Sequence record: PZ445451.1
Direction: 5' to 3' (one strand)
DNA length: 64,000 bases
Origin: a phage
Shown: in pieces, positions 1 through 64,000 of the stretch
Position numbering within the stretch: the stretch's first letter is position 1
How the letters are laid out: every line of letters begins with the position of its first letter
Made by a program: the position numbers and the translations under genes
The notes under the pieces: model-generated
Seen by the model: the letters and a program-made list of their open reading frames with translations, nothing else
Told to the model about the DNA's origin: nothing
The model's database searches: none

Positions 1-1
1 T

Positions 2-193
2 GGAATCTCCCAGGTAGTAGCAGTTATCACCGAGAAGAAAGGGGATGATCTTCACTCCTCATTGAATAGCTGGGCGGTCGCTAACTTTGGGCAATGGTCG
101 AGCGTTGAGTACATCGAATCCTACCAGGTGCCAACGATTAGCCTGACCGATCTCAACGTTGATCGTCTGTTATGCCTGGATCAATTAAACTAA
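2..193 (+). CDS. 3' end of an upstream gene (partial, unknown product)
   Basis: Frame open from window edge to TAA at 191-193; visibly GC-richer than the AT-rich region that follows. Confidence 0.3.
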   Translation, partial: GISQVVAVITEKKGDDLHSSLNSWAVANFGQWSSVEYIESYQVPTISLTDLNVDRLLCLDQLN

Positions 194-201
194 AAATAAT
201 A

Positions 202-229
202 TTGACAAGACAACTAAAATTAGTAAAAT
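202..229 (+). promoter_or_regulatory. sigma70-like early promoter (TTGACA-16-TAAAAT)
   Basis: Exact -35 TTGACA at 202-207, 16 bp spacer, -10 TAAAAT at 224-229, directly upstream of gene at 281. Confidence 0.5.
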
Positions 230-239
230 GTAATTCATA

Positions 240-259
240 GGGCGGCAATAGTGCCGCCC
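240..259 (+). repeat. GC-rich stem-loop (GGGCGGCA-ATAG-TGCCGCCC) in 5' leader; member of a recurring hairpin family
   Basis: 8 bp perfect stem between promoter and RBS; near-identical copy at 3478-3497. Confidence 0.55.
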
Positions 260-280
260 CTAGTAAGAGAGATTATCAAA

Positions 281-496
281 ATGGCTAATATCCGCACCTT
301 GTTAAAAAATGCAAAGCAAGTTTTATTTTCAGATGACGAGTATTTCAACAAAGACATTACAGGCGTGAAAAATTTAAAAGACGTGAAGGATGTTATCGGT
401 ATCCGTGGATCTTTACGTAAAGGTGACATATACGGTAACAAGGTGCAATATAAACTGTCAAAAGATTATGATTTTACTTTGACAATTATTTCATAA
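281..496 (+). CDS. hypothetical early protein (72 aa)
   Basis: Track ORF 251-496 trimmed to in-frame ATG 281 preceded by AGAGAG RBS. Confidence 0.55.
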   Translation: MANIRTLLKNAKQVLFSDDEYFNKDITGVKNLKDVKDVIGIRGSLRKGDIYGNKVQYKLSKDYDFTLTIIS

Positions 497-541
497 AACT
501 ACTTGTAAACCTGGTAAAATAAAGTAAACTATATTCATCAA

Positions 542-563
542 GGCGGTGGAATAGCCCACCGCC
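542..563 (+). repeat. GC-rich stem-loop (GGCGGTGG-AATAGC-CCACCGCC) immediately upstream of RBS
   Basis: 8 bp stem, no U-tract, followed by AAGAGAAGAGGA RBS. Confidence 0.5.
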
Positions 564-587
564 TAACAAAGAGAAGAGGAAAACATC

Positions 588-758
588 ATGATCACTTTCA
601 CTACCCGTGAAGCCGCTCGCAACGTTGCACGTAAAGTTAACGCCGCCAACCTGGGCGCTACGCTTAAAGCCCCGGTGAAAGATGAATCAGGAAAATGGAT
701 CTTTCCTGGTCTGCGTCACGCTGATAAGCTGGGAACATTAACGTTAAAAAATAAATAA
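588..758 (+). CDS. small hypothetical protein (56 aa), below the 60-aa track cutoff
   Basis: ATG 588 with strong RBS; hand-translated MITFTTREAARNVARKVNAANLGATLKAPVKDESGKWIFPGLRHADKLGTLTLKNK; stop 756-758. Confidence 0.4.
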   Translation: MITFTTREAARNVARKVNAANLGATLKAPVKDESGKWIFPGLRHADKLGTLTLKNK

Positions 759-765
759 TATCCGC

Positions 766-794
766 TTGACAGTAGCATCGTTTATAAGTAAAGT
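766..794 (+). promoter_or_regulatory. sigma70-like early promoter (TTGACA-17-TAAAGT)
   Basis: Exact TTGACA 766-771, 17 bp spacer, TAAAGT 789-794. Confidence 0.5.
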
Positions 795-803
795 AACAAC
801 AAC

Positions 804-824
804 GGCGGGAAATGGTTTCCCGCC
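804..824 (+). repeat. stem-loop GGCGGGAAA-TGG-TTTCCCGCC in 5' leader (hairpin family)
   Basis: 9 bp perfect stem; same core recurs at 3112, 4847 and 5706. Confidence 0.55.
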
Positions 825-844
825 ATCAATAAAGAGATAAGATT

Positions 845-1204
845 ATGAAATCAGTAAAAGCAATTAAAACTTACATTGTGTCGGCTATTTCTTTTGATGG
901 TACTACAACCGAAAAAGAAAAAATCACCGAACTGATGCGCCGTTTTAACTCTGAATACTGGTATCAATCTAATCGTGATCGTTATAATAACAATATGGTA
1001 CAAGCTGTTAAAAGCTGGTTACAAGGTTTACCGTCAGATATCAATATCGCTTTTAATTATAACGAGATCGATCAATTATTAATTGAATGGAAGTACATAA
1101 AAGAAACAAGCAAAGAAACAACCGTTACCCGTGAGCGGGAAAATTATTGGTTATATATTGCAAGCATGATCGTAACTTTGGCAAAATATCATAACGTAGC
1201 GTAA
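845..1204 (+). CDS. hypothetical early protein (119 aa)
   Basis: Track ORF; AAAGAG RBS; promoter plus leader hairpin upstream. Confidence 0.6.
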   Translation: MKSVKAIKTYIVSAISFDGTTTEKEKITELMRRFNSEYWYQSNRDRYNNNMVQAVKSWLQGLPSDINIAFNYNEIDQLLIEWKYIKETSKETTVTRERENYWLYIASMIVTLAKYHNVA

Positions 1205-1218
1205 TCGAGAGGAAAAAC

Positions 1219-1356
1219 ATGAACGCATCACAGCAGATCGAAAAATTCAACCGCAACAAAGCGAGTAAAGATTGGAACGAAGAGATCACCAAGAAAGGCG
1301 ACAAGCGGAACAAAACAAAAAGAGATCGCAGCAGCAAAAGATACTGGAACGAATAA
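1219..1356 (+). CDS. small basic protein (45 aa), not in track
   Basis: ATG 1219 after GAGAGGAAAAAC RBS; Lys/Arg-rich; followed by terminator. Confidence 0.4.
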   Translation: MNASQQIEKFNRNKASKDWNEEITKKGDKRNKTKRDRSSKRYWNE

Positions 1357-1363
1357 CAAAAAA

Positions 1364-1384
1364 GGGCGCAATAAGCGCCCTTTT
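1364..1384 (+). terminator. rho-independent terminator
   Basis: GGGCGC-AATAA-GCGCCC stem followed by TTTT. Confidence 0.6.
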
Positions 1385-1474
1385 AGCTTATATAGAGGCT
1401 TGTTGCTTATAGGCAAGGGTAACGCCAGGATAAGCCTATAAACCACGTTAGACGGCTTTACAGGAGCTTTAAAA

Positions 1475-1657
1475 ATGAAATTAGAGGAAATAAGCAAGGC
1501 ACTAGCCCAGGGGCAAAGGTTATGCGCCCGATATCGTGATCAATATGGCTTCATAACTAGCGGCGTGATCCTGGGGATGGAAGGCAATAAGATTTTTATT
1601 GACACGTTGAAAAACGTTGTATATAGTGACAATATAATCTCAATAAAACATATATGA
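1475..1657 (+). CDS. hypothetical protein (60 aa)
   Basis: Track ORF; CAGGAG RBS. Confidence 0.5.
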   Translation: MKLEEISKALAQGQRLCARYRDQYGFITSGVILGMEGNKIFIDTLKNVVYSDNIISIKHI

Positions 1658-1665
1658 GGCAAGAA

Positions 1666-2067
1666 ATGAAAAAATTATTGATCGCTGGTTTACTCTCTTT
1701 TGGCATGGTTGGAACATCTAGCGCGGCGATATCCTCCACAGTAGCAGAATTAAGCGCCGTTGATGCAATGGAAAACGTCATGATCATTAATAATGCGATC
1801 CCCGATGAAATCATGGAGGATTCACACATGATCGCTTATGGTGCTGTTACACAACTAACGGCAAAAATAGATAAATCTATTGTTAATGGCTTAAATGAAG
1901 ATGTACCATGTGAAATTATTACCAGTGTGCTCACTACTCAAAATTTTACGCCGTGGCTAAAAAGTATTCAAAAAGTACACAGTACAGCCGCAGATCGTAG
2001 CAATGAAAAACTAGTGTCAGCACTTGCAACGTATACCCTAGCAAAATGCACCGAAATAAAAGATTGA
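1666..2067 (+). CDS. secreted/periplasmic protein with N-terminal signal peptide
   Basis: Track ORF 1654-2067; ATG 1666 has a GAGG RBS; MKKLLIAGLLSFGMVGTSSAA looks like a Sec signal. Confidence 0.5.
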   Translation: MKKLLIAGLLSFGMVGTSSAAISSTVAELSAVDAMENVMIINNAIPDEIMEDSHMIAYGAVTQLTAKIDKSIVNGLNEDVPCEIITSVLTTQNFTPWLKSIQKVHSTAADRSNEKLVSALATYTLAKCTEIKD

Positions 2068-2114
2068 CAACATAGAAAGCACGTTATAAGATACACACAA
2101 CAAAGGAGAACTAC

Positions 2115-2417
2115 ATGAACGGCATAGCTAAAACGTTTTTTCTTTTTTCTGGTGTAAATGATCCATCAATAAAAGTCGATAGCGTAAAAGAAAACAATAC
2201 TATCACCGCTAAATTGTTTCAAGATGAAACAAATAACGTGCTAATCATTAATCTTAAAGAAATAACAAAAGGTTATTATACTATTGCTTACCATGCGATC
2301 TATAATGCTGGTACTAGTGAGGAAGTGCAAACAAGCAACAACGAAAGCGCGGCGCTACCTGGTGATCTGGTGCTGGGCGTTATCAGTTTAATTGTCAATG
2401 ATTTTTTTAAGGAGTAA
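2115..2417 (+). CDS. hypothetical protein (100 aa)
   Basis: Track ORF; AAAGGAGAA RBS. Confidence 0.55.
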   Translation: MNGIAKTFFLFSGVNDPSIKVDSVKENNTITAKLFQDETNNVLIINLKEITKGYYTIAYHAIYNAGTSEEVQTSNNESAALPGDLVLGVISLIVNDFFKE

Positions 2418-2421
2418 AACC

Positions 2422-2517
2422 ATGCCCTATTTACATTTATTTTTCGGTATCTTATTGACAGGATCTTTTTTCTTCTGTATGCTTGTTTCTATTGTAAACC
2501 ACGTTTTAAAACATTAA
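2422..2517 (+). CDS. small hydrophobic peptide (31 aa), not in track
   Basis: ATG 2422 after AAGGAG RBS; single predicted TM helix. Confidence 0.3.
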   Translation: MPYLHLFFGILLTGSFFFCMLVSIVNHVLKH

Positions 2518-2526
2518 GGAAACAGC

Positions 2527-2646
2527 ATGAAAATTATTCCCGTACAGTATAGCGTAATAAATCCAGCATATGAGGAAGGAAGGAAAACAAGCATGGCTTT
2601 ATGTTGTATTGCTACTATAGCCATGTTATTATACACTGTGTTTTAA
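2527..2646 (+). CDS. small membrane protein (39 aa), not in track
   Basis: ATG 2527 after AAGGAAACAGC; hydrophobic C-terminus. Confidence 0.3.
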   Translation: MKIIPVQYSVINPAYEEGRKTSMALCCIATIAMLLYTVF

Positions 2647-2675
2647 TAGGTTTTATAGTTGTACGCTTTAAAGGC

Positions 2676-2703
2676 TTGACAATTTTTTGTTATGCTTTAA
2701 AAT
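2676..2703 (+). promoter_or_regulatory. sigma70-like early promoter (TTGACA-16-TAAAAT)
   Basis: Exact consensus hexamers at 2676-2681 and 2698-2703. Confidence 0.5.
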
Positions 2704-2746
2704 ATATCTTGAAAACGGCAAAGGCCGCAAACAAAAGGGTAAAATT

Positions 2747-3070
2747 ATGAAATCTGTGATCGGTGTTTATTTGGATAATTCTGATTTTTTCTATCATCGC
2801 GCTCGTTTCCTTGATGCTATTGATATGATAGAATCAGGCTTTAAAGAATACCGCCTTGCACATGATGACCTGGAAGCATTACAGGGCAATAGTGTTTTTA
2901 CATTGCAAGCGAAAGCACTATGTAAAAGCCGGATCGACATTGCGAGCAAAAAGATAGAACGCGGCATGTCCTGGTTGCGCACCGCAGAAATCAACATGGG
3001 GCAATGGTACGGCAAAAACTTAGAAAATAAACATACCTTTGTCAATGTAGAAAATATTGAAGATTATTGA
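2747..3070 (+). CDS. hypothetical early protein (107 aa)
   Basis: Track ORF 2687-3070 trimmed to ATG 2747 downstream of the promoter. Confidence 0.55.
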   Translation: MKSVIGVYLDNSDFFYHRARFLDAIDMIESGFKEYRLAHDDLEALQGNSVFTLQAKALCKSRIDIASKKIERGMSWLRTAEINMGQWYGKNLENKHTFVNVENIEDY

Positions 3071-3099
3071 TTGACAGCACATCTAACGAGTAGTATATT
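3071..3099 (+). promoter_or_regulatory. sigma70-like early promoter (TTGACA-17-TATATT)
   Basis: Exact TTGACA 3071-3076; -10 at 3094-3099. Confidence 0.5.
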
Positions 3100-3111
3100 G
3101 TATCTCATAGA

Positions 3112-3132
3112 GCGGGGAAATGGTTTCCCCGC
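3112..3132 (+). repeat. stem-loop GCGGGGAAA-TGG-TTTCCCCGC in 5' leader (hairpin family)
   Basis: 9 bp stem immediately before RBS AAGAGATAAG. Confidence 0.55.
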
Positions 3133-3152
3133 CTTAAAAGAAGAGATAAGCT

Positions 3153-3437
3153 ATGAAGATCACAAAAGCACTTTCCAACTATGCAGCACGTCGCGGATTA
3201 TGCTTATCCGTTGAAAACTTAGGGAAAGAAGATTTTTTGTGTTTTTGGGAGCTTGAAAATGAAAGTGAATGGTTGTTCTCTTATTCTATCTGCGAAGATC
3301 AAAACGGTTGTTTGTTAACCTGGCGCGGTAATATCTATCTACCGGAAGAAATCAAAGAAGAATTGCCAGGCACGATCATGACTGAGAAACAGCTTAAGGA
3401 AGTGATTAATTTTGTAGGGCAAAACATTAAAAAATAA
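3153..3437 (+). CDS. hypothetical early protein (94 aa)
   Basis: Track ORF; promoter, leader hairpin and RBS upstream. Confidence 0.6.
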   Translation: MKITKALSNYAARRGLCLSVENLGKEDFLCFWELENESEWLFSYSICEDQNGCLLTWRGNIYLPEEIKEELPGTIMTEKQLKEVINFVGQNIKK

Positions 3438-3438
3438 T

Positions 3439-3467
3439 TTGACACTAGGCAAACAACGTAGTAAAGT
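3439..3467 (+). promoter_or_regulatory. sigma70-like early promoter (TTGACA-17-TAAAGT)
   Basis: Exact TTGACA 3439-3444. Confidence 0.5.
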
Positions 3468-3477
3468 TTATCACATA

Positions 3478-3497
3478 GGGCGGCAATAGTGCCGCTC
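3478..3497 (+). repeat. stem-loop GGGCGGCA-ATAG-TGCCGCTC (hairpin family, copy of 240-259)
   Basis: Near-identical to the hairpin at 240-259. Confidence 0.55.
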
Positions 3498-3518
3498 ATA
3501 ACAGAAGAGAAACAAATC

Positions 3519-3689
3519 ATGATCCCGACTATGTTTTATGTATCGCGCAAAGGTCACAATATTTTTTGGTCTGAAGATTTAAATGAAGCCATGACGTTTG
3601 CCCGTGATCGTGTTGCTATCGGTGGCGTTAACATTACTGTAACCGATGAAAACGGCATTGAATACTATAACGGCGACGATGAAGAGTAA
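3519..3689 (+). CDS. hypothetical protein (56 aa)
   Basis: Track ORF 3489-3689 trimmed to ATG 3519 after GAAGAGAAACAAATC RBS. Confidence 0.5.
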   Translation: MIPTMFYVSRKGHNIFWSEDLNEAMTFARDRVAIGGVNITVTDENGIEYYNGDDEE

Positions 3690-3696
3690 TTAATAA

Positions 3697-3717
3697 GGCG
3701 GGGGAGTATTCCCCGCC
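3697..3717 (+). repeat. intercistronic GC-rich stem-loop (GGCGGGGGA-GTA-TTCCCCGCC)
   Basis: 9 bp stem between stop of previous gene and RBS of next; no promoter in between. Confidence 0.5.
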
Positions 3718-3736
3718 GTCAATAAAGAGGTAAATC

Positions 3737-4006
3737 ATGAAAATATCTTTGGACGTTGCAATCAAGGCCATCGAATCCGGTTACACCCTGGTAAAAGATG
3801 ATAAGGCTAAAATAGTGCATCATGTTAACAAGGAAACAGGCGAAAGCATGATCACATATAAAGCCGCCTACTTTCTCCAATCAGTAGCAGATCCGCGCGT
3901 ACAACGCCAGGTTACAGCGGCTATTGCTAAAAAATTATGTGCTTTACAGGGCACAAGTTTTAACGAGATCGCCCCGTGTTTTGACTGGTCGAGCTTGAAA
4001 AAATAG
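3737..4006 (+). CDS. hypothetical protein (89 aa)
   Basis: Track ORF; AAAGAGG RBS. Confidence 0.6.
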   Translation: MKISLDVAIKAIESGYTLVKDDKAKIVHHVNKETGESMITYKAAYFLQSVADPRVQRQVTAAIAKKLCALQGTSFNEIAPCFDWSSLKK

Positions 4007-4007
4007 T

Positions 4008-4035
4008 TTGACAATATGCTGTTATCTGGTAAAGT
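4008..4035 (+). promoter_or_regulatory. sigma70-like early promoter (TTGACA-16-TAAAGT)
   Basis: Exact TTGACA 4008-4013. Confidence 0.5.
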
Positions 4036-4088
4036 GTACGACATAGGGCGAGGCAATAAGGCAACGCCCATTAATGAGGGGTAGAATC

Positions 4089-4193
4089 ATGTTAGAGAAA
4101 ATTTTCACGGTTGTAATAGTGGGCCTGGCGTTATCGGTTGGATTGGTTGCAACTATGGCTAACATGATCCTATCTTCCCACGGTATTGGATAA
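4089..4193 (+). CDS. small hydrophobic membrane peptide (34 aa), not in track
   Basis: ATG 4089 after GAGGGGTAGAATC; MLEKIFTVVIVGLALSVGLVATMANMILSSHGIG. Confidence 0.35.
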   Translation: MLEKIFTVVIVGLALSVGLVATMANMILSSHGIG

Positions 4194-4203
4194 GGTGAAT
4201 CAA

Positions 4204-4419
4204 ATGATCACGAATAAGACAGGTAAAACAGAATTTTTACGCAGCTTGCAAATAGGTAAACCTGAGATCTGGCATTGCACTAAATCCGCGCATAATGAAA
4301 TGAAAGATTTTACCGCTACTTTACAACGTGTTAAAATATCTATCACACAGAAAAAAGCCTTGTTAGTAGTAGAAAACGAGATCCCGCAAACCATTATTAT
4401 TGTCGAGCGTACAGCATGA
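4204..4419 (+). CDS. hypothetical protein (71 aa)
   Basis: Track ORF 4186-4419 trimmed to ATG 4204 (AAGGTG RBS). Confidence 0.5.
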   Translation: MITNKTGKTEFLRSLQIGKPEIWHCTKSAHNEMKDFTATLQRVKISITQKKALLVVENEIPQTIIIVERTA

Positions 4420-4802
4420 AAACTGAAATCATTAACGAAATGATCAACGGCTATAAAGAAGCCTTTATTTTTGCCGAACCAGCGACGGATCACAATGGGG
4501 AATATATTGAGAATCTAGACGATTATGATTTTTCTCCTAGCGCCCTGAAACGTATTACCAGCGATGTGACCGCCTTTTGTAGTGCCAATGTTGCCGCTAT
4601 CTCTGAGGCAATGAGCGACGGCGCTACAGCAAACCAGATCGGGAATGATTTACATTTTACCCGTAACGGTCACGGCGTAGGTTTTTGGGATCGCCCTGAA
4701 ATATACACTACTAACACCGCCAACCGTTTAACTGATGCAGCTAAATTAATGCCATTGGTGCATGCTTACATTGGTGAAGATAATTTGATTTATATTGACT
4801 AA
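4416..4802 (+). CDS. hypothetical protein (128 aa)
   Basis: Track ORF; start overlaps upstream stop (ATGA). Confidence 0.6.
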   Translation: MKTEIINEMINGYKEAFIFAEPATDHNGEYIENLDDYDFSPSALKRITSDVTAFCSANVAAISEAMSDGATANQIGNDLHFTRNGHGVGFWDRPEIYTTNTANRLTDAAKLMPLVHAYIGEDNLIYID

Positions 4803-4807
4803 AAGTG

Positions 4808-4836
4808 TTGACACCGATCCCCAATATGTTATTATT
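4808..4836 (+). promoter_or_regulatory. sigma70-like early promoter (TTGACA-17-ATTATT)
   Basis: Exact TTGACA 4808-4813. Confidence 0.45.
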
Positions 4837-4846
4837 TACCACGTAA

Positions 4847-4865
4847 GCGGGAAATGGTTTCCCGC
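4847..4865 (+). repeat. stem-loop GCGGGAAA-TGG-TTTCCCGC in 5' leader (hairpin family)
   Basis: Same core as 804-824 and 5706-5724. Confidence 0.55.
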
Positions 4866-4889
4866 CAGGTAATCAAAAAGGTAAATACT

Positions 4890-5279
4890 ATGCGCAACCT
4901 GGTTTCTGTTTCTAACGTTGAAAAATTTCAATCTTTACAGGGTATCGTTAACAACGTAGCGCCTTTTTTAGTCAACGGCTTGATTGCAAAGATGAAAAAT
5001 AAACATCATGCGGCATGGTCTGCTTACTGCTTTGATAATGATGAAAAAGCGGCTGAAATGATGCTAAATATGCTGTTAGACAGTGTAGAATCATCTTTAC
5101 CGGAAAACATCGCAGAAGAGATCACCTATCGTTATAATATGGCGATCACTTACCAGGAGGTTGCGCAATTTAATATGATGGACGATGACGAACAACAGGA
5201 TCAGGAAATGTTTTGGGAGTATGCTGATCGTCAATCGGCTTTTGATGAAAAATTAGCGATGTATTATAACGAATATTAA
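4890..5279 (+). CDS. hypothetical acidic protein (129 aa)
   Basis: Track ORF 4854-5279 trimmed to ATG 4890 (AAAAAGG RBS). Confidence 0.6.
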   Translation: MRNLVSVSNVEKFQSLQGIVNNVAPFLVNGLIAKMKNKHHAAWSAYCFDNDEKAAEMMLNMLLDSVESSLPENIAEEITYRYNMAITYQEVAQFNMMDDDEQQDQEMFWEYADRQSAFDEKLAMYYNEY

Positions 5280-5296
5280 TACACGGTAAAAGAAAG

Positions 5297-5319
5297 GGGC
5301 GCACTAAGCGCCCTTTTTT
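5297..5319 (+). terminator. rho-independent terminator
   Basis: GGGCGC-ACTAA-GCGCCC stem followed by TTTTTT. Confidence 0.65.
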
Positions 5320-5664
5320 GTATTCTTTTTTCACGATGGAAACAACACGTAAAGAATAGGCGTAAAGGTGGCGTAAAACCATCTAAAACCGACTGTAACC
5401 GCTTAAACAAGGTAGGAATGATTAATCACCTTACCAGGGTGAAAAAGCTGTTATAAAGCTACCTAGAGCGTTTAAAGCACATAGGGAATAATTTGCTTTT
5501 TATCTTGCCTTTTATCCTGCTTTTGATTATTATTATGGAACGGGCGGCACCTGGGGACAGGGGAAGATAATCACCGGAAGATCCCGCTATATATTGATAG
5601 CTAATACCTATTAAACAACAAAACATCAAAGGAATAAACTATCAAATCTTTACAATCCTACCTA

Positions 5665-5693
5665 TTGACACAGGATCACCCTTATACTAATAT
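5665..5693 (+). promoter_or_regulatory. sigma70-like early promoter (TTGACA-17-TAATAT)
   Basis: Exact TTGACA 5665-5670. Confidence 0.5.
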
Positions 5694-5705
5694 GTATCCC
5701 GTAGG

Positions 5706-5724
5706 GCGGGAAATGGTTTCCCGC
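5706..5724 (+). repeat. stem-loop GCGGGAAA-TGG-TTTCCCGC in 5' leader (hairpin family)
   Basis: Identical core to 4847-4865. Confidence 0.55.
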
Positions 5725-5743
5725 TTGATATAGGAATCATACC

Positions 5744-5977
5744 ATGATCGAACAAATTAAAAGCACTACACCAAATGTTAACGGCAATGTTTCACACTTT
5801 ATCGGTGATAATGAAAGGGGCACACCATACGCCGCCGTAACCGTGCAACCTAATGGCGATTATTGGTTTACCGTGTACGGATCATACTCTTTCGGACGCC
5901 CGGCACATGATAAGATCTTGCAAGCGGTTAAACCTGCGGGGAAGAATATCACAGCAGAAAAATTTTATAAAAAATAG
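5744..5977 (+). CDS. hypothetical protein (77 aa)
   Basis: Track ORF; promoter, leader hairpin and RBS upstream. Confidence 0.6.
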   Translation: MIEQIKSTTPNVNGNVSHFIGDNERGTPYAAVTVQPNGDYWFTVYGSYSFGRPAHDKILQAVKPAGKNITAEKFYKK

Positions 5978-6052
5978 CTTGCTTTATTTCTTCTGTTAAC
6001 TTATAGTTATCGCGTAGGGCAAACAATTTTAAACGGTAAACGAGGAATCACC

Positions 6053-6436
6053 ATGAGCAATATCATCAACCTGGCAGCGACTGTAAACGGTAAAGATTTT
6101 AACGGCGCTGTAGACCGTGATCCTATGTGGTGCTTATCAGTGTTTAAAGGCGACCTGGTTGAAGTTAGAACAACCGAAGGCTATAGCGATGATTATAAAT
6201 GCGAGATCCATTTACATAACTGGTACACGGGGAAAACTTATGCGCTGAATCACGCATTTATCGGGAAAATTGAATATCGCGAAATGATCGACGAAGAAAC
6301 GGGGCAAGATTTTAGCGATTATGTTTATATCCGTTCAGAAACATTAGCCGAACGCTTGATCGAGAAAATGAAAGCAAAAAATAAAATTAATTTAGCTCAT
6401 TGGCTTGATATAACAAATGATCCGGCTTACAAGTAA
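6053..6436 (+). CDS. hypothetical protein (127 aa)
   Basis: Track ORF; CGAGGAATCACC RBS. Confidence 0.6.
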   Translation: MSNIINLAATVNGKDFNGAVDRDPMWCLSVFKGDLVEVRTTEGYSDDYKCEIHLHNWYTGKTYALNHAFIGKIEYREMIDEETGQDFSDYVYIRSETLAERLIEKMKAKNKINLAHWLDITNDPAYK

Positions 6437-6451
6437 ATAACATTTCACACC

Positions 6452-6478
6452 AGGGCGCACAAAGCGCCCTTTCTTTTT
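6452..6478 (+). terminator. rho-independent terminator
   Basis: AGGGCGC-ACAAA-GCGCCCT stem followed by TTCTTTTT. Confidence 0.65.
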
Positions 6479-6566
6479 ACCTAAATAAAGATGATAGCTT
6501 TTACCTATCAAAAACGTTCACCGAAAAAAGTGAATAGATCGCGGTATCGAGCTAATCAAGGAGCAG

Positions 6567-6707
6567 ATGAACAACCATACCATGAAGATCATAAGGCGCT
6601 TACAACGTGTTTTAGACCGCTTATTTTTAATTTCTCAATGTAACTATCGGGCAAAAACAGCCTTTTTCTTGTCTTTCCTCTTAAATGATAATCATTCTTA
6701 TTTATAG
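6567..6707 (+). CDS. possible small protein (46 aa), not in track
   Basis: ATG 6567 after CAAGGAGCAG RBS; 3' end overlaps a Fur-box-like repeat. Confidence 0.25.
   Translation: MNNHTMKIIRRLQRVLDRLFLISQCNYRAKTAFFLSFLLNDNHSYL
6684..6700. promoter_or_regulatory. Fur-box-like motif AATGATAATCATTCTTA (direct-repeat copy 1)
   Basis: Matches the core of the enterobacterial Fur consensus GATAATGATAATCATTATC; repeated at 6742-6758. Confidence 0.35.
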
Positions 6708-6739
6708 CTGATTATTTATGCAATAAACTGCATAATGCA

Positions 6740-6757
6740 ATAATGATAATCATTCTT
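6740..6757. promoter_or_regulatory. Fur-box-like motif ATAATGATAATCATT (15/15 to consensus positions 2-16)
   Basis: Exact 15-mer match to the Fur consensus core. Confidence 0.4.
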
Positions 6758-7512
6758 AACTTATGACCATCTAACCTATAAAATAATAAGTTATCTAACT
6801 AAATTAAAACTAATTATCCCACCTTTATTTATAACTTACTTTTACTATCTCATTGATAACCTTATATTAAACAACAATAACCAATATAAATCATTACTAA
6901 GCTAACTATAATCTATCTAACCCTTAAAACTATAACTATAATCTATCGAATTGTTGCACAAAGTAACTATTAAATTGTTAGTAACTTTACTAAATAATTA
7001 ATATCCTATCTATTTATGATCTAATCTTTACCTTACTATCTATTACCTAAATAACCATTTCATACAGAAATTATTTCATACAATAACTATAACAAGAAAT
7101 ATAATTCGCAAGCGTATCATTAGCAGCCTATGCCGGACACATAGGCGGCTAATAATAACGCAACTACACACCCCACATAATAACCATCACCGATAGTTAT
7201 TATTTGTGCTTATGTAGCTTGCAACAATTGCAAGCGCAACAATATACATGGTATATTGTATCCCTTACATTGTTGCGGTGCGTTATTATTAGCTAATGTT
7301 TGGAACATTGGCTATAATATAAGCTACATATAATAAGCTATACAATAATAAACATAATGAATAATGACACTGATGATCATAATGCGCCACCTTCCAGGGG
7401 GCGCTATGTGAACACAAAGAAATCTTTCTTGTCAAGAAAAATATCACCATTATTGCGCAAAATTATTTATATCTGAACAGATGATTTTTCATACTATTGC
7501 CCCCTATAGTAT

Positions 7513-7546
7513 CCCTATTTGTTGTAATGTATTCCCCTATTTGTTG
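7513..7546. repeat. direct repeat CCCTATTTGTTG x2
   Basis: 12-mer at 7513-7524 and again at 7535-7546. Confidence 0.5.
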
Positions 7547-7619
7547 AGCCTACTCTCTTAAAAGCGCAATAAATTAGAATTATCTTGATTTTTAGGTAGT
7601 TTTATAGTATAGAAAATAT

Positions 7620-7638
7620 GCAAATGATAATCATTATC
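7620..7638. promoter_or_regulatory. Fur-box-like motif GCAAATGATAATCATTATC (17/19 to consensus)
   Basis: TGATAATCATTATC is an exact 14-mer match to the 3' part of the Fur consensus. Confidence 0.4.
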
Positions 7639-7805
7639 AGCTATCTTCCACAGGTGGCACTATTTCACGCCAGATCATTTCATTTGGCAAGGTGTATATA
7701 GATGTTTAGAAATGCCAAGCCATTGATTTACTTAGAATTTATCTGTTTTGTTGTGAGTAGTGCCTTTCTTGCTCAGAAAATAATCAAAAGTCTTATAAGT
7801 CATTG

Positions 7806-7833
7806 AATGATAATGCAAATGATAATTATTCTC
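7806..7833. promoter_or_regulatory. overlapping GATAAT-hexamer array (Fur-box-like)
   Basis: AATGATAATGCAAATGATAATTATTCTC; two overlapping partial Fur-like sites. Confidence 0.3.
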
Positions 7834-7955
7834 ATTGATATTTGAGGGGGACGGTCGGCAGAAATCGGGGGCGCTAAAAATCGCGTTAAGCACCTCTCGC
7901 AAGCGAGCAGTATTTTGCGGCAAGTTATTGATATTATTGGCTTTACGCTTATGGA

Positions 7956-8063
7956 AAGGGGGTGTGTCGAAATAAATCGGGTATACCGGAAAATTTTTGT
8001 GGCATAGATATTTATTTGTCTATATTATGTACAAAGGGGTGTGTTAAAAATAATAGGTATATA
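7956..8063. repeat. pair of ~30 bp direct repeats (iteron-like) AAAGGGG(G)TGTGT..AAATAA..GGTATA
   Basis: Copy 1 at 7956-7987, copy 2 at 8033-8063, inside a 1.8 kb AT-rich non-coding region. Confidence 0.45.
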
Positions 8064-8292
8064 TAGAATAATTGATAGGGAAATCCTATACTAATCCCTC
8101 CATTAATGATGTTCCTAGGTTGCTGTTCTTGTAACAGATGAAAAGACGCTGTATGATGTGTGGCATGAGACGTAAATTTATAAGATGCAAATAATGCTTG
8201 CATTGAATAGAAATGTCTGTATAGTGGTTTGCATACCGCGCACGACGCGTTTCCATTTTCAATAAAATGTTAGCATTATGGGGAGGTAGAAA

Positions 8293-8754
8293 ATGAGACA
8301 ACTATCTATACTGGAAGCACATGTGCAATGTGTTGCAGATTATGTCAAAGAACACTCAAGTTTGTTGGATGTAACCTGTGCAGTGCAAAATGATGTAGGT
8401 ATTGTCTGTGTGCGACATATCTTATCTGAAACTCGTTATGAAGTATTTCGTGCCAAGTTGTTTGGATGTGATCAAGTGCATGTAAACTTCTTGGATTCCA
8501 ATTTTCGTTATGCTTTAGAAAATATTGATGATTATCTTCCTTGCTCTCCGACCGGATATGTGATGATAGCAGCAAATGAAGTAACACCAAACAACAGTGA
8601 GCGGGAAACTTTGTTACGGAAGAAAATACGCCAACTGCAAGTGTTGAATGAACTGAAAGAAGAGATTGAAAAAGAACTGAAAGAAGATTTTGGTATGCTT
8701 CCAAAAGACGCTTTGAAATGGTTTGATGAACTAGGAGAGGAAAGTTATGAATAA
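8293..8754 (+). CDS. hypothetical early protein (153 aa); paralog of the 14507-14758 product
   Basis: Track ORF; GGGGAGG RBS; HSSLLDVTCAVQNDVGIVCVRHILSETRYEVF resembles HTSLLKVMVVVKDGIGQVNVQHVLSDTVYNVF. Confidence 0.65.
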   Translation: MRQLSILEAHVQCVADYVKEHSSLLDVTCAVQNDVGIVCVRHILSETRYEVFRAKLFGCDQVHVNFLDSNFRYALENIDDYLPCSPTGYVMIAANEVTPNNSERETLLRKKIRQLQVLNELKEEIEKELKEDFGMLPKDALKWFDELGEESYE

Positions 8755-8923
8755 AGAAACTACTGTGTACTTAGTAACAAAGAATACCCCAGGCTGGAGC
8801 CAATGCAGCACTGTCCCTTACAAGATCTGTGCAACATTAGAACTAGCACAACGTGCAGAAGCAGAAGTGAATGCCATGCAATACAGCTATGGTGAAATCA
8901 TTCCTTTTACTCTTGAACAATAA
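8747..8923 (+). CDS. small hypothetical protein (58 aa), not in track
   Basis: ATG 8747 overlapping upstream stop; GAGAGGAAAG RBS. Confidence 0.4.
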   Translation: MNKETTVYLVTKNTPGWSQCSTVPYKICATLELAQRAEAEVNAMQYSYGEIIPFTLEQ

Positions 8924-8934
8924 GGAGTTGTGTA

Positions 8935-9387
8935 ATGTTTGAAATTGGTAAAGTGTATCGTTTTAAAAACCCATCTTATATCCGTAAGTTTGCTAACGTG
9001 TCTGAGTGCAATAGCAGGATTGCTTCTTTTTTAGGTGATTCATATTTTCGTGTATTAGATGTGGATGATTGGTATGGTGTCACTGCTTTGCAATCCTTAG
9101 CAGGAGAACAAGAAATTATCGCTCAAAATGAAGGAGACTTTCTTCAGTGTTACACGTTGCTTGCAAAAAGTGAGTTTGAGTATTTTGTAGAAGTCTTAGA
9201 GGAAGCACCAAAAAGTAAACACGAAGAGAAATACCTGCTTGTAGTGGATGGAGTTCCGATCATGGAAACCATCTCCCGTGAGGAAGTTGAAAAAGAGGCG
9301 AAACGTTACAAGCTGGATCGTACACAGAGTGTAGTTGAAGTCTATTCTCTTGTTGGTGTTGCAGATATTAGTGTGAACATCGTATAA
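8935..9387 (+). CDS. hypothetical protein (150 aa)
   Basis: Track ORF; AAGGAG RBS. Confidence 0.65.
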   Translation: MFEIGKVYRFKNPSYIRKFANVSECNSRIASFLGDSYFRVLDVDDWYGVTALQSLAGEQEIIAQNEGDFLQCYTLLAKSEFEYFVEVLEEAPKSKHEEKYLLVVDGVPIMETISREEVEKEAKRYKLDRTQSVVEVYSLVGVADISVNIV

Positions 9388-9390
9388 TAT

Positions 9391-9603
9391 ATGTGTAATG
9401 ACAGATACATTCTTCGTGTATCTGATAAGTCTCCTATGTTTGACTGGCGGGGTTGGTGGCTACTAGCTCCGATGCAAGGTCTGACAGACGTGGAAAAGGA
9501 GGCTTATGTGTATACAAAAGAAGAGATAGAAGATAGCCTTTATTTGACAGATAACATTAAGAATGGTATCTTTGAGTGTAAATTGAAAGGAGAGGAAGAA
9601 TGA
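9391..9603 (+). CDS. hypothetical protein (70 aa)
   Basis: Track ORF; tightly packed in operon. Confidence 0.5.
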   Translation: MCNDRYILRVSDKSPMFDWRGWWLLAPMQGLTDVEKEAYVYTKEEIEDSLYLTDNIKNGIFECKLKGEEE

Positions 9604-9899
9604 CTATTACAGAAAAACTGCGCTGTATTGCAAAGCAAAGTGGAGAAGGTTTATGGTTTCCTATTGAGGAAATTATTCAGGACTGTTATGATCAGGCTAA
9701 GACTGGCAAATACTCCAAAGCATTTAAACCATCTGTTTTCGGTTTGGATGACTATCCAAAAAATGAACAAGCAAAGAAACGACAAGTTGATTTGATTGAT
9801 CTTGCTATGGAAGCACTACGAGAGCATGGGCTTAGTAAGGTGTATGCTTTAAACACCAAAGAGGGCTTTGTAGATTCAGTGATCGTAGACTGGTATTAA
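9600..9899 (+). CDS. hypothetical protein (99 aa)
   Basis: Track ORF; ATGA start/stop overlap. Confidence 0.6.
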   Translation: MTITEKLRCIAKQSGEGLWFPIEEIIQDCYDQAKTGKYSKAFKPSVFGLDDYPKNEQAKKRQVDLIDLAMEALREHGLSKVYALNTKEGFVDSVIVDWY

Positions 9900-9908
9900 G
9901 GAGAAGTC

Positions 9909-10277
9909 ATGCAAGAAAATAATAAAGTGTGTAGCATGAAAAGCAGCCCATATTTGCTACAATTTTATGAGTGGTGGTTAGAACAAGAAGATACAAACTT
10001 TAGCAAAAAGCATTATGGTCTTTGCACGTGTCTTGTAGACTTCTTATACAATATTGCTTGGATAAAAGATGTTGAGAATGTATCAAAGCTCCAATCCTCT
10101 GTACGAGAGGAAATGAAGGAACAATTTAAGAAAGCGGGTTTGAACCATTTACATCCGTTTAATACGGATTTCTCGCACTACTTTACGGAAACAGAGCTAG
10201 GCATTGCACACCTTAATAAAGAACGTGTACAATGGGTGATTGATCGTATTCGTGATATGGAGGAATACAATGGTTAA
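9909..10277 (+). CDS. hypothetical protein (122 aa); paralog of the 10901-11485 N-terminal region
   Basis: Shared LLQFY..FSK..LHPFN..HLN.KR..WV motifs. Confidence 0.6.
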   Translation: MQENNKVCSMKSSPYLLQFYEWWLEQEDTNFSKKHYGLCTCLVDFLYNIAWIKDVENVSKLQSSVREEMKEQFKKAGLNHLHPFNTDFSHYFTETELGIAHLNKERVQWVIDRIRDMEEYNG

Positions 10278-10488
10278 GTTTAAAACTTTCTGTGCAATCA
10301 CTGTTTGTCTTATTCTTGCATACGTGTTATTCTCTGGTATCGTTCGTTTAGGTGAGTATATGGCAAGAGAAGCTCGTGAAAGTGCAGCTAAAAAAGAACA
10401 GTGTATTGTGTTCAAGCATCAAAGAGATGCTGAAAAGTTTCTCGCACTTGATTGCAATCGTTATGTATCATATCAAATGTATGAGTAA
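10270..10488 (+). CDS. small membrane-anchored protein (72 aa); paralog of the 14982-15206 product
   Basis: Track ORF 10240-10488 trimmed to ATG 10270; N-terminal TM helix; KEQCIVFKHQRDAEKFL resembles KEKCIILKHKRQAEDFL. Confidence 0.55.
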   Translation: MVKFKTFCAITVCLILAYVLFSGIVRLGEYMAREARESAAKKEQCIVFKHQRDAEKFLALDCNRYVSYQMYE

Positions 10489-10497
10489 GGAGAATTT

Positions 10498-10722
10498 ATG
10501 GTAAAACGTTTGGAATGGGATGCGTGTACTGCTCACGCTTGTCACTGCGATATTGTTGAAGATCCTAATGGAGAAATGGTGTATTATGAAGATTACGAAG
10601 CATTGCACAATGCTGTGATTGCTTTACTGGATGATATTAGCTCACGCTATCCAGGACAACAATTCACGTGTCCACATATCCAACTATTAGCCGAACTTAC
10701 GGAGTATCCAAGTGTTCCATAA
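10498..10722 (+). CDS. hypothetical protein (74 aa); paralog of the 15867-16130 product
   Basis: CDIVEDPNGEMVYYEDYEALHNAVIAL resembles CDIVPDPEGDYVLLADYNKLEERLLAV. Confidence 0.55.
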   Translation: MVKRLEWDACTAHACHCDIVEDPNGEMVYYEDYEALHNAVIALLDDISSRYPGQQFTCPHIQLLAELTEYPSVP

Positions 10723-10723
10723 T

Positions 10724-10891
10724 ATGGGTGTCCCTGAACAACTGCTCTTTATTGTAGGATTAGTAGGCTTATTGGCGGCTGGCGCTAAAGCCGCTTCTCA
10801 CACGCATCACATAATGTTAAGATTTCTATTCCTGCTCCCTTCTATCCTCGTACTACTAGTCATACTGATCGATAACATTTTGCATAATTAA
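10724..10891 (+). CDS. small hydrophobic membrane protein (55 aa), not in track
   Basis: ATG 10724 one base after upstream stop; two hydrophobic segments. Confidence 0.35.
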   Translation: MGVPEQLLFIVGLVGLLAAGAKAASHTHHIMLRFLFLLPSILVLLVILIDNILHN

Positions 10892-10900
10892 GGAGAGGTT

Positions 10901-11485
10901 ATGAGTAAAATTATACCAAGCAGTTATGAATTATTACAGTTTTATGTGTATTATATAGACTGGGTTAGTAGATTGAATGTTAAAGACAATGCGATGTTTA
11001 GTAAAAACATCTGTTTAACAGAAAGTATCTTCCGTTACTGGCACACAGGTAGAAAGTGTACACACAGTGAAGCTATGCGCATTGTAGGAGAATATCTGGA
11101 GCAATTGCAAAAAGCAGAACTTCCTGTCCTTCACCCATTCAATGAATCTAAAGAAGAATTAGAACAAGAATGTAGGGAAGGTAAGTGCCATTTGAATGAA
11201 AAACGTATCGAATGGGTGAGGCAACGTTTAGCCGATGCAGGGAATCCTCCTAGTGACTCTGACTATACGTGGTATGATGTAGAGGGTTTAGTTCAAGGTT
11301 TTGAGGCTTGTGCTATAGGTAATACCAACTTTGCCAAAGTTTTATGCGAGGTTTATGATCTGGCAGATAAAATCCGAAATCACGGATGGAAACAAGAGCA
11401 TAAAGAATCATATGAACGCCTTGACAAGATTTTCAAACAGATCTATTCTAACCACAAAGAGATGTTCCAAATGGAGGATGTGTAA
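10901..11485 (+). CDS. hypothetical protein (194 aa)
   Basis: Track ORF; AAGGAGAGG RBS. Confidence 0.65.
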   Translation: MSKIIPSSYELLQFYVYYIDWVSRLNVKDNAMFSKNICLTESIFRYWHTGRKCTHSEAMRIVGEYLEQLQKAELPVLHPFNESKEELEQECREGKCHLNEKRIEWVRQRLADAGNPPSDSDYTWYDVEGLVQGFEACAIGNTNFAKVLCEVYDLADKIRNHGWKQEHKESYERLDKIFKQIYSNHKEMFQMEDV

Positions 11486-12171
11486 TGAAAGAGATTATGT
11501 TTGAAGGGCATCGTTACGAAGTTCCAGACAATGCAAATTTCATGGCTCGTGATATCACTGGAGATGTGTTCTGGTTTGAAGATGAACCTGTGTTTTCTTC
11601 GAACAAACACTGGTTTTCACAACAATCTTCTTCGGAAAATATGACTTTTGGTTATGTAGAACCTAAAGTACGTTGCAAAGCAGCTTCTTCTTTGGTAAAA
11701 ATTTCCCAAGATGACCAAGAAAATACTCAAGATGTTGTTAGTGCACTACTGAAGTACATTGCAGAACTTGAAAATAAAATTAAAGAAGCAGAAACTAAGG
11801 TGAAAGCACGATCAGCAATCATTGAAGCTATGTCTGAACGTATTTTAGAACTAGAAGATTTGTGTGGAGAGGCTTATCAAGTGGTTGGGGCACTGGCTTG
11901 TGAAGCACAAATGTTTGAAACTTCAGAACAAGTTTCACATATGTTAGATAATTTGAGTGAATGTAAAATGATTCATGATGATGTATTGCCATTTTGTTGC
12001 AATGTTAACAAAACAGAGCAAACAGAAGATTCAGAAACAGTTTATGTTCCGCTAATGTGTGTTCCAGATCATCTGAAAGGTGTATTCTCTTGTAAATGGT
12101 CACTGTTGAGCGTTAATAATTGTGGTGAAAACTATTCTGCTAACATTGAATTGCTAAAACACGTTAAATAA
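11485..12171 (+). CDS. hypothetical protein with central coiled-coil (228 aa)
   Basis: Track ORF; start overlaps upstream stop. Confidence 0.65.
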   Translation: MKEIMFEGHRYEVPDNANFMARDITGDVFWFEDEPVFSSNKHWFSQQSSSENMTFGYVEPKVRCKAASSLVKISQDDQENTQDVVSALLKYIAELENKIKEAETKVKARSAIIEAMSERILELEDLCGEAYQVVGALACEAQMFETSEQVSHMLDNLSECKMIHDDVLPFCCNVNKTEQTEDSETVYVPLMCVPDHLKGVFSCKWSLLSVNNCGENYSANIELLKHVK

Positions 12172-12181
12172 GGAGAGTGAT

Positions 12182-12586
12182 ATGTGGTCTGTTAAAATCA
12201 AATATAATGCGCAGTATTATGGTGGAAAACCTTACGAAGTTGTTATTTGTGATTGTATCTCTGAAGAAGTTGCACAGCTTTGTGGCGCTGGTGTTAGTGA
12301 AGCTATGAACAAAATGCATAACTCGACTGTGCGTTACCTGGATCAAGATATTCCAGAAGATGTAAATGACTATGCTTACGAAGTTATTTATAGTGAAGGT
12401 AAGAAGCTCTCTATTGAAGATGCACTTAAAGCACTACCTGCTATGTGCAACCCGACACCAGAAGCAGTTAAAGAGATTTTACCAGAATCCAACCCCGATG
12501 AATATGCTGCTATGGTTGCTTCAGACATGTGGAATCTCTGTCGAGAAACTATGATTAAAAATCTGGTGGAAATGGCACATGAGTAA
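12182..12586 (+). CDS. hypothetical protein (134 aa)
   Basis: Track ORF; AAGGAGAG RBS. Confidence 0.65.
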   Translation: MWSVKIKYNAQYYGGKPYEVVICDCISEEVAQLCGAGVSEAMNKMHNSTVRYLDQDIPEDVNDYAYEVIYSEGKKLSIEDALKALPAMCNPTPEAVKEILPESNPDEYAAMVASDMWNLCRETMIKNLVEMAHE

Positions 12587-12797
12587 AACGCACTTTATAC
12601 ATCCGTTTGATCCAAGGAACAAGGCGGTTATACACCGCCGTTGGACTGAAACGCGCATTACAAAATGTCCTGTGCCAGCAGCACAGGAATATAACAAAAC
12701 ATATAAAGCAGAATTTGTGGAGTACACCTTTGTAAATAACAAAGGGAAGGAGGTTTATGTTCCAGAATACTGCCTTTGGATAAAATGGGAGGAATAA
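12579..12797 (+). CDS. hypothetical protein (72 aa)
   Basis: Track ORF overlapping its neighbours. Confidence 0.5.
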   Translation: MSKTHFIHPFDPRNKAVIHRRWTETRITKCPVPAAQEYNKTYKAEFVEYTFVNNKGKEVYVPEYCLWIKWEE

Positions 12798-12964
12798 TGC
12801 AAACATTTTTTATCGACAAGTTCAATAAAAATATGAACACGTGGATGGCAACATTCACTATGCAATTTGCATCGTTTAAAGAAGCTCAAGAATGGTGCGA
12901 TCAACACAAGGATTTTGACTTTTACTATCAAATCAATCCGAATCTCTCTCCAGAGGAGAAATAA
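12797..12964 (+). CDS. hypothetical protein (55 aa)
   Basis: Track ORF 12776-12964 trimmed to ATG 12797 (GGAGGAATA RBS). Confidence 0.45.
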   Translation: MQTFFIDKFNKNMNTWMATFTMQFASFKEAQEWCDQHKDFDFYYQINPNLSPEEK

Positions 12965-12965
12965 T

Positions 12966-13310
12966 ATGTTGGCTGATATTGAAATCCTTATGTACCGACA
13001 AGGTATGATCAAAATGTGGCTAGATTCTTTTAGCAACATATACTGCACAGTACGATCAGCAGACGAGCGTAAAACGCTTATTTTATCTGCTATTGTTGAT
13101 AAACAACGTTTCTTCAAAGAAATTTTGCAAACAGGCTTCTCCGATGCAGGAGTAGAGATTGCAACGCTTAGTCTTGGAGTGCTGTCTTACTTGGAATCCG
13201 TTGTTTTATATGTCTTCTCTTTAGAAGAACACTTGCAATTTGAAGCATTAAAACTTATCTTAGATGCTGCAATTGACATAGAACAAAATCGAATTGATTC
13301 TTTTGAATAA
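12966..13310 (+). CDS. hypothetical protein (114 aa)
   Basis: Track ORF 12867-13310 trimmed to ATG 12966. Confidence 0.55.
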   Translation: MLADIEILMYRQGMIKMWLDSFSNIYCTVRSADERKTLILSAIVDKQRFFKEILQTGFSDAGVEIATLSLGVLSYLESVVLYVFSLEEHLQFEALKLILDAAIDIEQNRIDSFE

Positions 13311-13326
13311 AAATAAGGAGGAAACT

Positions 13327-13785
13327 ATGCAAGAGGTTAAACATTATCCACATGGTCGTAGTTTTGTAGCTGTATGGCATGTTCCTGCTCGTAATGAACT
13401 ATTTTGTGCATCTTTTCATTACAAAGATGGACAATATTTCACCTATGACGAGACGATGGATGATTTTATCCCAGAGTGCGATCATGGGTATACACCAATG
13501 TTCTTTAAACGTATGAAAGCTCGTTTCTTCGTTACAGATGTTGATGGTGAACCTACTTGGCACATCGAAGAAGATTGGCAAGATTCTGTGGATATTAAAG
13601 AAGCCCCAGAATGGGCTACATTACTGGTACACGTCAAAACCCCTACTCTTGACGTTATGGCGTGGGTTAATCATGATGATACCCATTACCAATACATAAA
13701 TGGTAGCACAGAGATTTCTGGTGAGATTATTGGTCGTTGGAAGCCTACGAATCAGGTTGCTATTGTCGGGTATAAGACAGTATAA
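13327..13785 (+). CDS. hypothetical protein (152 aa)
   Basis: Track ORF 13294-13785 trimmed to ATG 13327 (AAGGAGGAAACT RBS). Confidence 0.65.
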   Translation: MQEVKHYPHGRSFVAVWHVPARNELFCASFHYKDGQYFTYDETMDDFIPECDHGYTPMFFKRMKARFFVTDVDGEPTWHIEEDWQDSVDIKEAPEWATLLVHVKTPTLDVMAWVNHDDTHYQYINGSTEISGEIIGRWKPTNQVAIVGYKTV

Positions 13786-13786
13786 T

Positions 13787-13981
13787 ATGAAAAAGAGTGT
13801 AGATTGGGATGATTTATCCGATTTTGAAAAATGGTTCTTAGGTAGTGGTTGTTATGCAGATGGGGATCTCGAAAGAGATCCTTCTGGAAACTACACTATG
13901 CCATTAACCCAAGGTTTTTATGAGTGCTGGTGCGCAGCACAAAACAACGTACTGAATAAGGAGACAACACAATGCAATTAA
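13787..13981 (+). CDS. hypothetical protein (64 aa)
   Basis: Track ORF 13700-13981 trimmed to ATG 13787. Confidence 0.5.
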   Translation: MKKSVDWDDLSDFEKWFLGSGCYADGDLERDPSGNYTMPLTQGFYECWCAAQNNVLNKETTQCN

Positions 13982-14211
13982 ACATCGGACAACCAATTTT
14001 TGATGCAGATACTGGTCAATATGCAGTGATTGTTGCTCGTATGAGCGGTGATGACCTTATTGTTTCAGAACTACTCGGATCCGATCCGCAACTGCGCGTA
14101 GTATGTGACCTATATCTTCGAGACGAAAGTGATCGCATTGCACTGAAAGAAGATGGTATGCTCTACTACACCTGGACTAGAGATCCTGGGGTAACGGAGG
14201 TAGAGGTATAA
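13972..14211 (+). CDS. hypothetical protein (79 aa)
   Basis: Track ORF; AAGGAGACAAC RBS. Confidence 0.55.
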   Translation: MQLNIGQPIFDADTGQYAVIVARMSGDDLIVSELLGSDPQLRVVCDLYLRDESDRIALKEDGMLYYTWTRDPGVTEVEV

Positions 14212-14510
14212 TGGTAAGGAATAGGGGTTTACATAAAAGAAGACACCTTACTTACTGGCATCGTAAAGTACATGAACCTGTATCAAAGAAAGAATGGCAA
14301 TATCTGCCTTATGGGAAGGAGCGAAGAAAGTATTTGTTAGCTCATTTAAGGGTACATGGTTCTCTTCCTGTTAACAGTAAGTGGCAATTGCAAACAGCTT
14401 ATGACGAAGATATGAAATATCTGTTAAAGAGAGGCATTATTTGCCTTGTTAAGATTGGACGATGGAAATCTCGTCAATCTTATATCGTACTTAAACAGGA
14501 GAAACGATGA
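14211..14510 (+). CDS. basic protein (99 aa), possibly nucleic-acid binding
   Basis: Track ORF; Lys/Arg-rich. Confidence 0.55.
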   Translation: MVRNRGLHKRRHLTYWHRKVHEPVSKKEWQYLPYGKERRKYLLAHLRVHGSLPVNSKWQLQTAYDEDMKYLLKRGIICLVKIGRWKSRQSYIVLKQEKR

Positions 14511-14758
14511 ATATCAAAGATGTTGTAGCATACGTAGAAGATGAAGTTAAAAACCATACAAGTTTACTGAAAGTAATGGTTGTGGTTAAAGATGGTATTG
14601 GACAAGTAAACGTACAACATGTCTTATCTGACACTGTATATAATGTGTTTGAATGTAAAGAAACACCTCATGGAGTACGTGTGGTTTATATTGATAACAA
14701 TTTCAAAGAATGTGTGAGACATACCTTAGAAAATGAACTAAGGATCACAATCTTATGA
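14507..14758 (+). CDS. hypothetical protein (83 aa); paralog of the 8293-8754 product
   Basis: Track ORF; see paralogy note at 8293. Confidence 0.6.
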   Translation: MNIKDVVAYVEDEVKNHTSLLKVMVVVKDGIGQVNVQHVLSDTVYNVFECKETPHGVRVVYIDNNFKECVRHTLENELRITIL

Positions 14759-14928
14759 GTTATTATGTTGTACCTTATGCCAATAAGTGGAGAGTAAGAG
14801 AAACTTGTTTTCTATTCTCCTGGTGGGCTACGTTCGGAGATGGTTGTGGGAATGATACAGGAAAGCCTGTAGAGTACGACACAAAAGAAGAATGTGAACA
14901 GTGGATAAAATTAACACAAAGATGTTGA
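14755..14928 (+). CDS. small Cys/Trp-rich protein (57 aa), not in track
   Basis: ATG 14755 overlaps upstream stop (ATGA); frame runs to TGA 14926-14928. Confidence 0.4.
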   Translation: MSYYVVPYANKWRVRETCFLFSWWATFGDGCGNDTGKPVEYDTKEECEQWIKLTQRC

Positions 14929-14953
14929 CACGATCTTAACTTCTTGTTAGTAT
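14925..14953 (+). promoter_or_regulatory. sigma70-like promoter (TTGACA-17-TAGTAT)
   Basis: Exact TTGACA 14925-14930. Confidence 0.45.
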
Positions 14954-14981
14954 CAATGTGTACTAACGATAAGGAGGGTTT

Positions 14982-15206
14982 ATGAAGTCTGTAAACAAGT
15001 TGCAACAATTTTTGTTATCAACAGCAATCTTTTTGCTTTTGTTGATTGGTATTCTGTATGGTGCATCTAATTTGTACAATCTACATAATGATGTAGAACA
15101 GAACAAAGAGAAGTGCATCATTCTGAAACACAAGAGACAAGCAGAAGATTTCTTAAAGAATAAGTGTTACAACTACATTGATTATGAGGAGACAAACAAT
15201 GATTAA
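14982..15206 (+). CDS. small membrane-anchored protein (74 aa); paralog of the 10270-10488 product
   Basis: Track ORF; AAGGAGGG RBS; N-terminal TM helix. Confidence 0.6.
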   Translation: MKSVNKLQQFLLSTAIFLLLLIGILYGASNLYNLHNDVEQNKEKCIILKHKRQAEDFLKNKCYNYIDYEETNND

Positions 15207-15441
15207 AGAATTAGGTATGCGAGTATACAGTGAGTGGACTCCAAGCAATGGCCCAGGAGTTGTTGCAGCTAAATGTATCAATGGTCGTATTGAGTACCTG
15301 GAAGGGTATGAAGATAATGAAGAGTTAGTAGATTATGCTAAATCTTTTATTGAAGATGATACAGACTTTATTGTGTTATATGATACAGGAGAGTTAGAGT
15401 ATGGATATGATGGAGATGGGGATATCTTTGAACTTCAATAA
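15199..15441 (+). CDS. acidic hypothetical protein (80 aa)
   Basis: Track ORF 15178-15441 trimmed to ATG 15199. Confidence 0.5.
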   Translation: MIKELGMRVYSEWTPSNGPGVVAAKCINGRIEYLEGYEDNEELVDYAKSFIEDDTDFIVLYDTGELEYGYDGDGDIFELQ

Positions 15442-15648
15442 GAGTAGTAAGTAAGGTATAAAGAGTATATAGTTAGTTATAGAGTTAGTAACATTACATA
15501 TACTCTTTCCATGTATAACATGGAATATTCTCTACCTCGCTATCGCTCGGTATATAAGATTAGGGTAGCATGTTTTTTACGAAAAGTAAAACTGTTTATA
15601 CCGATTGATAGCAGGTTTTTAATAGATTCTATCTATGAGGAGTAGAAA

Positions 15649-15867
15649 GTGTACAAATTATATAAAGGAAAAGATAAGTTTACGGGTAATACATCTGGTT
15701 TCTATGTAACACCACGTGGTGTTGCTGTGTTCGATTGGATCTCTGGTACGCCAGATCGTGAAATGATCTCTCTTGTAAAACTGTCAGAACAAGATTATAC
15801 TTACGGTGACATTACAACATTCTATTCTCGTGCAGAAAATCCAAAACTGATTGCGGAGTGGGAATAA
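15649..15867 (+). CDS. hypothetical protein (72 aa)
   Basis: Track ORF; GAGGAG RBS. Confidence 0.55.
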   Translation: MYKLYKGKDKFTGNTSGFYVTPRGVAVFDWISGTPDREMISLVKLSEQDYTYGDITTFYSRAENPKLIAEWE

Positions 15868-16130
15868 TGGTTACACGATATGATTTAGAGGTGTACAGCC
15901 AAGGTGCTGCTGGTCAATGTGATATTGTACCAGATCCAGAAGGAGACTATGTTCTTCTTGCTGATTACAACAAGCTAGAAGAAAGACTTCTGGCTGTGTA
16001 TGCTAAAGAGAACAAAACAATCTGCCCTTATTGCAATGGAATGGGTTGGGTGGTTGCAGATGTTGGACAAATGTATGAATGTGTACCGTGTAAAACCACA
16101 GGATTTATTGAAAAGGATACTGACAAATGA
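15867..16130 (+). CDS. hypothetical protein (87 aa); paralog of the 10498-10722 product
   Basis: Track ORF 15858-16130 trimmed to ATG 15867. Confidence 0.55.
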   Translation: MVTRYDLEVYSQGAAGQCDIVPDPEGDYVLLADYNKLEERLLAVYAKENKTICPYCNGMGWVVADVGQMYECVPCKTTGFIEKDTDK

Positions 16131-16375
16131 CTGTAGCAGATAAAATGAGAGAACTGGCAGAAAACGCAGAACTTAACAAAGCAAAAGAGAGTTTACAAAG
16201 CATCTACGCGTATATTGAAAGAGCAGCTAAAGATGGAGACAGAGAAGCTGCTATATACACGCTTTATCCAACTTTCGTAAAAGTTAGCTTGGATGCTGAA
16301 GGTTTTTCAACTTTTATTGATACAGAAACATCTCATTACGATGAAAACTTTACTCGAATAGTTATTCGATGGTAA
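16127..16375 (+). CDS. hypothetical protein (82 aa)
   Basis: Track ORF; ATGA overlap. Confidence 0.55.
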   Translation: MTVADKMRELAENAELNKAKESLQSIYAYIERAAKDGDREAAIYTLYPTFVKVSLDAEGFSTFIDTETSHYDENFTRIVIRW

Positions 16376-16390
16376 ATTTCTGATATTTAT

Positions 16391-16449
16391 GCGCCCTGGC
16401 TACCTGGGCGTAATAAATTCAGCTTATATTTGATCCGCGCCTTCGGCGC
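16391..16449 (+). repeat. two GC-rich hairpins in an intergenic spacer (no U-tract)
   Basis: CGCCC...GGGCG (16392-16410) and GCGCC-TTC-GGCGC (16437-16449). Confidence 0.4.
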
Positions 16450-16480
16450 TTAGGCAAAGCCACGCCACACAGGAGAGTTT

Positions 16481-16891
16481 ATGTTCAAATGGTTAAAAGA
16501 GTTTCTAACATCTTTGGCAGAACCTAAGCAAGATGTTATTAAAAGCTCTATCACAGGAAAACCGCTTGTTATAGTTACAGGCGGCTTTGGTCATGGGTTT
16601 TCTCTTAAACAAACAGATATAGGTTTACAGGGATCTTTGATTAGTTTTAGAATCACCCAACTAGGAGATAATAGACAAACAATCTTAGACCTTTTCAATG
16701 GGGAATTTGATGACTATTTATCTAAGAGTGGTAAAGAACGTCTGATCGAGCATATAAAACACCGCTATGAGCATGGTGGTTACTACTTAGATACAAAACG
16801 TAATGCACAAGGTGATCTTGACATAGTTCGTATAGCGTGGGATAATGAATTTAAAACTAAACTTGGTAAACTTCTGGAGGAGTTATGGTAA
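16481..16891 (+). CDS. hypothetical protein (136 aa)
   Basis: Track ORF; CAGGAGAG RBS. Confidence 0.65.
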   Translation: MFKWLKEFLTSLAEPKQDVIKSSITGKPLVIVTGGFGHGFSLKQTDIGLQGSLISFRITQLGDNRQTILDLFNGEFDDYLSKSGKERLIEHIKHRYEHGGYYLDTKRNAQGDLDIVRIAWDNEFKTKLGKLLEELW

Positions 16892-17067
16892 ATATTAAAA
16901 CAGGTGATATTGTACGTCTTGCCAGTGAAGAAATGTTAATGACTGTAATGGTATCTACTTACGATACTTGCGAAGTGGTGTGGTTTGATGTTAATGAGCA
17001 ACTACAGAAAGCTACATTTGATAAACGTATGCTTCGTAAAGTTGAAGAAGTGAAGGAGGAAGAATAA
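16885..17067 (+). CDS. hypothetical protein (60 aa)
   Basis: Track ORF; GGAGGAG RBS. Confidence 0.5.
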   Translation: MVNIKTGDIVRLASEEMLMTVMVSTYDTCEVVWFDVNEQLQKATFDKRMLRKVEEVKEEE

Positions 17068-17068
17068 T

Positions 17069-17281
17069 ATGGGAATGTTGCTTCGTGTTTTTGTGTTTCT
17101 TATGTTCTGGATTATCGTTGGTAACGGTATTGTATTTTTGATTTTTCCTGAAGTGATGACAGGTAATGAAAATAAGGCAGTGCCTTACATTATGCTTATC
17201 GGTTACGGTATTGGTACACTTGGACTACTGTTTGCTGATTGGTTAATCAATACTTTGTTCTCTAAGTACAGGAACAACTAA
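17069..17281 (+). CDS. integral membrane protein (70 aa, two TM helices)
   Basis: Track ORF; hydrophobic throughout. Confidence 0.55.
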   Translation: MGMLLRVFVFLMFWIIVGNGIVFLIFPEVMTGNENKAVPYIMLIGYGIGTLGLLFADWLINTLFSKYRNN

Positions 17282-17282
17282 T

Positions 17283-17555
17283 ATGTCGGAAAACTTACCT
17301 AATGTTTTCTTTTGTTTTGTAGATTGTGTTACACAAGAAATTATAGTTGACGAAGAAGGTATGTTTACTTATTTTGCATCTGAAGAAGAGGCAAAACTAT
17401 CAGTTATGAAATGTATAAGCCAACTATCAGTACCTGCTGTCAACAGGTTCGGTATTGCACAGGTGTATAAAACAGTAACAGAGTTTACACCAGATCGAAA
17501 ACTAACTTTTCTTAACGTTCACTTTGTTTGTAAGTTTAGTGAACTACGACATTAA
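17283..17555 (+). CDS. hypothetical protein (90 aa)
   Basis: Track ORF. Confidence 0.55.
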   Translation: MSENLPNVFFCFVDCVTQEIIVDEEGMFTYFASEEEAKLSVMKCISQLSVPAVNRFGIAQVYKTVTEFTPDRKLTFLNVHFVCKFSELRH

Positions 17556-17568
17556 ATCAGGAGTAAAA

Positions 17569-18168
17569 ATGAAAGAATATTGGAGTGGTGAGAAGGGCTT
17601 ACTAAAGCCAGGAATGCTTTTACGAGTAAAGAACATGTTGATCACACAAGATTACATAATGCCTAATCCTGGAGCATTAGTAGAATTCCTTACTGCGCGA
17701 GATCAACCTGGGATTGGTGAAATGTGGATTGTAACGTGGATATCTCTCGATGGTAAATTGCGCGTTGCTCCTATTGACCCAAAACACTTAGAATCTCCTT
17801 ACGCCAGTATTGATCCTCGGATCATAGATTTGGCTAGAGTTTATAAAGCTCGGACTGGTGTAGAATTAAATGTGGAAATTTTAAATCAATGTATTGACTT
17901 CTTACCGGAAAAAGTGCATAATGCTCAACAAGAAGGTAACGGTTTAGAAGTTGTTCTTCTTAATGATGGGATGTTCTCTGGTTTGGCATCCGTAGATTTT
18001 CCAATAACATTAAGATTGTTACCTGGAGAATATGTACTGGATGAAGATACTATTGCTATATCCTCTAAAATTTTAGAACTCATTCCAGGTGCAAGGTGTG
18101 TTGGTGATACATCTTCCTTGCTGTTTACTCTGAATGAAGAAGCCATTATAGTTAAAAAGGAGAAGTAA
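17569..18168 (+). CDS. hypothetical protein (199 aa)
   Basis: Track ORF 17524-18168 trimmed to ATG 17569 (CAGGAG RBS). Confidence 0.65.
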   Translation: MKEYWSGEKGLLKPGMLLRVKNMLITQDYIMPNPGALVEFLTARDQPGIGEMWIVTWISLDGKLRVAPIDPKHLESPYASIDPRIIDLARVYKARTGVELNVEILNQCIDFLPEKVHNAQQEGNGLEVVLLNDGMFSGLASVDFPITLRLLPGEYVLDEDTIAISSKILELIPGARCVGDTSSLLFTLNEEAIIVKKEK

Positions 18169-18273
18169 ATGATGACGTTTATTGTTGGTGTTGTTGTTGG
18201 TTATTTTGGTCACAAGTACCAAGATGTTATCATCGATAAAGTTGACGAAGTAATCGAAAAATTTAAACACTAA
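18169..18273 (+). CDS. small hydrophobic peptide (34 aa), not in track
   Basis: ATG 18169 right after upstream stop; AAGGAGAAG RBS. Confidence 0.3.
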   Translation: MMTFIVGVVVGYFGHKYQDVIIDKVDEVIEKFKH

Positions 18274-18323
18274 TTTTTAAAAGGCTGTACTGCTGTGCAG
18301 CCTATCTTTCAAAGGAGAGTAAA

Positions 18324-18497
18324 ATGTTCAAAGATACCCATTATAAATGTGTACATTGTGGTAAATCTTTTGGTGATCACAAAGCTAAAACATTCAATTG
18401 TCCACGAAAAGGGCGAGGTAGCTTTAAAGGTTTTAATCCATCCCACGTTTATTCTCCCAACTACGAGAAACCAGAAGAAGAAAAATTTGTAATCTGA
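18324..18497 (+). CDS. small zinc-ribbon protein (57 aa; C-x2-C ... C-x-R-K-G)
   Basis: ATG 18324 after AAAGGAGAG RBS; preferred over the overlapping track ORF 18295-18492, which starts at a GTG inside a hairpin and has no RBS. Confidence 0.45.
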   Translation: MFKDTHYKCVHCGKSFGDHKAKTFNCPRKGRGSFKGFNPSHVYSPNYEKPEEEKFVI

Positions 18498-18506
18498 GGA
18501 GGCAAT

Positions 18507-18794
18507 ATGGAACTAGTGCAAGAAGTTTATGAAAAACTGAAAGAAGAGAATCTTGATTGGCCTGAACATGCTCTTATTGTCGTCAAAGATACTAATGGTG
18601 AAATAAAATTCTCAAGTGTAAGTGAAGATGATGTTGTTTTAAGTCCTACAGGATATTATATGAGAGGTGTTACGTGTCTATTCAACACCAAAGTGTATCC
18701 TGAAATTAAACTTAGTTACGGTGAACCTGATCATCCAGAAATCGTTACACGTAATGAATATGAAAATTATTATTTTGCTCGTGAAAGCAAATAA
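18507..18794 (+). CDS. hypothetical protein (95 aa)
   Basis: Track ORF; GAGGAGG RBS. Confidence 0.6.
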   Translation: MELVQEVYEKLKEENLDWPEHALIVVKDTNGEIKFSSVSEDDVVLSPTGYYMRGVTCLFNTKVYPEIKLSYGEPDHPEIVTRNEYENYYFARESK

Positions 18795-18802
18795 GGAAAA
18801 CT

Positions 18803-19126
18803 ATGCAAAAAATAAACACTGGTTCTCGTCCTAAACAGAAGCAAACAAAAGCAAGGGTATCTTATGTTGACAACTCTTGTTATAATTTCAAAAATGTTAA
18901 AGAAGTTATCATTGATGAAAAAGAAGGTTTGATTCACATTTCATCTGAACGTTTGAAAGGTAGTGTTACTCTTCGTGAGAATGTATCTATACCTATGAAA
19001 TTTGTGGCTACACTCTGTGTTGATAAACCAGATGTTGTTAACTACTATGTGTTCCGTGATAGTTGTATTTCATTACATAATAAGATTTTTAAATCTTCGC
19101 ACGTTAAAACAAAACACATTGTATAA
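18803..19126 (+). CDS. hypothetical protein (107 aa)
   Basis: Track ORF; AAGGAAAAC RBS. Confidence 0.6.
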   Translation: MQKINTGSRPKQKQTKARVSYVDNSCYNFKNVKEVIIDEKEGLIHISSERLKGSVTLRENVSIPMKFVATLCVDKPDVVNYYVFRDSCISLHNKIFKSSHVKTKHIV

Positions 19127-19132
19127 CACATA

Positions 19133-19156
19133 AACCCGCTTCGGCGGGTTTTCTTG
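19133..19156 (+). terminator. rho-independent terminator
   Basis: AACCCGC-TTCG-GCGGGTT stem followed by TTCTTG. Confidence 0.65.
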
Positions 19157-19200
19157 TATATGTGTTTTTATTTGTCTTAGCCTAAATAATAGGAGGTATT

Positions 19201-19422
19201 ATGTCTGTAGTTGTAGAAGGTAGTATTGGTTTCTTAGTAGATAACCCTCACCCTTTCGTGGTTAAGGTTCATATTCAAGAAAAGGTAAGCAACAATACGT
19301 GGTTGTGCTTGTTAGATAGTAAGATACACTCTTATACAGAGGTTTATCTTCATACTTGGCAAATTGGTACGATAACAGCAGAGGATGAATTGATAATTGA
19401 ATTATATGAACGAGATCTATAG
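19201..19422 (+). CDS. hypothetical protein (73 aa)
   Basis: Track ORF; AGGAGG RBS. Confidence 0.6.
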   Translation: MSVVVEGSIGFLVDNPHPFVVKVHIQEKVSNNTWLCLLDSKIHSYTEVYLHTWQIGTITAEDELIIELYERDL

Positions 19423-19502
19423 ATGACTTTACTAGAGAGTATCGTAGTGTTAATCATCTTTATCATTGTTGTCATAGGATATTTTACAGAAGACTAAAAT
19501 AA

Positions 19503-19536
19503 AGCCCCTAGAATCGCTTCTAGGGGCTTTTGTTTG
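19503..19536 (+). terminator. strong rho-independent terminator closing the plus-strand early block
   Basis: 11 bp stem AGCCCCTAGAA / TTCTAGGGGCT, TCGC loop, T-rich tail. Confidence 0.7.
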
Positions 19537-19597
19537 CATTAGATAGGGAAACGTATTACTAAAATAAAAAGTGCGTTAGAATTCGTTACAGGAGGTT

Positions 19598-19855
19598 TTA
19601 GGAATGCATAAAATCTTCTTCAGGGCAGGTTGAGAGATAAGAGATGCACGTTGGGACAACAACAACATTGTCTTTAAGGTTTTCAACCAAGCCTTTTGTA
19701 ATCCCAGCCACTGCCCCGTTAATATCTGCTTGACGGATACCAAAGCCTTGTTGTGCGGATAGATAACAAAATCCCTCACCTTTCTGTTGATTGTTATTGA
19801 AGTAATAAACGTAGTGCATCATAAAATGGTCTTTAACGATTTGTTCTGTGGTCAT
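19598..19855 (-). CDS. hypothetical protein (85 aa)
   Basis: Track ORF; AGGAGA RBS; last gene of the minus-strand block. Confidence 0.55.
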   Translation of the reverse strand: MTTEQIVKDHFMMHYVYYFNNNQQKGEGFCYLSAQQGFGIRQADINGAVAGITKGLVENLKDNVVVVPTCISYLSTCPEEDFMHS

Positions 19856-19870
19856 AATATTCTCCTATAA

Positions 19871-19890
19871 GAAAAGGGGCTTTCGCCCCC
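19871..19890 (-). terminator. GGGGC-TTTC-GCCCC hairpin terminator (minus orientation)
   Basis: Hairpin followed by a U-run on the minus strand, downstream of the Sir2-like gene; same hairpin type recurs at 31162 and 44251. Confidence 0.5.
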
Positions 19891-19899
19891 TTGGTTAAG

Positions 19900-20712
19900 T
19901 TATTTAGTCAAATGATCTTCTATCATTTTTATGAAAGCAGGATTGCTAAAAGCATCTGCGGCCTTTTCTCGATAAACAAAAACTCCTCTATCTTCGTAAA
20001 GAAGAGTTTCTTCGTAATTAATTCCTGGGTTAACAACAATCATTTTTGTACCCATACTAAGTGCAGGGAATAATTCCCAATTAAAATTGATAACTTGGTT
20101 TGAACATCCTACTACAACAACCAAATCTTGCATGGTCAAAGTATCAAACAAGTGAGCCATATCTGCATACAAAGGTGCAGCCTCACCAAAAAATACAACA
20201 TTAGGCTTCACCCAGTTGTAATCATCTATGTTTATACTGTTGTAACCAATATCTACCAGTGTTTTGTAGTCCCCAGGATGCATACGGTAAACTACTTCAG
20301 GAAGATATCCGTGCACGTGGATAACAGAATCCCTGTCTACACCTGCTCGCTCTAGTAGATCATCAACGTTTGTTGTCAAGTTTACTACTTGGTTAGGATA
20401 TTCCTTAAACCACTTTGCTATTTGAATATGTGCAGCATTAGGTTGTACATCTTTAAGCTCAACACGTCTTTTGTTATAAAATTCGTGTGTTTTGGCATAC
20501 AAATCCATACCGTTTTCGTCTACACCACCAACCACTGGAAGATCTGGTGATGTTCTCACACGATAACCTGCTTGGAAAGCTCCAATATCGCAGATCTCTT
20601 CTAAATCCCATTCTTCCCATAGGGCACGACCACTATCTGTGTCTGTTCGGAATGTTCGAATCCCACTGTCTGCACTTAAACCAGCTCCACTAACAAAAAT
20701 TACTCTTCGCAT
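19900..20712 (-). CDS. Sir2-family protein (sirtuin-like NAD+-dependent deacylase / ADP-ribosyltransferase / NADase), no zinc ribbon
   Basis: GAGLSADSGIRTFR matches the sirtuin GAGIS..SGIP.FR NAD-binding motif; TNVDDLLERAG and VIHVHG match the catalytic region; no C-x2-C pairs. Confidence 0.75.
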   Translation of the reverse strand: MRRVIFVSGAGLSADSGIRTFRTDTDSGRALWEEWDLEEICDIGAFQAGYRVRTSPDLPVVGGVDENGMDLYAKTHEFYNKRRVELKDVQPNAAHIQIAKWFKEYPNQVVNLTTNVDDLLERAGVDRDSVIHVHGYLPEVVYRMHPGDYKTLVDIGYNSINIDDYNWVKPNVVFFGEAAPLYADMAHLFDTLTMQDLVVVVGCSNQVINFNWELFPALSMGTKMIVVNPGINYEETLLYEDRGVFVYREKAADAFSNPAFIKMIEDHLTK

Positions 20713-21269
20713 TCAATATCCTCTTCGTAATCATCATCCCAAGAAGATGCGTCGTAACGCTCTTCCTCTTCGAAATCCCAGTTAATTTCTACCCCAAAAT
20801 CTAAAAACAATTTAACAATGTTTTCTGTAGAGTAGTATTTATCATAAGCATTAGCTAGTTCCCAATACTTATCACTCAATTTTTTATAAGTAGGATCATT
20901 ATAGTCATAATCTACTTTATAACTATAGTCATACATCTCTTGTTCAGCTTTAAGCATAGCTTCTGGTGTAAGAAGATTAGGGGACGGACGATTTCTTTCT
21001 TTTAACTTAGAAGCGATCCAGTTTGCAACATTCGCCACTTCACCATCTCGATTATCACCTAAACAACTTGCATAATCTCCATCTTCGTAAGTGCCTAAAT
21101 CCCCATTTACTTCATGTACAATAGATGAATACGATCCACACGTTTCACAATCTGAAAAAGTGTCTACTGTTGTAATATCAATAGATAAAACTGGTAAAGC
21201 CATAGCTTCTTTCACACAAGCCTCCTCATATAATAACATATCATCAAAACCCATATATCCTCCACACAA
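20700..21269 (-). CDS. highly acidic hypothetical protein (189 aa)
   Basis: Track ORF; Asp/Glu/Tyr-rich. Confidence 0.55.
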   Translation of the reverse strand: MCGGYMGFDDMLLYEEACVKEAMALPVLSIDITTVDTFSDCETCGSYSSIVHEVNGDLGTYEDGDYASCLGDNRDGEVANVANWIASKLKERNRPSPNLLTPEAMLKAEQEMYDYSYKVDYDYNDPTYKKLSDKYWELANAYDKYYSTENIVKLFLDFGVEINWDFEEEERYDASSWDDDYEEDIECEE

Positions 21270-21290
21270 ATAAAGCCCCTGATTGGGGCT
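21266..21290 (-). terminator. hairpin terminator (AGCCCC-TGATT-GGGGCT) in minus orientation
   Basis: Downstream of the 21309 gene; U-rich on the minus strand. Confidence 0.45.
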
Positions 21291-21308
21291 TTGGTTAAGT
21301 TTTACGGA

Positions 21309-21917
21309 TTATACCAGACTTTTAAGGTACTTGTCAAGGGCTTCTTGATCACCTTGACAAACATAGCAACGGAAGTCTTGAGCAGAAGGTTCTTTGTCCT
21401 CGTCCCAATCCCAATAAACCGTACCTTTATAACGTGAACCTGGGAACTCGAAATATGCTGTATGAGTAATATGATGTGGGCCACCCCAAAACTGTGTAAA
21501 AGTAAATTGAGGATACGCTGCTTTAACTGTATTTTCAAACCAAGTTTTACGATCTAATGCTTCGTTTATAAAATAAGCATGGCGTTCCATTTCATCCCAG
21601 TTTTTCCAAACGCATTTTTCATCCAGAGAAAAAACAAAATCTTCACTGTTGAATTCATCTGTATCTTCCAAAGTATCATAATCATGTGCACTAGGTATCC
21701 ACCATCCAGCTTCTAATAGTGCTTTCACGGGTACAAAACCTTTTTCAGCATATTGATCAAATTCTTTTACTCTACGTACAGTGCAGTATTCATCTTCACC
21801 ACCAATGTCCAGTAGACAAGCGCCTCTGCGTCTTGCTGCAAGACCATGTGTATCAAAAACTACAACGCTACCTTCACCATCTTCACGATCTACTTGATAT
21901 GCAACTTTTTGAGTCAT
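21309..21917 (-). CDS. hypothetical protein (202 aa)
   Basis: Track ORF; no motif recognised. Confidence 0.6.
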   Translation of the reverse strand: MTQKVAYQVDREDGEGSVVVFDTHGLAARRRGACLLDIGGEDEYCTVRRVKEFDQYAEKGFVPVKALLEAGWWIPSAHDYDTLEDTDEFNSEDFVFSLDEKCVWKNWDEMERHAYFINEALDRKTWFENTVKAAYPQFTFTQFWGGPHHITHTAYFEFPGSRYKGTVYWDWDEDKEPSAQDFRCYVCQGDQEALDKYLKSLV

Positions 21918-22040
21918 ATTACCCCCAATGTATATGGGAAATTACCCAAAAGATAAATTCCCAAAAACACCAACCAAGAAAAGTTAATGGAATTATAAAA
22001 GCTATCAGAGCAGTCTTCCAGCCTTTCCACAATGTTTCCA

Positions 22041-23030
22041 TTATTCCCCCATAGATTTAAGAATATGTGCAATGACAGGTATAGTCCAACCGTTGCCTAA
22101 CATCTTATATGCTTGTGTGTTACTACTCACTTTAAAGTAATCATCTGGAACACCTTGTAAGCGGCAACACTCTTTAACCGTTAACTTTCTATAATGTACG
22201 CCTTCACTCAATTTTTCAAAGGCATCTAGATATTTTCCAGGTGGAATGTAAGCTAGTAGTACGTCTTTAGGCACAGTCGTGAGGCAACGAGTTTTTTCAC
22301 TGTCCTGAACTTCCAAACAATGTACCAAACGATCAGTTTTAGATGTACTACGTTTGCCATTTTCATTAATTCTACGCCCATATATTGCTGCCGGATAAAA
22401 AACCAGTTGTCTGCGACTCTTTTCAAAATACTGTTCTATATTACCACCTTTGGCATAATTTGCATCTATGCAATAAGCCTTATCTCTGTCTACAATACTA
22501 TCATCTTCAATGATATCTTGCAACACTTCATTGGTAATATTCCAAGGTTTTATTTCCCAATTGCACCAGTATAAACGTTGCCTATTCTGTGCAGTGAAAT
22601 CTGCGGAGTTAATGAATACGGGATCAACACCTAAGTAACTTGTGATCACGTTTTCCCACTCCACCTTCATCTTAACGTTCTCAAGCATGAACTTAACATT
22701 AGGGTTAAACTTTTTAATATGTTCAAGAATTTCAACATACTCAAAGAACAGTTTAGATCGCGGATCTTGAAAGTTCAAACCCTTACCAGAAGAAGAGAAG
22801 CCTTGGCACGGGCTACCACCTAACAAAAGATCAATTTCTCCCCACGGGATATTCCATTCTCTCCATTTTGTAACATCACCTAATTGAACAATATCTGGAA
22901 AATTGGCTTGGCTTTCAGCTATGGCAAATTTGTCTAATTCTGAAGCATAATACTTATCTACTTCAATACCTGCGCTTTTTAGTGCAAGCATTCCTCCTGA
23001 CATACCATCAAAAAGACTTAAAACTTTCAT
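22041..23030 (-). CDS. DNA (cytosine-5)-methyltransferase
   Basis: Motif I FDGMSGG, catalytic PC motif GGSPCQGFS, ENV motif (MLENVK). Confidence 0.85.
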   Translation of the reverse strand: MKVLSLFDGMSGGMLALKSAGIEVDKYYASELDKFAIAESQANFPDIVQLGDVTKWREWNIPWGEIDLLLGGSPCQGFSSSGKGLNFQDPRSKLFFEYVEILEHIKKFNPNVKFMLENVKMKVEWENVITSYLGVDPVFINSADFTAQNRQRLYWCNWEIKPWNITNEVLQDIIEDDSIVDRDKAYCIDANYAKGGNIEQYFEKSRRQLVFYPAAIYGRRINENGKRSTSKTDRLVHCLEVQDSEKTRCLTTVPKDVLLAYIPPGKYLDAFEKLSEGVHYRKLTVKECCRLQGVPDDYFKVSSNTQAYKMLGNGWTIPVIAHILKSMGE

Positions 23031-23443
23031 TATTGCTTCTTCTCCTTAACACTAGCTGGTAACTCTACCTTGAGGCAGAAGTTTAAACGGTAAGCCTCAT
23101 TCTCATTTAAAAGTACAGATTCACACGATAACCAGAACAAGAGATCCTCAATACCAGGGCTGTTAAGCCAACAGTGCAGAAGAGAATGTTGTTCTATATC
23201 AATGTAATTTAGTAACAAGGCTTGTAAGGCATAACTAGTTCCTGTCGTTTTTGCTTTTTCAAGGATGATATTGTGTTTACTAACAACTTTCTTCCTAAGA
23301 CCAAACCATTTATTAACAACAACAGTCTCCTCTTGTAGTTGTTTTCTTATTTTCTCACATTCTTTAACTACAATCTGCATCTTATCCACTGCTGATTGAA
23401 GTTGTTCTTTTGTTGGGTTTACAAAATAGTCACTATAGTACAT
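23030..23443 (-). CDS. hypothetical protein (137 aa)
   Basis: Track ORF; start overlaps the methyltransferase gene. Confidence 0.55.
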   Translation of the reverse strand: MYYSDYFVNPTKEQLQSAVDKMQIVVKECEKIRKQLQEETVVVNKWFGLRKKVVSKHNIILEKAKTTGTSYALQALLLNYIDIEQHSLLHCWLNSPGIEDLLFWLSCESVLLNENEAYRLNFCLKVELPASVKEKKQ

Positions 23444-23528
23444 GCTAATCTTCTCCTCTTCTGTTTTTCTGTAGTTTATTTGAAAAAACTGGTCTTGTCA
23501 ACAAAAAACCCGCCGAAGCGGGTTTATA

Positions 23529-23786
23529 TTATTCTACAGGAACTTCTTCACCAAGAGAAACTTCTAAACGGAATGCTTTACTTTCAATACACTCACTACC
23601 TTTTAGAAAATCAAATTGCACTATAGACTGACTTAATAGAATAGATAGAATCACATCGCAATCTTCACTAGGAGCTAGATGTTTGTATTCTTCCTTCAAG
23701 GTAACATCATAAAAACATAAATCCCCTACTCCTAGTTCATCCCATCCTTCCCACGCATCTACAAAGTTAAACTCTAAACCTTTCAT
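23529..23786 (-). CDS. hypothetical protein (85 aa)
   Basis: Track ORF. Confidence 0.5.
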   Translation of the reverse strand: MKGLEFNFVDAWEGWDELGVGDLCFYDVTLKEEYKHLAPSEDCDVILSILLSQSIVQFDFLKGSECIESKAFRLEVSLGEEVPVE

Positions 23787-24307
23787 ACAACCTCCTCGTA
23801 ATTGTTATTGTGTTTTACTGTCTCAACATACAATAAAGATTCCATCTGTAATACATTACCAGAAATAATAAACCCATAAGCCATTTCAGATGTGTCTATA
23901 TCATATGCCCCGTCTTCCGGTTTAGCAAAGTGTAAAACTATTTCATCTGGGTTTTCTTCATCCCATATTTTAGAAATTTTTCGAACCAGAATATTAGCTA
24001 AAATAGTTGACATTCGGGATAAAGCTGTATCCTCGTATCTTTTAAAACCTAACCAATAGAGGTTAAGAATTTCTACTTCTTCTTGTGTTAAGTTTTTGTC
24101 TAAAGTAATCAGATCTGTAGGATACATCGTTTTTGTTGAACCTACTATTACAAAACCTGGAGTGTTATGAAAAACAATCTTAACTTTATCACGTATGAAG
24201 TTTAAACCTTGTGCCTCAACTATATATTGTATTGTAGGTACAATATCGTTTGTTACATCAATAAAGCTATCTTTAATGACGCTTATATTATTTCTGGACA
24301 AGACCAT
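23783..24307 (-). CDS. hypothetical protein (174 aa)
   Basis: Track ORF. Confidence 0.6.
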   Translation of the reverse strand: MVLSRNNISVIKDSFIDVTNDIVPTIQYIVEAQGLNFIRDKVKIVFHNTPGFVIVGSTKTMYPTDLITLDKNLTQEEVEILNLYWLGFKRYEDTALSRMSTILANILVRKISKIWDEENPDEIVLHFAKPEDGAYDIDTSEMAYGFIISGNVLQMESLLYVETVKHNNNYEEVV

Positions 24308-24866
24308 TCTCCTCTAAAATAGGTTTAATAAATTCGAAGATTTGTTTTTTACTTTTACCTCGAATATTAAAACAAGGAACATTAAACTTTTTAGCCAACA
24401 TCCAAGCTGTTCTTGTACCACCTAAAGGATCTCCATTTTTATCTGTATTTGCACAAGCTAAAAGAAAACAAGATGGTTTTGGATTCTCAAGATCTCTGCC
24501 AAGAACTTGGTGGATATTTCTTTGATGTAATTTTTTAGCACCTTGAGATAATCTGTCCCAAGCTGGATGCAATTCTTTTGCATATTGCAAGGTTAGAGCA
24601 TAGTTTACACTATCTGGTCTGTCAAGAACAATAACCTCTCCTTCTATCTCATTACCTTTAAACGAAGGCCAAGGAATGTATATTTCTTTCTTTGTATTGT
24701 TTCCACTATCATATACCCCGCATTCAAATGCGGAATCTGCACCTTCTGCTTTACCAGATCGCAAAATGAACCATGTAGATAACCATTTTGCAACAGCTAC
24801 CATAGTGTCCCATTCTTCGTCTGTAATATCTCTGCTACCAACACCTGTGTAGAATAAATCGCTCAT
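24288..24866 (-). CDS. SLOG/DprA(Smf)-like Rossmann-fold protein (possible nucleotide-binding)
   Basis: Track ORF 24288-24983 trimmed to Met40 (GGAGAA RBS); GVGSRD ... RSGKAEGADSAFECG resembles the DprA/SLOG glycine-rich motif. Confidence 0.45.
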   Translation of the reverse strand: MSDLFYTGVGSRDITDEEWDTMVAVAKWLSTWFILRSGKAEGADSAFECGVYDSGNNTKKEIYIPWPSFKGNEIEGEVIVLDRPDSVNYALTLQYAKELHPAWDRLSQGAKKLHQRNIHQVLGRDLENPKPSCFLLACANTDKNGDPLGGTRTAWMLAKKFNVPCFNIRGKSKKQIFEFIKPILEENGLVQK

Positions 24867-24876
24867 GGTTTTCTCC

Positions 24877-25197
24877 TTAACAAGTAATATTGGGAATAAT
24901 ACTGGGAGTAACAATTGGAGTAATAGGGTACGTAAACCAAGGGCTTCCAATTTCCCAAGGACTATAAGGTGTACGAGGATCAAATGGAGGCGTTACTTGA
25001 GGCTTTTTCCAAATCTCCGCTAGTTGTTTCTTCCATTTATCCCTTGCTGTATCGTTATCTTCATCCAACTGTTCGTCATTATCTTTTATTTCTGATTTTG
25101 GAAATAAAAGCTCTTTGACTAACTCAACGTCTTCCGTTTCAATAGTAGTTTCTTTCGTAATATTCCCTACCGTCTCTTTAATTGTGACTTTATACAT
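24877..25197 (-). CDS. hypothetical protein with Pro-rich C-terminus (106 aa)
   Basis: Track ORF. Confidence 0.5.
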   Translation of the reverse strand: MYKVTIKETVGNITKETTIETEDVELVKELLFPKSEIKDNDEQLDEDNDTARDKWKKQLAEIWKKPQVTPPFDPRTPYSPWEIGSPWFTYPITPIVTPSIIPNITC

Positions 25198-25943
25198 TAG
25201 TCCTCCTCTAAAGTAGAATAAAATTGTAACGTATTTGAATCATCAAAATATGCAAAGGTTAAATTACCATTGAAGCAAGATCCTGTATCCATATATACCC
25301 TATTACTGCTAATTACAGGTTTAGGAACATAAGAATGCCCGTGAAATACATAATCTACTCCTGAAACTCTAGGAAGAAGAATCCCTTCAAGGGCGCAATC
25401 TATCATATCACGATCCCACATTAAAGATTCTGTGAATCGAGATACTTGCTCTTTATTCATATTCAAACAAAATGGCAAAACTTCTGTCACTGGTAAATGT
25501 TCCAAAACTGAAGGATACCCACCGTGAATAAAGCCTAGTTTCATATCACGATAATTGACAACAAGTACAACAGGTAAATCTTCTAGCATCAAAGCAAGAG
25601 CAGTTGCACCCTCTTCTCCACACTCGTCTAGAACTGTATGGCCTCCGTTCTGAAACCAACATTCGTAATATCGTCTATCACCTTCTAGCAACCCTTTAAT
25701 CATCATATCTTCATGATTTCCACGAATACCATAACGATTTAGCTTTCTGGTGAATTCAACAACACAACGAAAATTCTGCTTGCCGCGATCTGTAAGATCT
25801 CCTAAAGATACAACAACATCTTGATCTCGGATACCTAAAGTATTAACACCTTTCTGGTACAAATCAAAGCAACCATGTAAATCACCAATAATAAACAGGT
25901 CTTGATCATCTTTTACACTAATTTCTTGATATACTAGCATCAA
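25197..25943 (-). CDS. Ser/Thr protein phosphatase (calcineurin-like metallophosphoesterase, lambda-PPase type)
   Basis: GDLHGC, GDLTDRG and GNHED metallophosphatase motifs. Confidence 0.8.
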   Translation of the reverse strand: MMLVYQEISVKDDQDLFIIGDLHGCFDLYQKGVNTLGIRDQDVVVSLGDLTDRGKQNFRCVVEFTRKLNRYGIRGNHEDMMIKGLLEGDRRYYECWFQNGGHTVLDECGEEGATALALMLEDLPVVLVVNYRDMKLGFIHGGYPSVLEHLPVTEVLPFCLNMNKEQVSRFTESLMWDRDMIDCALEGILLPRVSGVDYVFHGHSYVPKPVISSNRVYMDTGSCFNGNLTFAYFDDSNTLQFYSTLEED

Positions 25944-26266
25944 CTCTCCTCAAAATCCATAAGTATAAAGATATTAACTTTACCTTCTATATTATGTTCT
26001 ACAACAAGATCTGCAAATTCTTTGTAGGCTTTTTCTTCTATTTGTTCAATGTGAGACGCTACATCTTTGTATATAGCGTCACCATCTACTTTAACAAGGA
26101 GGAATAGAGATCTTACTTCAATCTCTTTATTTTTACGGGGTAGAAAATCGACGGCTTCTTGTATACGCCAGCCGAGATACCCTGGAGTCCTTTGAATATC
26201 CTCCAAATGACTTTCTAAGATTTCCCTTCCTTTGTCTATTAAAGCCTGTTCTGTCGTTATTTTCAT
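25940..26266 (-). CDS. hypothetical protein (108 aa)
   Basis: Track ORF; ATGA overlap. Confidence 0.55.
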   Translation of the reverse strand: MKITTEQALIDKGREILESHLEDIQRTPGYLGWRIQEAVDFLPRKNKEIEVRSLFLLVKVDGDAIYKDVASHIEQIEEKAYKEFADLVVEHNIEGKVNIFILMDFEES

Positions 26267-26276
26267 CCCCTTCTCC

Positions 26277-26849
26277 TTAATGTGTTAATGAAACTGCATA
26301 ACTAAACACAGGTTCAGATATTACATCGGCTACAGTAATAAAAACGTCCTCGTCTTGCGTTGTTTCTACACGACATACAGTTACACCATTTACCACGAAT
26401 TCAACGCAATGTGGAATATCTTCACAAACGAAGGTAGTGTAAGTAACACCCAAAGCATCATACAAAGATTTAACAGTGTTTGCAAGTGCCGCAGTTTCTT
26501 CTTTTTCTGAGACAATGAATGCTGTAACAATAAGATTGTTTGCATAGTTTAGACTGTCCTCTATAGCCAATGATTTACAAGGTAGTAATGCAAAATATTT
26601 ACCTGGTTTAATCAGACCTGCTTCCCATTGATTCAAAATTGCCTGGGATGGTTTAGTAATATAAAATAGATTTTCACTTGGGTTATCAATATTACTTCTG
26701 GCGATACAACGTGAAGGATTATTAATATCAAATACATGATCAAAATCTACACAAACAGGTAAACTGAAAGGTGTAAATTTTTTACCTAATAATCCTATGG
26801 CTGATAATATGTTTGCTGTGCTTATCTTCCCGTTAAAAGCTAAACGCAT
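26277..26849 (-). CDS. hypothetical protein (190 aa)
   Basis: Track ORF. Confidence 0.6.
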   Translation of the reverse strand: MRLAFNGKISTANILSAIGLLGKKFTPFSLPVCVDFDHVFDINNPSRCIARSNIDNPSENLFYITKPSQAILNQWEAGLIKPGKYFALLPCKSLAIEDSLNYANNLIVTAFIVSEKEETAALANTVKSLYDALGVTYTTFVCEDIPHCVEFVVNGVTVCRVETTQDEDVFITVADVISEPVFSYAVSLTH

Positions 26850-26860
26850 ATTTAACTCCT

Positions 26861-27064
26861 TTAACTAGCGACCGTAACTTCCGAACTTTCTTCTTTCGTA
26901 CTGTCTACGATATGCCTGGTGGCAATATACGAGACTTGCCAGTTACCATCTGGTGTAGTCTCAATAAGTACCCTATCTACTTCGAGAAAATGCAAAAATT
27001 CCACCATCGCTCGCTTCGATAGGAATTGTTTTTTAACAGTCTCCTCAAAAGATTGAACTGCCAT
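26861..27064 (-). CDS. hypothetical protein (67 aa)
   Basis: Track ORF. Confidence 0.5.
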   Translation of the reverse strand: MAVQSFEETVKKQFLSKRAMVEFLHFLEVDRVLIETTPDGNWQVSYIATRHIVDSTKEESSEVTVAS

Positions 27065-27073
27065 GTTTCCTCC

Positions 27074-27736
27074 TTATTTAATATTCAATTTTGCACAAAG
27101 ACGTTGTACCGCTTTGGCATCGAACAAACTCCCACGAATAGTTCTCTTTCCTGATTCATTCAGATGCTTTGCAATCGTCATATATGGCGTTTTACAAGCT
27201 CTGTATGCAACTAAAGAATCTTTTAAAGAAAGCGCAAACTCTCTTGAGCGTTTTGCTTCTTCCGTTTTCGTATAGTCTGTTCTTTTGTATTTAGGGTTTG
27301 CTGCACCAAGAAGCGTTCCCTTCGCTTTTGCTACCTTAAGGCTCTTCTTAACACGATCAGATATTGCACGAGCCTCTTCTTCTGCCAGAACTGCTAAAAT
27401 ATTTATTATCATATTTTCAGCGGAGGGCATAGTTGCTATTCGTACATTAATCATCTCTAACAAGGTTGCAACAGAAGCTGTGTTACGTCCAAGACGGTCA
27501 ACCTTAGCAACAACAAGTGTAGCACCTGTTTCTTTGCAAAGATTAACAGCTTTTACAAGCTCTCTACGTTGCTTCCAATCGCCTTTACCCGAATAAAACT
27601 CTGCAAAGCTACCTACAATAGTATAATTTTCTTGTGAATCCAGGAAGCGTTGAATATCTGCTTCCTGTGATTCTATACCATACTGGTTGCCTTGTTGTTT
27701 CTTCTTAGAAAGTCGATGATATAGTACAAACTTCAT
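27074..27736 (-). CDS. serine recombinase (resolvase/invertase family)
   Basis: N-terminal YHRLS..Q catalytic-Ser region, VAKVDRLGRN resolvase motif, C-terminal HTH-like tail. Confidence 0.7.
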   Translation of the reverse strand: MKFVLYHRLSKKKQQGNQYGIESQEADIQRFLDSQENYTIVGSFAEFYSGKGDWKQRRELVKAVNLCKETGATLVVAKVDRLGRNTASVATLLEMINVRIATMPSAENMIINILAVLAEEEARAISDRVKKSLKVAKAKGTLLGAANPKYKRTDYTKTEEAKRSREFALSLKDSLVAYRACKTPYMTIAKHLNESGKRTIRGSLFDAKAVQRLCAKLNIK

Positions 27737-27793
27737 AATACCCTCCTGTTCTGTTACAGGAAGTATGCACTACCTTAATGTTAAAGTCAACAG

Positions 27794-28009
27794 TTAAGTA
27801 GTGGTAATATCATCCTCTTGAATACCAGGGTCAACTTCTGCAAAGATAGCCTCTACAGGAATTTCTTCACCTGCTATTCTAGAAAGAAGCACTGAACCAA
27901 TAGCTTTTGCGTGTTCTTCGGATTCCGCATAAACATTAGTTCCTGTGTCTTTTTTCTTAGTTTCGTTAAAATATACCAGATAGTAATTGTATGCCATTAT
28001 TCTTCCCAA
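27794..28009 (-). CDS. hypothetical protein (71 aa)
   Basis: Track ORF. Confidence 0.5.
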   Translation of the reverse strand: MGRIMAYNYYLVYFNETKKKDTGTNVYAESEEHAKAIGSVLLSRIAGEEIPVEAIFAEVDPGIQEDDITTT

Positions 28010-28248
28010 TCGTTGTTACGAGCACTTTCAAGAACCTTGACAACTTCTGCATACTCTACAGCTAAACCAGCACACACTTCAGCTTGTTTTGCAATTGCTT
28101 GTTTAAAGAACATAGCGATTGCAACACTCTGTGTTGTGTGAATGTTATCTGCTTTAGTTGATACATGAAGATCAAAATCTTCTTCATCAAAGGTGAGTTC
28201 CATAGTAACAATAAATTTCTCGGTCATAAAAATGCTCCTCTTAAACAA
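27997..28248 (-). CDS. hypothetical protein (83 aa)
   Basis: Track ORF. Confidence 0.5.
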   Translation of the reverse strand: MFKRSIFMTEKFIVTMELTFDEEDFDLHVSTKADNIHTTQSVAIAMFFKQAIAKQAEVCAGLAVEYAEVVKVLESARNNDWEE

Positions 28249-28750
28249 AATAGAAAGGTTGAGTTAAACCCAGCCTGTTTTTTGGGTCGTAGACGTACCA
28301 AGCATATGCTGTCTTATCAGTACCACCTGCAACAAAAGATGGTCGTTCAGCAAGAACAATCAAATTTGTTGGTGGATTCTGTTTATGGAATTCCCTTCGT
28401 TTAATAGACTCTAGGAACCCAAGACGCAACAAGTATATGCAAACGTCTGCTTCTTTTAAGCTCTTTTGCAAGAACTCAAGTGCAAGTCTGAATGGTGGAT
28501 TTGTGATTATAATATCCGGCTTAGTATGCCATTCGTGGTTAAAATAATCCTTCCCTTCTTCTAACTCACAATATTCTGATCCTTCTGGAAAATGTTGATA
28601 AATTGCAGCAGCAGCGCCTTTACACGGTTCTGCAAAAATAAAACCTTCTTCTTTAAGGTTATTAAAATCTATTACACTAAATAATGCATTTATACATTTT
28701 TGTGGAGTAGGATAGTAATCAGTTGGTGGACGATCATACTTATTTGCCAC
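28241..28750 (-). CDS. small DNA N6-adenine methyltransferase (phage Dam-like, NPPF motif)
   Basis: DYYPTP near N-terminus and IIITNPPF catalytic motif. Confidence 0.6.
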   Translation of the reverse strand: MANKYDRPPTDYYPTPQKCINALFSVIDFNNLKEEGFIFAEPCKGAAAAIYQHFPEGSEYCELEEGKDYFNHEWHTKPDIIITNPPFRLALEFLQKSLKEADVCIYLLRLGFLESIKRREFHKQNPPTNLIVLAERPSFVAGGTDKTAYAWYVYDPKNRLGLTQPFYFV

Positions 28751-29168
28751 TATTTAAAATCTCCTCTTTTGTGATTTCAGGGTTTTCTTCAAAAACCATA
28801 ATATCTCTTAAGAACGTTAATTCTTCCATAGATACTGGTATTGTATCTTCTTCTGTTTTTCGTTTACATAAATCGTCAAGAAAGTTTTTAACGCTTTCTG
28901 ACACATCGTAAAATTTCAACAGTTGATAATCACAGGAGAAGATCCTATCTAGTTCTAACATTCTTTCTAAGATATTTTCTGTGTTGCCGTACAACACACG
29001 AACCTCTCCGAAAGGGTTGACTAAATATTGTGAATTTCTGAACCATCCCTTTTTAGATACAGTGTAACGCTGTTCTGCTAAACTTTCAATAAAATTTTTA
29101 GCCCTTTTACAGTTTTGTTCTAAAGAGTAGTAGGCTTTTTCTACAAAGATTACAGGTACTGGTAACAT
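28740..29168 (-). CDS. hypothetical protein (142 aa)
   Basis: Track ORF. Confidence 0.55.
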   Translation of the reverse strand: MLPVPVIFVEKAYYSLEQNCKRAKNFIESLAEQRYTVSKKGWFRNSQYLVNPFGEVRVLYGNTENILERMLELDRIFSCDYQLLKFYDVSESVKNFLDDLCKRKTEEDTIPVSMEELTFLRDIMVFEENPEITKEEILNSGK

Positions 29169-29208
29169 ATCTCCTCCTAATAACCCCCGTGAGGGGGTTT
29201 ATGTTAGA

Positions 29209-29862
29209 TTAATTATCAGAGGATACTTTATCAAGTTTTTCAGAGACTGTCAATACTTTTTCTTGTGATTCTTTCATTTCTGCTAAAATACTTTCAGCTT
29301 CATCACTATCAGGATCACCAGTCAACAGCATACTAATTAGTTGCTCCTTGCTGAAGTTCAGAATATCTTCCGCTGTTAGCTCCAGTTGTTCTTCAATCTC
29401 TTCGACAAAAGTTTCACCGCCTGAAAAAGCATCTCGTAGTTTTGCAACTTCCATCGCTTCTTCTGGGGTTGCCCCAGCGTCTAAAGCTGCTAAAGCAAAA
29501 TCTGCCCCACTACCAACAGCATAGTAATCTTCAGTTAAAGGATATGCTCGCGTTGGATTATTACCCTCGTGCATATAAATTTTACCGTCTGGGTGAACAA
29601 CCAATGCCACAAACTCTTCATCTTCTTTATCAGGATCTGACTGGATCACCAAACCTGGGATTGTCTCTTGTGCTGCCTGGCACTGTAAGTTTTGTTCGAA
29701 CCAAGAAAAGAAAGTCAGGATAGAAGACAGACGTCCTGCACCACCAACAAGGTAATCCCCAATTTTACGCACTTTCTTAAAATTTAAAGTGTCTACTCGA
29801 TTACCTACTGTTACTTTACCGTCAGATAGAATTTTGTTATGTGTTGCAATAATTGTTGTCAT
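29209..29862 (-). CDS. HslV/proteasome beta-subunit-like Ntn-hydrolase peptidase with acidic C-terminal extension
   Basis: MTTIIA start (Thr nucleophile after Met removal), KKVRKIGD, GGAG and YAVGSGADFALAAL resemble E. coli HslV. Confidence 0.6.
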   Translation of the reverse strand: MTTIIATHNKILSDGKVTVGNRVDTLNFKKVRKIGDYLVGGAGRLSSILTFFSWFEQNLQCQAAQETIPGLVIQSDPDKEDEEFVALVVHPDGKIYMHEGNNPTRAYPLTEDYYAVGSGADFALAALDAGATPEEAMEVAKLRDAFSGGETFVEEIEEQLELTAEDILNFSKEQLISMLLTGDPDSDEAESILAEMKESQEKVLTVSEKLDKVSSDN

Positions 29863-30353
29863 TGTACTTCCTCCTGTAGTGTTTTAAGGACTGCTTTACC
29901 ACCGCTTACATACTTACGGAGGTAATCAATAGCTCTTAGTGTTTCTTTATCCACAAGAATTTTATTAGTTCTTGTCAATGGATGATTCAGTAAGTCACTG
30001 CAATTTCTTACTAACATAGATTTCTTGTGAAAGATACTGCTAAGAAAAAGAAGTTTAGAATCTTCTTCATCAATCAGGAGTAATTCTGAATTAGACCCAG
30101 CTACATTTATTATACACTCAAACAAGCCTTCTTGACTATCAGATAATTCCTGGTAATATTTAGTTAGCCAATCCTCTCCTTTTAACCAACTAAAAAACAT
30201 CTGAACTTTTTGCAAAGTTGTCATGTTCTCTAAACGAAGAGATATTTCTTTTTCAATCTTGTCAATATAAATCTGTCTAAACTCATTCGGCTTAACTAAG
30301 CCAGCTTGATAGCATTCATCAATACCATTGCGATCAATCTCAATTAGCGTCAT
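29859..30353 (-). CDS. hypothetical protein (164 aa)
   Basis: Track ORF; ATGA overlap with the HslV-like gene. Confidence 0.55.
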   Translation of the reverse strand: MTLIEIDRNGIDECYQAGLVKPNEFRQIYIDKIEKEISLRLENMTTLQKVQMFFSWLKGEDWLTKYYQELSDSQEGLFECIINVAGSNSELLLIDEEDSKLLFLSSIFHKKSMLVRNCSDLLNHPLTRTNKILVDKETLRAIDYLRKYVSGGKAVLKTLQEEVQ

Positions 30354-30389
30354 TTAACCTCCATAATAGGCATCCTTGCCTTGTAATTA

Positions 30390-31142
30390 TTAATATACTT
30401 CCGTGATGAACTGAGACAAACGGGAACGTTGGTTATCAGCAGTTGTCATTTCAACATAACCAATAAAATCTACAATAGCTTCCCTTTCTCCTTCTTCGTT
30501 AATAGGAACAACACGATCTAACAAATCACCTAACCCGTTAGCTCTTCGTTTAATTGCATATGTTTGATTAACATCGCCCATAATGACAATACGTGTATTA
30601 AGACCTGCTCGCTCAAGGAGAAGTTTTACTGTGTTTGGTGACATAAGTTGAACTTCATCAATAAGAATAATGCTGTTATCCCACGTAGCACCTAGTGCAT
30701 AGTTCGGAATATTAAGTTCAATTTTGCCACTTGCAATATCGTTTTCCAATTTATTTGCAGTCATAAACTGTTGGAAAATTCTTTTAGTTGACTCGTAGTG
30801 TGCTGCTAGTTTATCAGTCTTATCTCCAGATAAGAAACCGATTTGGTCATCACCTACTTCTGTCGGGTTTTTAAGGAAAATCAACTTTCTGAAGTCACCA
30901 GCTTTAAGCATTTGCAATGCTTTCCATAGTGCTGTTGTCGTTTTTCCTGTTCCTGCTGGGGCATTAACAATGGTTAAATCATTCCAAACCATGCTTCTTA
31001 CAATAGCTTCTTGATTCCCAACAGGGGTAAATTCATCAAGACGGTAATCATCATTTCCTACTGCTTTAGCCGCATAACGACTGGCACGTTTGTCATCATT
31101 GGCTGCTGATTGACGACGAGCCTTTGCGGTTTTATTTCCCAT
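30390..31142 (-). CDS. phoH: PhoH-like ATPase
   Basis: Walker A GTGKTT and PhoH-type length and motifs. Confidence 0.8.
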   Translation of the reverse strand: MGNKTAKARRQSAANDDKRASRYAAKAVGNDDYRLDEFTPVGNQEAIVRSMVWNDLTIVNAPAGTGKTTTALWKALQMLKAGDFRKLIFLKNPTEVGDDQIGFLSGDKTDKLAAHYESTKRIFQQFMTANKLENDIASGKIELNIPNYALGATWDNSIILIDEVQLMSPNTVKLLLERAGLNTRIVIMGDVNQTYAIKRRANGLGDLLDRVVPINEEGEREAIVDFIGYVEMTTADNQRSRLSQFITEVY

Positions 31143-31154
31143 GTTTGCACTCCT

Positions 31155-31175
31155 TATAAAAGGGGCTTTCGCCCC
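31155..31175 (-). terminator. GGGGC-TTTC-GCCCC hairpin terminator (works in both orientations)
   Basis: Palindromic hairpin flanked by A-run and T-run. Confidence 0.5.
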
Positions 31176-31180
31176 TTTGT

Positions 31181-31681
31181 TTAGTTATAAGCGTCTAATG
31201 TTCCAGTTTTAAGCACCTGAATTACACGCTCTGCGCGATTAGGCGTTTGGCGATACCATTTACTTTTACGTAAATTTATAGAGGCTTGAGTATAATATGA
31301 ATTACTCACTAAAGTCAAGCTATTTTTGAAAGATTCTGCACCTTTCAATCCCATTTGAAATACCATATTAATAATAGCCATTTTACGATTAGAACTTACT
31401 TTATCGTAAATAGGAGATAATATGGTGCTTGAATGGATTTGTTGTATCGCTTTCTTTACGTCACTCTCAAAGATTCTTCTAGCTTCCGCTTCAGTAATAA
31501 CTCCATTGGTTTTTCTACCTACTAAGTTATCAAGAATGCGTATAGCTTCTGCTTTATCTTTGAGTTTTGTCAGAAGGTGTCCAATACCAACTGTCCAATA
31601 CCCTTCGGTATCAGGATATACAGTTAGCTTTAGTCCTTCATCAAAACGTAACATATCAAACACATCAACTACTTTAGCCAT
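31181..31681 (-). CDS. T4-type lysozyme (endolysin)
   Basis: MLRFDEGLKLTVYPDTEGYWTVGIGHLLTK closely matches T4 lysozyme (catalytic Glu, Asp and Thr context). Confidence 0.9.
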   Translation of the reverse strand: MAKVVDVFDMLRFDEGLKLTVYPDTEGYWTVGIGHLLTKLKDKAEAIRILDNLVGRKTNGVITEAEARRIFESDVKKAIQQIHSSTILSPIYDKVSSNRKMAIINMVFQMGLKGAESFKNSLTLVSNSYYTQASINLRKSKWYRQTPNRAERVIQVLKTGTLDAYN

Positions 31682-31693
31682 GTTTTCCTTATA

Positions 31694-31837
31694 TTAGTCG
31701 CCATCCCCATGATCTAGCTCTTGAAACAGTAGGTGTTCAGGAGACATTTCACGTTTAGGCTTCGTCTTTTTAGTTTGGGACTTAAGCTCTGTTGCCAAAG
31801 CACGAGAAAAGATCTTACGTTTCTGTTTACCTTTCAT
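31694..31837 (-). CDS. small basic protein (47 aa), not in track
   Basis: ATG at 31837 (minus) after GGAG RBS; Lys/Arg-rich. Confidence 0.35.
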   Translation of the reverse strand: MKGKQKRKIFSRALATELKSQTKKTKPKREMSPEHLLFQELDHGDGD

Positions 31838-31841
31838 ATTG

Positions 31842-32108
31842 TTACTCCGCAATCTGAGCCATGAATTCACGTAGTTCAGAAAAACCTCCTACGTGGGTTA
31901 GCTGTTCACCATCTTCCACAAAAATCTGAGGAAATGTGCGTGGTAGAACACCTGTTTTCTCTAAAACCAGATTCTGAATCTGATCTAAAGAATAGTCTTC
32001 ATCTAAGGTAAGGTATTTAAAATCCTGTTCACGCTGTTCCAGTAGAATCTTAGCGTTAGTGCAGAAAGGACAATTTGGTTTACCGTAGATAATAAAATTC
32101 ATTTTCAC
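31842..32108 (-). CDS. glutaredoxin-like protein (redoxin for ribonucleotide reductase)
   Basis: CPFC active site near N-terminus; 88 aa; sits in the RNR neighbourhood. Confidence 0.8.
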   Translation of the reverse strand: MKMNFIIYGKPNCPFCTNAKILLEQREQDFKYLTLDEDYSLDQIQNLVLEKTGVLPRTFPQIFVEDGEQLTHVGGFSELREFMAQIAE

Positions 32109-32935
32109 TCCTTGTTTAAAAGTATAGTTAAAGTTCTTACAATACCGCTATCAACACTTCGCGGATTTAAAGTAGGATCTGTTTTTAAATAAGATGTTGC
32201 TGGTCTGACTGCTTTGGAATTATAGGTTGAAGCAGATACAGGATTAACTGTAACAGACAAATCTATAACAAGAAATATCTTTCGTGCAAAATCATACCAA
32301 GAAATATAATCTGCACCTGCATAGTGTACAATTTTACTATTTACACCATCTTTTACAAGTTTAAAAATTGTTTCTGCAAGATCAGGTGCATAAGTAGGAC
32401 ATGATAAATGATCACATACTACATTAAATTCTTTTTGACCACCGTTGTAGCGTTCCAACATAGTTTTCAAAAAGTTATGTCCAAATTCACTATAAACAGA
32501 AGCTGTTCTGATAATAAGTGCTGTAGGACAAACTGCTTGTACTAAAGTTTCACCTAATTGTTTACTGTAACCGTAGGTGTTCAAGGGGTTTGTTTTACTC
32601 TCTTCTGTGCCAGCAACATGTCCATCAAAAACATAGTCTGTTGAAATATGTACAAACTGTATCAGTAAATCATTACATGCTTTGGCAATGTTTGTTGCAC
32701 CGTATGCATTAACATTTATACAGGTGTTAACATCTTCTTCAGCTTTATCTACTGCCGTGTAAGCCGCACAATTCACAACAACATCAGGCACGTGCTGTAC
32801 AAGACTATTCATAACATCTTTAAAGTTGGTAATGTCTATATCACTTGCTTCAATCAAAATAACATCTTCGGGCGCAACTTTTGCCAAAGACTGTCCTAAT
32901 TGACCTTTTGAACCAAAGACTAAAAATTTTGTCAA
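32105..32935 (-). CDS. rmlD: dTDP-4-dehydrorhamnose reductase
   Basis: N-terminal GSKGQLG Rossmann motif; last gene of an rmlBACD-order cluster. Confidence 0.8.
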   Translation of the reverse strand: MTKFLVFGSKGQLGQSLAKVAPEDVILIEASDIDITNFKDVMNSLVQHVPDVVVNCAAYTAVDKAEEDVNTCINVNAYGATNIAKACNDLLIQFVHISTDYVFDGHVAGTEESKTNPLNTYGYSKQLGETLVQAVCPTALIIRTASVYSEFGHNFLKTMLERYNGGQKEFNVVCDHLSCPTYAPDLAETIFKLVKDGVNSKIVHYAGADYISWYDFARKIFLVIDLSVTVNPVSASTYNSKAVRPATSYLKTDPTLNPRSVDSGIVRTLTILLNKE

Positions 32936-33486
32936 AATATGATCTCCTTTAGTGTTTTGGCTTCCTGATCTTTTTGTGACAAGATAGGTTTAAAATTAAT
33001 ATCATTAAAGATTAAATCAAAACCCCAATCTATATTGATATCTGGATCATTCCACGCAAGACTACACTCTGAAGTCGGATCGTAATATTCCGTACATTTG
33101 TATTCAAAATCAGCAATATCACTAATCACAACAAAACCATGAGCGAAACCAGGAGGAATCCAAAATTGTGTTTTATTCTTTTCAGATAAGAGAACACCTA
33201 CCCATTCTCCAAATGTTGGACTACCAACTCTAATATCTACAGCAACATCATAAACTTCACCACGAACACAACGTACTAACTTCCCTTGTGGGTTTTTCTT
33301 TTGAAAATGAAGCCCACGTAGAACTCCTCGGATAGAACGTGAATGGTTATCTTGGACAAAGTTTTGTTTACCTATGTATTGATCATATAAAGCCTGATTA
33401 AAACTTTCTAAGAAAAAGCCACGTTCATCTCCGTAAACGTCAGGTTGAATGATCAACAAATCTTCGATTTTTGTTGCTTGAATCAT
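32932..33486 (-). CDS. rmlC: dTDP-4-dehydrorhamnose 3,5-epimerase
   Basis: RGLHFQ cupin motif; ~184 aa. Confidence 0.85.
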   Translation of the reverse strand: MIQATKIEDLLIIQPDVYGDERGFFLESFNQALYDQYIGKQNFVQDNHSRSIRGVLRGLHFQKKNPQGKLVRCVRGEVYDVAVDIRVGSPTFGEWVGVLLSEKNKTQFWIPPGFAHGFVVISDIADFEYKCTEYYDPTSECSLAWNDPDINIDWGFDLIFNDINFKPILSQKDQEAKTLKEIIF

Positions 33487-33498
33487 TTAATTCCCCCT

Positions 33499-34368
33499 TT
33501 ATTTTAATTTAAGTAAATACTTACCGTAGTCTGTTTTACTTAAAACCTCTCCAGAACTTTTTACAGAGTCTAAAGTAATCCATTCATTTTTAAAAGCAAT
33601 CTCTTCCAGGCATGCAACCTTCATACCTTGTTGCTTCTCTATTGCATGAACAAATTGAGATGCTTCCATAAGACTTTCATGTGTTCCTGTATCCAGCCAA
33701 GTGAAACCTCTTCCTAGTTTACAGACACGTAAAGTCTTTTCTTTCCAGTACATCTCATTTATATCCGTAATCTCTAACTCCCCTCTAGCAGAAGGTTTAA
33801 CGCTCTTAGCTTTCTGTATAACAGAATTATCGTAAAAGTACAAGCCTGTGATTGCGTAGTTGCTTTTTGGTGTTTTTGGTTTTTCTTCAATACTCACCAC
33901 TGTACCTTCAGAATCAAACTCAACAACACCAAATCTTTCAGGATCATTTACGTGATACCCAAAAATATTAGCTCCACCATTCTTTTCAATATGTTCTTTA
34001 GCAGAATCTAAAATGCTACCAAAACTCTGACCAAAGAACAAATTATCACCTAGAACAAGTGCTACAGAATCTTCACCAATAAAGTTCTCACCAATAATAA
34101 ATGCTTCTGCTAAACCTTTTGGGCTGTTCTGTACTGCATACTGTAGGGAAATACCAAAAGAAGAACCATCACCTAAAAGATTTACAAAATTAATTTGATC
34201 TTCTGGTGTTGTAATTATTAGTATTTCCCTAATTCCAGAAAGCATTAGGACAGAGAGTGGATAATAAATCATAGGCTTATCGTAAATTGGTAATAGTTGT
34301 TTACTAACCCCTTTAGTAACTGGGTAAAGTCTTGTTCCGCTACCACCTGCTAAGATAATACCTTTCAT
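33499..34368 (-). CDS. rmlA: glucose-1-phosphate thymidylyltransferase
   Basis: [18 protein letters not shown] nucleotidyltransferase signature. Confidence 0.9.
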
Positions 34369-34376
34369 ACTCCTCC

Positions 34377-35366
34377 TTAAACTTTATTTTCCCACCACTC
34401 TTTGTTATCTACATACCAATCAATGGTTGAATAAAGTTTTTCTTCAAATGTGCCTTTAGCTTTCCACCCTAATTCCTTTTCAATCTTATAAGGATTCACT
34501 TCATATCTTAGATCATGTCCAGGTCTATCTGTAACCATCTCAATTAGGCTACAAGCATCTGTTTCAGATGGATACACCGCATCCATATAATCACAAATCA
34601 TATAGATTACATCAATATTAGTTCTAGGGTTTCTGCTCCCAATATTATATGTTTCTCCAGATTTGCCTTTAGTTACTACTAGGTGTAATGCTTCTGCGTG
34701 ATCGTCAACGTATAACCAGTCTCTTACTTGAAGACCATTGCCATAAACAGGGATTGGTTTATTCATCAAGATATTTGTTATCGTTTTAGGTATCAGTTTT
34801 TCTGGATGATGATATGCTCCAAAATTATTTGAACAATTTGTTATAACTGTCGGAATACCATAAGTACGATGCCACGCTCTTACCAAATGATCGCTTGCTG
34901 CCTTAGATGCAGCATATGGACTACTTGGCTTATAAGGATTCTGTTCTGTAAACGGATAATCCCCTTCTTCCATATCACCATACACTTCATCTGTTGAAAT
35001 ATGATGAAACATTTTAAGATTTGATTTATCTCCCATTAAACGAACAGCTTCTAGAAGATTAAATGTTCCAACAATATTTGAATTTATAAAAACACTCGGT
35101 GATGCTATTGAATTATCTACGTGACTTTCTGCTGCAAGATGCATTATATAATCTGGGTTAACATCTGCCACAATCTTAGCAGTTAACTGAGCATTTGTCA
35201 AGTCAACACGACAAAACTTTACATTAGGTGTTTCTGATAAATTTCTAGGGTCTGAAGCGTAACCCCATTTATCTATAACGTAAATATCATTCTTAGTATT
35301 TTTAGCCAGGAAACGAACTACTGCACTTCCAATAAAGCCTAAACCACCTGTTACTAAGTATTTCAT
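34377..35366 (-). CDS. rmlB: dTDP-glucose 4,6-dehydratase
   Basis: GGLGFIGS Rossmann motif, YAASKAA catalytic YxxxK, SDR-extended length. Confidence 0.9.
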
Positions 35367-35560
35367 TTAGTCTCCTTCCAATTATTCCCTTCAGTAAAAA
35401 TAATACCTTCATAAAACAACCATCTGGAACCTTTTTCAACAGGAACAGGAATCTCTTCTTCAGTAAAGTTATAAACCTCTCTAGCATCTTCTAAAAGTGA
35501 TGCAAATGTTTTTGGACTTACTGTTACGCGAGGAGCATTGATCAGTTGATCTAGCATCAT
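35363..35560 (-). CDS. hypothetical protein (65 aa)
   Basis: Track ORF 35363-35653 trimmed to Met32 to remove overlap. Confidence 0.4.
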   Translation of the reverse strand: MMLDQLINAPRVTVSPKTFASLLEDAREVYNFTEEEIPVPVEKGSRWLFYEGIIFTEGNNWKETK

Positions 35561-35573
35561 TCTACTATCCTCC

Positions 35574-35900
35574 TTACCAAACGTGTTGAGAAATAATAGT
35601 TTCCGTTTCAATGTTATATTTTTCAAGAAGTTGTGCGTAGGCTTCTTTTGCATTCTTATTTAGTTGCTCAAGATCTACAGCTATACTTCCTTCGCCACCT
35701 TCTAAATAAATGCCATATATGCAATAAGATTCATCAGCATCATAGAAAGGAGAGATACGGCTTAAATCAAGACCTTCTTGTAAGAACCAATTAAAATCTC
35801 CATCAAATTCTTCTTCAATTCTAGGATCTTCTCCTACAGCCTCTTCCCATTTATTAAAAGGTGCACCCTGTAACATACGCCATTCAGTGGCAACTCCCAT
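35574..35900 (-). CDS. hypothetical acidic protein (108 aa)
   Basis: Track ORF. Confidence 0.55.
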   Translation of the reverse strand: MGVATEWRMLQGAPFNKWEEAVGEDPRIEEEFDGDFNWFLQEGLDLSRISPFYDADESYCIYGIYLEGGEGSIAVDLEQLNKNAKEAYAQLLEKYNIETETIISQHVW

Positions 35901-36036
35901 TATCTTCCTCCTCTTCTTTTTCTTCCGTGTGAACGAAGCCTAAACCGTTACAATTCCAACACGGAATAAATTGTTCCATACTAACAATAAAATTCCCAGT
36001 ACCACCGCAGATAGGACAAATACTTACATCATCCAT
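35884..36036 (-). CDS. DnaJ-type zinc-finger micro-protein (50 aa; CPICGGTG ... CWNCNGLG), not in track
   Basis: Two C-x2-C-x-G-x-G repeats; ATG at 36036 (minus); stop overlaps the next start. Confidence 0.4.
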   Translation of the reverse strand: MDDVSICPICGGTGNFIVSMEQFIPCWNCNGLGFVHTEEKEEEEDNGSCH

Positions 36037-36038
36037 TA

Positions 36039-36245
36039 TTAAAGCTCCTCAATCTTTTCTAACATCTGTTTTAACTCATTCTCTGTTAACAGAATTTCTG
36101 TGATACCATCATAAGTTTCTACCATCAGAGTAAAACATTTTTCTCCATCTGAACACACAAAAGCACCACCTTCATCTTCTGTTAAGTCAGAATTAATATC
36201 CACATCAACAAAATCAATCATCTTTTTCTCCTTTGATAATTTCAA
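36039..36245 (-). CDS. hypothetical acidic protein (68 aa)
   Basis: Track ORF. Confidence 0.5.
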   Translation of the reverse strand: MKLSKEKKMIDFVDVDINSDLTEDEGGAFVCSDGEKCFTLMVETYDGITEILLTENELKQMLEKIEEL

Positions 36246-36432
36246 ACTTGGCTACACCATTAACTATAATGTGACCGCAAGACATAACTCCTAGCCAATG
36301 ATCACCATTCTTTTTTAAACGTTTACCGTAAACATCACAGAAACCATTCTGTAATTCGGAAGCCTCATAAGAGGCTCCCTTTTCGAAAACGTCTTTGAAG
36401 TCAGAAATTAATCCAACACAAAGTAGTTTCAT
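36214..36432 (-). CDS. hypothetical protein (72 aa)
   Basis: Track ORF. Confidence 0.5.
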   Translation of the reverse strand: MKLLCVGLISDFKDVFEKGASYEASELQNGFCDVYGKRLKKNGDHWLGVMSCGHIIVNGVAKFEIIKGEKDD

Positions 36433-37517
36433 TAGAAGTCTAACTCCTCGTCATCACTTACATCTTTATTTGCTGAATTCAGTTTGTAAGCTGTAATTTG
36501 GATCTCCTGTGCTGCTGCTTGAATTTGATCTGGATTTAACCAAACATCCATCCAAGGCAGTGGACTTTTCTTCGGTGCACGGAATTTGTGTTTCATTTTC
36601 AGTCTGCGATAGATAGGCGCGGCATTGAAGTAAACCCAAAGTTTGAACAACTCTGCGTTACCACCAACGATAACCCTTCCTTCACTAAACAGATAGTCAC
36701 ACCAATCTTCCTCTTGTCCAACTACCGTATCAAGAATTTCTGTCAGAACGTCGATATTATCTTCGTATACTTTTCTCCAGACAGGATCTTTCAGCAGTGC
36801 ATCAATAATAGCATAATCCATTTTAACGTGCAATAGTTCATCCAACATAATTTTTTGAATAAGTTTAGCTGCACCTACAAACAGTTGCTGCTCTGCTAAG
36901 GCAAATGTTGCAGCAAAAGATGATATGAATTGAATGCCTTCCAGACCGATAAGTGCAATCATTCCTTTCAGAATCAGTAGACGAAGGTTATCATCCTTCT
37001 CAATCAGACCTAGAGCATATTTATGTCCTGCCTCTGCCAGATCACTCATTATCTCTTCAACTATACCCATCCTCTGGAAGATTCTTTCGTTCTCCATAAT
37101 CTGATCGATAACTTCATTTGGATTAGGGATACACTGACGAATAATTTCAGAATATGTCAAAGCGTGTAAAACTTCCATTTCTGATTGCTTCATCATCATT
37201 GCACATGCTTCGTTGTTGCTTAAAAATGGTGCAAACAAAGTGATGATTGATTTAGCAAGTGAATCATTTTCCCACTGGAAAGATAGGTTTTTGATCATAA
37301 CATCATAGTTGCTTTTAGAACAAGCTACGAAATCTTTTCGTGTCTGATCTAAGTTTACTTCGTTTTCATCCCAATCTTGCTGTTTTTGTAGTTTGTACAG
37401 GCGATGCATTTCTGGGTATGTTACGTTAATAGAATCAAAAATACCTAACTGTTCGCCCAAAAATACAGGGTAGAAACCTTCTTTGTAAGTGTCGTTGTAT
37501 AAATTAATTGCTGCCAT
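36432..37517 (-). CDS. nrdB: ribonucleotide reductase class Ia small (beta) subunit
   Basis: Ferritin-like di-iron protein with E..H motifs; immediately downstream of nrdA. Confidence 0.85.
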   Translation of the reverse strand: MAAINLYNDTYKEGFYPVFLGEQLGIFDSINVTYPEMHRLYKLQKQQDWDENEVNLDQTRKDFVACSKSNYDVMIKNLSFQWENDSLAKSIITLFAPFLSNNEACAMMMKQSEMEVLHALTYSEIIRQCIPNPNEVIDQIMENERIFQRMGIVEEIMSDLAEAGHKYALGLIEKDDNLRLLILKGMIALIGLEGIQFISSFAATFALAEQQLFVGAAKLIQKIMLDELLHVKMDYAIIDALLKDPVWRKVYEDNIDVLTEILDTVVGQEEDWCDYLFSEGRVIVGGNAELFKLWVYFNAAPIYRRLKMKHKFRAPKKSPLPWMDVWLNPDQIQAAAQEIQITAYKLNSANKDVSDDEELDF

Positions 37518-37839
37518 TTAAATCCTCCACAATATCACACATTGCTTTTATTGTATCAATGTGTTCTCTCTCCATACCATTCTCTATGTAAGCCTTCTCT
37601 AATGCGTTCCATACACTCTTTGTGAGTAGTACAGTAACCTCTCCCTCATATCTTGCCCTGGTTAAAGCATACCAGGTAGCTTCGGGATCATTGGAAGCCC
37701 ATATTTCAACACTGGAAAATTGAAAACCTGCAATATGATGACAACACCAATCGAATGTAAAATCTTTACTATCTACCAGTGTATAATTGCCCCAACGCCT
37801 TTGTGGTGTTGCCCCAGGTAATACAACTAATGTAGGCAT
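37504..37839 (-). CDS. hypothetical protein (111 aa)
   Basis: Track ORF 37504-37881 trimmed to Met15 (AAGGAGG RBS). Confidence 0.5.
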   Translation of the reverse strand: MPTLVVLPGATPQRRWGNYTLVDSKDFTFDWCCHHIAGFQFSSVEIWASNDPEATWYALTRARYEGEVTVLLTKSVWNALEKAYIENGMEREHIDTIKAMCDIVEDLNGSN

Positions 37840-37880
37840 ATTCCTCCTTAAGAAATGGGGGACAAAGCCCCCTAGCTTCA

Positions 37881-40142
37881 TTACATCTTACAAGACTCAC
37901 AACCGGATTCTTCATCCTCTTGAGCGAGTGAGGTTGCTGATTTTGTTCGACTATTTAGATAGTACAAAGATTTACCACCAAGTTTTGCAAACTGAAGGAT
38001 ATATTGCATTTCTGATTTAATGGATAAACGACCACCTTCCATCTTAGAATAGTCAATCCACTTGTCACATGATGCACCTTGATCTAAGAATTTAGTCAAC
38101 AGTCCATATGCTTCAGCCATATCTTTATCTGGCGTATCCCAAGCCGATTGGTAAATATCTTTTAGTTTATCGTAATCTGGCACAATAAACAAGACATTAC
38201 CTTTTTGGCTTTGTTTATAAACTATAGTATCACGTACAGGATACACAGAGTTAGTCGTATTACTTACAAGACTACTGGACTCATTCGGAGCAATAGCTGC
38301 TAATACACTATTTCGGATACCACCTTGTGCAATTATATCTTGTCGTAAACCTTCCCAATCCATTTTAAGTTTAAAATTGCCAATATCGTCTACAGCTTTA
38401 GCGTAGGTATCAATAGGCAACCATCCTTCAGGCCATTTGGTTTTATGCATCCATTCTGCATTACCTTTCTCTTTTGCCAAACGAAGAGAAGCTCTTGCTA
38501 ACCAGTAATAATGTATTTCTGCTAATTCGTGAATTAGTTTTTTGCCGTAAGGATCTGAATAAGTAACAAAATTACTTGCCAGATAATGTGCAAGGTTTGT
38601 AATACCTACACCGATAGACCTACGTGCTTTAGCAGTGATTTCGTTATGTTTAAACGGATACTGCATTGTTTCAATCACATTATCAATAGTTAGAACGGTA
38701 TAATATGCAACATCTTCATATTCTTCTGGTGTAACACGACCAGCTACAATAGAAGACAGGAAGCATAATGCCAATTCTTGGTCTTCTGTATTCTCACCTG
38801 TGAAAAGATCAGTCATATTGTGAAATGCTTTCGTAGGTAAGAAAATTTCTTGGCACAAGTTTGACTGGTAAATAACATCCTTAAACGGAGTATGCTTATT
38901 AACATTATCCGCAAAGAACATATAAATACGTCCTGTTTCTGCTCTTTGTGTAATAATTTCTGCCAGAAGATCTCGTGCTTTTACAAACTTCTTCTTAATT
39001 CGTTTGCGACTAACTTTTTCATATACTTCTTCAAACTCTTCCTCGCTTTTATAAAGCGCCTCATAGAGTTCTGGTGCTTCGTCATAACTGACTAGCATCC
39101 AATCTTTACCTTTTGCTGCACGGCGCAGGAAAGCATTGTTTACTACAATAGAGTAATCAAGTTTATCTACTCGTTTTTCACTAACAGTAGTTGGATTTTT
39201 CAAACGTACCAGATCTTCAAAATCAGGTTCCAATATTGTAAACGTTACTGTTGCACTTCCACCACGGCTTGCTTGTTTTGATGCTCCAACACTTGTTTCC
39301 ATCCATTTCAGATATGGTAAAAGACCACCGTGAACTATACGGTTGTTCTTAACACCTTGTCCTGTAGCACGGGTTTGGAGGTTAACACCAATACCTGCAT
39401 TATTCAATGTATATTCATGAGCAAGATAGTTAGCAATTGCTAAAGATTCTGCTGTATCATCTGCTCTAAACAGACAACAAGAAGCACTACCTTTAATCTT
39501 AGTACGCAAAGTTGTTAAATAAGGTGATGGTAAATTAATCTTAAGATCACTTACGTAGGTATATAGACGTTTAATGTCTTCTACTCTGCGATCTTTTGGT
39601 TGAATTTCCATTACCTTCATTGCTACACCAATGAATAAAAACTGTGGTGATTCAAAAACCACATCATTGATCGCATCTTTCACAAGATACTTATCAACCA
39701 TCTGGCGCAGTACGGAATAACCATAAGTTAGGTTTTTATCATGATTGATAATTTTACCAATCTCAATAATTTCTTCTTCTGTATAATCCATTTTCCCCCA
39801 ATAGCCTTTACTTACAGACATATTGTAGAAATCCAGGAGGGAGGGGATATTGTGATATCCCCCATGAGCCTGTTTATAGATCATACCAAGAAGTAACCGA
39901 CCTGCCATATCACTATATGCCTGATCTTTCTTATCAATACATGCTGCTATCATAGCTTTATGTAAATCACGAGTAGGCACACCGTCGTAACAACGTTTAA
40001 CAGCTTCGAGTTCAATTTCAGACCAATTTAATTTACCAGCAGCAAACTCTGACCATTTACGAAGTTTTTCTGGATTAAATTCTTCTTTCTTGCCGTTTGT
40101 TTTTGTTACATAACGGATAGATTTGCTTAGATACTGAGTCAC
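37881..40142 (-). CDS. nrdA: ribonucleotide reductase class Ia large (alpha) subunit with N-terminal ATP-cone
   Basis: 753 aa; ATP-cone-like N-terminus; catalytic Cys/Asn/Glu region; C-terminal CxxC tail. Confidence 0.9.
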   Translation of the reverse strand: MTQYLSKSIRYVTKTNGKKEEFNPEKLRKWSEFAAGKLNWSEIELEAVKRCYDGVPTRDLHKAMIAACIDKKDQAYSDMAGRLLLGMIYKQAHGGYHNIPSLLDFYNMSVSKGYWGKMDYTEEEIIEIGKIINHDKNLTYGYSVLRQMVDKYLVKDAINDVVFESPQFLFIGVAMKVMEIQPKDRRVEDIKRLYTYVSDLKINLPSPYLTTLRTKIKGSASCCLFRADDTAESLAIANYLAHEYTLNNAGIGVNLQTRATGQGVKNNRIVHGGLLPYLKWMETSVGASKQASRGGSATVTFTILEPDFEDLVRLKNPTTVSEKRVDKLDYSIVVNNAFLRRAAKGKDWMLVSYDEAPELYEALYKSEEEFEEVYEKVSRKRIKKKFVKARDLLAEIITQRAETGRIYMFFADNVNKHTPFKDVIYQSNLCQEIFLPTKAFHNMTDLFTGENTEDQELALCFLSSIVAGRVTPEEYEDVAYYTVLTIDNVIETMQYPFKHNEITAKARRSIGVGITNLAHYLASNFVTYSDPYGKKLIHELAEIHYYWLARASLRLAKEKGNAEWMHKTKWPEGWLPIDTYAKAVDDIGNFKLKMDWEGLRQDIIAQGGIRNSVLAAIAPNESSSLVSNTTNSVYPVRDTIVYKQSQKGNVLFIVPDYDKLKDIYQSAWDTPDKDMAEAYGLLTKFLDQGASCDKWIDYSKMEGGRLSIKSEMQYILQFAKLGGKSLYYLNSRTKSATSLAQEDEESGCESCKM

Positions 40143-40153
40143 TTCCTCTCCTA

Positions 40154-40414
40154 TTAATTGTGCATGTTTAGAACATCTACATCATAACCGCCACGCATCT
40201 CATTATATAAGCCATTTGCGTATAGAAAACCTTCAAAATGATCTATACCTTCAAAACCTTTTGCCTTTGCTTTGCGGTCTGCTTCTTGTCTTTTTGGGGA
40301 TAATCTTTTAGATGTATCAAGGATAACTGTTACATTGCAACCTAATGTTTCATCAAAATAGACTTCAATTTCACAGCCTTCATATTTATTACTTTCTGTC
40401 ATTTGGCCTCTCAA
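40154..40414 (-). CDS. hypothetical protein (86 aa)
   Basis: Track ORF. Confidence 0.5.
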   Translation of the reverse strand: MRGQMTESNKYEGCEIEVYFDETLGCNVTVILDTSKRLSPKRQEADRKAKAKGFEGIDHFEGFLYANGLYNEMRGGYDVDVLNMHN

Positions 40415-40825
40415 TTAGAATTCAGAATCATCATCTCGTGATGGATCATGTTCATTTCCGAAGTCTTCCATTTTGATATGAGAGCTACCCCAACCTGTAA
40501 AATCTTCTTCTCCAAAGTGCAAAATATCTACACCTTGATAGATTCGCTTATATTTATAGTCTTGTCGAACTGGGAAAGTATACAATGTAGTATTTGCAAA
40601 CACCACACGTCGATTGTTGTTACTACGAATATTAACACCACGTTCTACTGTATAATGTCCATCGGTAGACATACCAAGCATTACTAATGCTGCTCGCAAT
40701 GTAGTGTTATGATACTCGTGAGGAATTTTTCCTCCGTGTTTTTTAGCCATTTCTTTCCAGATCGGTGTAGCCTTAATGGTAGACATACTTACGGTCGCCC
40801 AAACGGTTGTATTAATTAGTGACAT
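40415..40825 (-). CDS. hypothetical protein (136 aa)
   Basis: Track ORF. Confidence 0.55.
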   Translation of the reverse strand: MSLINTTVWATVSMSTIKATPIWKEMAKKHGGKIPHEYHNTTLRAALVMLGMSTDGHYTVERGVNIRSNNNRRVVFANTTLYTFPVRQDYKYKRIYQGVDILHFGEEDFTGWGSSHIKMEDFGNEHDPSRDDDSEF

Positions 40826-40923
40826 AAATTCTCCTTCTCTCTTTTTAAGGAGAGCTACGCTCTCCTAACGTTAGCCTATACTACACGAATCTCAATTAAA
40901 AGTCAACTATAATTTTAAGTTGA

Positions 40924-41895
40924 TCACCATTTTGTATGGTTAGTCAAAAGTTGACGATGTTGAATCCAACCACAGAAGTTTCCACTCCACAAACGATGTT
41001 TACGATCCATATGTGTAATACCTTCTTCCCAAGAGGTAGGGAACGGAGGAATATTAATACCACCTTTCTGTTGTTTTAATCCTGACAAATCCATTTCTTT
41101 CATTGGCGTTGCCTGGTGTTCAAACGGAGATGCATGTACCTTTTGTCCAGACAGCAAACGAGAATAGATATCCAATGCTTTATCTTTGGTATCATTCAAT
41201 TTACGATAACTTACCTGAGCGCAACAAGAAGCTGAAATAGCTTTTGCTTCCTCTTCTGTCAACATTTTCTCGTTGGAGAAGGTTTCACCCAAGAAATAAC
41301 GGATCATACCAGTTTCTGGATCTCGATCACGATTAACGTAAGGTGTATGCCATTCCCCTGGGAAAAGAAGATATGGTTCAGAAGATTCATACAGTTTTTT
41401 AATTTCTTTAGCAAGAGCCTCAATAGTAGGATCTGCATCAGCATCTACGCGCAACCACAAGAAGTTTTCTAGCTCTGTAGTGGTTACTACAGTCTTCATA
41501 CGCTGGAATGGTTCTAGTAGGCGGTTTGCAACCTGTTTATGATAACCAGCAAGGGCAAACTCTTCTGCAAAACGTGCAGCACTTAGCGCAGCCAAGTCCC
41601 ACCATTCTTTTGCAGTGTAACCTGCATCAATCAGGGCATCGTGATCTGTGCCTTTATCTTGCATACCTGGTTGGTTAGCACCAAAACGATAAGGACGTGC
41701 TGGAGATTGCCGTACCATTTCAATTAGAGTTTTAACAGGGATAGCTCGACTTGATGCGGCATTACGAGAAAACAAACGATGCGTCATCAATTCAGAGTGA
41801 ATGATTCGAGGATATTCAAGTTCAAAGGTAACAATATCCTTACCTTCAGATGTTTGAGAGTGTGCAATAATTTTTGCTGAAATAGAGTTTGTCAT
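40924..41895 (-). CDS. thyX: flavin-dependent thymidylate synthase
   Basis: ThyX signature RHR..S.....S.R (HRLFSRNAASSRAIP). Confidence 0.85.
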   Translation of the reverse strand: MTNSISAKIIAHSQTSEGKDIVTFELEYPRIIHSELMTHRLFSRNAASSRAIPVKTLIEMVRQSPARPYRFGANQPGMQDKGTDHDALIDAGYTAKEWWDLAALSAARFAEEFALAGYHKQVANRLLEPFQRMKTVVTTTELENFLWLRVDADADPTIEALAKEIKKLYESSEPYLLFPGEWHTPYVNRDRDPETGMIRYFLGETFSNEKMLTEEEAKAISASCCAQVSYRKLNDTKDKALDIYSRLLSGQKVHASPFEHQATPMKEMDLSGLKQQKGGINIPPFPTSWEEGITHMDRKHRLWSGNFCGWIQHRQLLTNHTKW

Positions 41896-41904
41896 TATTT
41901 CTCC

Positions 41905-42495
41905 TTAAGGTAGTAAAATACTTTCAATTTCTTCCCACTGATTATCTAAACCAGTGATAATTACATTAGGAAGTTTCTTTAACTTTTCCAAGTATGGATC
42001 TTCGTAAATAGTGTTGAAATATATTTTCAACGTTTCATCTGGAAATAGGACAAGATTTTCAGCCCTATCGTCAATAGTTACGTCGCAAGGTAATAAGTAT
42101 TTTTCTTTTGTTGCGAAAAAGCCATTACCAGATGTTCTACTAAAGTCCACTTTATCTAAAGATCGTGTTACGTGTCTATATTTAGAACTAAGGTGTCCAC
42201 CCTTAGTGTGGCTTGCTATAGATATATTAGCTCCATTTGCAATTATACGATGAACAACATCTGTACTATTAGGTACTACTCCCATAGTATCATATAGATG
42301 TTGGTTATCCCAAAAAGAGTAAGGATCTACACCAAATTGCTTTTTAAAATCAGGAAAATATTTCGTAATATCATAATGCACAGTCTTATGTGCCTTATCA
42401 AATTTGATATTAGATCTACTTACCGCATTTAACCAACTCAACCATTCTACATCGGCAGGAGCTATTACTAAATCCCAATCACATACTAGACGCAT
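41905..42495 (-). CDS. hypothetical protein in the nucleotide-metabolism cluster (197 aa)
   Basis: Track ORF 41905-42609 trimmed to Met39 (GGAG RBS) to limit overlap with tdk. Confidence 0.5.
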   Translation of the reverse strand: MRLVCDWDLVIAPADVEWLSWLNAVSRSNIKFDKAHKTVHYDITKYFPDFKKQFGVDPYSFWDNQHLYDTMGVVPNSTDVVHRIIANGANISIASHTKGGHLSSKYRHVTRSLDKVDFSRTSGNGFFATKEKYLLPCDVTIDDRAENLVLFPDETLKIYFNTIYEDPYLEKLKKLPNVIITGLDNQWEEIESILLP

Positions 42496-43042
42496 TATTT
42501 CTCCTGTTATAACATTTTCTACACATTGTTTCGTAAATGTCTTCTCCTCCAATAACAATCTGTTCTTTAGAGTCGATAAGTCTAGCATTGAAAATAGCTT
42601 TTCTTCCACATTTACAAATGCTTTTCAATTCTGTAATTGAATCTGCTATGGCTAATAACCGTTCAGAACCTTCAAACAATTCTGTAGCAAAATCTGTTTT
42701 AAGCCCATAACAGAATACAGGAATATCGTAATTATCTACCACATCTCCAAGAATGTCAACCATATCTTTAGTTAGGAATTGTGATTCGTCCACAAATACT
42801 GCATCTACTGGATTTTCTTTAAGTTGTGTATAAATTTCCAGCATATCTTCTTTTGTTTTAACTGGTTTTGCTTCCTCTTTAATACCTATCCTAGAAGCAA
42901 TAGCACAACCAGACCTGGTATCTAAAGCTGAAGTTAAAAGAAGAACTTTCATATTTCTTTCTTTATAGTTCCAAGCTGTTTGTAGCAGATGTGTGCTTTT
43001 ACCACTGTTCATCGGACTATATCGGAAATAAAGTTTAGCCAT
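42479..43042 (-). CDS. tdk: thymidine kinase
   Basis: P-loop MNSGKST and C-terminal zinc-ribbon Cys pairs typical of type II thymidine kinases. Confidence 0.85.
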   Translation of the reverse strand: MAKLYFRYSPMNSGKSTHLLQTAWNYKERNMKVLLLTSALDTRSGCAIASRIGIKEEAKPVKTKEDMLEIYTQLKENPVDAVFVDESQFLTKDMVDILGDVVDNYDIPVFCYGLKTDFATELFEGSERLLAIADSITELKSICKCGRKAIFNARLIDSKEQIVIGGEDIYETMCRKCYNRRNNASSM

Positions 43043-43087
43043 ATTTTCTCCTCTAACGCTCCCATTTGTGGGAGCGATAATACTTTA

Positions 43088-43663
43088 TTATTTCTCTTCG
43101 TCAAGAAGAATTTTTACTATTTGTTTTCTTCGCTTACTTACTGTACTTTCTGGTGAAATTCCGCGCTTCGTTAGCCAATTTTTATCCTTTTTAGACTGGC
43201 ATAAAGCTATCGCTTCCTTCTCCGCTTTTGCTTCCCTGAATGTCATATCGTGCTTGTCAGCATAAGCCAGGATAGCGTTACACTGCTTACAAACTACACG
43301 CAGGTCGTCTTCTGTTACGTACAATAAGCGTAAAACAAAACTTGGAATATCTTCATAACAGGTTAATGTACCTGCTGCATTAATATGGTCTACTTGAAAG
43401 TCTTTCATACCTCCTGTATGTCCACACAATTCACATTTACAATTCCAAACCTGTTTCGGTTTGCCTGTTTTCTTATCTAAGACTATATTTCCATCTTTAT
43501 CCAACCTATCAGCTTTAAACCGTACAGATTGGATCTTTTTTATCTTATTCGGGTGTCGCACCCATGCTTTCCTTAAGCAACCCCTTAAATATGTATAAAA
43601 GGCTGCTTGAGTTTTCCAAGGTGTTCCATCTCCCCAAATAACTTTAGGTTCTTTATTTTCCAA
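43088..43663 (-). CDS. HNH-family endonuclease (probable homing endonuclease)
   Basis: CELCGH ... DHI ... CKQCN HNH-like zinc/His motif; free-standing inside the nucleotide-metabolism block. Confidence 0.55.
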   Translation of the reverse strand: MENKEPKVIWGDGTPWKTQAAFYTYLRGCLRKAWVRHPNKIKKIQSVRFKADRLDKDGNIVLDKKTGKPKQVWNCKCELCGHTGGMKDFQVDHINAAGTLTCYEDIPSFVLRLLYVTEDDLRVVCKQCNAILAYADKHDMTFREAKAEKEAIALCQSKKDKNWLTKRGISPESTVSKRRKQIVKILLDEEK

Positions 43664-43847
43664 TAGTGCTCACCTTTTTAGCTACATAATCTCCAGGTGG
43701 AATGTTATATTTAAAGAAAAGCATACGGTCTAAACCAGCCTTACACATGTTCTCTGGGATTGTGATTGTATATAAGAGTTTATCTCCACGTTTATTGTAT
43801 ATTTTATATACTTCACCCTCTCCGTATTGTTTACCGTGAGAAGCCAT
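43653..43847 (-). CDS. hypothetical protein (64 aa)
   Basis: Track ORF. Confidence 0.5.
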   Translation of the reverse strand: MASHGKQYGEGEVYKIYNKRGDKLLYTITIPENMCKAGLDRMLFFKYNIPPGDYVAKKVSTIGK

Positions 43848-44232
43848 CTACACTCTCCTTCAATGTTTCAATAGCATCTGCTGCTTCAATATACTTACCT
43901 TTGTACATTGCTTTTAAAGCCTTACGAACAAGATCATCGTCTGTGTATAAATCAATTAGCTGATTAGCTAACTCAATTTTTACAGGATTTTTTAAGTTAG
44001 GGTAGGCTTCATACAACATATTGTAATACTTATCACTTAATTCTTTTTCAATATGAATAACGTGAATCGCTTTGTTTAGGTTGATCACACGATCACCTTT
44101 GTTTCGACAAGCATACTTAGCTAACTTAGTGAAACAAGGAGTTGCACCAATTAGATATGCAAGTTCCAAAGGTTGCATACGCATACGTTTGTAGTGATCA
44201 CCATCAATTTGAATATCCAGTGCTGTAGTCAT
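43831..44232 (-). CDS. hypothetical protein (133 aa), possibly DUF3310-like
   Basis: Track ORF; weak resemblance recalled from memory. Confidence 0.5.
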   Translation of the reverse strand: MTTALDIQIDGDHYKRMRMQPLELAYLIGATPCFTKLAKYACRNKGDRVINLNKAIHVIHIEKELSDKYYNMLYEAYPNLKNPVKIELANQLIDLYTDDDLVRKALKAMYKGKYIEAADAIETLKESVDGFSR

Positions 44233-44241
44233 AAATCCTCC

Positions 44242-44270
44242 AAAAATAAAGGGGCTTTCGCCCCTTTTTA
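44242..44270. terminator. GGGGC-TTTC-GCCCC hairpin (bidirectional terminator type)
   Basis: Hairpin 44251-44264 flanked by A-run and T-run. Confidence 0.5.
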
Positions 44271-45233
44271 TTAAATTCCAATAACAGTGTTTACACGCTT
44301 CTCTTTGCTACGCAAATTAACACGTCCACGAGACAGGCTATTACATGATGTGCATCTTAGCACTTGGAATGTACTAACCGCTGTTGTGTAAACCTTACCA
44401 GGAACAACTTCAAGGTGCTCTTTACCGCAACGAGGACAACGAAGTTTTTCATCGTCATAGAATGCAGATACGTTAGGATGTTGTGGAATCCATGCACGAA
44501 GTTTGATGTAAAGATCTCTAAGAGAAACAACATCACCATCGTTGTATGTTTGCATACGGAAGAAGGCATGTCTATCCCCTTCACAACATGCTTTCCACAA
44601 AGGAAAACCTTCATTATCAAGTTTAAAGTTTTCTGTATCAAAATACAAACACATTTCTTTAAGCGCATTAGAAGGTAGTGCAAACTGCTTCTTAGCTGCC
44701 TTGAGTGTATCAATTACAACATAGTGTGATGGTGGCTCCATACCGTGAAAAGCAAAACGTTGGTTAATATAAGCCTTATCAAACTTAATACCATTGTGTG
44801 CGATCACAATATCTGCATCGTCAAGCAAGTGCCAGAGATCTTGACATAATTCCCAATCATCTGTATGATCTATGTCAAACAAAGGGTAATTGCTAAGGTT
44901 CTTACCTTCTACTTCCCCTGTTTCTAAATCAGCAGATGAATAGGAAAGCAAGTAACCTCGACGAATAACTTGTTCAGGTGCAATAAAGGCTTTGAAACGT
45001 GAGAAGCTATACACAATCTCCGGTGCTGTCTCTACGTCAATAATTTTAATTACTGGCCCACCTTTATCTTGCGGAGCACCTCGATGTGGTGAATTTACAC
45101 GAGCTAAGTAATCATTTACTGTGCTCTTCTTAGTAGAACTTCCCAACACCTCTTGTGCAATCTTACGCGAAGAATAACCTTGTGCTTTCATAGATACAAT
45201 CAAGGCTTTCTGTTCGTCTGTTAATTTACTCAA
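44271..45233 (-). CDS. DEDD-family 3'-5' exonuclease with N-terminal HTH and C-terminal zinc ribbon
   Basis: VIAHNGIKFDKAYINQRF exonuclease motif; C-terminal RCPRCG ... CTSCNS. Confidence 0.55.
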   Translation of the reverse strand: MSKLTDEQKALIVSMKAQGYSSRKIAQEVLGSSTKKSTVNDYLARVNSPHRGAPQDKGGPVIKIIDVETAPEIVYSFSRFKAFIAPEQVIRRGYLLSYSSADLETGEVEGKNLSNYPLFDIDHTDDWELCQDLWHLLDDADIVIAHNGIKFDKAYINQRFAFHGMEPPSHYVVIDTLKAAKKQFALPSNALKEMCLYFDTENFKLDNEGFPLWKACCEGDRHAFFRMQTYNDGDVVSLRDLYIKLRAWIPQHPNVSAFYDDEKLRCPRCGKEHLEVVPGKVYTTAVSTFQVLRCTSCNSLSRGRVNLRSKEKRVNTVIGI

Positions 45234-46264
45234 TGTTCCTCCTGCTCTGAAATATATGCTTGTAGCATACTTTCAAAAGTTGTTTCATCATTCGCCCAAC
45301 GTTTCATATATACCAACTGAAAAATTGTCTCTATCCATTCATCAGTTGTCATTTCTACTTCTTCACCATCCCAAGAAGTAAATTTAACGCCATCTGGGAA
45401 CCATTCATAATACTGATCTTTAACTGTCTGAAAAAGTTCAGCCTGTGTTTTACATTTGGAAATAAGATTAAAGCAAGTAATATCTCCAAACTTAACATCG
45501 AAATCTTGGTAAGGTCGAATACTATCTGTCTTATCGCCCATTAGCATTTGATAAGCTAACCAGTAACTACCCCAACCCTTAACTTCTTTTTTCTTACCTT
45601 TTTCTACGATCCAGATATCACCAATAGATTCATCAATCAGAATAACACAAGGATTTTTATAAACACCATCCTCTTTATAAAAGTTAAAGAGTAAACTTGG
45701 TGTGTGTAAGCTATCTTTGTCGATAGATGCTACAATATGAGAAAACTTACCAGTTTCCTTGTAGGCTTTATACCCTGCATATCCATAGATTTCTAAAGCA
45801 TCATCTGCCTCAATACCAGTAACAACGTCACCGTTATGTTTTTCAACTAGATAATCTTTAGTATCTGATAATTGGATTGGTCTTAAATCTGATCGTTCTG
45901 ATTTATATTCTTTTGGCATTTTGAAAGAATGCCGGAATGTTTTTCCTACCCCGATGACACCGCAATACTTTTGAAGTTTTAGGTGATCCACCATCTGGGT
46001 TATTTTTGTCTTTGCAGCTTGAAACGTAAAAGAAATATTCTCTGGGACTATTTGAACATCTTTTATTTCAAAATCTTCCTTGGAGAACAACTTCTTACCA
46101 GCAGCTTCGCGTTGCGCGTTAAGTGCTCCTAACCATCCTCCAATATTTTTTGAAGATTTACCCCAAAAATCTGTTCTTGTTTCAAACTCTTTTACATTAC
46201 CGGAAGCCTTGTGTACAGCGTGGATTTTTCTTTGTTCTAAAGCTGAAGACGCTTGGAACGCCAC
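45230..46264 (-). CDS. 5'-3' exonuclease / flap endonuclease (T4 RNase H / T5 D15-like)
   Basis: GIEADDALEIYGYAGY matches the G-x-EADD motif of FEN/5'-nuclease domains. Confidence 0.6.
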   Translation of the reverse strand: MAFQASSALEQRKIHAVHKASGNVKEFETRTDFWGKSSKNIGGWLGALNAQREAAGKKLFSKEDFEIKDVQIVPENISFTFQAAKTKITQMVDHLKLQKYCGVIGVGKTFRHSFKMPKEYKSERSDLRPIQLSDTKDYLVEKHNGDVVTGIEADDALEIYGYAGYKAYKETGKFSHIVASIDKDSLHTPSLLFNFYKEDGVYKNPCVILIDESIGDIWIVEKGKKKEVKGWGSYWLAYQMLMGDKTDSIRPYQDFDVKFGDITCFNLISKCKTQAELFQTVKDQYYEWFPDGVKFTSWDGEEVEMTTDEWIETIFQLVYMKRWANDETTFESMLQAYISEQEEH

Positions 46265-46356
46265 TTGATCGTAGTCTATTGCAAGAATTGTGTTCTCGTC
46301 AACATATTTGTGCAGGTCTTCCGGTTGGATTAAAATGTAACCGCTAATATTACCTC

Positions 46357-46569
46357 CTATTCATCATCTGAACTCTCTGTTGAGAATGTTCGTGTGTAGG
46401 GACACTGACGACTTGCAGAAACCTCTATAACCTTGTCGTACATACCGTTAGAGTAAAAACAGTATTTTGTACTTCCAGAAACTTGTTCTCCAGAATTAAT
46501 TAAAGTTATTTGACCAGCATAAGAATAAGAACTGATTACTAAAAGTAAACCGACAAGAAGTTTTTTCAT
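46357..46569 (-). CDS. small secreted protein with signal peptide (70 aa)
   Basis: MKKLLVGLLLVISSYSYA signal peptide. Confidence 0.55.
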   Translation of the reverse strand: MKKLLVGLLLVISSYSYAGQITLINSGEQVSGSTKYCFYSNGMYDKVIEVSASRQCPYTRTFSTESSDDE

Positions 46570-46644
46570 TGGTGTGTCTCCTTAAAAGCCCACCTAACTA
46601 AGTAGGTAGGCATATTAACACATATTAAATTAGTAAGTCAAGTA

Positions 46645-47529
46645 TTATTTTTGAATAGTTGACTTAATAAGGTCTTGCATAATACCACGGATTTCATTAA
46701 AGCACAGAAGGACAGATGCTTCAAAAGATCCTTCTTCGTCGTTAAAGTATTTAGGGAATTTAATGCCACTTAACTTAAATTCTTTATCAACAATAAAGTT
46801 AACGAAACCGTCATATTCCAGACCAATGGCAACAACGTGCTTACCATCTTCCATAAGTTCTACTGCACGAGATTCGTAAAGGGATTCTTTACTCCATACA
46901 ACCACACCTTCAGAATCTTCAAGTTTAATATAATTACCCAGGGTCAGTCGTTCAGCCTCATGTTCTTCTAAGATGGTATCAAAACCTTTAATAATGGCTT
47001 CTTCGTGTACACTAAACGGCAGAACTGGGAAAGTACCCAACACCTCACGAAGAAATACAGCAATATCTTCACTAATTTTCTTAGAACCATTAAGAACATA
47101 GGTAATACTGTTTTCCGTGTCTACAACAACATAGTTATAGAAGTCATCTGCCTCTGTTTCTGGAAGCAGAGAAAACACGATATCAGCCTCAATTGCTTTT
47201 TTACTTTCTTTGTCCAAGAAAAACTCTTTAGTAGGATTTGCAGCAATAAACTCTTGTTCCATCTCCTGGAGTTTTTCATTAAGAATGCGTTTAACTTTCT
47301 TCTTGTTAACTTTCTTAACAGACTGCCCTACTTTAATAACCTCTAAACCAGAGAACACTTTTACATAGGAACCATCATCTTCAAAACGAACAAGACCAAT
47401 GGTATGTGCTTGTTGCCCCTGTGCCACAACAAAATCCAGCGGTTTGTCTGTTACTGTGTTCAGTGCTGAAATAGACAGACCATCACCAGAAATCAGGGTT
47501 ACGCAAGATTTGAAATTTTTAGCAAACAT
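46645..47529 (-). CDS. RdgC-like recombination-associated protein
   Basis: Track ORF 46645-47550 trimmed to Met8 (GAGGAG RBS); SLLP ... DT.N ... PV.P.S pattern aligns with E. coli RdgC as recalled. Confidence 0.5.
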   Translation of the reverse strand: MFAKNFKSCVTLISGDGLSISALNTVTDKPLDFVVAQGQQAHTIGLVRFEDDGSYVKVFSGLEVIKVGQSVKKVNKKKVKRILNEKLQEMEQEFIAANPTKEFFLDKESKKAIEADIVFSLLPETEADDFYNYVVVDTENSITYVLNGSKKISEDIAVFLREVLGTFPVLPFSVHEEAIIKGFDTILEEHEAERLTLGNYIKLEDSEGVVVWSKESLYESRAVELMEDGKHVVAIGLEYDGFVNFIVDKEFKLSGIKFPKYFNDEEGSFEASVLLCFNEIRGIMQDLIKSTIQK

Positions 47530-47539
47530 AGTTTTCTCC

Positions 47540-47818
47540 TCAAATAACAACTACAAAATATTTTACACCATCATATTCGACAATATGATCAGGATATTTA
47601 AATCCTTTATAAGATTTACCAAACAGACTAACAGCCTCATTAGCTTTGTTTTGCGGATTACTCAACCACTGTTCTTCTGTGTAAAACTTAAATTCTGTTC
47701 TCTTACCTTCTTTTTCTAAACCAACAATTTCCTGTGTGATATCTTCAATACCTGCATTCTTCAAGGATTTGATTACCTGACGCAAACCGTGTTTAAAGAT
47801 ATCTTCTGCTGTTAACAT
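47540..47818 (-). CDS. hypothetical protein (92 aa)
   Basis: Track ORF. Confidence 0.55.
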   Translation of the reverse strand: MLTAEDIFKHGLRQVIKSLKNAGIEDITQEIVGLEKEGKRTEFKFYTEEQWLSNPQNKANEAVSLFGKSYKGFKYPDHIVEYDGVKYFVVVI

Positions 47819-47854
47819 AATACCTCCAATAAGCCCCCGAAGGGGCTTTATTTC

Positions 47855-48577
47855 TTAAGCAATGATTGCTGCGATATTAGGTTTAACAAAGGTAGATGGC
47901 TTCATAATTTTACCTTTGTCATCAAAGAATACATATACCTTTTGAACTTCGTTATATACAGCATGTACCCCAGTATAAGAACCTTCTGCACGATCTTTGC
48001 TTCGCATCTCGATAGCATCACACTCTTTTTCAAGAGCTTCAACAATATCTTTAGTTTCCCAAATAGCCAGGAGTTGCTTCTTGGTAGGATACTTGGACTC
48101 ATTGCTATTCAACACTTCACGCATAACCTTCTTCTCGTTATAAACAGAACGTACCAAAGTATCTCGTGCCATGCGTGTAAGTGTAAGAGACATTAGGGCA
48201 AATTGCAAGTCATTTTCTACCATTTTATCAAATTCAATGATAACATCGTAAATGTTTTCTGCCAGAACATCTCCTGTCGGCATTTCCAGAGCTTTATCAA
48301 CACCTTCTTTACCAAAGAACATAAATGCCAGGTAGGATGCTACCACAAAAATATCTGCTGCTGCATCAAGTAATTCAACGTGATCATTTTCCTGTGCTGC
48401 TGCTTGGAACTCTTTAAGTTCTTCTCGTACAAAAGAAAGTTGAGCTTCAAACATCTCTTGAGTAAATTCTGGAGTTACTCCACCACGTGCCTTAGCATTC
48501 CAAGCAACAATTTGATCGGCAGCTTTGATAAAGAAGCTATTGTCCACTTTTACTTGTTTGAAAAAATTCTCGATCAT
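47855..48577 (-). CDS. putative all-alpha NTP pyrophosphohydrolase (MazG-like)
   Basis: EELKEFQAA ... ELLDAAADIF acidic helices reminiscent of MazG; weak. Confidence 0.35.
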   Translation of the reverse strand: MIENFFKQVKVDNSFFIKAADQIVAWNAKARGGVTPEFTQEMFEAQLSFVREELKEFQAAAQENDHVELLDAAADIFVVASYLAFMFFGKEGVDKALEMPTGDVLAENIYDVIIEFDKMVENDLQFALMSLTLTRMARDTLVRSVYNEKKVMREVLNSNESKYPTKKQLLAIWETKDIVEALEKECDAIEMRSKDRAEGSYTGVHAVYNEVQKVYVFFDDKGKIMKPSTFVKPNIAAIIA

Positions 48578-48586
48578 TGTTTCTCC

Positions 48587-48778
48587 TTATTTAAAATATT
48601 GTTTTGTAAATTCCACCAGATATACAACAACTGCACCCATTTGTACACCTGTTGCACCGTAGACAATCATCAGACTAGCCTTCTGCCACCATGTTGGGTG
48701 AGGGAAAGTTGATGCGACAATTATACCACAAGCAACGATAGAAAGCAACACAAGAATCAAAATAACTTCAATGCTCAC
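48587..48778 (-). CDS. small integral membrane protein (63 aa)
   Basis: Two hydrophobic helices. Confidence 0.5.
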   Translation of the reverse strand: MSIEVILILVLLSIVACGIIVASTFPHPTWWQKASLMIVYGATGVQMGAVVVYLVEFTKQYFK

Positions 48779-48789
48779 TGCAACCTCCT

Positions 48790-49419
48790 TTATGTTTTAA
48801 TCTTGCCAAAATACAATACTTCAGCTTCCTGTCTTGCTGATATAGCATCTTCAATATCAATAAATGCTCCAAGACGGATATCTTTTCCTTGATAGGATAT
48901 ACGAGCAATCCATCTTTTTTCTTTCTCGCTCCACACAACACCTGTTTTACCAGAAGTGTTATTTTTCTGTTTTCGTGTATTGTATGACTGGACAGACCTT
49001 GTAGCCCAGCGACAATTTTCTTTACTGTAATCTTTTTCCGAGTCTATTCTGTCAAGAGATAAACCTTTAGGTCTATCTCCCATATCCTCAAAGAATGCAG
49101 AGAATGAATTTCTCCAAGCATCACAAACCTTAATACCACGACCACCGTAGTATTCAAAGTGAGTATTGTTTTTGTTATAGCATCTCCCTAACATAGCTTC
49201 CCACGATTTGTATGCTCCTGTTTGTGTTGTTTTCGGTCTACACTTGGAACAATAAGAACTTCTATTCTTCCTAAGTGTTTCCATAGTTACCGTGCAAATA
49301 TTACCACAATCACAAGAACAAGTAAAACGTCTTTTGCCATGTTTGTCCCTTTCAATCTCTTCTAAGACAGTATAACAACCGCATTTCTTACCTACAAGGT
49401 CTACTCTCTTGGCTCCCAT
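48790..49419 (-). CDS. HNH homing endonuclease with C-terminal AP2 DNA-binding domain
   Basis: LDRIDSEKDYSKENCRWATRSVQ (HNH_3-type) plus AP2-like GVVWSEKEKRWIARISYQGKDIRLGAF. Confidence 0.75.
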   Translation of the reverse strand: MGAKRVDLVGKKCGCYTVLEEIERDKHGKRRFTCSCDCGNICTVTMETLRKNRSSYCSKCRPKTTQTGAYKSWEAMLGRCYNKNNTHFEYYGGRGIKVCDAWRNSFSAFFEDMGDRPKGLSLDRIDSEKDYSKENCRWATRSVQSYNTRKQKNNTSGKTGVVWSEKEKRWIARISYQGKDIRLGAFIDIEDAISARQEAEVLYFGKIKT

Positions 49420-50516
49420 GTTCCCTCCACCATTTCCCGTAAACGGACACCTGTTGGTTTCGTAGGTATTCCACCATCGGAAAACTCTTCATACTCAATC
49501 TCAACAAATTTACCAATTAACATTTCGGCATTTTCTGCTTTACGATAGTTAATGGTTTCATCTGAATCCTTACGCATCAGGAATTCGACTACTTTACCAT
49601 TTTCCATCTCGCCTGTCAATACCCCGTCACCATTTTTATCACGCTTTGCACTTACCACTTTAACTTCAAGAGTCTGCCGTGGTTTACGTTTAATAACATC
49701 ATAAGAACGTTTATCAAACTCGTAAACACCTTGTGCGTTACGATACACCACACCTTCCGCTTTTTCACGTAGAGCTTTTGCATAGAATTCATCAAACTGC
49801 TCTTGGTTTTCAATGTATTCTGTATGTACTACACAAATAAGTTCATCTAAACCTTTATCTTCAACAACTTCTTTTAGAGCAGCTAAAACTTGAACCCTCT
49901 TCTCAAATGGTACAGATGGCACAGGAACATCATATACATAGTATTTAAGAAGCGGAGTGTTAGCATTATGCTTTTTCCACGCACTATTAATTTGTTGAAG
50001 GCTAAGGACACCCAAGCCAGCAAAAACTTCACCGTCAAGAGGATGACCAACTACTTCTTTAATGAAGGTTGGAATTTCTTTCCAGTGAGGTGGAAGTTTA
50101 TATACCTCCCCAGCTTTAGATAAACATTCACCTTGCATGTTAATCATTGAACGTAAACCATTCAATTTATATTGTGCATAACCTGGGAACAAAACACGAT
50201 CAGCATAATCTTTATAATCCTGACATTTCATGGGTGTGGAAGGAACATGGTTTTCAGCTTCCTCTTTTGTTTTATAATACCCATTCTTAAGTTGCTTTGT
50301 CCATTTGGCAAGAGCTTCTATTTCAGCTTGTTCTTCTGCTGTTGTTTCATTTGAGCGACCAACATTTTTAGGTTCTGCTGTATAAGATTTGCTAGTAATC
50401 TTTCCACCTAATTGACCATGAGCAACAGTTACAACACTACCTTCGGTATAGACTGACCACTGTTTAATTTTACCTGTAGAAGTTTTACCATATAATGTAG
50501 GATTAGTTTGTTTCAT
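49401..50516 (-). CDS. putative polynucleotide ligase (covalent nucleotidyltransferase, K-x-N-G-x-R motif)
   Basis: Track ORF 49401-50564 trimmed to Met17 (GGAGG RBS); YKLNGLR resembles ligase motif I KxDGxR. Confidence 0.45.
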   Translation of the reverse strand: MKQTNPTLYGKTSTGKIKQWSVYTEGSVVTVAHGQLGGKITSKSYTAEPKNVGRSNETTAEEQAEIEALAKWTKQLKNGYYKTKEEAENHVPSTPMKCQDYKDYADRVLFPGYAQYKLNGLRSMINMQGECLSKAGEVYKLPPHWKEIPTFIKEVVGHPLDGEVFAGLGVLSLQQINSAWKKHNANTPLLKYYVYDVPVPSVPFEKRVQVLAALKEVVEDKGLDELICVVHTEYIENQEQFDEFYAKALREKAEGVVYRNAQGVYEFDKRSYDVIKRKPRQTLEVKVVSAKRDKNGDGVLTGEMENGKVVEFLMRKDSDETINYRKAENAEMLIGKFVEIEYEEFSDGGIPTKPTGVRLREMVEGTWEPRE

Positions 50517-50706
50517 CTTTAACCTCCAGTTGCGAAAGAACCCATTTAGCCATTTCAATTTCACCGTGTAGTCTGCCTAGTTCATAGGCATCATCAATAT
50601 TACCACCAGTGTAATCATCCACCATAAAGTAAGGATCTTCGCTACTATTAGGTGCGTTTGCAATTCTCGTTAGTTCTTCAATAAATGTCATAGTTACCCT
50701 TACCAA
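50503..50706 (-). CDS. hypothetical protein (67 aa)
   Basis: Track ORF. Confidence 0.5.
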   Translation of the reverse strand: MVRVTMTFIEELTRIANAPNSSEDPYFMVDDYTGGNIDDAYELGRLHGEIEMAKWVLSQLEVKDETN

Positions 50707-50924
50707 TTATACACAAGAGTTTGAATCTCTTCCATCAAATCTTCAAGATCTGTATCAACGTATTCAGAAGATGTTGCCATAAAGTATGTAATCATTGTGA
50801 ACCCTTCCGAAGAAAGAGCATCAAGAATATCATTAAACATATCTTCCATTTCAGTATTCTCACCAAATGAGAATAACATTTGTTGATCTTCGCTTACACC
50901 TTTAACATAGATAGCTGTACTCAT
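50700..50924 (-). CDS. hypothetical acidic protein (74 aa)
   Basis: Track ORF. Confidence 0.5.
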   Translation of the reverse strand: MSTAIYVKGVSEDQQMLFSFGENTEMEDMFNDILDALSSEGFTMITYFMATSSEYVDTDLEDLMEEIQTLVYNW

Positions 50925-50927
50925 ATA

Positions 50928-51248
50928 TTAATCCTTAAGACGTTCATTTAAATCTGCAATAACATCACCTAAATCTTCACATTCCAGTGTTAACTCTGAA
51001 ACTTGTCCACTCAAATAACAAACTTCTTCATTTAGATCTGAAATAATGTTTTCTAATGAATCTACTTGATCCTCATATGAACGTTTTGTTTCTTCAAGTT
51101 CTTCCGTAAGATCATTAATCAAACGGAGCAAAGATAAGATATAGCCGTCTCCTGTCTCGTTCCTCCACTCACTTCCGTAGCGATAAATAATAATTTCACC
51201 ATTATCGACTACTGTAAAATACTTGCCTTCACCAGAATAAATTTCCAT
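50928..51248 (-). CDS. hypothetical coiled-coil protein (106 aa)
   Basis: Track ORF. Confidence 0.55.
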   Translation of the reverse strand: MEIYSGEGKYFTVVDNGEIIIYRYGSEWRNETGDGYILSLLRLINDLTEELEETKRSYEDQVDSLENIISDLNEEVCYLSGQVSELTLECEDLGDVIADLNERLKD

Positions 51249-51257
51249 ACACTCTCC

Positions 51258-51662
51258 TTATTGTAGCTTAAGTGAACTGCGAAGACGTTTCTCTTGCTGA
51301 TCACGAATATGTTGTGGAACCTCATGAATTGAGTCGTTACCGTGCCTATTTTCAACAACTAAAGAGATAACTTGATAACCAAACTCTTCAGCAAGAGTTA
51401 AATAAGGTTTAAGTTCTTTCTCTGTGGTTGAAGTGTTAGAGACAATAATCTTTTTAGTATTAGATGCCATAGCATCACGAACAATACTCTGACACCATGC
51501 GTGTGCTTTACCTACATTCTCTGGCTTCCAATCGTAAACACCACTTTCTGTGTAATGATATTGATCTGCCTCACAGATAGGCCAATAACCTTCAGAAATA
51601 ATTTCTGCTACTGTAGATTTACCTGCACCTGAAACACCACGTAAAATGATAAGTTGTTTCAT
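51258..51662 (-). CDS. polynucleotide 5'-kinase (T4 Pnk kinase-domain-like P-loop protein)
   Basis: MKQLIILRGVSGAGKSTVAEII resembles the T4 Pnkp N-terminus ([23 protein letters not shown]); IIVSNT matches the downstream motif. Confidence 0.65.
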   Translation of the reverse strand: MKQLIILRGVSGAGKSTVAEIISEGYWPICEADQYHYTESGVYDWKPENVGKAHAWCQSIVRDAMASNTKKIIVSNTSTTEKELKPYLTLAEEFGYQVISLVVENRHGNDSIHEVPQHIRDQQEKRLRSSLKLQ

Positions 51663-52595
51663 TTAGCCTCCAAAGAAGTTTTCTATTTCTTTACGTCGCT
51701 CTTGTGGATCTAGAGCAGCCCATTGAACCTTCGTAAAGTTATTTCGAAGCCATTCTAGCAAAGTATAATATTCTTCGTCAACAATTTGTTTAGCATTGTT
51801 TGGGTTGTCCCAAATCATATCCCACTTCTTATTGCCACCACGCATAAGGAACTTCTTAGCAAGATAGTATGGTGACTTAATCTTTAAGAGTAAGTTAAAC
51901 GGATAGTTTGTTTCACGAACAACAAAGCCTTCGTGTCTACAATGTTTAGACATTTCAACAACATCTGAAAATTTAATCATCGGATAAACTTCAGGACGTT
52001 TAAATTTTGTAATAGATGCAATCCCATCAAGAACACCTTCAGGTAACATGAAACTTGTCCCATCAAGATTTTGAATTCTTGCTCCAATTAAGTATGCACC
52101 TGGTTCTTCTTCGACAATATGTGGATCAGAAGGATCACAGATTTCAAAAAGAAAAGTTGCTTTTGCACTTTCTGTCCACTTAATGAAATACTCTATGTCG
52201 TCACACTCGGAAACAATACGGTTCTTTGCCATAATTGCAAAATCTGATTCTAGGCTCCCTGTTGTTGATACAACAAGTTGCCCTTTGTACACACCTACAG
52301 ATGCCATAAAACCGTTTACTTTACGGACAGCATCTACAAGTTCGTCTGCTGGAAGATCTGTACCATTCTCAAAACGATTAAAGATTTTAGTAAAAGGCCA
52401 AATAACAACATTGTCTTCTGAGTCAACAACCAACCCACGGCAATCTAGAAGTCGTTTGTCAACGTTCCACAAATTATCCCAGAATACATTGTTTTTGTAT
52501 TTAAGTACAGCAAGACCAGCATACTCTCCAGATTTAACTTCTTTTTTATGCACTAAACCTTTTGCAATCAGGTCATCACAATTGAACTTAGCCAC
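51663..52595 (-). CDS. RNA ligase (T4 Rnl1-like nucleotidyltransferase)
   Basis: LLDCRGLVV ... PFTKIFNRFEN parallels T4 Rnl1 LECRGIMF ... PMEKFFNLNEN; lysine motif KVNG; stop/start contiguous with the kinase gene. Confidence 0.6.
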   Translation of the reverse strand: MAKFNCDDLIAKGLVHKKEVKSGEYAGLAVLKYKNNVFWDNLWNVDKRLLDCRGLVVDSEDNVVIWPFTKIFNRFENGTDLPADELVDAVRKVNGFMASVGVYKGQLVVSTTGSLESDFAIMAKNRIVSECDDIEYFIKWTESAKATFLFEICDPSDPHIVEEEPGAYLIGARIQNLDGTSFMLPEGVLDGIASITKFKRPEVYPMIKFSDVVEMSKHCRHEGFVVRETNYPFNLLLKIKSPYYLAKKFLMRGGNKKWDMIWDNPNNAKQIVDEEYYTLLEWLRNNFTKVQWAALDPQERRKEIENFFGG

Positions 52596-52596
52596 C

Positions 52597-53148
52597 TTAA
52601 TCTCCTTTGATTATCTTATGATGGTCTACAACAACAATATCACGCTTATCCATAATAGAGATGATTTCGTCAAAATGCAAGATTTTTCCGTGTGCATCCC
52701 AACCAACATCCAACATCTTCCCATACAAATGATCAGGGAATGATCCGTGAGAGTGTCCGTGTAGCATGATTGATCCATGCCCTTGTTTATTCCAGGCAGC
52801 CATAGGGTAATGGCTTAAGACGAAAAACAGCTTCTGATATTTCACTTCGTCATAATAAACCACTTCTCCATACTCTGCAAGCACTTTTCTGTGTTTACTG
52901 TAATCATGGTTCCCAACACAGTAAGTAATATTCCCTTGGAGACGGGAAGCAATCTTACGGGTATCTTCTTCAGTCCCGAAACAGAAGTCCCCAAGATGGT
53001 ACATCTTTACTCCTGGTGTTGTGGCACATTTATTCCATGCTTCGATCAGTGCTTCTGTCATATGCTCCATATTTTCCCACGGGCGATATTCAGGAGCAAA
53101 TTCTCGGATACGTTTGTGCATAAAATGCAAATCACTTGTAATAAACAT
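52597..53148 (-). CDS. calcineurin-like metallophosphoesterase (candidate RNA 3'-phosphatase / 2',3'-cyclic phosphodiesterase)
   Basis: DLHF, GDFCFG and GNHDY metallophosphatase motifs; stop/start contiguous with the RNA ligase gene. Confidence 0.7.
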   Translation of the reverse strand: MFITSDLHFMHKRIREFAPEYRPWENMEHMTEALIEAWNKCATTPGVKMYHLGDFCFGTEEDTRKIASRLQGNITYCVGNHDYSKHRKVLAEYGEVVYYDEVKYQKLFFVLSHYPMAAWNKQGHGSIMLHGHSHGSFPDHLYGKMLDVGWDAHGKILHFDEIISIMDKRDIVVVDHHKIIKGD

Positions 53149-53507
53149 TAGTATAATCCCTCGCTGAATAGTTCACTATCGTGACCATTTCTTTCATAAT
53201 TAATTTGTTTGGCGTTATCTGCAATGATATAAGCATCTTTGCGACTCCACCAGTTATAATACTGATCAATAAACCCTTGATTATCAGGTAAGCAAAACAG
53301 TTTATCAATCAATCCTGCATCTTTTAAAACATTAAGTTGTGCAGATAGTACAGGATTTGCATGCCTAACACAAGGAATAATTAACTCTTCGCCATTGTTG
53401 AGCATATACTTATTCGCAGCGCAGACTATAACACGTTGAGCATAGTGATCCTCACCAATCCAAGTAAGAGGTTGGTAACAAATATCATGTTGATTAGTAG
53501 CGCACAT
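53148..53507 (-). CDS. hypothetical protein (119 aa)
   Basis: Track ORF 53148-53510 (TTG) trimmed to the adjacent ATG. Confidence 0.55.
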   Translation of the reverse strand: MCATNQHDICYQPLTWIGEDHYAQRVIVCAANKYMLNNGEELIIPCVRHANPVLSAQLNVLKDAGLIDKLFCLPDNQGFIDQYYNWWSRKDAYIIADNAKQINYERNGHDSELFSEGLY

Positions 53508-53653
53508 CAATTTTCTTCATACTCTTCGTCTGTATGTATATCGTAAAAGCAATCTTCAAAAGTTGCAAGTGCTTTTTCTACATCGGGCCAATGGTTAGTG
53601 TGTTTGTATATATAAAACCCATCCCCTTCATCTACCCAAATAACATAAAGCAT
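53507..53653 (-). CDS. small acidic protein (48 aa), not in track
   Basis: ATG at 53653 (minus) after GGAGGTG RBS; stop overlaps the next start (TGATG). Confidence 0.4.
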   Translation of the reverse strand: MLYVIWVDEGDGFYIYKHTNHWPDVEKALATFEDCFYDIHTDEEYEEN

Positions 53654-53662
53654 AACACCTCC

Positions 53663-54037
53663 TTAATAGTTAACACGTTTAATTTCAACACCATAGGATG
53701 AAATAAAATTTTCCTTAGCTAACATATATTTACCAGCAGCAGAAGGGTTTGATGTATGGACATAGATAGTTTTAAGAGCATCCCATTCACCCGCATACAA
53801 CATACATTCTACGTCTAAGAATGCATGATATCCTTCCTGATCTTCTCCAAGATCATTATCGAAGTGTATCTCTGAGATATTATTGAAATTATCTTCATCT
53901 GAAACAAAAGATAACCAATCCTCAAAAGATTTTAACCAAATGGCATCCTCATAACCATAATCTTTAGGATCTCTTAAATCGTCTAACCAAAGAATTTTAG
54001 CCACTATCAACCCCCTTCCTGTTTCTCTTCTTTCCAA
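53663..54037 (-). CDS. hypothetical protein (124 aa)
   Basis: Track ORF. Confidence 0.55.
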   Translation of the reverse strand: MERRETGRGLIVAKILWLDDLRDPKDYGYEDAIWLKSFEDWLSFVSDEDNFNNISEIHFDNDLGEDQEGYHAFLDVECMLYAGEWDALKTIYVHTSNPSAAGKYMLAKENFISSYGVEIKRVNY

Positions 54038-54198
54038 GTTTTACCATTATCTACCAACTTCTTAGAAACAGCAAATCTTTCTCCATTGATATAAAACAAA
54101 TAAAGAATAAAGGATTTTCCTATAGTTACAATATCTACTACTTCTACACGCTTCACACCTTGCATGTATTTGGCTTTACCTGAATAAATAAGGAACAT
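54007..54198 (-). CDS. hypothetical protein (63 aa)
   Basis: Track ORF. Confidence 0.45.
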   Translation of the reverse strand: MFLIYSGKAKYMQGVKRVEVVDIVTIGKSFILYLFYINGERFAVSKKLVDNGKTWKEEKQEGG

Positions 54199-54476
54199 TA
54201 TTTATTCCTTTTGTTGTTGATCACATCTAAAGCTGTGTAAGGTTTGTTTGTACCGCTGTATTCAAGAATAATTGGTGCATGTTCATAGACAAACTCAAAA
54301 GTACCATATACAGAATCTGCAACTGAAATAAGCATTTCAGTGCCTTCATCGTTCTTAATTAATGAAAACCTTGCCCCTGGTTTATTGAGCACTTCATATT
54401 TCTTACCTGCTGTCAGCAAACCTGAATACCATTCATTTTGCACAACAGACAAACACTTCAGATAGGTTTTTCTCAT
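54198..54476 (-). CDS. hypothetical protein (92 aa)
   Basis: Track ORF. Confidence 0.55.
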   Translation of the reverse strand: MRKTYLKCLSVVQNEWYSGLLTAGKKYEVLNKPGARFSLIKNDEGTEMLISVADSVYGTFEFVYEHAPIILEYSGTNKPYTALDVINNKRNK

Positions 54477-54814
54477 TTCTTTTTGCTCCTTCTTTTAGGC
54501 TTCTCGTATAAACCTAACACAGCAGACTCTTTTGCACAGATAGGAACTGACTTCATTCCTCGTTTTTTGGCTTCTGGTAGATTCAAAACCCACCAGCCAA
54601 ACCAATACAATTCATCTTCTGTGAAAGGATCTGCCATAGGATCTGCATCACGTTCTTCAAATCTAGCAAGAGCTTCTTCTATCTTCTCTATTGGAGTATC
54701 AAAGACAAAAGCCTCTGTATCAAATTTTTGTTTCTTAGGAGCGGCTTTTGCCGCCCCATCTTTAGATGCGTGCTTTGTTACGGATCGCTTCTTCGGTGTT
54801 TTCGCCATCAACAA
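54473..54814 (-). CDS. hypothetical protein with basic Lys-rich N- and C-termini (113 aa)
   Basis: Track ORF. Confidence 0.5.
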   Translation of the reverse strand: MLMAKTPKKRSVTKHASKDGAAKAAPKKQKFDTEAFVFDTPIEKIEEALARFEERDADPMADPFTEDELYWFGWWVLNLPEAKKRGMKSVPICAKESAVLGLYEKPKRRSKKK

Positions 54815-55001
54815 CCTCCATGCGGTGTAAGAAATCTTGCTGGAATCGCCAATACTGTTGACCAGTCCTTACATCTTCGTAGATCACAACAGGATCAAAT
54901 ACTTTAGATACACCTGCTGGTTTAGGGAAGCCAACTACACGATATAAACCACCTTTGCTAATACAAGAATATGTTACATCAGTTAAAATTTCTTTTTTCA
55001 T
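54762..55001 (-). CDS. hypothetical protein (79 aa)
   Basis: Track ORF. Confidence 0.5.
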   Translation of the reverse strand: MKKEILTDVTYSCISKGGLYRVVGFPKPAGVSKVFDPVVIYEDVRTGQQYWRFQQDFLHRMEVVDGENTEEAIRNKARI

Positions 55002-55195
55002 TTCTTAATAAACTCCAATACAGGTACGTGATCAGCAGTCAAAGTTACACAATTGTAACTTACCTTTTCAACTTCAGAGAATGCTTCAACCCAAAGTAAG
55101 AAATTCTCTTTAGCTTCTTCATAATTCAATGTTGACTTAACAACATGGAACTCACCAAGAATTACTCTATAGATTGTTTGCATAGTTTGATTCAT
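54998..55195 (-). CDS. hypothetical protein (65 aa)
   Basis: Track ORF. Confidence 0.5.
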   Translation of the reverse strand: MNQTMQTIYRVILGEFHVVKSTLNYEEAKENFLLWVEAFSEVEKVSYNCVTLTADHVPVLEFIKK

Positions 55196-55261
55196 TTATT
55201 TTTCCTTTGTTTAAAATGTGTTAAACAATCGCAAATGCTTGTGACGCACTTTGTGACCCCA

Positions 55262-55630
55262 CTAATTAACGTCAGCACTATGATTGTTGAGAGTATAGGA
55301 TACTCCATCGCCCAAGTCAACATGAATCTCAACTCCTAACTGTCTTTCTAATGGTAAACGTTTTGAGAATTGATAATTACAAAGTTTACAATCTAAGTCA
55401 AGCAACTCATGTTTGCTTAAGCCTGGAATGATAACTTTGCTTCCCACTGTCCACTCAATACCTTCAAAGTTATCTCTTCTTTTCAAAATGTCAAGTAAGA
55501 AGATGATTTGTTGCCATTCCGTAGACAAGTCTTCTTCATAGAACGCAGAACAAAAAGTTTTATCATCGTAGAAAGCATACATTATGCCTCCATCTATTGT
55601 TTCACTTCTAACGTACCGTGTGACCCTCAT
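55262..55630 (-). CDS. hypothetical protein (122 aa); first gene of the minus-strand block
   Basis: Track ORF; GGAGGGAATAATG RBS. Confidence 0.6.
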   Translation of the reverse strand: MRVTRYVRSETIDGGIMYAFYDDKTFCSAFYEEDLSTEWQQIIFLLDILKRRDNFEGIEWTVGSKVIIPGLSKHELLDLDCKLCNYQFSKRLPLERQLGVEIHVDLGDGVSYTLNNHSADVN

Positions 55631-56040
55631 TATTCCCTCCTATACGGCTCTGTAACGAGCTAATGGCCTTTAAGATATGCAATCACCTTACCTCACAGTA
55701 AAACTCGTTACAATCGTTTTTAGGAGGTTCAGGTTGTACTTAAAAATAATCCAAAAAGGTGTTGACAAACGCAAAAAAGTATGCTACCCTAACCCCCGAA
55801 AAACGCCGAGCGCAGCGAGTGGGGTGTTATCTAATCTTGTGATACATGATCTAACAGACAACTGAGTAGTCTACATATAGCACTATGTTATGTCTCTAAT
55901 ACTAACACACATACTCTATACTAACAATAGATTCTTTATTAATTTTATTATTAATTAAATAATAAATATCTATTGACTTTAGATCTATCTGTAGGTAGAG
56001 TAGAGAACATAAAGTCCTAACTCAACTAAGGAGATAAAGA

Positions 56041-56934
56041 ATGAAAGTTAGTATTCTACATGGTGTTGATTGCTATGTTACTGATGTAGACGTTAAAGTG
56101 TTTACATTCTCTGGTGGAGAACAACATGTTCAATTAGATACGAATCTATCAGGTTTCAATCATGCTACAGACAGAATCTTACTCTCTTTAGAAGTAAGAT
56201 CTGCTAAAGACTTGATGACTTTGGTTATGACTAAGAATGCATTGGACAATATGCTATATCATAAACCATATTGTGTTGATTTGCTCATGTTGTATGTGCC
56301 ATATGCACGACAAGACAGAGTGTGTGAACCTGGGGAAGCATTCGGAGTTAAAGCATTTGCTTCTATAATTAATTCATTAAATTTCTCACGTGTTATAGTT
56401 GCTGATCCACATAGTGATGTTACTCCAGCAGTGTTTGACAGACTCTGTGTAATACCTCAAGAAGAGATTGCTTACGAAACTTTAAAGTGGAAGTTACGTA
56501 TGGAGAATTTTGCTCTTGTTAGTCCTGATGGTGGTGCTCTTAAGAAAATATTTAAATTATCTAAGAAAATGTCTTTAGATGTGTTCTGTGCAGAGAAGGT
56601 TAGAGATACTGCAACAGGTGCTATTGTTCGTACAGACATTTCTGTACAGGATTTCAATAAGCGTAACCTAATGATCGTAGATGATATCTGTGACGGCGGT
56701 AGAACTTTTATTGAATTGGCTAAAGTGCTACGTGCTCGTAACGCAGGTAAGATTGAGTTATATGTTACACACGGTATCTTTTCTAAAGGTCTTAAAGAGT
56801 TAAGTGAGCACTTTGACTGCATTCATTCTCTTAATGTGTGGGAAGATAACATCCAAGAAGATTCCGGTGTTCTTGTTAAGAATCAGTCGGATTTGCAACA
56901 ACAAATTGTATCTCCATACGTGTGGAATTTTTAA
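56041..56934 (+). CDS. ribose-phosphate pyrophosphokinase family protein (PRPP synthetase or Adps-type ADP-ribose pyrophosphate synthetase)
   Basis: YVPYARQDR, VSPDGG and MIVDDICDGGRT match the Prs ribose-5-P loop and PRPP-binding motif. Confidence 0.85.
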   Translation: MKVSILHGVDCYVTDVDVKVFTFSGGEQHVQLDTNLSGFNHATDRILLSLEVRSAKDLMTLVMTKNALDNMLYHKPYCVDLLMLYVPYARQDRVCEPGEAFGVKAFASIINSLNFSRVIVADPHSDVTPAVFDRLCVIPQEEIAYETLKWKLRMENFALVSPDGGALKKIFKLSKKMSLDVFCAEKVRDTATGAIVRTDISVQDFNKRNLMIVDDICDGGRTFIELAKVLRARNAGKIELYVTHGIFSKGLKELSEHFDCIHSLNVWEDNIQEDSGVLVKNQSDLQQQIVSPYVWNF

Positions 56935-57005
56935 ATAATACGTGTTGACAATAGGGAGTATGCTTAGTAAGATACTCCCACACTAACAAACAAGGAGACA
57001 TAACT

Positions 57006-58739
57006 ATGAATATTTTTGCACCTTTTGCTACTGATTGGTATAAACCTGGTCACAAGCAGATGTACAACCAAAATACAAAACTCATTTTCTCTAACTTAAC
57101 TCCTCGTAATGATAAAAACTTTGCAAACTACGCAGAACGTGAAGCACGTGGTGTAATTGTTTTAGGTATTCGTCGAGCAGTTACTGATGCTCTTGTAACT
57201 ATGTGGGATAGCTTCTTTAAAATGTCTCGTAGTGCAGCAGTAAATAAGTTTTATCGTATGTCTAAAAATGCATTAGGTGCTTCTGCTCCTTCTGCTGAAT
57301 GTTGGGGAGAATTGCACGATTTAGGTTATCTTCCGCTGGAAGTTCGATCTCTGCCAGAAGGTGTTTTGTGTCCTATTGGTGTTCCTGTGTTTACTGTGCA
57401 TAATACTTTAGAAAAATTCTTTTGGTTAACTAACTATGTGGAAACACTATTGTCAGATGAAACTTGGAAGACAATGACTAATGCTACAGCAGCTTTTCAG
57501 TATAAGCGTATTGCTATGGCATATGCGATGGCAACGTGTGATAATATTGATCACGTTAACTTCCAGTGTCATGATTTTAGCCTACGTGGTTTAAGTAATA
57601 TCGAAGATGGTTATAAGAGTGGTATCGCTCATTTGGCATCTTTCACAGGAACAGATAACATTCTGGCTATTGAGACTGTGCATGATTATTATGGTATTGA
57701 TTATGATCAGTTTGTTGCAGGTTCTATTCCGGCAACAGAACATTCAGTAGCAACGACTAACATTGGAGCTATTGTTGAAGATCTGAAGAAACATTTCCCA
57801 CATCTTAAAGATGATGTTGATGGGCTTCGTTATGTAGCAGAGAAAGAGTTTCTTCGCCGCTATATTGAAGAAATTGTTCCAGAAGGTTTTTGTTCATATG
57901 TAGCAGATTCTTATGATTACTGGGCTGTCTTGACTCGCATTCTGGTAGAATTGAAAGAATCCATTATGTCACGAAATGGTCGTCTTGTTATTCGTCCAGA
58001 TTCAGGAGATCCGGTTAAAGTTGTTGCAGGATACAATGTTGAATCTTTTGCTAACTATGAAGACCTTTTAAATAATGGTATTGCTACAGCCACTGAAGTA
58101 GTTCATTTGGTTGATGTTAATAAATATTACAATGTTCTTCAGGATTGCAGTGTTGCTGATTGTATTGATGAAACTTATGAGATTCCTTATTGTGAAGCAG
58201 TAGGTTCTATTCAAATCCTTTGGGAAGTGTTTGGTGGTACTATCAACCGAAAAGGCTACAAGGTTCTTGATCAGCACATCGGTATGATTTATGGTGATTC
58301 TATTACTGTTGAACGAGAACACGAGATCTTACGCCGACTGAAGAAGAAAGGTTTTGCAGCTTCCAATATTGTATTTGGTGTTGGTAGTTATACTTATCAG
58401 TTCAATACACGAGATACTTTTGGTTTTGCTGTTAAAGCAACAGGTAGTATCATCGGTGAACACGAAATTTTGGTAAGTAAGGAGCCTAAAACTGATCCTG
58501 GTAAACGATCTGCAAAAGGTTTTATTAAGGTTGTTAAGGATACAAATGGTAAACTTTCTCTTGTGGATAATCTTTCTTTTAAAGATATCCAAGATGAAGA
58601 CAATGAGTTAAAAGTTATCTTCAGGGATGGTACGGTTATTACACCACAAGTAGAAGGACGTGATGAAACATTTACTGATATCCGTAACCGTGTTGATGTA
58701 GAGGTTCTTCGTACTATGGGAACCATCCAGGTTGACTAA
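57006..58739 (+). CDS. nicotinamide phosphoribosyltransferase family protein (NadV/NAMPT or Namat-type)
   Basis: TDWYKPGH, PEGVLCPIGVPVFTVHNT, FWLTNYVETLL, HDFSLRGLSN and FTGTDNILA align with conserved NAMPT blocks. Confidence 0.85.
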   Translation: MNIFAPFATDWYKPGHKQMYNQNTKLIFSNLTPRNDKNFANYAEREARGVIVLGIRRAVTDALVTMWDSFFKMSRSAAVNKFYRMSKNALGASAPSAECWGELHDLGYLPLEVRSLPEGVLCPIGVPVFTVHNTLEKFFWLTNYVETLLSDETWKTMTNATAAFQYKRIAMAYAMATCDNIDHVNFQCHDFSLRGLSNIEDGYKSGIAHLASFTGTDNILAIETVHDYYGIDYDQFVAGSIPATEHSVATTNIGAIVEDLKKHFPHLKDDVDGLRYVAEKEFLRRYIEEIVPEGFCSYVADSYDYWAVLTRILVELKESIMSRNGRLVIRPDSGDPVKVVAGYNVESFANYEDLLNNGIATATEVVHLVDVNKYYNVLQDCSVADCIDETYEIPYCEAVGSIQILWEVFGGTINRKGYKVLDQHIGMIYGDSITVEREHEILRRLKKKGFAASNIVFGVGSYTYQFNTRDTFGFAVKATGSIIGEHEILVSKEPKTDPGKRSAKGFIKVVKDTNGKLSLVDNLSFKDIQDEDNELKVIFRDGTVITPQVEGRDETFTDIRNRVDVEVLRTMGTIQVD

Positions 58740-58810
58740 ATAAAAACTTCGTGATAAGATTAAGGTAAGGAGAGCCTGCAACTGCCCTGGATGGGCTTCA
58801 CGAAGGATTT

Positions 58811-59032
58811 ATGAAACAACATAATTTTTATTTTCGTTGCCGAGCCTGTAACAGACACTTGACTAATCACTCCCGTAGAGACAGGAATGGTAATATTCAA
58901 GAGTCGGATCTATGCTCAATTTGTACAAGTTTGGCATTCGACGACAGTCCCGAAAGGGTTTATCAACATCAAAGTGTAACTGATCTTCTTCTAAATTACA
59001 CAGCACCAGAGGAGGAATTAGATTTCACATAA
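58811..59032 (+). CDS. small zinc-ribbon protein (73 aa)
   Basis: Track ORF; CRAC ... CSIC Cys pairs. Confidence 0.5.
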   Translation: MKQHNFYFRCRACNRHLTNHSRRDRNGNIQESDLCSICTSLAFDDSPERVYQHQSVTDLLLNYTAPEEELDFT

Positions 59033-59045
59033 TTAAGGAAACAGT

Positions 59046-59156
59046 ATGTCTACAGAAATTATTTTTGGCTTATCTGTTTTTATTGCTATTGTATCTTTTG
59101 TATGCGGTTATACACTAGGTTACAGATCAAGAAAAAATATTGTAAAAACTAGTTGA
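59046..59156 (+). CDS. small hydrophobic peptide (36 aa), not in track
   Basis: ATG 59046 after AAGGAAACAGT; single TM helix. Confidence 0.3.
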   Translation: MSTEIIFGLSVFIAIVSFVCGYTLGYRSRKNIVKTS

Positions 59157-59211
59157 CAACATAGCTAGTTATTTGCTAAGATAAGCACAAGTTAAACAAA
59201 AGGAGAAAACT

Positions 59212-59478
59212 ATGACAGAAAAGACTTATGGTAAAGAATTGATTGAGAAGCACGTATTGATTGATAATAAAGGTGGAGCAATCTTTATTTTTGAACCTGA
59301 ATCAGTTCTTACTGAAAACGAAAATGGTAGCGTTAGCCTTAAAACAGAAAGTTTGGTAATTGACTTCCTTGCTCTTCTGGATGAAATGGGGCTTCCTCAC
59401 GAAGAAGAAGCAGCTATTGCTTTGATTGCAGTTCTTCTGGAGAAACGCGAAGCTGGTGAAATGACCCAGTATGCTTAA
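59212..59478 (+). CDS. hypothetical acidic protein (88 aa)
   Basis: Track ORF; AAAGGAGAAAAC RBS; promoter-like TTGACA at 59153. Confidence 0.6.
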   Translation: MTEKTYGKELIEKHVLIDNKGGAIFIFEPESVLTENENGSVSLKTESLVIDFLALLDEMGLPHEEEAAIALIAVLLEKREAGEMTQYA

Positions 59479-59485
59479 TATTCAA

Positions 59486-59561
59486 GGTTCCATAGCTCAC
59501 TGACGAGAGCGAACACCTCATAAGTGTCGAGGGCAGGGATTGTAACCCTGGGGAACCACCA
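59486..59561 (+). tRNA. tRNA-Met/Ile2 (anticodon CAT), atypical T-loop
   Basis: Hand-folded cloverleaf: 6/7 acceptor pairs, D-stem GCTC/GAGC, anticodon loop CTCATAA, T-stem CAGGG/CCCTG, loop ATTGTAA (non-canonical), CCA encoded. Confidence 0.5.
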
Positions 59562-59592
59562 TTTAAAAGGAGGTGTTATGCATCTCCTATAT

Positions 59593-59678
59593 GCAAGTGT
59601 GGTGGAATTGGTGATACACATTGTGCTTAAAACGCAACGCTTAAATGATTGAGGGTTCGAATCCCTCCACTTGCACCA
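59593..59678 (+). tRNA. tRNA-Leu (anticodon TAA), type II
   Basis: Acceptor GCAAGTG/CACTTGC, anticodon loop CTTAAAA, 13-nt variable arm, T-arm GAGGG-TTCGAAT-CCCTC, A73, CCA encoded. Confidence 0.75.
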
Positions 59679-59680
59679 AC

Positions 59681-59786
59681 GCCTAGTAGGGTATTTGGTA
59701 ATTCCGAGGCCATCAAAGCCTGAAAAATATGTTAGACCGCTTTGTCTAACTAAATACGAAATATGGTTCGATTCCATAACTAGGCT
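59681..59786 (+). ncRNA. aberrant tRNA-like element (~105 nt; perfect acceptor plus canonical T-arm but no standard D/anticodon arms)
   Basis: GCCTAGT (59681-87) pairs perfectly with ACTAGGC (59779-85); T-arm TATGG-TTCGATT-CCATA; internal hairpin GTTAGAC-CGCTTT-GTCTAAC. Confidence 0.3.
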
Positions 59787-59860
59787 TCAATTTAAATAGT
59801 AATTTTAGTAAAAAATATCTTGACATTTACTTAGTTTTTTTGTTATAGTCGTTATGAAAA

Positions 59861-59942
59861 CGGGGTGTATCTCACCTGACTTCTAATCAGGCGTTAACCG
59901 AGTAATTGGAGTATGCAGGTTCGAATCCTGTCACCCCGGCCA
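59861..59942 (+). tRNA. tRNA-Arg(TCT)-like RNA lacking a D-arm
   Basis: 7 bp acceptor, canonical anticodon arm CCTGA-CTTCTAA-TCAGG, canonical T-arm GCAGG-TTCGAAT-CCTGT, CCA encoded; only 7 nt between acceptor and anticodon stem and a 23-nt insert before the T-arm; TTGACA promoter at 59820. Confidence 0.45.
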
Positions 59943-60005
59943 AAAAGTTTTAAAAACTGCTTGACAAGCAAGATAGTTTTATGTTAGATTTAAAGTATGA
60001 TAACT

Positions 60006-60095
60006 GGAAGGTAGGGCGCAGCGGTGCGCAACCAGGTTTGAACCCTGGCCCATTGTAGCGATACGGTGATGGTTCGACTCCATTATCTTCCTCCA
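60006..60095 (+). tRNA. tRNA-Ser (anticodon TGA), type II
   Basis: Acceptor GGAAGGT, 3 bp D-stem, anticodon arm CCAGG-TTTGAAC-CCTGG, 19-nt variable arm, T-arm GATGG-TTCGACT-CCATT, CCA encoded. Confidence 0.7.
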
Positions 60096-60101
60096 AATTC
60101 A

Positions 60102-60266
60102 ATGAGTGATTTTATGAATTATAAAACTATTGGACAGGTTGTTACCGGAGTTAAGATTGTAAATAATAAAGTTGTTTATGAGTATTCTAATCTTCAACAA
60201 TCTGAAGATGGTAAGAATATTCGTATGGTAAAAGCAGAACAAAAAGATTCCGGTTGTTTTGAATAA
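60102..60266 (+). CDS. small protein embedded in the tRNA cluster (54 aa)
   Basis: Track ORF 60066-60266 trimmed to the first ATG beyond tRNA-Ser; weak RBS. Confidence 0.35.
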   Translation: MSDFMNYKTIGQVVTGVKIVNNKVVYEYSNLQQSEDGKNIRMVKAEQKDSGCFE

Positions 60267-60274
60267 TTAAGAAC

Positions 60275-60360
60275 GGTAGATTGGTGAAATGGTAGCCACA
60301 ACAGTTTGCTAAACTGTCGTCGGAAACGGCGTGTAGGTTCAAGTCCTACATCTACCGCCA
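60275..60360 (+). tRNA. tRNA-Ser (anticodon GCT), type II
   Basis: Acceptor GGTAGAT/ATCTACC, anticodon arm ACAGT-TTGCTAA-ACTGT, 15-nt variable arm, T-arm GTAGG-TTCAAGT-CCTAC, G73, CCA. Confidence 0.75.
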
Positions 60361-60495
60361 AGTTATCTTTAATGTAGCTTGTAATCTTACTTTAGCAGAG
60401 TAAATCTTCGGCAAGTGGCGGTAACCACTTTACCGATACCCCAATACTTCATAGCTAAGTGCCGCAAACACTGGCTATTTTAAAGATAATTTTAT

Positions 60496-60570
60496 ACATC
60501 GTTAGCCAAGCGGTAAGGCACTTGACTTTTAATCAAGGGAGCGAAGGTTCGAATCCTTCACGATGTACCA
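60496..60570 (+). tRNA. tRNA-Lys (anticodon TTT)
   Basis: Acceptor ACATCGT/ACGATGT, anticodon arm CTTGA-CTTTTAA-TCAAG, T-arm GAAGG-TTCGAAT-CCTTC, CCA. Confidence 0.7.
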
Positions 60571-60575
60571 AACAC

Positions 60576-60662
60576 GTAGGTATCGCATAGCGGCAATTGC
60601 TGGAGACTGTAAATCTCCTGCCCTTCGGGGCTTCGTTGGTTCGAGTCCAACTACCTGCACCA
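60576..60662 (+). tRNA. tRNA-Tyr (anticodon GTA), type II
   Basis: Acceptor GTAGGTA/TACCTGC, anticodon arm GGAGA-CTGTAAA-TCTCC, 16-nt variable arm, T-arm GTTGG-TTCGAGT-CCAAC, A73, CCA. Confidence 0.75.
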
Positions 60663-60669
60663 AATTAAA

Positions 60670-60754
60670 GATGGATTGGCCTAGTGGTTGGGCGACGGAC
60701 TGTTAATCCGTGAACGAAAGTTCTAGCAAGGTTCAAATCCTTGATCCATCGCCA
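60670..60754 (+). tRNA. type II (Ser-like scaffold, G73) tRNA carrying an Asn anticodon GTT
   Basis: Acceptor GATGGAT/ATCCATC, 3 bp D-stem, anticodon arm ACGGA-CTGTTAA-TCCGT, 15-nt variable arm GAACGAAAGTTCTAG, T-arm CAAGG-TTCAAAT-CCTTG, G73, CCA. Confidence 0.6.
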
Positions 60755-60833
60755 AATAGTGCTTGTAGAGTTAATAGAAACCTCTAGAATTTTCTAGAAT
60801 TGTAGGTATCAAATCCTACCAAGCAAATATTTT

Positions 60834-60908
60834 GCTCCTATCGTATAACGGCTATTACGGTTGCCTTGTAAGCAACTTATCAGGGTTCGAGTCCTTGTGG
60901 GAGCACCA
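60834..60908 (+). tRNA. tRNA-Thr (anticodon TGT)
   Basis: Acceptor GCTCCTA/TGGGAGC, anticodon arm GTTGC-CTTGTAA-GCAAC, T-arm CAGGG-TTCGAGT-CCTTG, CCA. Confidence 0.7.
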
Positions 60909-60925
60909 ATTTTAACTCTAAAGGA

Positions 60926-61255
60926 GTGTATGTGACAGAAAAAGAGTTAGAGAAATATTTTAATATCAATGTTTTCGATGGTTTTGATGATATCGAAGAT
61001 GTTGAAAGATATTATGAAGTAGAGTTAGATAAGGATAACATTGTAATTCTTTCTGCCACTTATGATTGTGCATATTATGAAGGCGAATCTCACGTTTATT
61101 TTTATGATATGAAAACATCTTTGTTTTATGAAGTACACGCATATCATTGTTCTTGTTATGGTTTAGAAGGTCAGTGGGAACCTGAAGAAATAGGTGATTT
61201 GGATTTTACTATTGCATATCTAAACAGACGTGGTGCATCTACTATTTTAAAATAA
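60926..61255 (+). CDS. hypothetical acidic protein (109 aa) inside the tRNA cluster
   Basis: Track ORF (GTG start) with AAGGAG RBS. Confidence 0.6.
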   Translation: MYVTEKELEKYFNINVFDGFDDIEDVERYYEVELDKDNIVILSATYDCAYYEGESHVYFYDMKTSLFYEVHAYHCSCYGLEGQWEPEEIGDLDFTIAYLNRRGASTILK

Positions 61256-61310
61256 ATATCAAAAGCCTCTTGACAAAGGGGCTAATAATATGTTAGAGTA
61301 ATATTGTTAA

Positions 61311-61385
61311 GCGGGTATAGTGTTAATGGTAGCATATGAGGTTTCCACCCTCCAGGTGCAGGTTCAAGTCCTGTTACTCGCTCCA
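61311..61385 (+). tRNA. tRNA-Gly (anticodon TCC)
   Basis: Acceptor GCGGGTA/TACTCGC, anticodon loop TTTCCAC, T-arm GCAGG-TTCAAGT-CCTGT, CCA; TTGACA promoter at 61270. Confidence 0.65.
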
Positions 61386-61484
61386 AGATTATTTAAATGG
61401 AATCGCTAGAGAAAATTTCTCTTTTCGCTCATGGTTTTCTCCTTCAAACTCTAGCGGTTCTTTTTAAATGATTTTTTAGTTTAT

Positions 61485-61559
61485 TGGAGATTAGCCTAGT
61501 GGGAAGGCAACGGCCTTTGAAGTCGTGATGACTAGGTTCGATTCCTAGATCTCCAGCCA
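61485..61559 (+). tRNA. tRNA-Gln (anticodon TTG)
   Basis: Acceptor TGGAGAT/ATCTCCA, anticodon arm ACGGC-CTTTGAA-GTCGT, T-arm CTAGG-TTCGATT-CCTAG, G73, CCA. Confidence 0.7.
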
Positions 61560-61566
61560 ATATTTA

Positions 61567-61642
61567 CAGTGCGTAGCGCAGTTGGTAGCGTGGGAGCTTT
61601 GGATGCTTCGGGTCGCAGGTTCGAGTCCTGCCGCACTGACCA
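61567..61642 (+). tRNA. tRNA-Pro (anticodon TGG)
   Basis: C1-G72 acceptor (typical of bacterial tRNA-Pro), anticodon arm GGAGC-TTTGGAT-GCTTC, T-arm GCAGG-TTCGAGT-CCTGC, A73, CCA. Confidence 0.75.
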
Positions 61643-61647
61643 AATTT

Positions 61648-61722
61648 GCAGAGATAGCTGAGACGGATTAGTGCTACCCTGAAAAGGTAGAAAGGATGGA
61701 TCGTTACCATCTCTCTGCACCA
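61648..61722 (+). tRNA. tRNA-Phe (anticodon GAA), atypical T-loop and weak D-stem
   Basis: Perfect 7 bp acceptor GCAGAGA/TCTCTGC, anticodon arm CTACC-CTGAAAA-GGTAG, T-stem GATGG/CCATC with loop ATCGTTA, CCA. Confidence 0.55.
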
Positions 61723-61799
61723 AATAACACCATCCAAGGAGTAGACTTGGTTAACTGTCAATATCACATTGAGGCTTCTTACAGTGGTGTACTTATTAT

Positions 61800-61884
61800 G
61801 GCTAAGTGGTGGAATGGTATACACGATACGCTTAGAACGTATTGCCCCAAGGGATTGTGAGTTCGAGTCTCACCTTAGCTACCA
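61800..61884 (+). tRNA. tRNA-Leu (anticodon TAG), type II
   Basis: Anticodon arm ATACG-CTTAGAA-CGTAT, 14-nt variable arm with CCC/GGG stem, T-arm GTGAG-TTCGAGT-CTCAC, A73, CCA. Confidence 0.7.
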
Positions 61885-61899
61885 AATTATTACAGATTG

Positions 61900-61978
61900 T
61901 GCGGGATAGAGGAGTCTGGTCGTCCTCGCCAGTTTCATATGCTGGAGATCATCGGTTCAAATCCGATTCCCGCCTCCA
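61900..61978 (+). tRNA. tRNA-Met or Ile2 (anticodon CAT) with 1:72 mismatch and 11-nt D-loop
   Basis: Acceptor TGCGGGA/TCCCGCC (U1xC72), D-stem GAGG/CCTC, anticodon arm CCAGT-TTCATAT-GCTGG, T-arm ATCGG-TTCAAAT-CCGAT, CCA. Confidence 0.6.
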
Positions 61979-62045
61979 ATAAATACCTCCCTTCTGGTGT
62001 AATGATTAAGTTACATTGACACTTCAAGGAACTCATAGCCGGGTA

Positions 62046-62119
62046 GATTTAAAAGAGTATGGTACTCAATATGGCTCCAAACCATAGATCAAGGGGTTCG
62101 ATTCCTCACCTTGCTGCCA
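62046..62119 (+). pseudogene. tRNA-Trp(CCA)-like element with unpaired acceptor stem (probable pseudo-tRNA)
   Basis: Good anticodon arm TATGG-CTCCAAA-CCATA and T-arm-like GGGG-TTCGATT-CCTC ending in CCA, but 5'/3' acceptor strands do not pair. Confidence 0.3.
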
Positions 62120-62124
62120 ATTAT

Positions 62125-62200
62125 TGTGGTATCGTACAGATGGTTAGTACACTCGACCGATAATCGAGAAACAACGGTTCGACTCCGTTTACCACGACCA
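62125..62200 (+). tRNA. tRNA-Ile (anticodon GAT)
   Basis: Acceptor TGTGGTA/TACCACG, D-stem GTAC/GTAC, anticodon arm CTCGA-CCGATAA-TCGAG, T-arm AACGG-TTCGACT-CCGTT, A73, CCA. Confidence 0.7.
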
Positions 62201-62311
62201 AACTCCGTGCCAGCGGTGTCTTCGAAGAACAAGCCTAGTTCCTTCTGAGATGGAGGGGTGCGACTCCTTAACGCACATACTACTACTACTAAATACTTAT
62301 CAGGAGATATT

Positions 62312-62581
62312 ATGTATACTTTAAAAGTAATTCGCAAGTTTCCTCAAGAAGAGGAAGTAAGAATTTATAACACTGTACCATTCGTAGTAAATGAAGAAGA
62401 ATTCTTTTATTGCTTAGAAGATGAAGTAATTATTCAATATCATTGGGAAGGTTACGACAGACAAGATGGTGTTGTAGCTTCTGTGCTTGCTGGTGATAGA
62501 GTGTTATTCATTCACAAAACTGAATCAGCATATTTAATGAATGATAAAGGACAAACTGTTAAAGTAATTAACAGACCATAA
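62312..62581 (+). CDS. hypothetical protein (89 aa)
   Basis: Track ORF 62258-62581 trimmed to ATG 62312 (CAGGAGAT RBS), which clears the tRNA region. Confidence 0.55.
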   Translation: MYTLKVIRKFPQEEEVRIYNTVPFVVNEEEFFYCLEDEVIIQYHWEGYDRQDGVVASVLAGDRVLFIHKTESAYLMNDKGQTVKVINRP

Positions 62582-62596
62582 AGAATTTTATAAAAG

Positions 62597-62617
62597 CCTC
62601 CTTTTTGGAGGTTTTTT
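62597..62617 (+). terminator. rho-independent terminator
   Basis: CCTCC-TTTTT-GGAGG stem followed by TTTTTT. Confidence 0.6.
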
Positions 62618-62687
62618 ATTATCTATAAAATAAAGATCTTTACAAAACGTATAAAATATGTTATCCTTAAGTAAGGAGGTGCATATT

Positions 62688-62978
62688 ATGCCTAAATTGA
62701 AAAGAGGTCGAGGTAGACCTACAGCCGAAATGCAACAGATTTATGCTATGGATGCTGCACAGGCGCAAGTAAAAGAAATTTTTGCTGGTCGTTATTTAGA
62801 TGCTATGCGTTACATTGCAGATCTTGTTGTAGATGAAAAGGCTTCTGCTAATATTAAGTTGACTGCTTCTAAGATCATCAAAGAACAAGTAGAAGAATGG
62901 CTGGAAGAACATTATGAATCTATGGAAGAAGAAGATATTCTTCCAGAAAATTCTCCCCCTCAAAAAATCGTTATCTAA
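62688..62978 (+). CDS. AT-hook-like DNA-binding protein (KRGRGRP motif), acidic C-terminus
   Basis: Track ORF 62658-62978 trimmed to ATG 62688 (AAGGAGG RBS). Confidence 0.5.
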   Translation: MPKLKRGRGRPTAEMQQIYAMDAAQAQVKEIFAGRYLDAMRYIADLVVDEKASANIKLTASKIIKEQVEEWLEEHYESMEEEDILPENSPPQKIVI

Positions 62979-63024
62979 TTCTCCTCTCTTGGGAACTTTG
63001 TTCCCCCTCTCCTTGTTAATTAAC

Positions 63025-63056
63025 ACCCCTTTCCGAAAGGTTAGGGGGTTTTTTAT
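63025..63056 (+). terminator. rho-independent terminator
   Basis: CCCCT ... AGGGGG stem followed by TTTTTTATTTT. Confidence 0.55.
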
Positions 63057-63116
63057 TTTATACCTATTGCTTTTATATATGTTTTTATGATATGATTAAT
63101 ACAGGAGGACTATAAA

Positions 63117-63290
63117 ATGAGAAACTATGTAGCTAAACACGATTTTAATAGGGCTTCTTATCACAGAAATAAGAAGAACAGTTATTCGCGTAAATGGGAT
63201 CTGGAGGAAGAGTTAGACTATGATTACAGAAGAACAATGGAAGGAGATTTTGGAGAATGCACAACCGATGGTAGTGAAGAAGATAGTTAA
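63117..63290 (+). CDS. small hypothetical protein (57 aa), not in track
   Basis: ATG 63117 after ACAGGAGGAC RBS; a competing ORF (63220-63366, GGAGGAAGAG RBS) overlaps in another frame. Confidence 0.35.
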   Translation: MRNYVAKHDFNRASYHRNKKNSYSRKWDLEEELDYDYRRTMEGDFGECTTDGSEEDS

Positions 63291-63325
63291 TAATTCACCA
63301 AATCTGCCTAAAGTAAAATTTAAAG

Positions 63326-63757
63326 ATGATGATACTGACTATGTTAATAAACCTACTGAAGAATAAATGGGTTAGGTATTTTGTTCTTATTATAGCACTG
63401 TTTGGTGGTTTGTATGTTGGTTTAAACAAATTACACGATGACGTGTATGCACAAGGCTACAACGCAGGTATTGCTAAACAAGAACAAATATTACAACAAA
63501 ACCAAATTAAAGCAAAACAGCAATTCGATATCTTACAAGCAAAAGCAGATTCAGAAAGATCTAAATTGAATGAAAAAATTCATTCATTAACGAAACAAAG
63601 AAATGATCTTCTTACACAACTGGATAAGAAGAGTAATAACATAACACAAGAGAGAATAGATTATGCGAAAACATCTTCTGGCGCTATGTCTTGTTTTAGC
63701 CCTAATGATGACGGGTTGCGCATCATCAACAACAGCTTCCCAGCCTCTATTGATTGA
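63326..63757 (+). CDS. i-spanin-like protein (Rz-like: N-terminal TM helix plus coiled-coil periplasmic domain)
   Basis: Hydrophobic WVRYFVLIIALFGGLYVGL followed by Gln/Lys-rich coiled coil; start codon uncertain. Confidence 0.45.
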   Translation: MMILTMLINLLKNKWVRYFVLIIALFGGLYVGLNKLHDDVYAQGYNAGIAKQEQILQQNQIKAKQQFDILQAKADSERSKLNEKIHSLTKQRNDLLTQLDKKSNNITQERIDYAKTSSGAMSCFSPNDDGLRIINNSFPASID

Positions 63758-63992
63758 GCAGTGTAAAGCTGTAGCAACACAACAAATAAAAGCCCCTGAT
63801 TCTGTCAGTATGGAAAAACCATCTACCCCTGTTTTATATACTCCCAATCAAATAAAGAAAGGGGTTACAAGATCAGAGGTAGTGGATAATCAAACTTTAA
63901 ACAACGCTTTGTGGGAAAAAGATAGGATAAAACTTATCAGTTTACAAAACTATATTAAAACATTACAAAGTGAAGGAATAATTTCTAATTAG
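63663..63992 (+). CDS. o-spanin-like outer-membrane lipoprotein (Rz1-like), start embedded in the i-spanin gene in another frame
   Basis: MRKHLLALCLVLALMMTGC signal peptide with lipobox L-M-M-T-G-C. Confidence 0.5.
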   Translation: MRKHLLALCLVLALMMTGCASSTTASQPLLIEQCKAVATQQIKAPDSVSMEKPSTPVLYTPNQIKKGVTRSEVVDNQTLNNALWEKDRIKLISLQNYIKTLQSEGIISN

Positions 63993-64000
63993 GAGGAGAT

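Follow-up and report, generated by a model that had tools for sequence, protein, structure and literature searches.

We identified a phage gene for tRNA-Asn(GUU) with a base-paired extra arm in the variable region of an otherwise ordinary cloverleaf. It is the sole tRNA-Asn gene of Escherichia phage PaulScherrer (Bas60) and lies within the 64,000-nucleotide stretch of phage DNA analysed here (hereafter, the window). The gene is probably functional, encoding a tRNA that is predicted to read AAC and AAU codons and to be charged with asparagine by the host asparaginyl-tRNA synthetase (AsnRS), with the variable-region hairpin as a selected addition. In the textbook account, long variable arms are found only on serine, leucine, selenocysteine and (in bacteria) tyrosine tRNAs, and the arm is the main handle of seryl-tRNA synthetase (SerRS). 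The variable loop of class I tRNAs has 4–5 nt; that of the window tRNA has 15 nt and forms a hairpin.

ARAGORN reports positions 60670–60754 as an 85-nt tRNA-Asn(gtt), and a local search with the Rfam model RF00005 recovers the same interval (56.5 bits, E = 5 × 10−12), with CUGUUAA as the anticodon loop and 12 nt inserted into the variable region. RNAfold by itself returns a five-helix cloverleaf that includes the extra arm (−29.5 kcal/mol, z = −2.57). All three support a 7/5 configuration, with an acceptor stem of 7 bp and a T-stem of 5 bp. By direct reading, the variable region (60712–60726) is GAACGAAAGTTCTAG, comprising a 4-bp stem, a GAAA loop and three unpaired bases. The features of the gene and its surroundings are as follows.

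60670–60754, + strand: complete tRNA-Asn(GUU) gene with extra arm and encoded CCA (ARAGORN, Rfam and minimum free energy fold; tRNA-Asn in the annotation of MZ501100)
60670–60676, + strand: 5′ strand of the acceptor stem, GATGGAT (G1–C72, A2–U71, U3–A70 and onwards), pairing with ATCCATC at 60744–60750
60679–60693, + strand: D-arm GCCT-AGTGGTT-GGGC, with G18G19 in the loop (Rfam alignment; three Watson–Crick pairs and U13·G22)
60695–60711, + strand: anticodon arm ACGGA-CTGTTAA-TCCGT, with the anticodon GTT at 60702–60704
60712–60726, + strand: extra arm, GAAC (60712–60715) paired with GTTC (60720–60723), GNRA tetraloop GAAA (60716–60719) and unpaired TAG (60724–60726)
60727–60743, + strand: T-arm CAAGG-TTCAAAT-CCTTG (Rfam alignment and direct reading)
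60751, + strand: discriminator G73, which belongs to the E. coli Asn identity set and is shared with tRNA-Ser
59486–62200, + strand: tRNA gene cluster of 15 ARAGORN tRNAs and one extra Rfam hit
59961–59990, + strand: candidate promoter-like sequence TTGACA-18-TAGATT, the nearest strong same-strand consensus match upstream of tRNA-Asn

Most of the structure in the original prediction, which had been folded by hand, is confirmed. ARAGORN and the covariance model concur on GTT in the loop CTGTTAA; the 15-nt arm with the hairpin GAAC-GAAA-GTTC is recovered by Rfam, RNAfold and direct reading; and position 60751 is indeed G. The covariance model, run as a check, gave neither another anticodon nor a short variable loop. 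The D-stem had been described as 3 bp; it does contain three Watson–Crick pairs, but also the U13·G22 wobble, and the covariance model treats it as a 4-bp stem.

The phage genome encodes no tRNAs outside the 59486–62200 cluster, in which genes for Lys (60496), Tyr (60576), Asn (60670) and Thr (60834) adjoin. Asparagine codons account for about 50 per 1,000 (5%) in the window open reading frames. Sites resembling promoters number 18, compared with 9.3 ± 3.3 in shuffled sequences, and are consensus matches only. Two genes are annotated as ‘tRNA synthetase’, but Pfam assigns bas60_0079 nothing beyond a YqeY-like domain and gives no match for bas60_0080; the phage therefore lacks its own synthetase.

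Homologues of the window-type gene occur in 155 records, many of them 100% identical copies in related phages, and the T5-like long-arm type occurs in 696 records that overlap with these 155. The lineages represented are Stephanstirmvirinae, Vequintavirinae, Demerecviridae, T4-like Straboviridae and Pseudomonas jumbo phages, and the long-arm design is conserved in hundreds of phage records across several lineages. A chance origin of the tRNA at 60670–60754 is excluded by its 100% identity across many related phages and by variants elsewhere that preserve the structure. Among 22 distinct homologues, 98.3% of structure cells are paired, compared with 34–47% in slid controls. The stem of the extra arm has double (compensatory) changes at 4/4 pairs in these homologues, with 97.6% of cells paired; in the long-arm family 7/7 acceptor-stem pairs covary and every helix has compensatory changes. 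The pairing of the extra arm is under selection. We acknowledge that part of the homologue set was gathered with a pattern that fixed the anticodon stem and the GAAA loop, and that invariance there is partly by construction. When positions 35–36 were left free, viral matches sharing the stem and hairpin had GTT and G73 in 22/24 cases and GCT in 0/24. When genomes of 185,579 bacterial and archaeal species were scanned for the exact pattern, no long-arm tRNA-Asn was detected; the scan returned 4 matches, none of which is a tRNA (0/4) or has GTT (0/4). We found no description of an extra-arm tRNA-Asn in the full-text literature, outside which most subscription journals fell (for example, the 1980s papers on T5/BF23 tRNAs), and an earlier published description is possible. 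The copy in Bas34, a chimera whose acceptor stem is broken, is rejected by ARAGORN.

Comparable hairpins occur on phage Glu, Trp, Thr, Cys, Pro, Gly and His tRNAs, and the extra-arm loop is variously GAAA, GUAA or UUCG. Because many phage isotypes carry similar arms and the loop sequence varies, the arm is probably a structural add-on and not a synthetase handle. The compact hairpin (4 bp, a GAAA tetraloop and then three unpaired bases) would have been added within the variable region, and the ordinary 7/5 cloverleaf, host-like Asn anticodon arm and G73 would allow the host AsnRS to charge the tRNA.

To judge which amino acid is attached, we compared the tRNA with published identity elements and with other tRNAs. 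The E. coli Asn identity set consists of the three anticodon bases and G73 and can be moved to the body of a different tRNA (PMC9976931). The window tRNA carries this published set in full (GUU and G73), and its anticodon arm matches that of E. coli asnT at 16/17 positions (17/17 in several relatives). These features favour one of the readings initially offered, an unusual Asn tRNA. We infer from them that AsnRS, rather than SerRS, charges the tRNA, which very probably inserts asparagine rather than serine. G73 is present in 31/31 long-arm Asn variants and 80/84 short-arm tRNA-Asn. U1–A72, which is typical of bacterial tRNA-Asn and a GatCAB determinant in the indirect pathway, is absent from the window copy (which has G1–C72) and is not needed by E. 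coli AsnRS (reviewed in PMC9976931). It occurs in 13/31 long-arm variants, including the copy of Pseudomonas phage BRkr, in 71/84 short tRNA-Asn and in 0/87 tRNA-Ser. Overall, the window tRNA shares with asnT the GUU anticodon, G73, anticodon arm, 7/5 cloverleaf, G18G19 and a standard T-loop, and some family members also share U1–A72 with a UCC...GGA acceptor stem and an asnT-like D-arm (L017 and L032 are near asnT in the latter). The window copy differs in its 15-nt hairpin in place of a 5-nt loop, in the absence of the G46/U47 context and in G1–C72; Q34 and t6A37 are the modifications predicted for it, without m7G46.

The body beyond the anticodon arm is not recognisably Asn-like. With the extra arm excised and the anticodon masked, isotype profiles, a low-resolution test, scored the window tRNA at 40.0 bits for Gln, 38.3 for Asn and 24.1 for Ser. 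With the anticodon masked, Asn was among the top three for 30/31 variants; removal of the whole anticodon arm made the profiles non-discriminating (for the window tRNA, Gln 24.1, Ser 15.7 and Tyr 13.5 bits). Whole-sequence identities to all compared tRNAs span an uninformative 46–64%, and blastn found no counterpart of the 85-nt gene in complete E. coli genomes, which is uninformative at such a length. We found no published charging data for any long-arm tRNA-Asn allele in the literature; in E. coli, the long-arm SP15 tRNA-Asn has served as a control expressed under a phage tRNA promoter, with working plaque assays and no mention of toxicity. Rescue from PARIS and an amber-suppressor note in the T5 RefSeq record were considered as direct evidence of Asn identity and dropped, as the tRNA-Asn of the T5 reference is short-armed and its stem is mutated.

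A missense tRNA, in which host SerRS would recognize the long arm and G73 and place serine at AAC/AAU codons, is highly improbable. The window tRNA resembles tRNA-Ser in its long GNRA-capped arm, G73, G1–C72 and C11–G24; the anticodon is not read by SerRS, and mistranslation by serine tRNAs with foreign anticodons does occur (PMC9976931); and natural Ser-identity tRNAs with non-Ser anticodons exist as allo-tRNAs (PMC5389517). Serine-inserting suppressors are reported for T5 tRNA-Ser1 and Ser3. G73, however, is common to tRNA-Asn and tRNA-Ser and does not discriminate between them, and the arm of 4 bp with three unpaired 3′ nucleotides is unlike those of 87 phage tRNA-Ser, which have 5–7 bp in 70/87 cases and 0–1 unpaired 3′ nucleotides in 71/87. 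A single bulge in the stem of the variable arm can abolish charging by SerRS while activity of another identity is kept (PMC7590224). The near-invariant serine pair G2–C71, absolutely conserved in E. coli tRNA-Ser (PMC9976931) and present in 85/87 phage tRNA-Ser, is replaced by A2–U71 in the window tRNA; the 31 long-arm variants have G–C at this pair in 13 cases, C–G in 9 and A–U in 7, and C2–G71 is a listed SerRS antideterminant. Nor is the D-arm that of class II tRNAs (a 3-bp stem and an enlarged loop): it spans 15 nt, compared with a median of 17 for phage Ser, Tyr and Leu tRNAs, and its loop, at 7 nt, is smaller than that of the Ser, Leu and Tyr tRNAs encoded at the same phage loci. Neither the non-serine anticodon triplet nor G73 varies across the long-arm family, a constancy to be expected only if charging depends on the anticodon. 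Serylation is further opposed by the U1–A72 pair of relatives, the status of the gene as the sole tRNA-Asn of a phage with 5% Asn codons, the unremarkable outcome when E. coli over-expressed the SP15 homologue and the Ser profile, which ranks top for 0/31 variants (arm excised, anticodon masked). The proposed serine-type body, possibly serylated, is therefore unsupported given the arm geometry, A2–U71, the short D-loop and a Ser profile that is never best.

Somewhat less remote, though still improbable, is a dual identity in which the tRNA is chiefly charged with asparagine and a low level of serylation creates a slight Asn-to-Ser ambiguity that the phage tolerates or uses. Alongside the complete Asn set, the tRNA has part of the Ser set (long arm, G73 and G1–C72, to which T5-like variants add G2–C71), and competition between synthetases decides identity in vivo (PMC9976931). 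The geometric arguments against missense charging hold here too, and bacterial tRNA-Tyr with the same arm geometry is no SerRS substrate. In work by Himeno et al. in 1990, conversion of E. coli tRNA-Tyr to Ser identity reportedly took a lengthened arm plus G73. As for the suggestion of a decaying pseudogene or paralog of the tRNA-Ser(GCT) at 60275, the two anticodons are indeed one base apart and the serine gene lies about 400 bp upstream, but we reject it as having a negligible probability. The window tRNA-Asn is 62% identical to Ser(GCT), as it is 64% to Gln and 63% to Lys, and the two share 11/17 anticodon-arm positions; the near-complete pairing across 22 distinct homologues (98.3% of cells), the compensatory changes in each helix across lineages and the 100% conservation of the gene in many phages argue against decay, and a copy that really is broken, the ARAGORN-rejected Bas34 chimera, looks different. 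An unlikely possibility that concerns origin only is recruitment from a phage tRNA-Tyr by A36-to-U and A73-to-G changes, yielding what is now a tRNA-Asn. The window tRNA and tRNA-Tyr share a stem of 3–4 bp, a tetraloop, three unpaired 3′ bases and G34–U35 (the queuosine family), with anticodons one base apart (GUU and GUA); viral contigs L020 and L027 have a tRNA-Tyr(GTA, A73) with the same GCGGA/TCCGT stem and a G-GCC-GAAA-GGC-AA arm; and several variants have Tyr as their second-best profile. Of the defining features of tRNA-Tyr, the arm geometry alone is shared, the window tRNA having G73 (A73 in 43/45 phage tRNA-Tyr), U36 for A36 and GUU for GUA. Asn ancestry is suggested by U1–A72 with the UCC...GGA acceptor (13/31 variants compared with 1/45 tRNA-Tyr) and by the asnT-like D-arm of L017/L032. 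The D-arm and D-loop of long-arm Asn tRNAs are shorter than those of tRNA-Tyr, and the window tRNA-Tyr is merely 54% identical to the window tRNA-Asn. The hairpins on Glu, Trp, Thr, Cys, Pro, Gly and His tRNAs make independent gain of the arm possible.

Two other groups of tRNAs combine a long arm with a mismatched anticodon. Allo-tRNAs, the known natural counterpart of the missense tRNA first proposed, some of which are found in phage tRNA clusters, are set apart by an acceptor/T configuration of 8/4 or 9/3 and by a long D-stem like that of tRNA-Sec (Mukai et al. 2017, PMC5389517), whereas the window tRNA-Asn is 7/5 with an ordinary D-arm. The tRNA-Ser(UGA) at 60006 in the window is allo-like in appearance; the tRNA-Asn at 60670 is not. 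Nematode nev-tRNAs have class II bodies with Gly or Ile anticodons and are charged with leucine, the body carrying Leu identity and the synthetase ignoring the anticodon. The window tRNA has a long arm and a class I anticodon in common with them, but its anticodon and G73 make up the identity set of the matching synthetase.

As to what the arm may do, our preferred but unproven guess is steric protection or discrimination from host nucleases of tRNA-targeting defence. Phage anti-defence tRNAs stand in for, or outcompete, host tRNAs that PARIS, PrrC or retron Eco7 cuts. The PARIS nuclease AriB targets E. coli tRNA-Lys, tRNA-Thr and tRNA-Asn, with rescue by phage copies. It cuts host tRNA-Asn between nucleotides 40 and 41, and the tRNA-Asn(GUU) of phage T5 helps to neutralise PARIS/AriB (both PMC12409363). 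Lys, Asn and Thr, the target isotypes, are among the adjacent Lys, Tyr, Asn and Thr genes of the window. The window anticodon arm retains the AriB-site sequence U36-A-A-U-C↓C41 with the cut three nucleotides from the base of the extra arm; relative to the host tRNA-Asn the extra arm and D-loop differ and the cleavage-site sequence is kept. Alternative alleles occupy the same slot in T5-like phages, where both presumably replace host tRNA-Asn depleted by defence nucleases: the T5 allele is short, with a 5-nt variable loop, a mutated anticodon stem (GCATC/GTTGA) and the site UAAGUU, whereas SP15, Bas26 and Lindwurm have a long arm with the host-like stem and site. Rescue from AriB is known from the T5 allele alone. 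The arm could be a second escape route, alternative to the T5 stem mutations, in which the tetraloop hairpin, three nucleotides from the cut, would sterically block AriB-type nucleases or else mark the tRNA as ‘phage’ for other factors; the anticodon/G73 identity set would be left intact and charging by host AsnRS would persist. That extra arms on class I tRNAs are, in general, a phage-specific counter-defence design excluding anticodon-stem nucleases such as PARIS AriB is a tentative suggestion, which we regard as possible but doubtful. The SP15 tRNA-Asn gave no rescue from PrrC170, a nuclease that targets tRNA-Lys, and this result is therefore uninformative on the arm. Published work on bacterial Schlafen defence proved to have no bearing on Asn or the arm, and Burman et al. 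report nothing on BASEL phages or Asn. Sensitivity of Bas34 to PARIS was considered as a test of arm protection and dropped, its gene being chimeric with a broken acceptor stem.

It is very improbable that the tRNA acts instead as a decoy, or competitive inhibitor, soaking up a host nuclease or another tRNA-binding factor with decoding as a secondary role. Belukhina et al. raise inhibition of AriB through competition by over-expressed viral tRNAs, and the retained host-like target UAAUC↓C would suit a decoy; but an intact cloverleaf with encoded CCA, an anticodon and G73 that do not vary, and covariation in the acceptor stem point to selection for aminoacylation and decoding, and this is the sole Asn tRNA in the array.

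The long-arm tRNA-Asn is a class I isotype with a conserved, covarying extra arm in hundreds of phages and in no bacterial genome by pattern scan. It offers a natural experiment on the tolerance of AsnRS, EF-Tu and the ribosome for an extra arm, on exactly what SerRS requires to accept or reject a long arm, and perhaps on whether phages remodel the tRNA body, beyond the anticodon loop and stem, against tRNA-targeting immunity. If protection from defence nucleases were its role, it would account for the hairpins of other phage tRNAs (Glu, Trp, Thr, Cys, Pro, Gly and His) too. For tRNA engineers, an extra-arm scaffold that is naturally orthogonal to SerRS would be of interest. Annotation pipelines label long-arm genes as tRNA-Asn and leave the structure unflagged, and experiments on ‘phage tRNA-Asn’ should separate the long-arm allele from the short one of T5 and from broken copies like that of Bas34. 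In the window, the arm of tRNA-Ser(GCT) is also capped by GAAA.

The window over the tRNA cluster is identical to Escherichia phage PaulScherrer (Bas60; Stephanstirmvirinae, Justusliebigvirus; MZ501100). ARAGORN calls a tRNA-Asn(gtt) of 85 nt at exactly 60670-60754 (+ strand), returning the GTT anticodon that had been predicted there. The Rfam tRNA model scores this gene at 56.5 bits, with CUGUUAA as the anticodon loop and a 12-nt insertion in the variable region, and RNAfold recovers the same five-helix cloverleaf from the single sequence (-29.5 kcal/mol, z = -2.57). Direct reading of the sequence gives the following elements.

Elements of the tRNA-Asn gene at 60670-60754 (+ strand)
Acceptor stem: GATGGAT/ATCCATC
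D-arm: GCCU-AGUGGUU-GGGC, three Watson-Crick pairs and U13.G22
Anticodon arm: ACGGA-CUGUUAA-UCCGU
Variable region: GAAC-GAAA-GUUC-UAG
T-arm: CAAGG-UUCAAAU-CCUUG
3' end: G73 and an encoded CCA

These analyses agree with one another and with the structure in the original prediction; of its 3-bp D-stem, the three Watson-Crick pairs stand, but a fourth (wobble) pair is possible and the D-loop is short. The gene is one of 15 tRNAs called by ARAGORN on one strand at 59486-62200, where tRNA-Lys(UUU), tRNA-Tyr(GUA), tRNA-Asn and tRNA-Thr(UGU) directly adjoin one another in that order, and it is the only tRNA-Asn of the phage, since the remaining 90 kb of the genome contain no tRNA called by ARAGORN. 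Asn codons make up approximately 50 per 1000 codons in the open reading frames of the window (AAT 31, AAC 19), which has a G+C content of 37%. Promoter-like sites, which are consensus matches only, number 18 in the region compared with 9.3 +/- 3.3 in shuffles. Some precede the gene, for example the following.

59961-59990, same strand, upstream of tRNA-Asn: promoter-like site TTGACA-18-TAGATT (consensus match only)

The 85-nt gene matches 155 phage records: it does not vary (100% identity) across Justusliebigvirus, and identity falls to 93% among Klebsiella relatives, to 85% in PVP-SE1 (Vequintavirinae) and to ~75% in Phapecoctavirus; more distant matches are the long-arm tRNA-Asn genes (those with a hairpin variable arm) of T5-like Demerecviridae. 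A T5-like long-arm gene used as the query retrieved 696 records, a set that overlaps with the 155 and includes T4-like phages of Klebsiella, Enterobacter, Pectobacterium and Serratia as well as Pseudomonas jumbo phages. We scanned IMG/VR viral contigs with a pattern for the anticodon stem and hairpin that leaves positions 35-36 free (CGGACTGNNAATCCGTGN{3,4}GAAA). Among the 24 loci found, 22 have GTT with G73, the other two are identical copies of one tRNA-Tyr (GTA, A73) and none has GCT. For bacteria and archaea, one genome from each of 185,579 species was scanned with the same pattern; it matched 4 times, never in a tRNA, with ~9 matches estimated to occur by chance. In a less selected sample, viral contigs chosen solely by the 16-nt anticodon arm of tRNA-Asn, a long arm is present in 8 of the 113 tRNA-Asn genes called, and many of the short-armed genes are host asnT (the E. 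coli tRNA-Asn gene) beside an integrated prophage. This sample also contributed 2-, 3- and 4-bp arms with GAAA, GUAA or UUCG as the loop. Two loci, L057 and L089, have identical D-arms, and their extra arms differ solely in GAAA versus UUCG. GenBank records already label the long-arm gene tRNA-Asn, and the full-text literature, a scope outside which older subscription-journal work on T5 and BF23 falls, yielded no description of the extra arm or of class I phage tRNAs that carry one. The observation is confirmed, as a moderately surprising, phage-restricted tRNA architecture.

The original prediction allowed that the gene might be a decaying paralog of tRNA-Ser(GCT), which covariation in the extra arm and acceptor stem excludes. 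When 22 distinct long-arm sequences were aligned and their cloverleaf pairs scored, 98.3% of cells held standard pairs, compared with 71.9% in shuffles and 34-47% with partners shifted out of register. In the extra-arm helix, where 97.6% of cells are paired, each of the four pairs has changed on both strands (GAAC/GTTC, GAGA/TCTC, GAGT/ACTC, GTTC/GAAC and GTCA/TGAC are examples), and the acceptor stem covaries at all seven pairs. The extra arm is under selection for pairing. Some of the aligned sequences came from a pattern in which the anticodon stem and GAAA loop are fixed, so the invariance of these elements is partly by construction; members derived from BLAST vary (stem CGGCC/GCCG in PVP-SE1, TGGA/TCCA in Stubb, Bas26 and SP15, and loop GUAA in SB9). 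Over its whole sequence the gene is 62% identical to the neighbouring tRNA-Ser(GCT), and tRNA-Gln and tRNA-Lys are at least as close.

The published E. coli Asn identity set consists of the three anticodon bases and G73, and is transferable to the body of tRNA-Lys (PMC9976931). The window tRNA has all four, and they are invariant in 31/31 long-arm variants; its anticodon arm matches that of asnT at 16/17 positions, and those of several relatives match at 17/17. The gene is a well-folded tRNA, conserved across phage lineages, with a complete Asn identity set. We infer that host AsnRS would charge it with Asn and that it would decode AAC/AAU. It is best filed as tRNA-Asn, although it lacks the short variable loop that defines this class, and it differs from allo-tRNAs in being 7/5 rather than 8/4 or 9/3 (PMC5389517). 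The competing reading, a serine-type body that would insert Ser at Asn codons, draws on the long arm, on which serine identity rests in its tertiary context (PMC9976931). We compared the relevant features across 1204 distinct tRNAs from the same viral loci.

Arm geometry and acceptor-stem pairs by tRNA class
tRNA-Ser (n = 87): arm stem 5-7 bp in 70; 0-1 unpaired 3' nt in 71; G2-C71 in 85; U1-A72 in 0; D-arm median 17 nt; G at position 73 in 62
tRNA-Tyr (n = 45): arm stem 3-4 bp in 37; 3 unpaired 3' nt in 25; G2-C71 in 31; U1-A72 in 1; D-arm median 17 nt; A at position 73 in 43
Long-arm tRNA-Asn (n = 31): arm stem 3-4 bp in 27; 3 unpaired 3' nt in 24; G2-C71 in 13; U1-A72 in 13; D-arm median 15 nt; G at position 73 in 31
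Short-arm tRNA-Asn (n = 84): no arm stem; no unpaired 3' nt; G2-C71 in 30; U1-A72 in 71; D-arm median 16 nt; G at position 73 in 80

The window tRNA has A2-U71, and these counts therefore describe a tyrosine-like arm on an acceptor stem free of serine-type constraint; G73 and U36 rule out a tRNA-Tyr identity. In a rough isotype test using per-isotype HMMs, with the extra arm excised and the anticodon masked, the window tRNA scored 40.0 bits for Gln, 38.3 for Asn, 29.2 for Tyr and 24.1 for Ser; Asn was among the top three in 30/31 variants and Ser was first in 0/31, and discrimination was lost when the whole anticodon arm was removed. The serine-type body does not hold up, and we reject a tRNA-Ser identity. 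Moreover, engineered tRNAs can lose SerRS charging through a single bulged base in the V-arm stem and yet remain active with another identity (PMC7590224), so the presence of a long arm does not by itself provide SerRS with a handle. The sole experimental use of an intact long-arm tRNA-Asn found in the literature is that of phage SP15 (83 nt, identical to the Bas26 copy), which served as the negative control in work on PrrC170, with a phage tRNA promoter driving its expression in E. coli (PMC11555353, supplement). It gave no rescue (PMC11555353), as expected because PrrC170 targets tRNA-Lys, and toxicity was not reported, which is weak evidence against strong mistranslation. Serine insertion at Asn codons is very unlikely to be the main activity of the window tRNA.

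AriB, the tRNA-cutting nuclease of PARIS defence, cuts between nucleotides 40 and 41 (U36AAUC/C41 in tRNA-Asn, cut C/C), and growth is restored when the T5 tRNAs for Lys, Thr and Asn are co-expressed (PMC12409363); variable arms are not mentioned in that paper. The reference T5 tRNA-Asn (NC_005859 33952-34029, locus L036) is short-armed, at 78 nt, and its anticodon stem is mutated (GCAUC/GUUGA, site UAAGUU), so the rescue results are not directly transferable to long-arm tRNA-Asn. The RefSeq note that an amber-anticodon T5 tRNA-Asn is not a suppressor also concerns the short-armed allele, not the long-arm type. Published 'T5 tRNA-Asn' results hold for the short-armed allele only. In T5-like phages, the slot between tRNA-Cys and tRNA-Asp has two alternative tRNA-Asn alleles: the T5-type short allele with the mutated stem (~134 records at at least 95% identity) and a long-arm allele with a host-like stem (~256 records, including SP15 (L164), Bas26 (L037) and Lindwurm (L005)). 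Phage Bas34 needs T5 tRNA-Asn for PARIS rescue though it is counted as encoding one (PMC12409363). In its annotated gene (SelmaRatti, MZ501103; L038 301-390), the initial 74 nt are those of the long-arm gene and the 3' end, ACCCGCT, is foreign, which leaves the acceptor strands unable to pair; ARAGORN calls no tRNA. This broken chimera probably explains the need.

Because the stem covaries, the loop is GNRA or UUCG and the length ranges from 2 to 5 bp, we infer that the sequence of the extra arm matters little. A short stem with a tetraloop (usually GNRA) and a few unpaired nucleotides also occurs on phage tRNAs of other class I isotypes, laid out as 0-1 nt, a stem of 3-5 bp, a loop that is mostly GNRA and ~3 unpaired nt.

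Extra arms on other isotypes in phage loci
tRNA-Glu(UUC), 89 nt, Klebsiella phage KP13-26 (L002 3305-3393): A-GUAG-GAAA-CUAC-CUU
tRNA-Trp: L017/L032
tRNA-Thr: L035, L138, L157
tRNA-Cys: L057, L141
tRNA-Glu, tRNA-Gly and tRNA-Pro: L108
tRNA-His: L150

The free sequence and the range of isotypes point to a steric or structural role rather than recognition by a single synthetase. The most attractive hypothesis is that the arm may shield the tRNA from defence nucleases that target tRNAs, or allow discrimination by them. The arm emerges three nucleotides from the AriB cut site, which is unchanged here and mutated in the T5 allele; T5-like phages have either a short mutated or a long-arm allele in one slot, and the adjoining Lys, Tyr, Asn and Thr genes match isotypes attacked by PARIS (Lys, Thr, Asn) and by retron Eco7 (Tyr). 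Set against the AriB determinants of PMC12409363, the phage tRNA-Thr(UGU) (60834-60908) has G39 (UAAGCA not UAAUCA), and tRNA-Lys(UUU) (60496-60570) keeps UAAUCA and has C16 in the D-loop, where U16-to-C is a protective change (PMC12409363); each PARIS-target isotype, with the extra arm on Asn, therefore differs from the host copy in its own way. Alternatively, the arm could stabilize a tRNA core devoid of host variable-loop modifications, or serve as a handle for a phage factor, beside which we name a phage-encoded YqeY-like protein whose gene lies outside the window.

YqeY is a tRNA-binding domain of the GatB-tail type. Two genes of MZ501100 outside the window, at 67015-67449 and 67462-68034 (L166 22015-23034, minus strand), are annotated as synthetases. 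Neither is one: the 'putative aspartyl/glutamyl-tRNA synthetase', 144 aa long, has a YqeY-like domain (PF09424, 33.8 bits), and the 'putative tRNA synthetase' has no Pfam match. Homologues of YqeY are present in 154 phage records, most of them from phages rich in tRNAs, and have a C-terminal motif in common with T5.081 ('tRNA amidotransferase'). Three records labelled as Campylobacter jejuni phages (C3, A150 and B15; MG065656, MG065639 and MG065650) match E. coli phi92-like phages in the tRNA-Asn or YqeY gene, at 99-100% identity except for B15, whose match is more distant, and their host labels look doubtful.

Other tRNAs of the cluster are also unusual.

59820-59849: best promoter-like site of the region, TTGACA-18-TATAGT with an extended -10 TG, just upstream of the next feature
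59861-59939 (+): Rfam tRNA (38.6 bits, above the gathering score) not called by ARAGORN, with 4 nt in place of the D-arm, anticodon loop CUUCUAA (UCU, Arg AGA) and a 20-nt variable insertion
60006-60095 (+): tRNA-Ser(UGA) with U as the discriminator

The second of these may be the 'hypothetical tRNA' of phi92. The tRNA-Ser(UGA) scores 35.3 bits against the tRNA-Sec model, below the gathering score of 47, in an alignment that gives it a 9-bp acceptor, a short T-stem and a long D-stem. It resembles the serine tRNAs of 'allo-tRNA' type (8/4 or 9/3) described from phage clusters, and these features make it the more serine-odd gene of the array. Among 59 distinct tRNA-Ile genes, 11 have a long variable arm, all with anticodon TAT (IMG/VR contigs L053, L061, L118, L123, L132, L135 and L149). 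In seven, the 7-nt arm loop (CAGATTA, CAGATAA or CCGATTA) is like the anticodon loop of tRNA-Ile(GAU), and could be a pseudo-anticodon for IleRS. Finally, the tRNA-Tyr of IMG/VR contigs L020 and L027 (GTA, A73) has a tRNA-Asn anticodon stem (GCGGA/TCCGT) and a G-GCC-GAAA-GGC-AA arm resembling that of T5-type long-arm Asn, a likeness that could reflect common descent or convergence.
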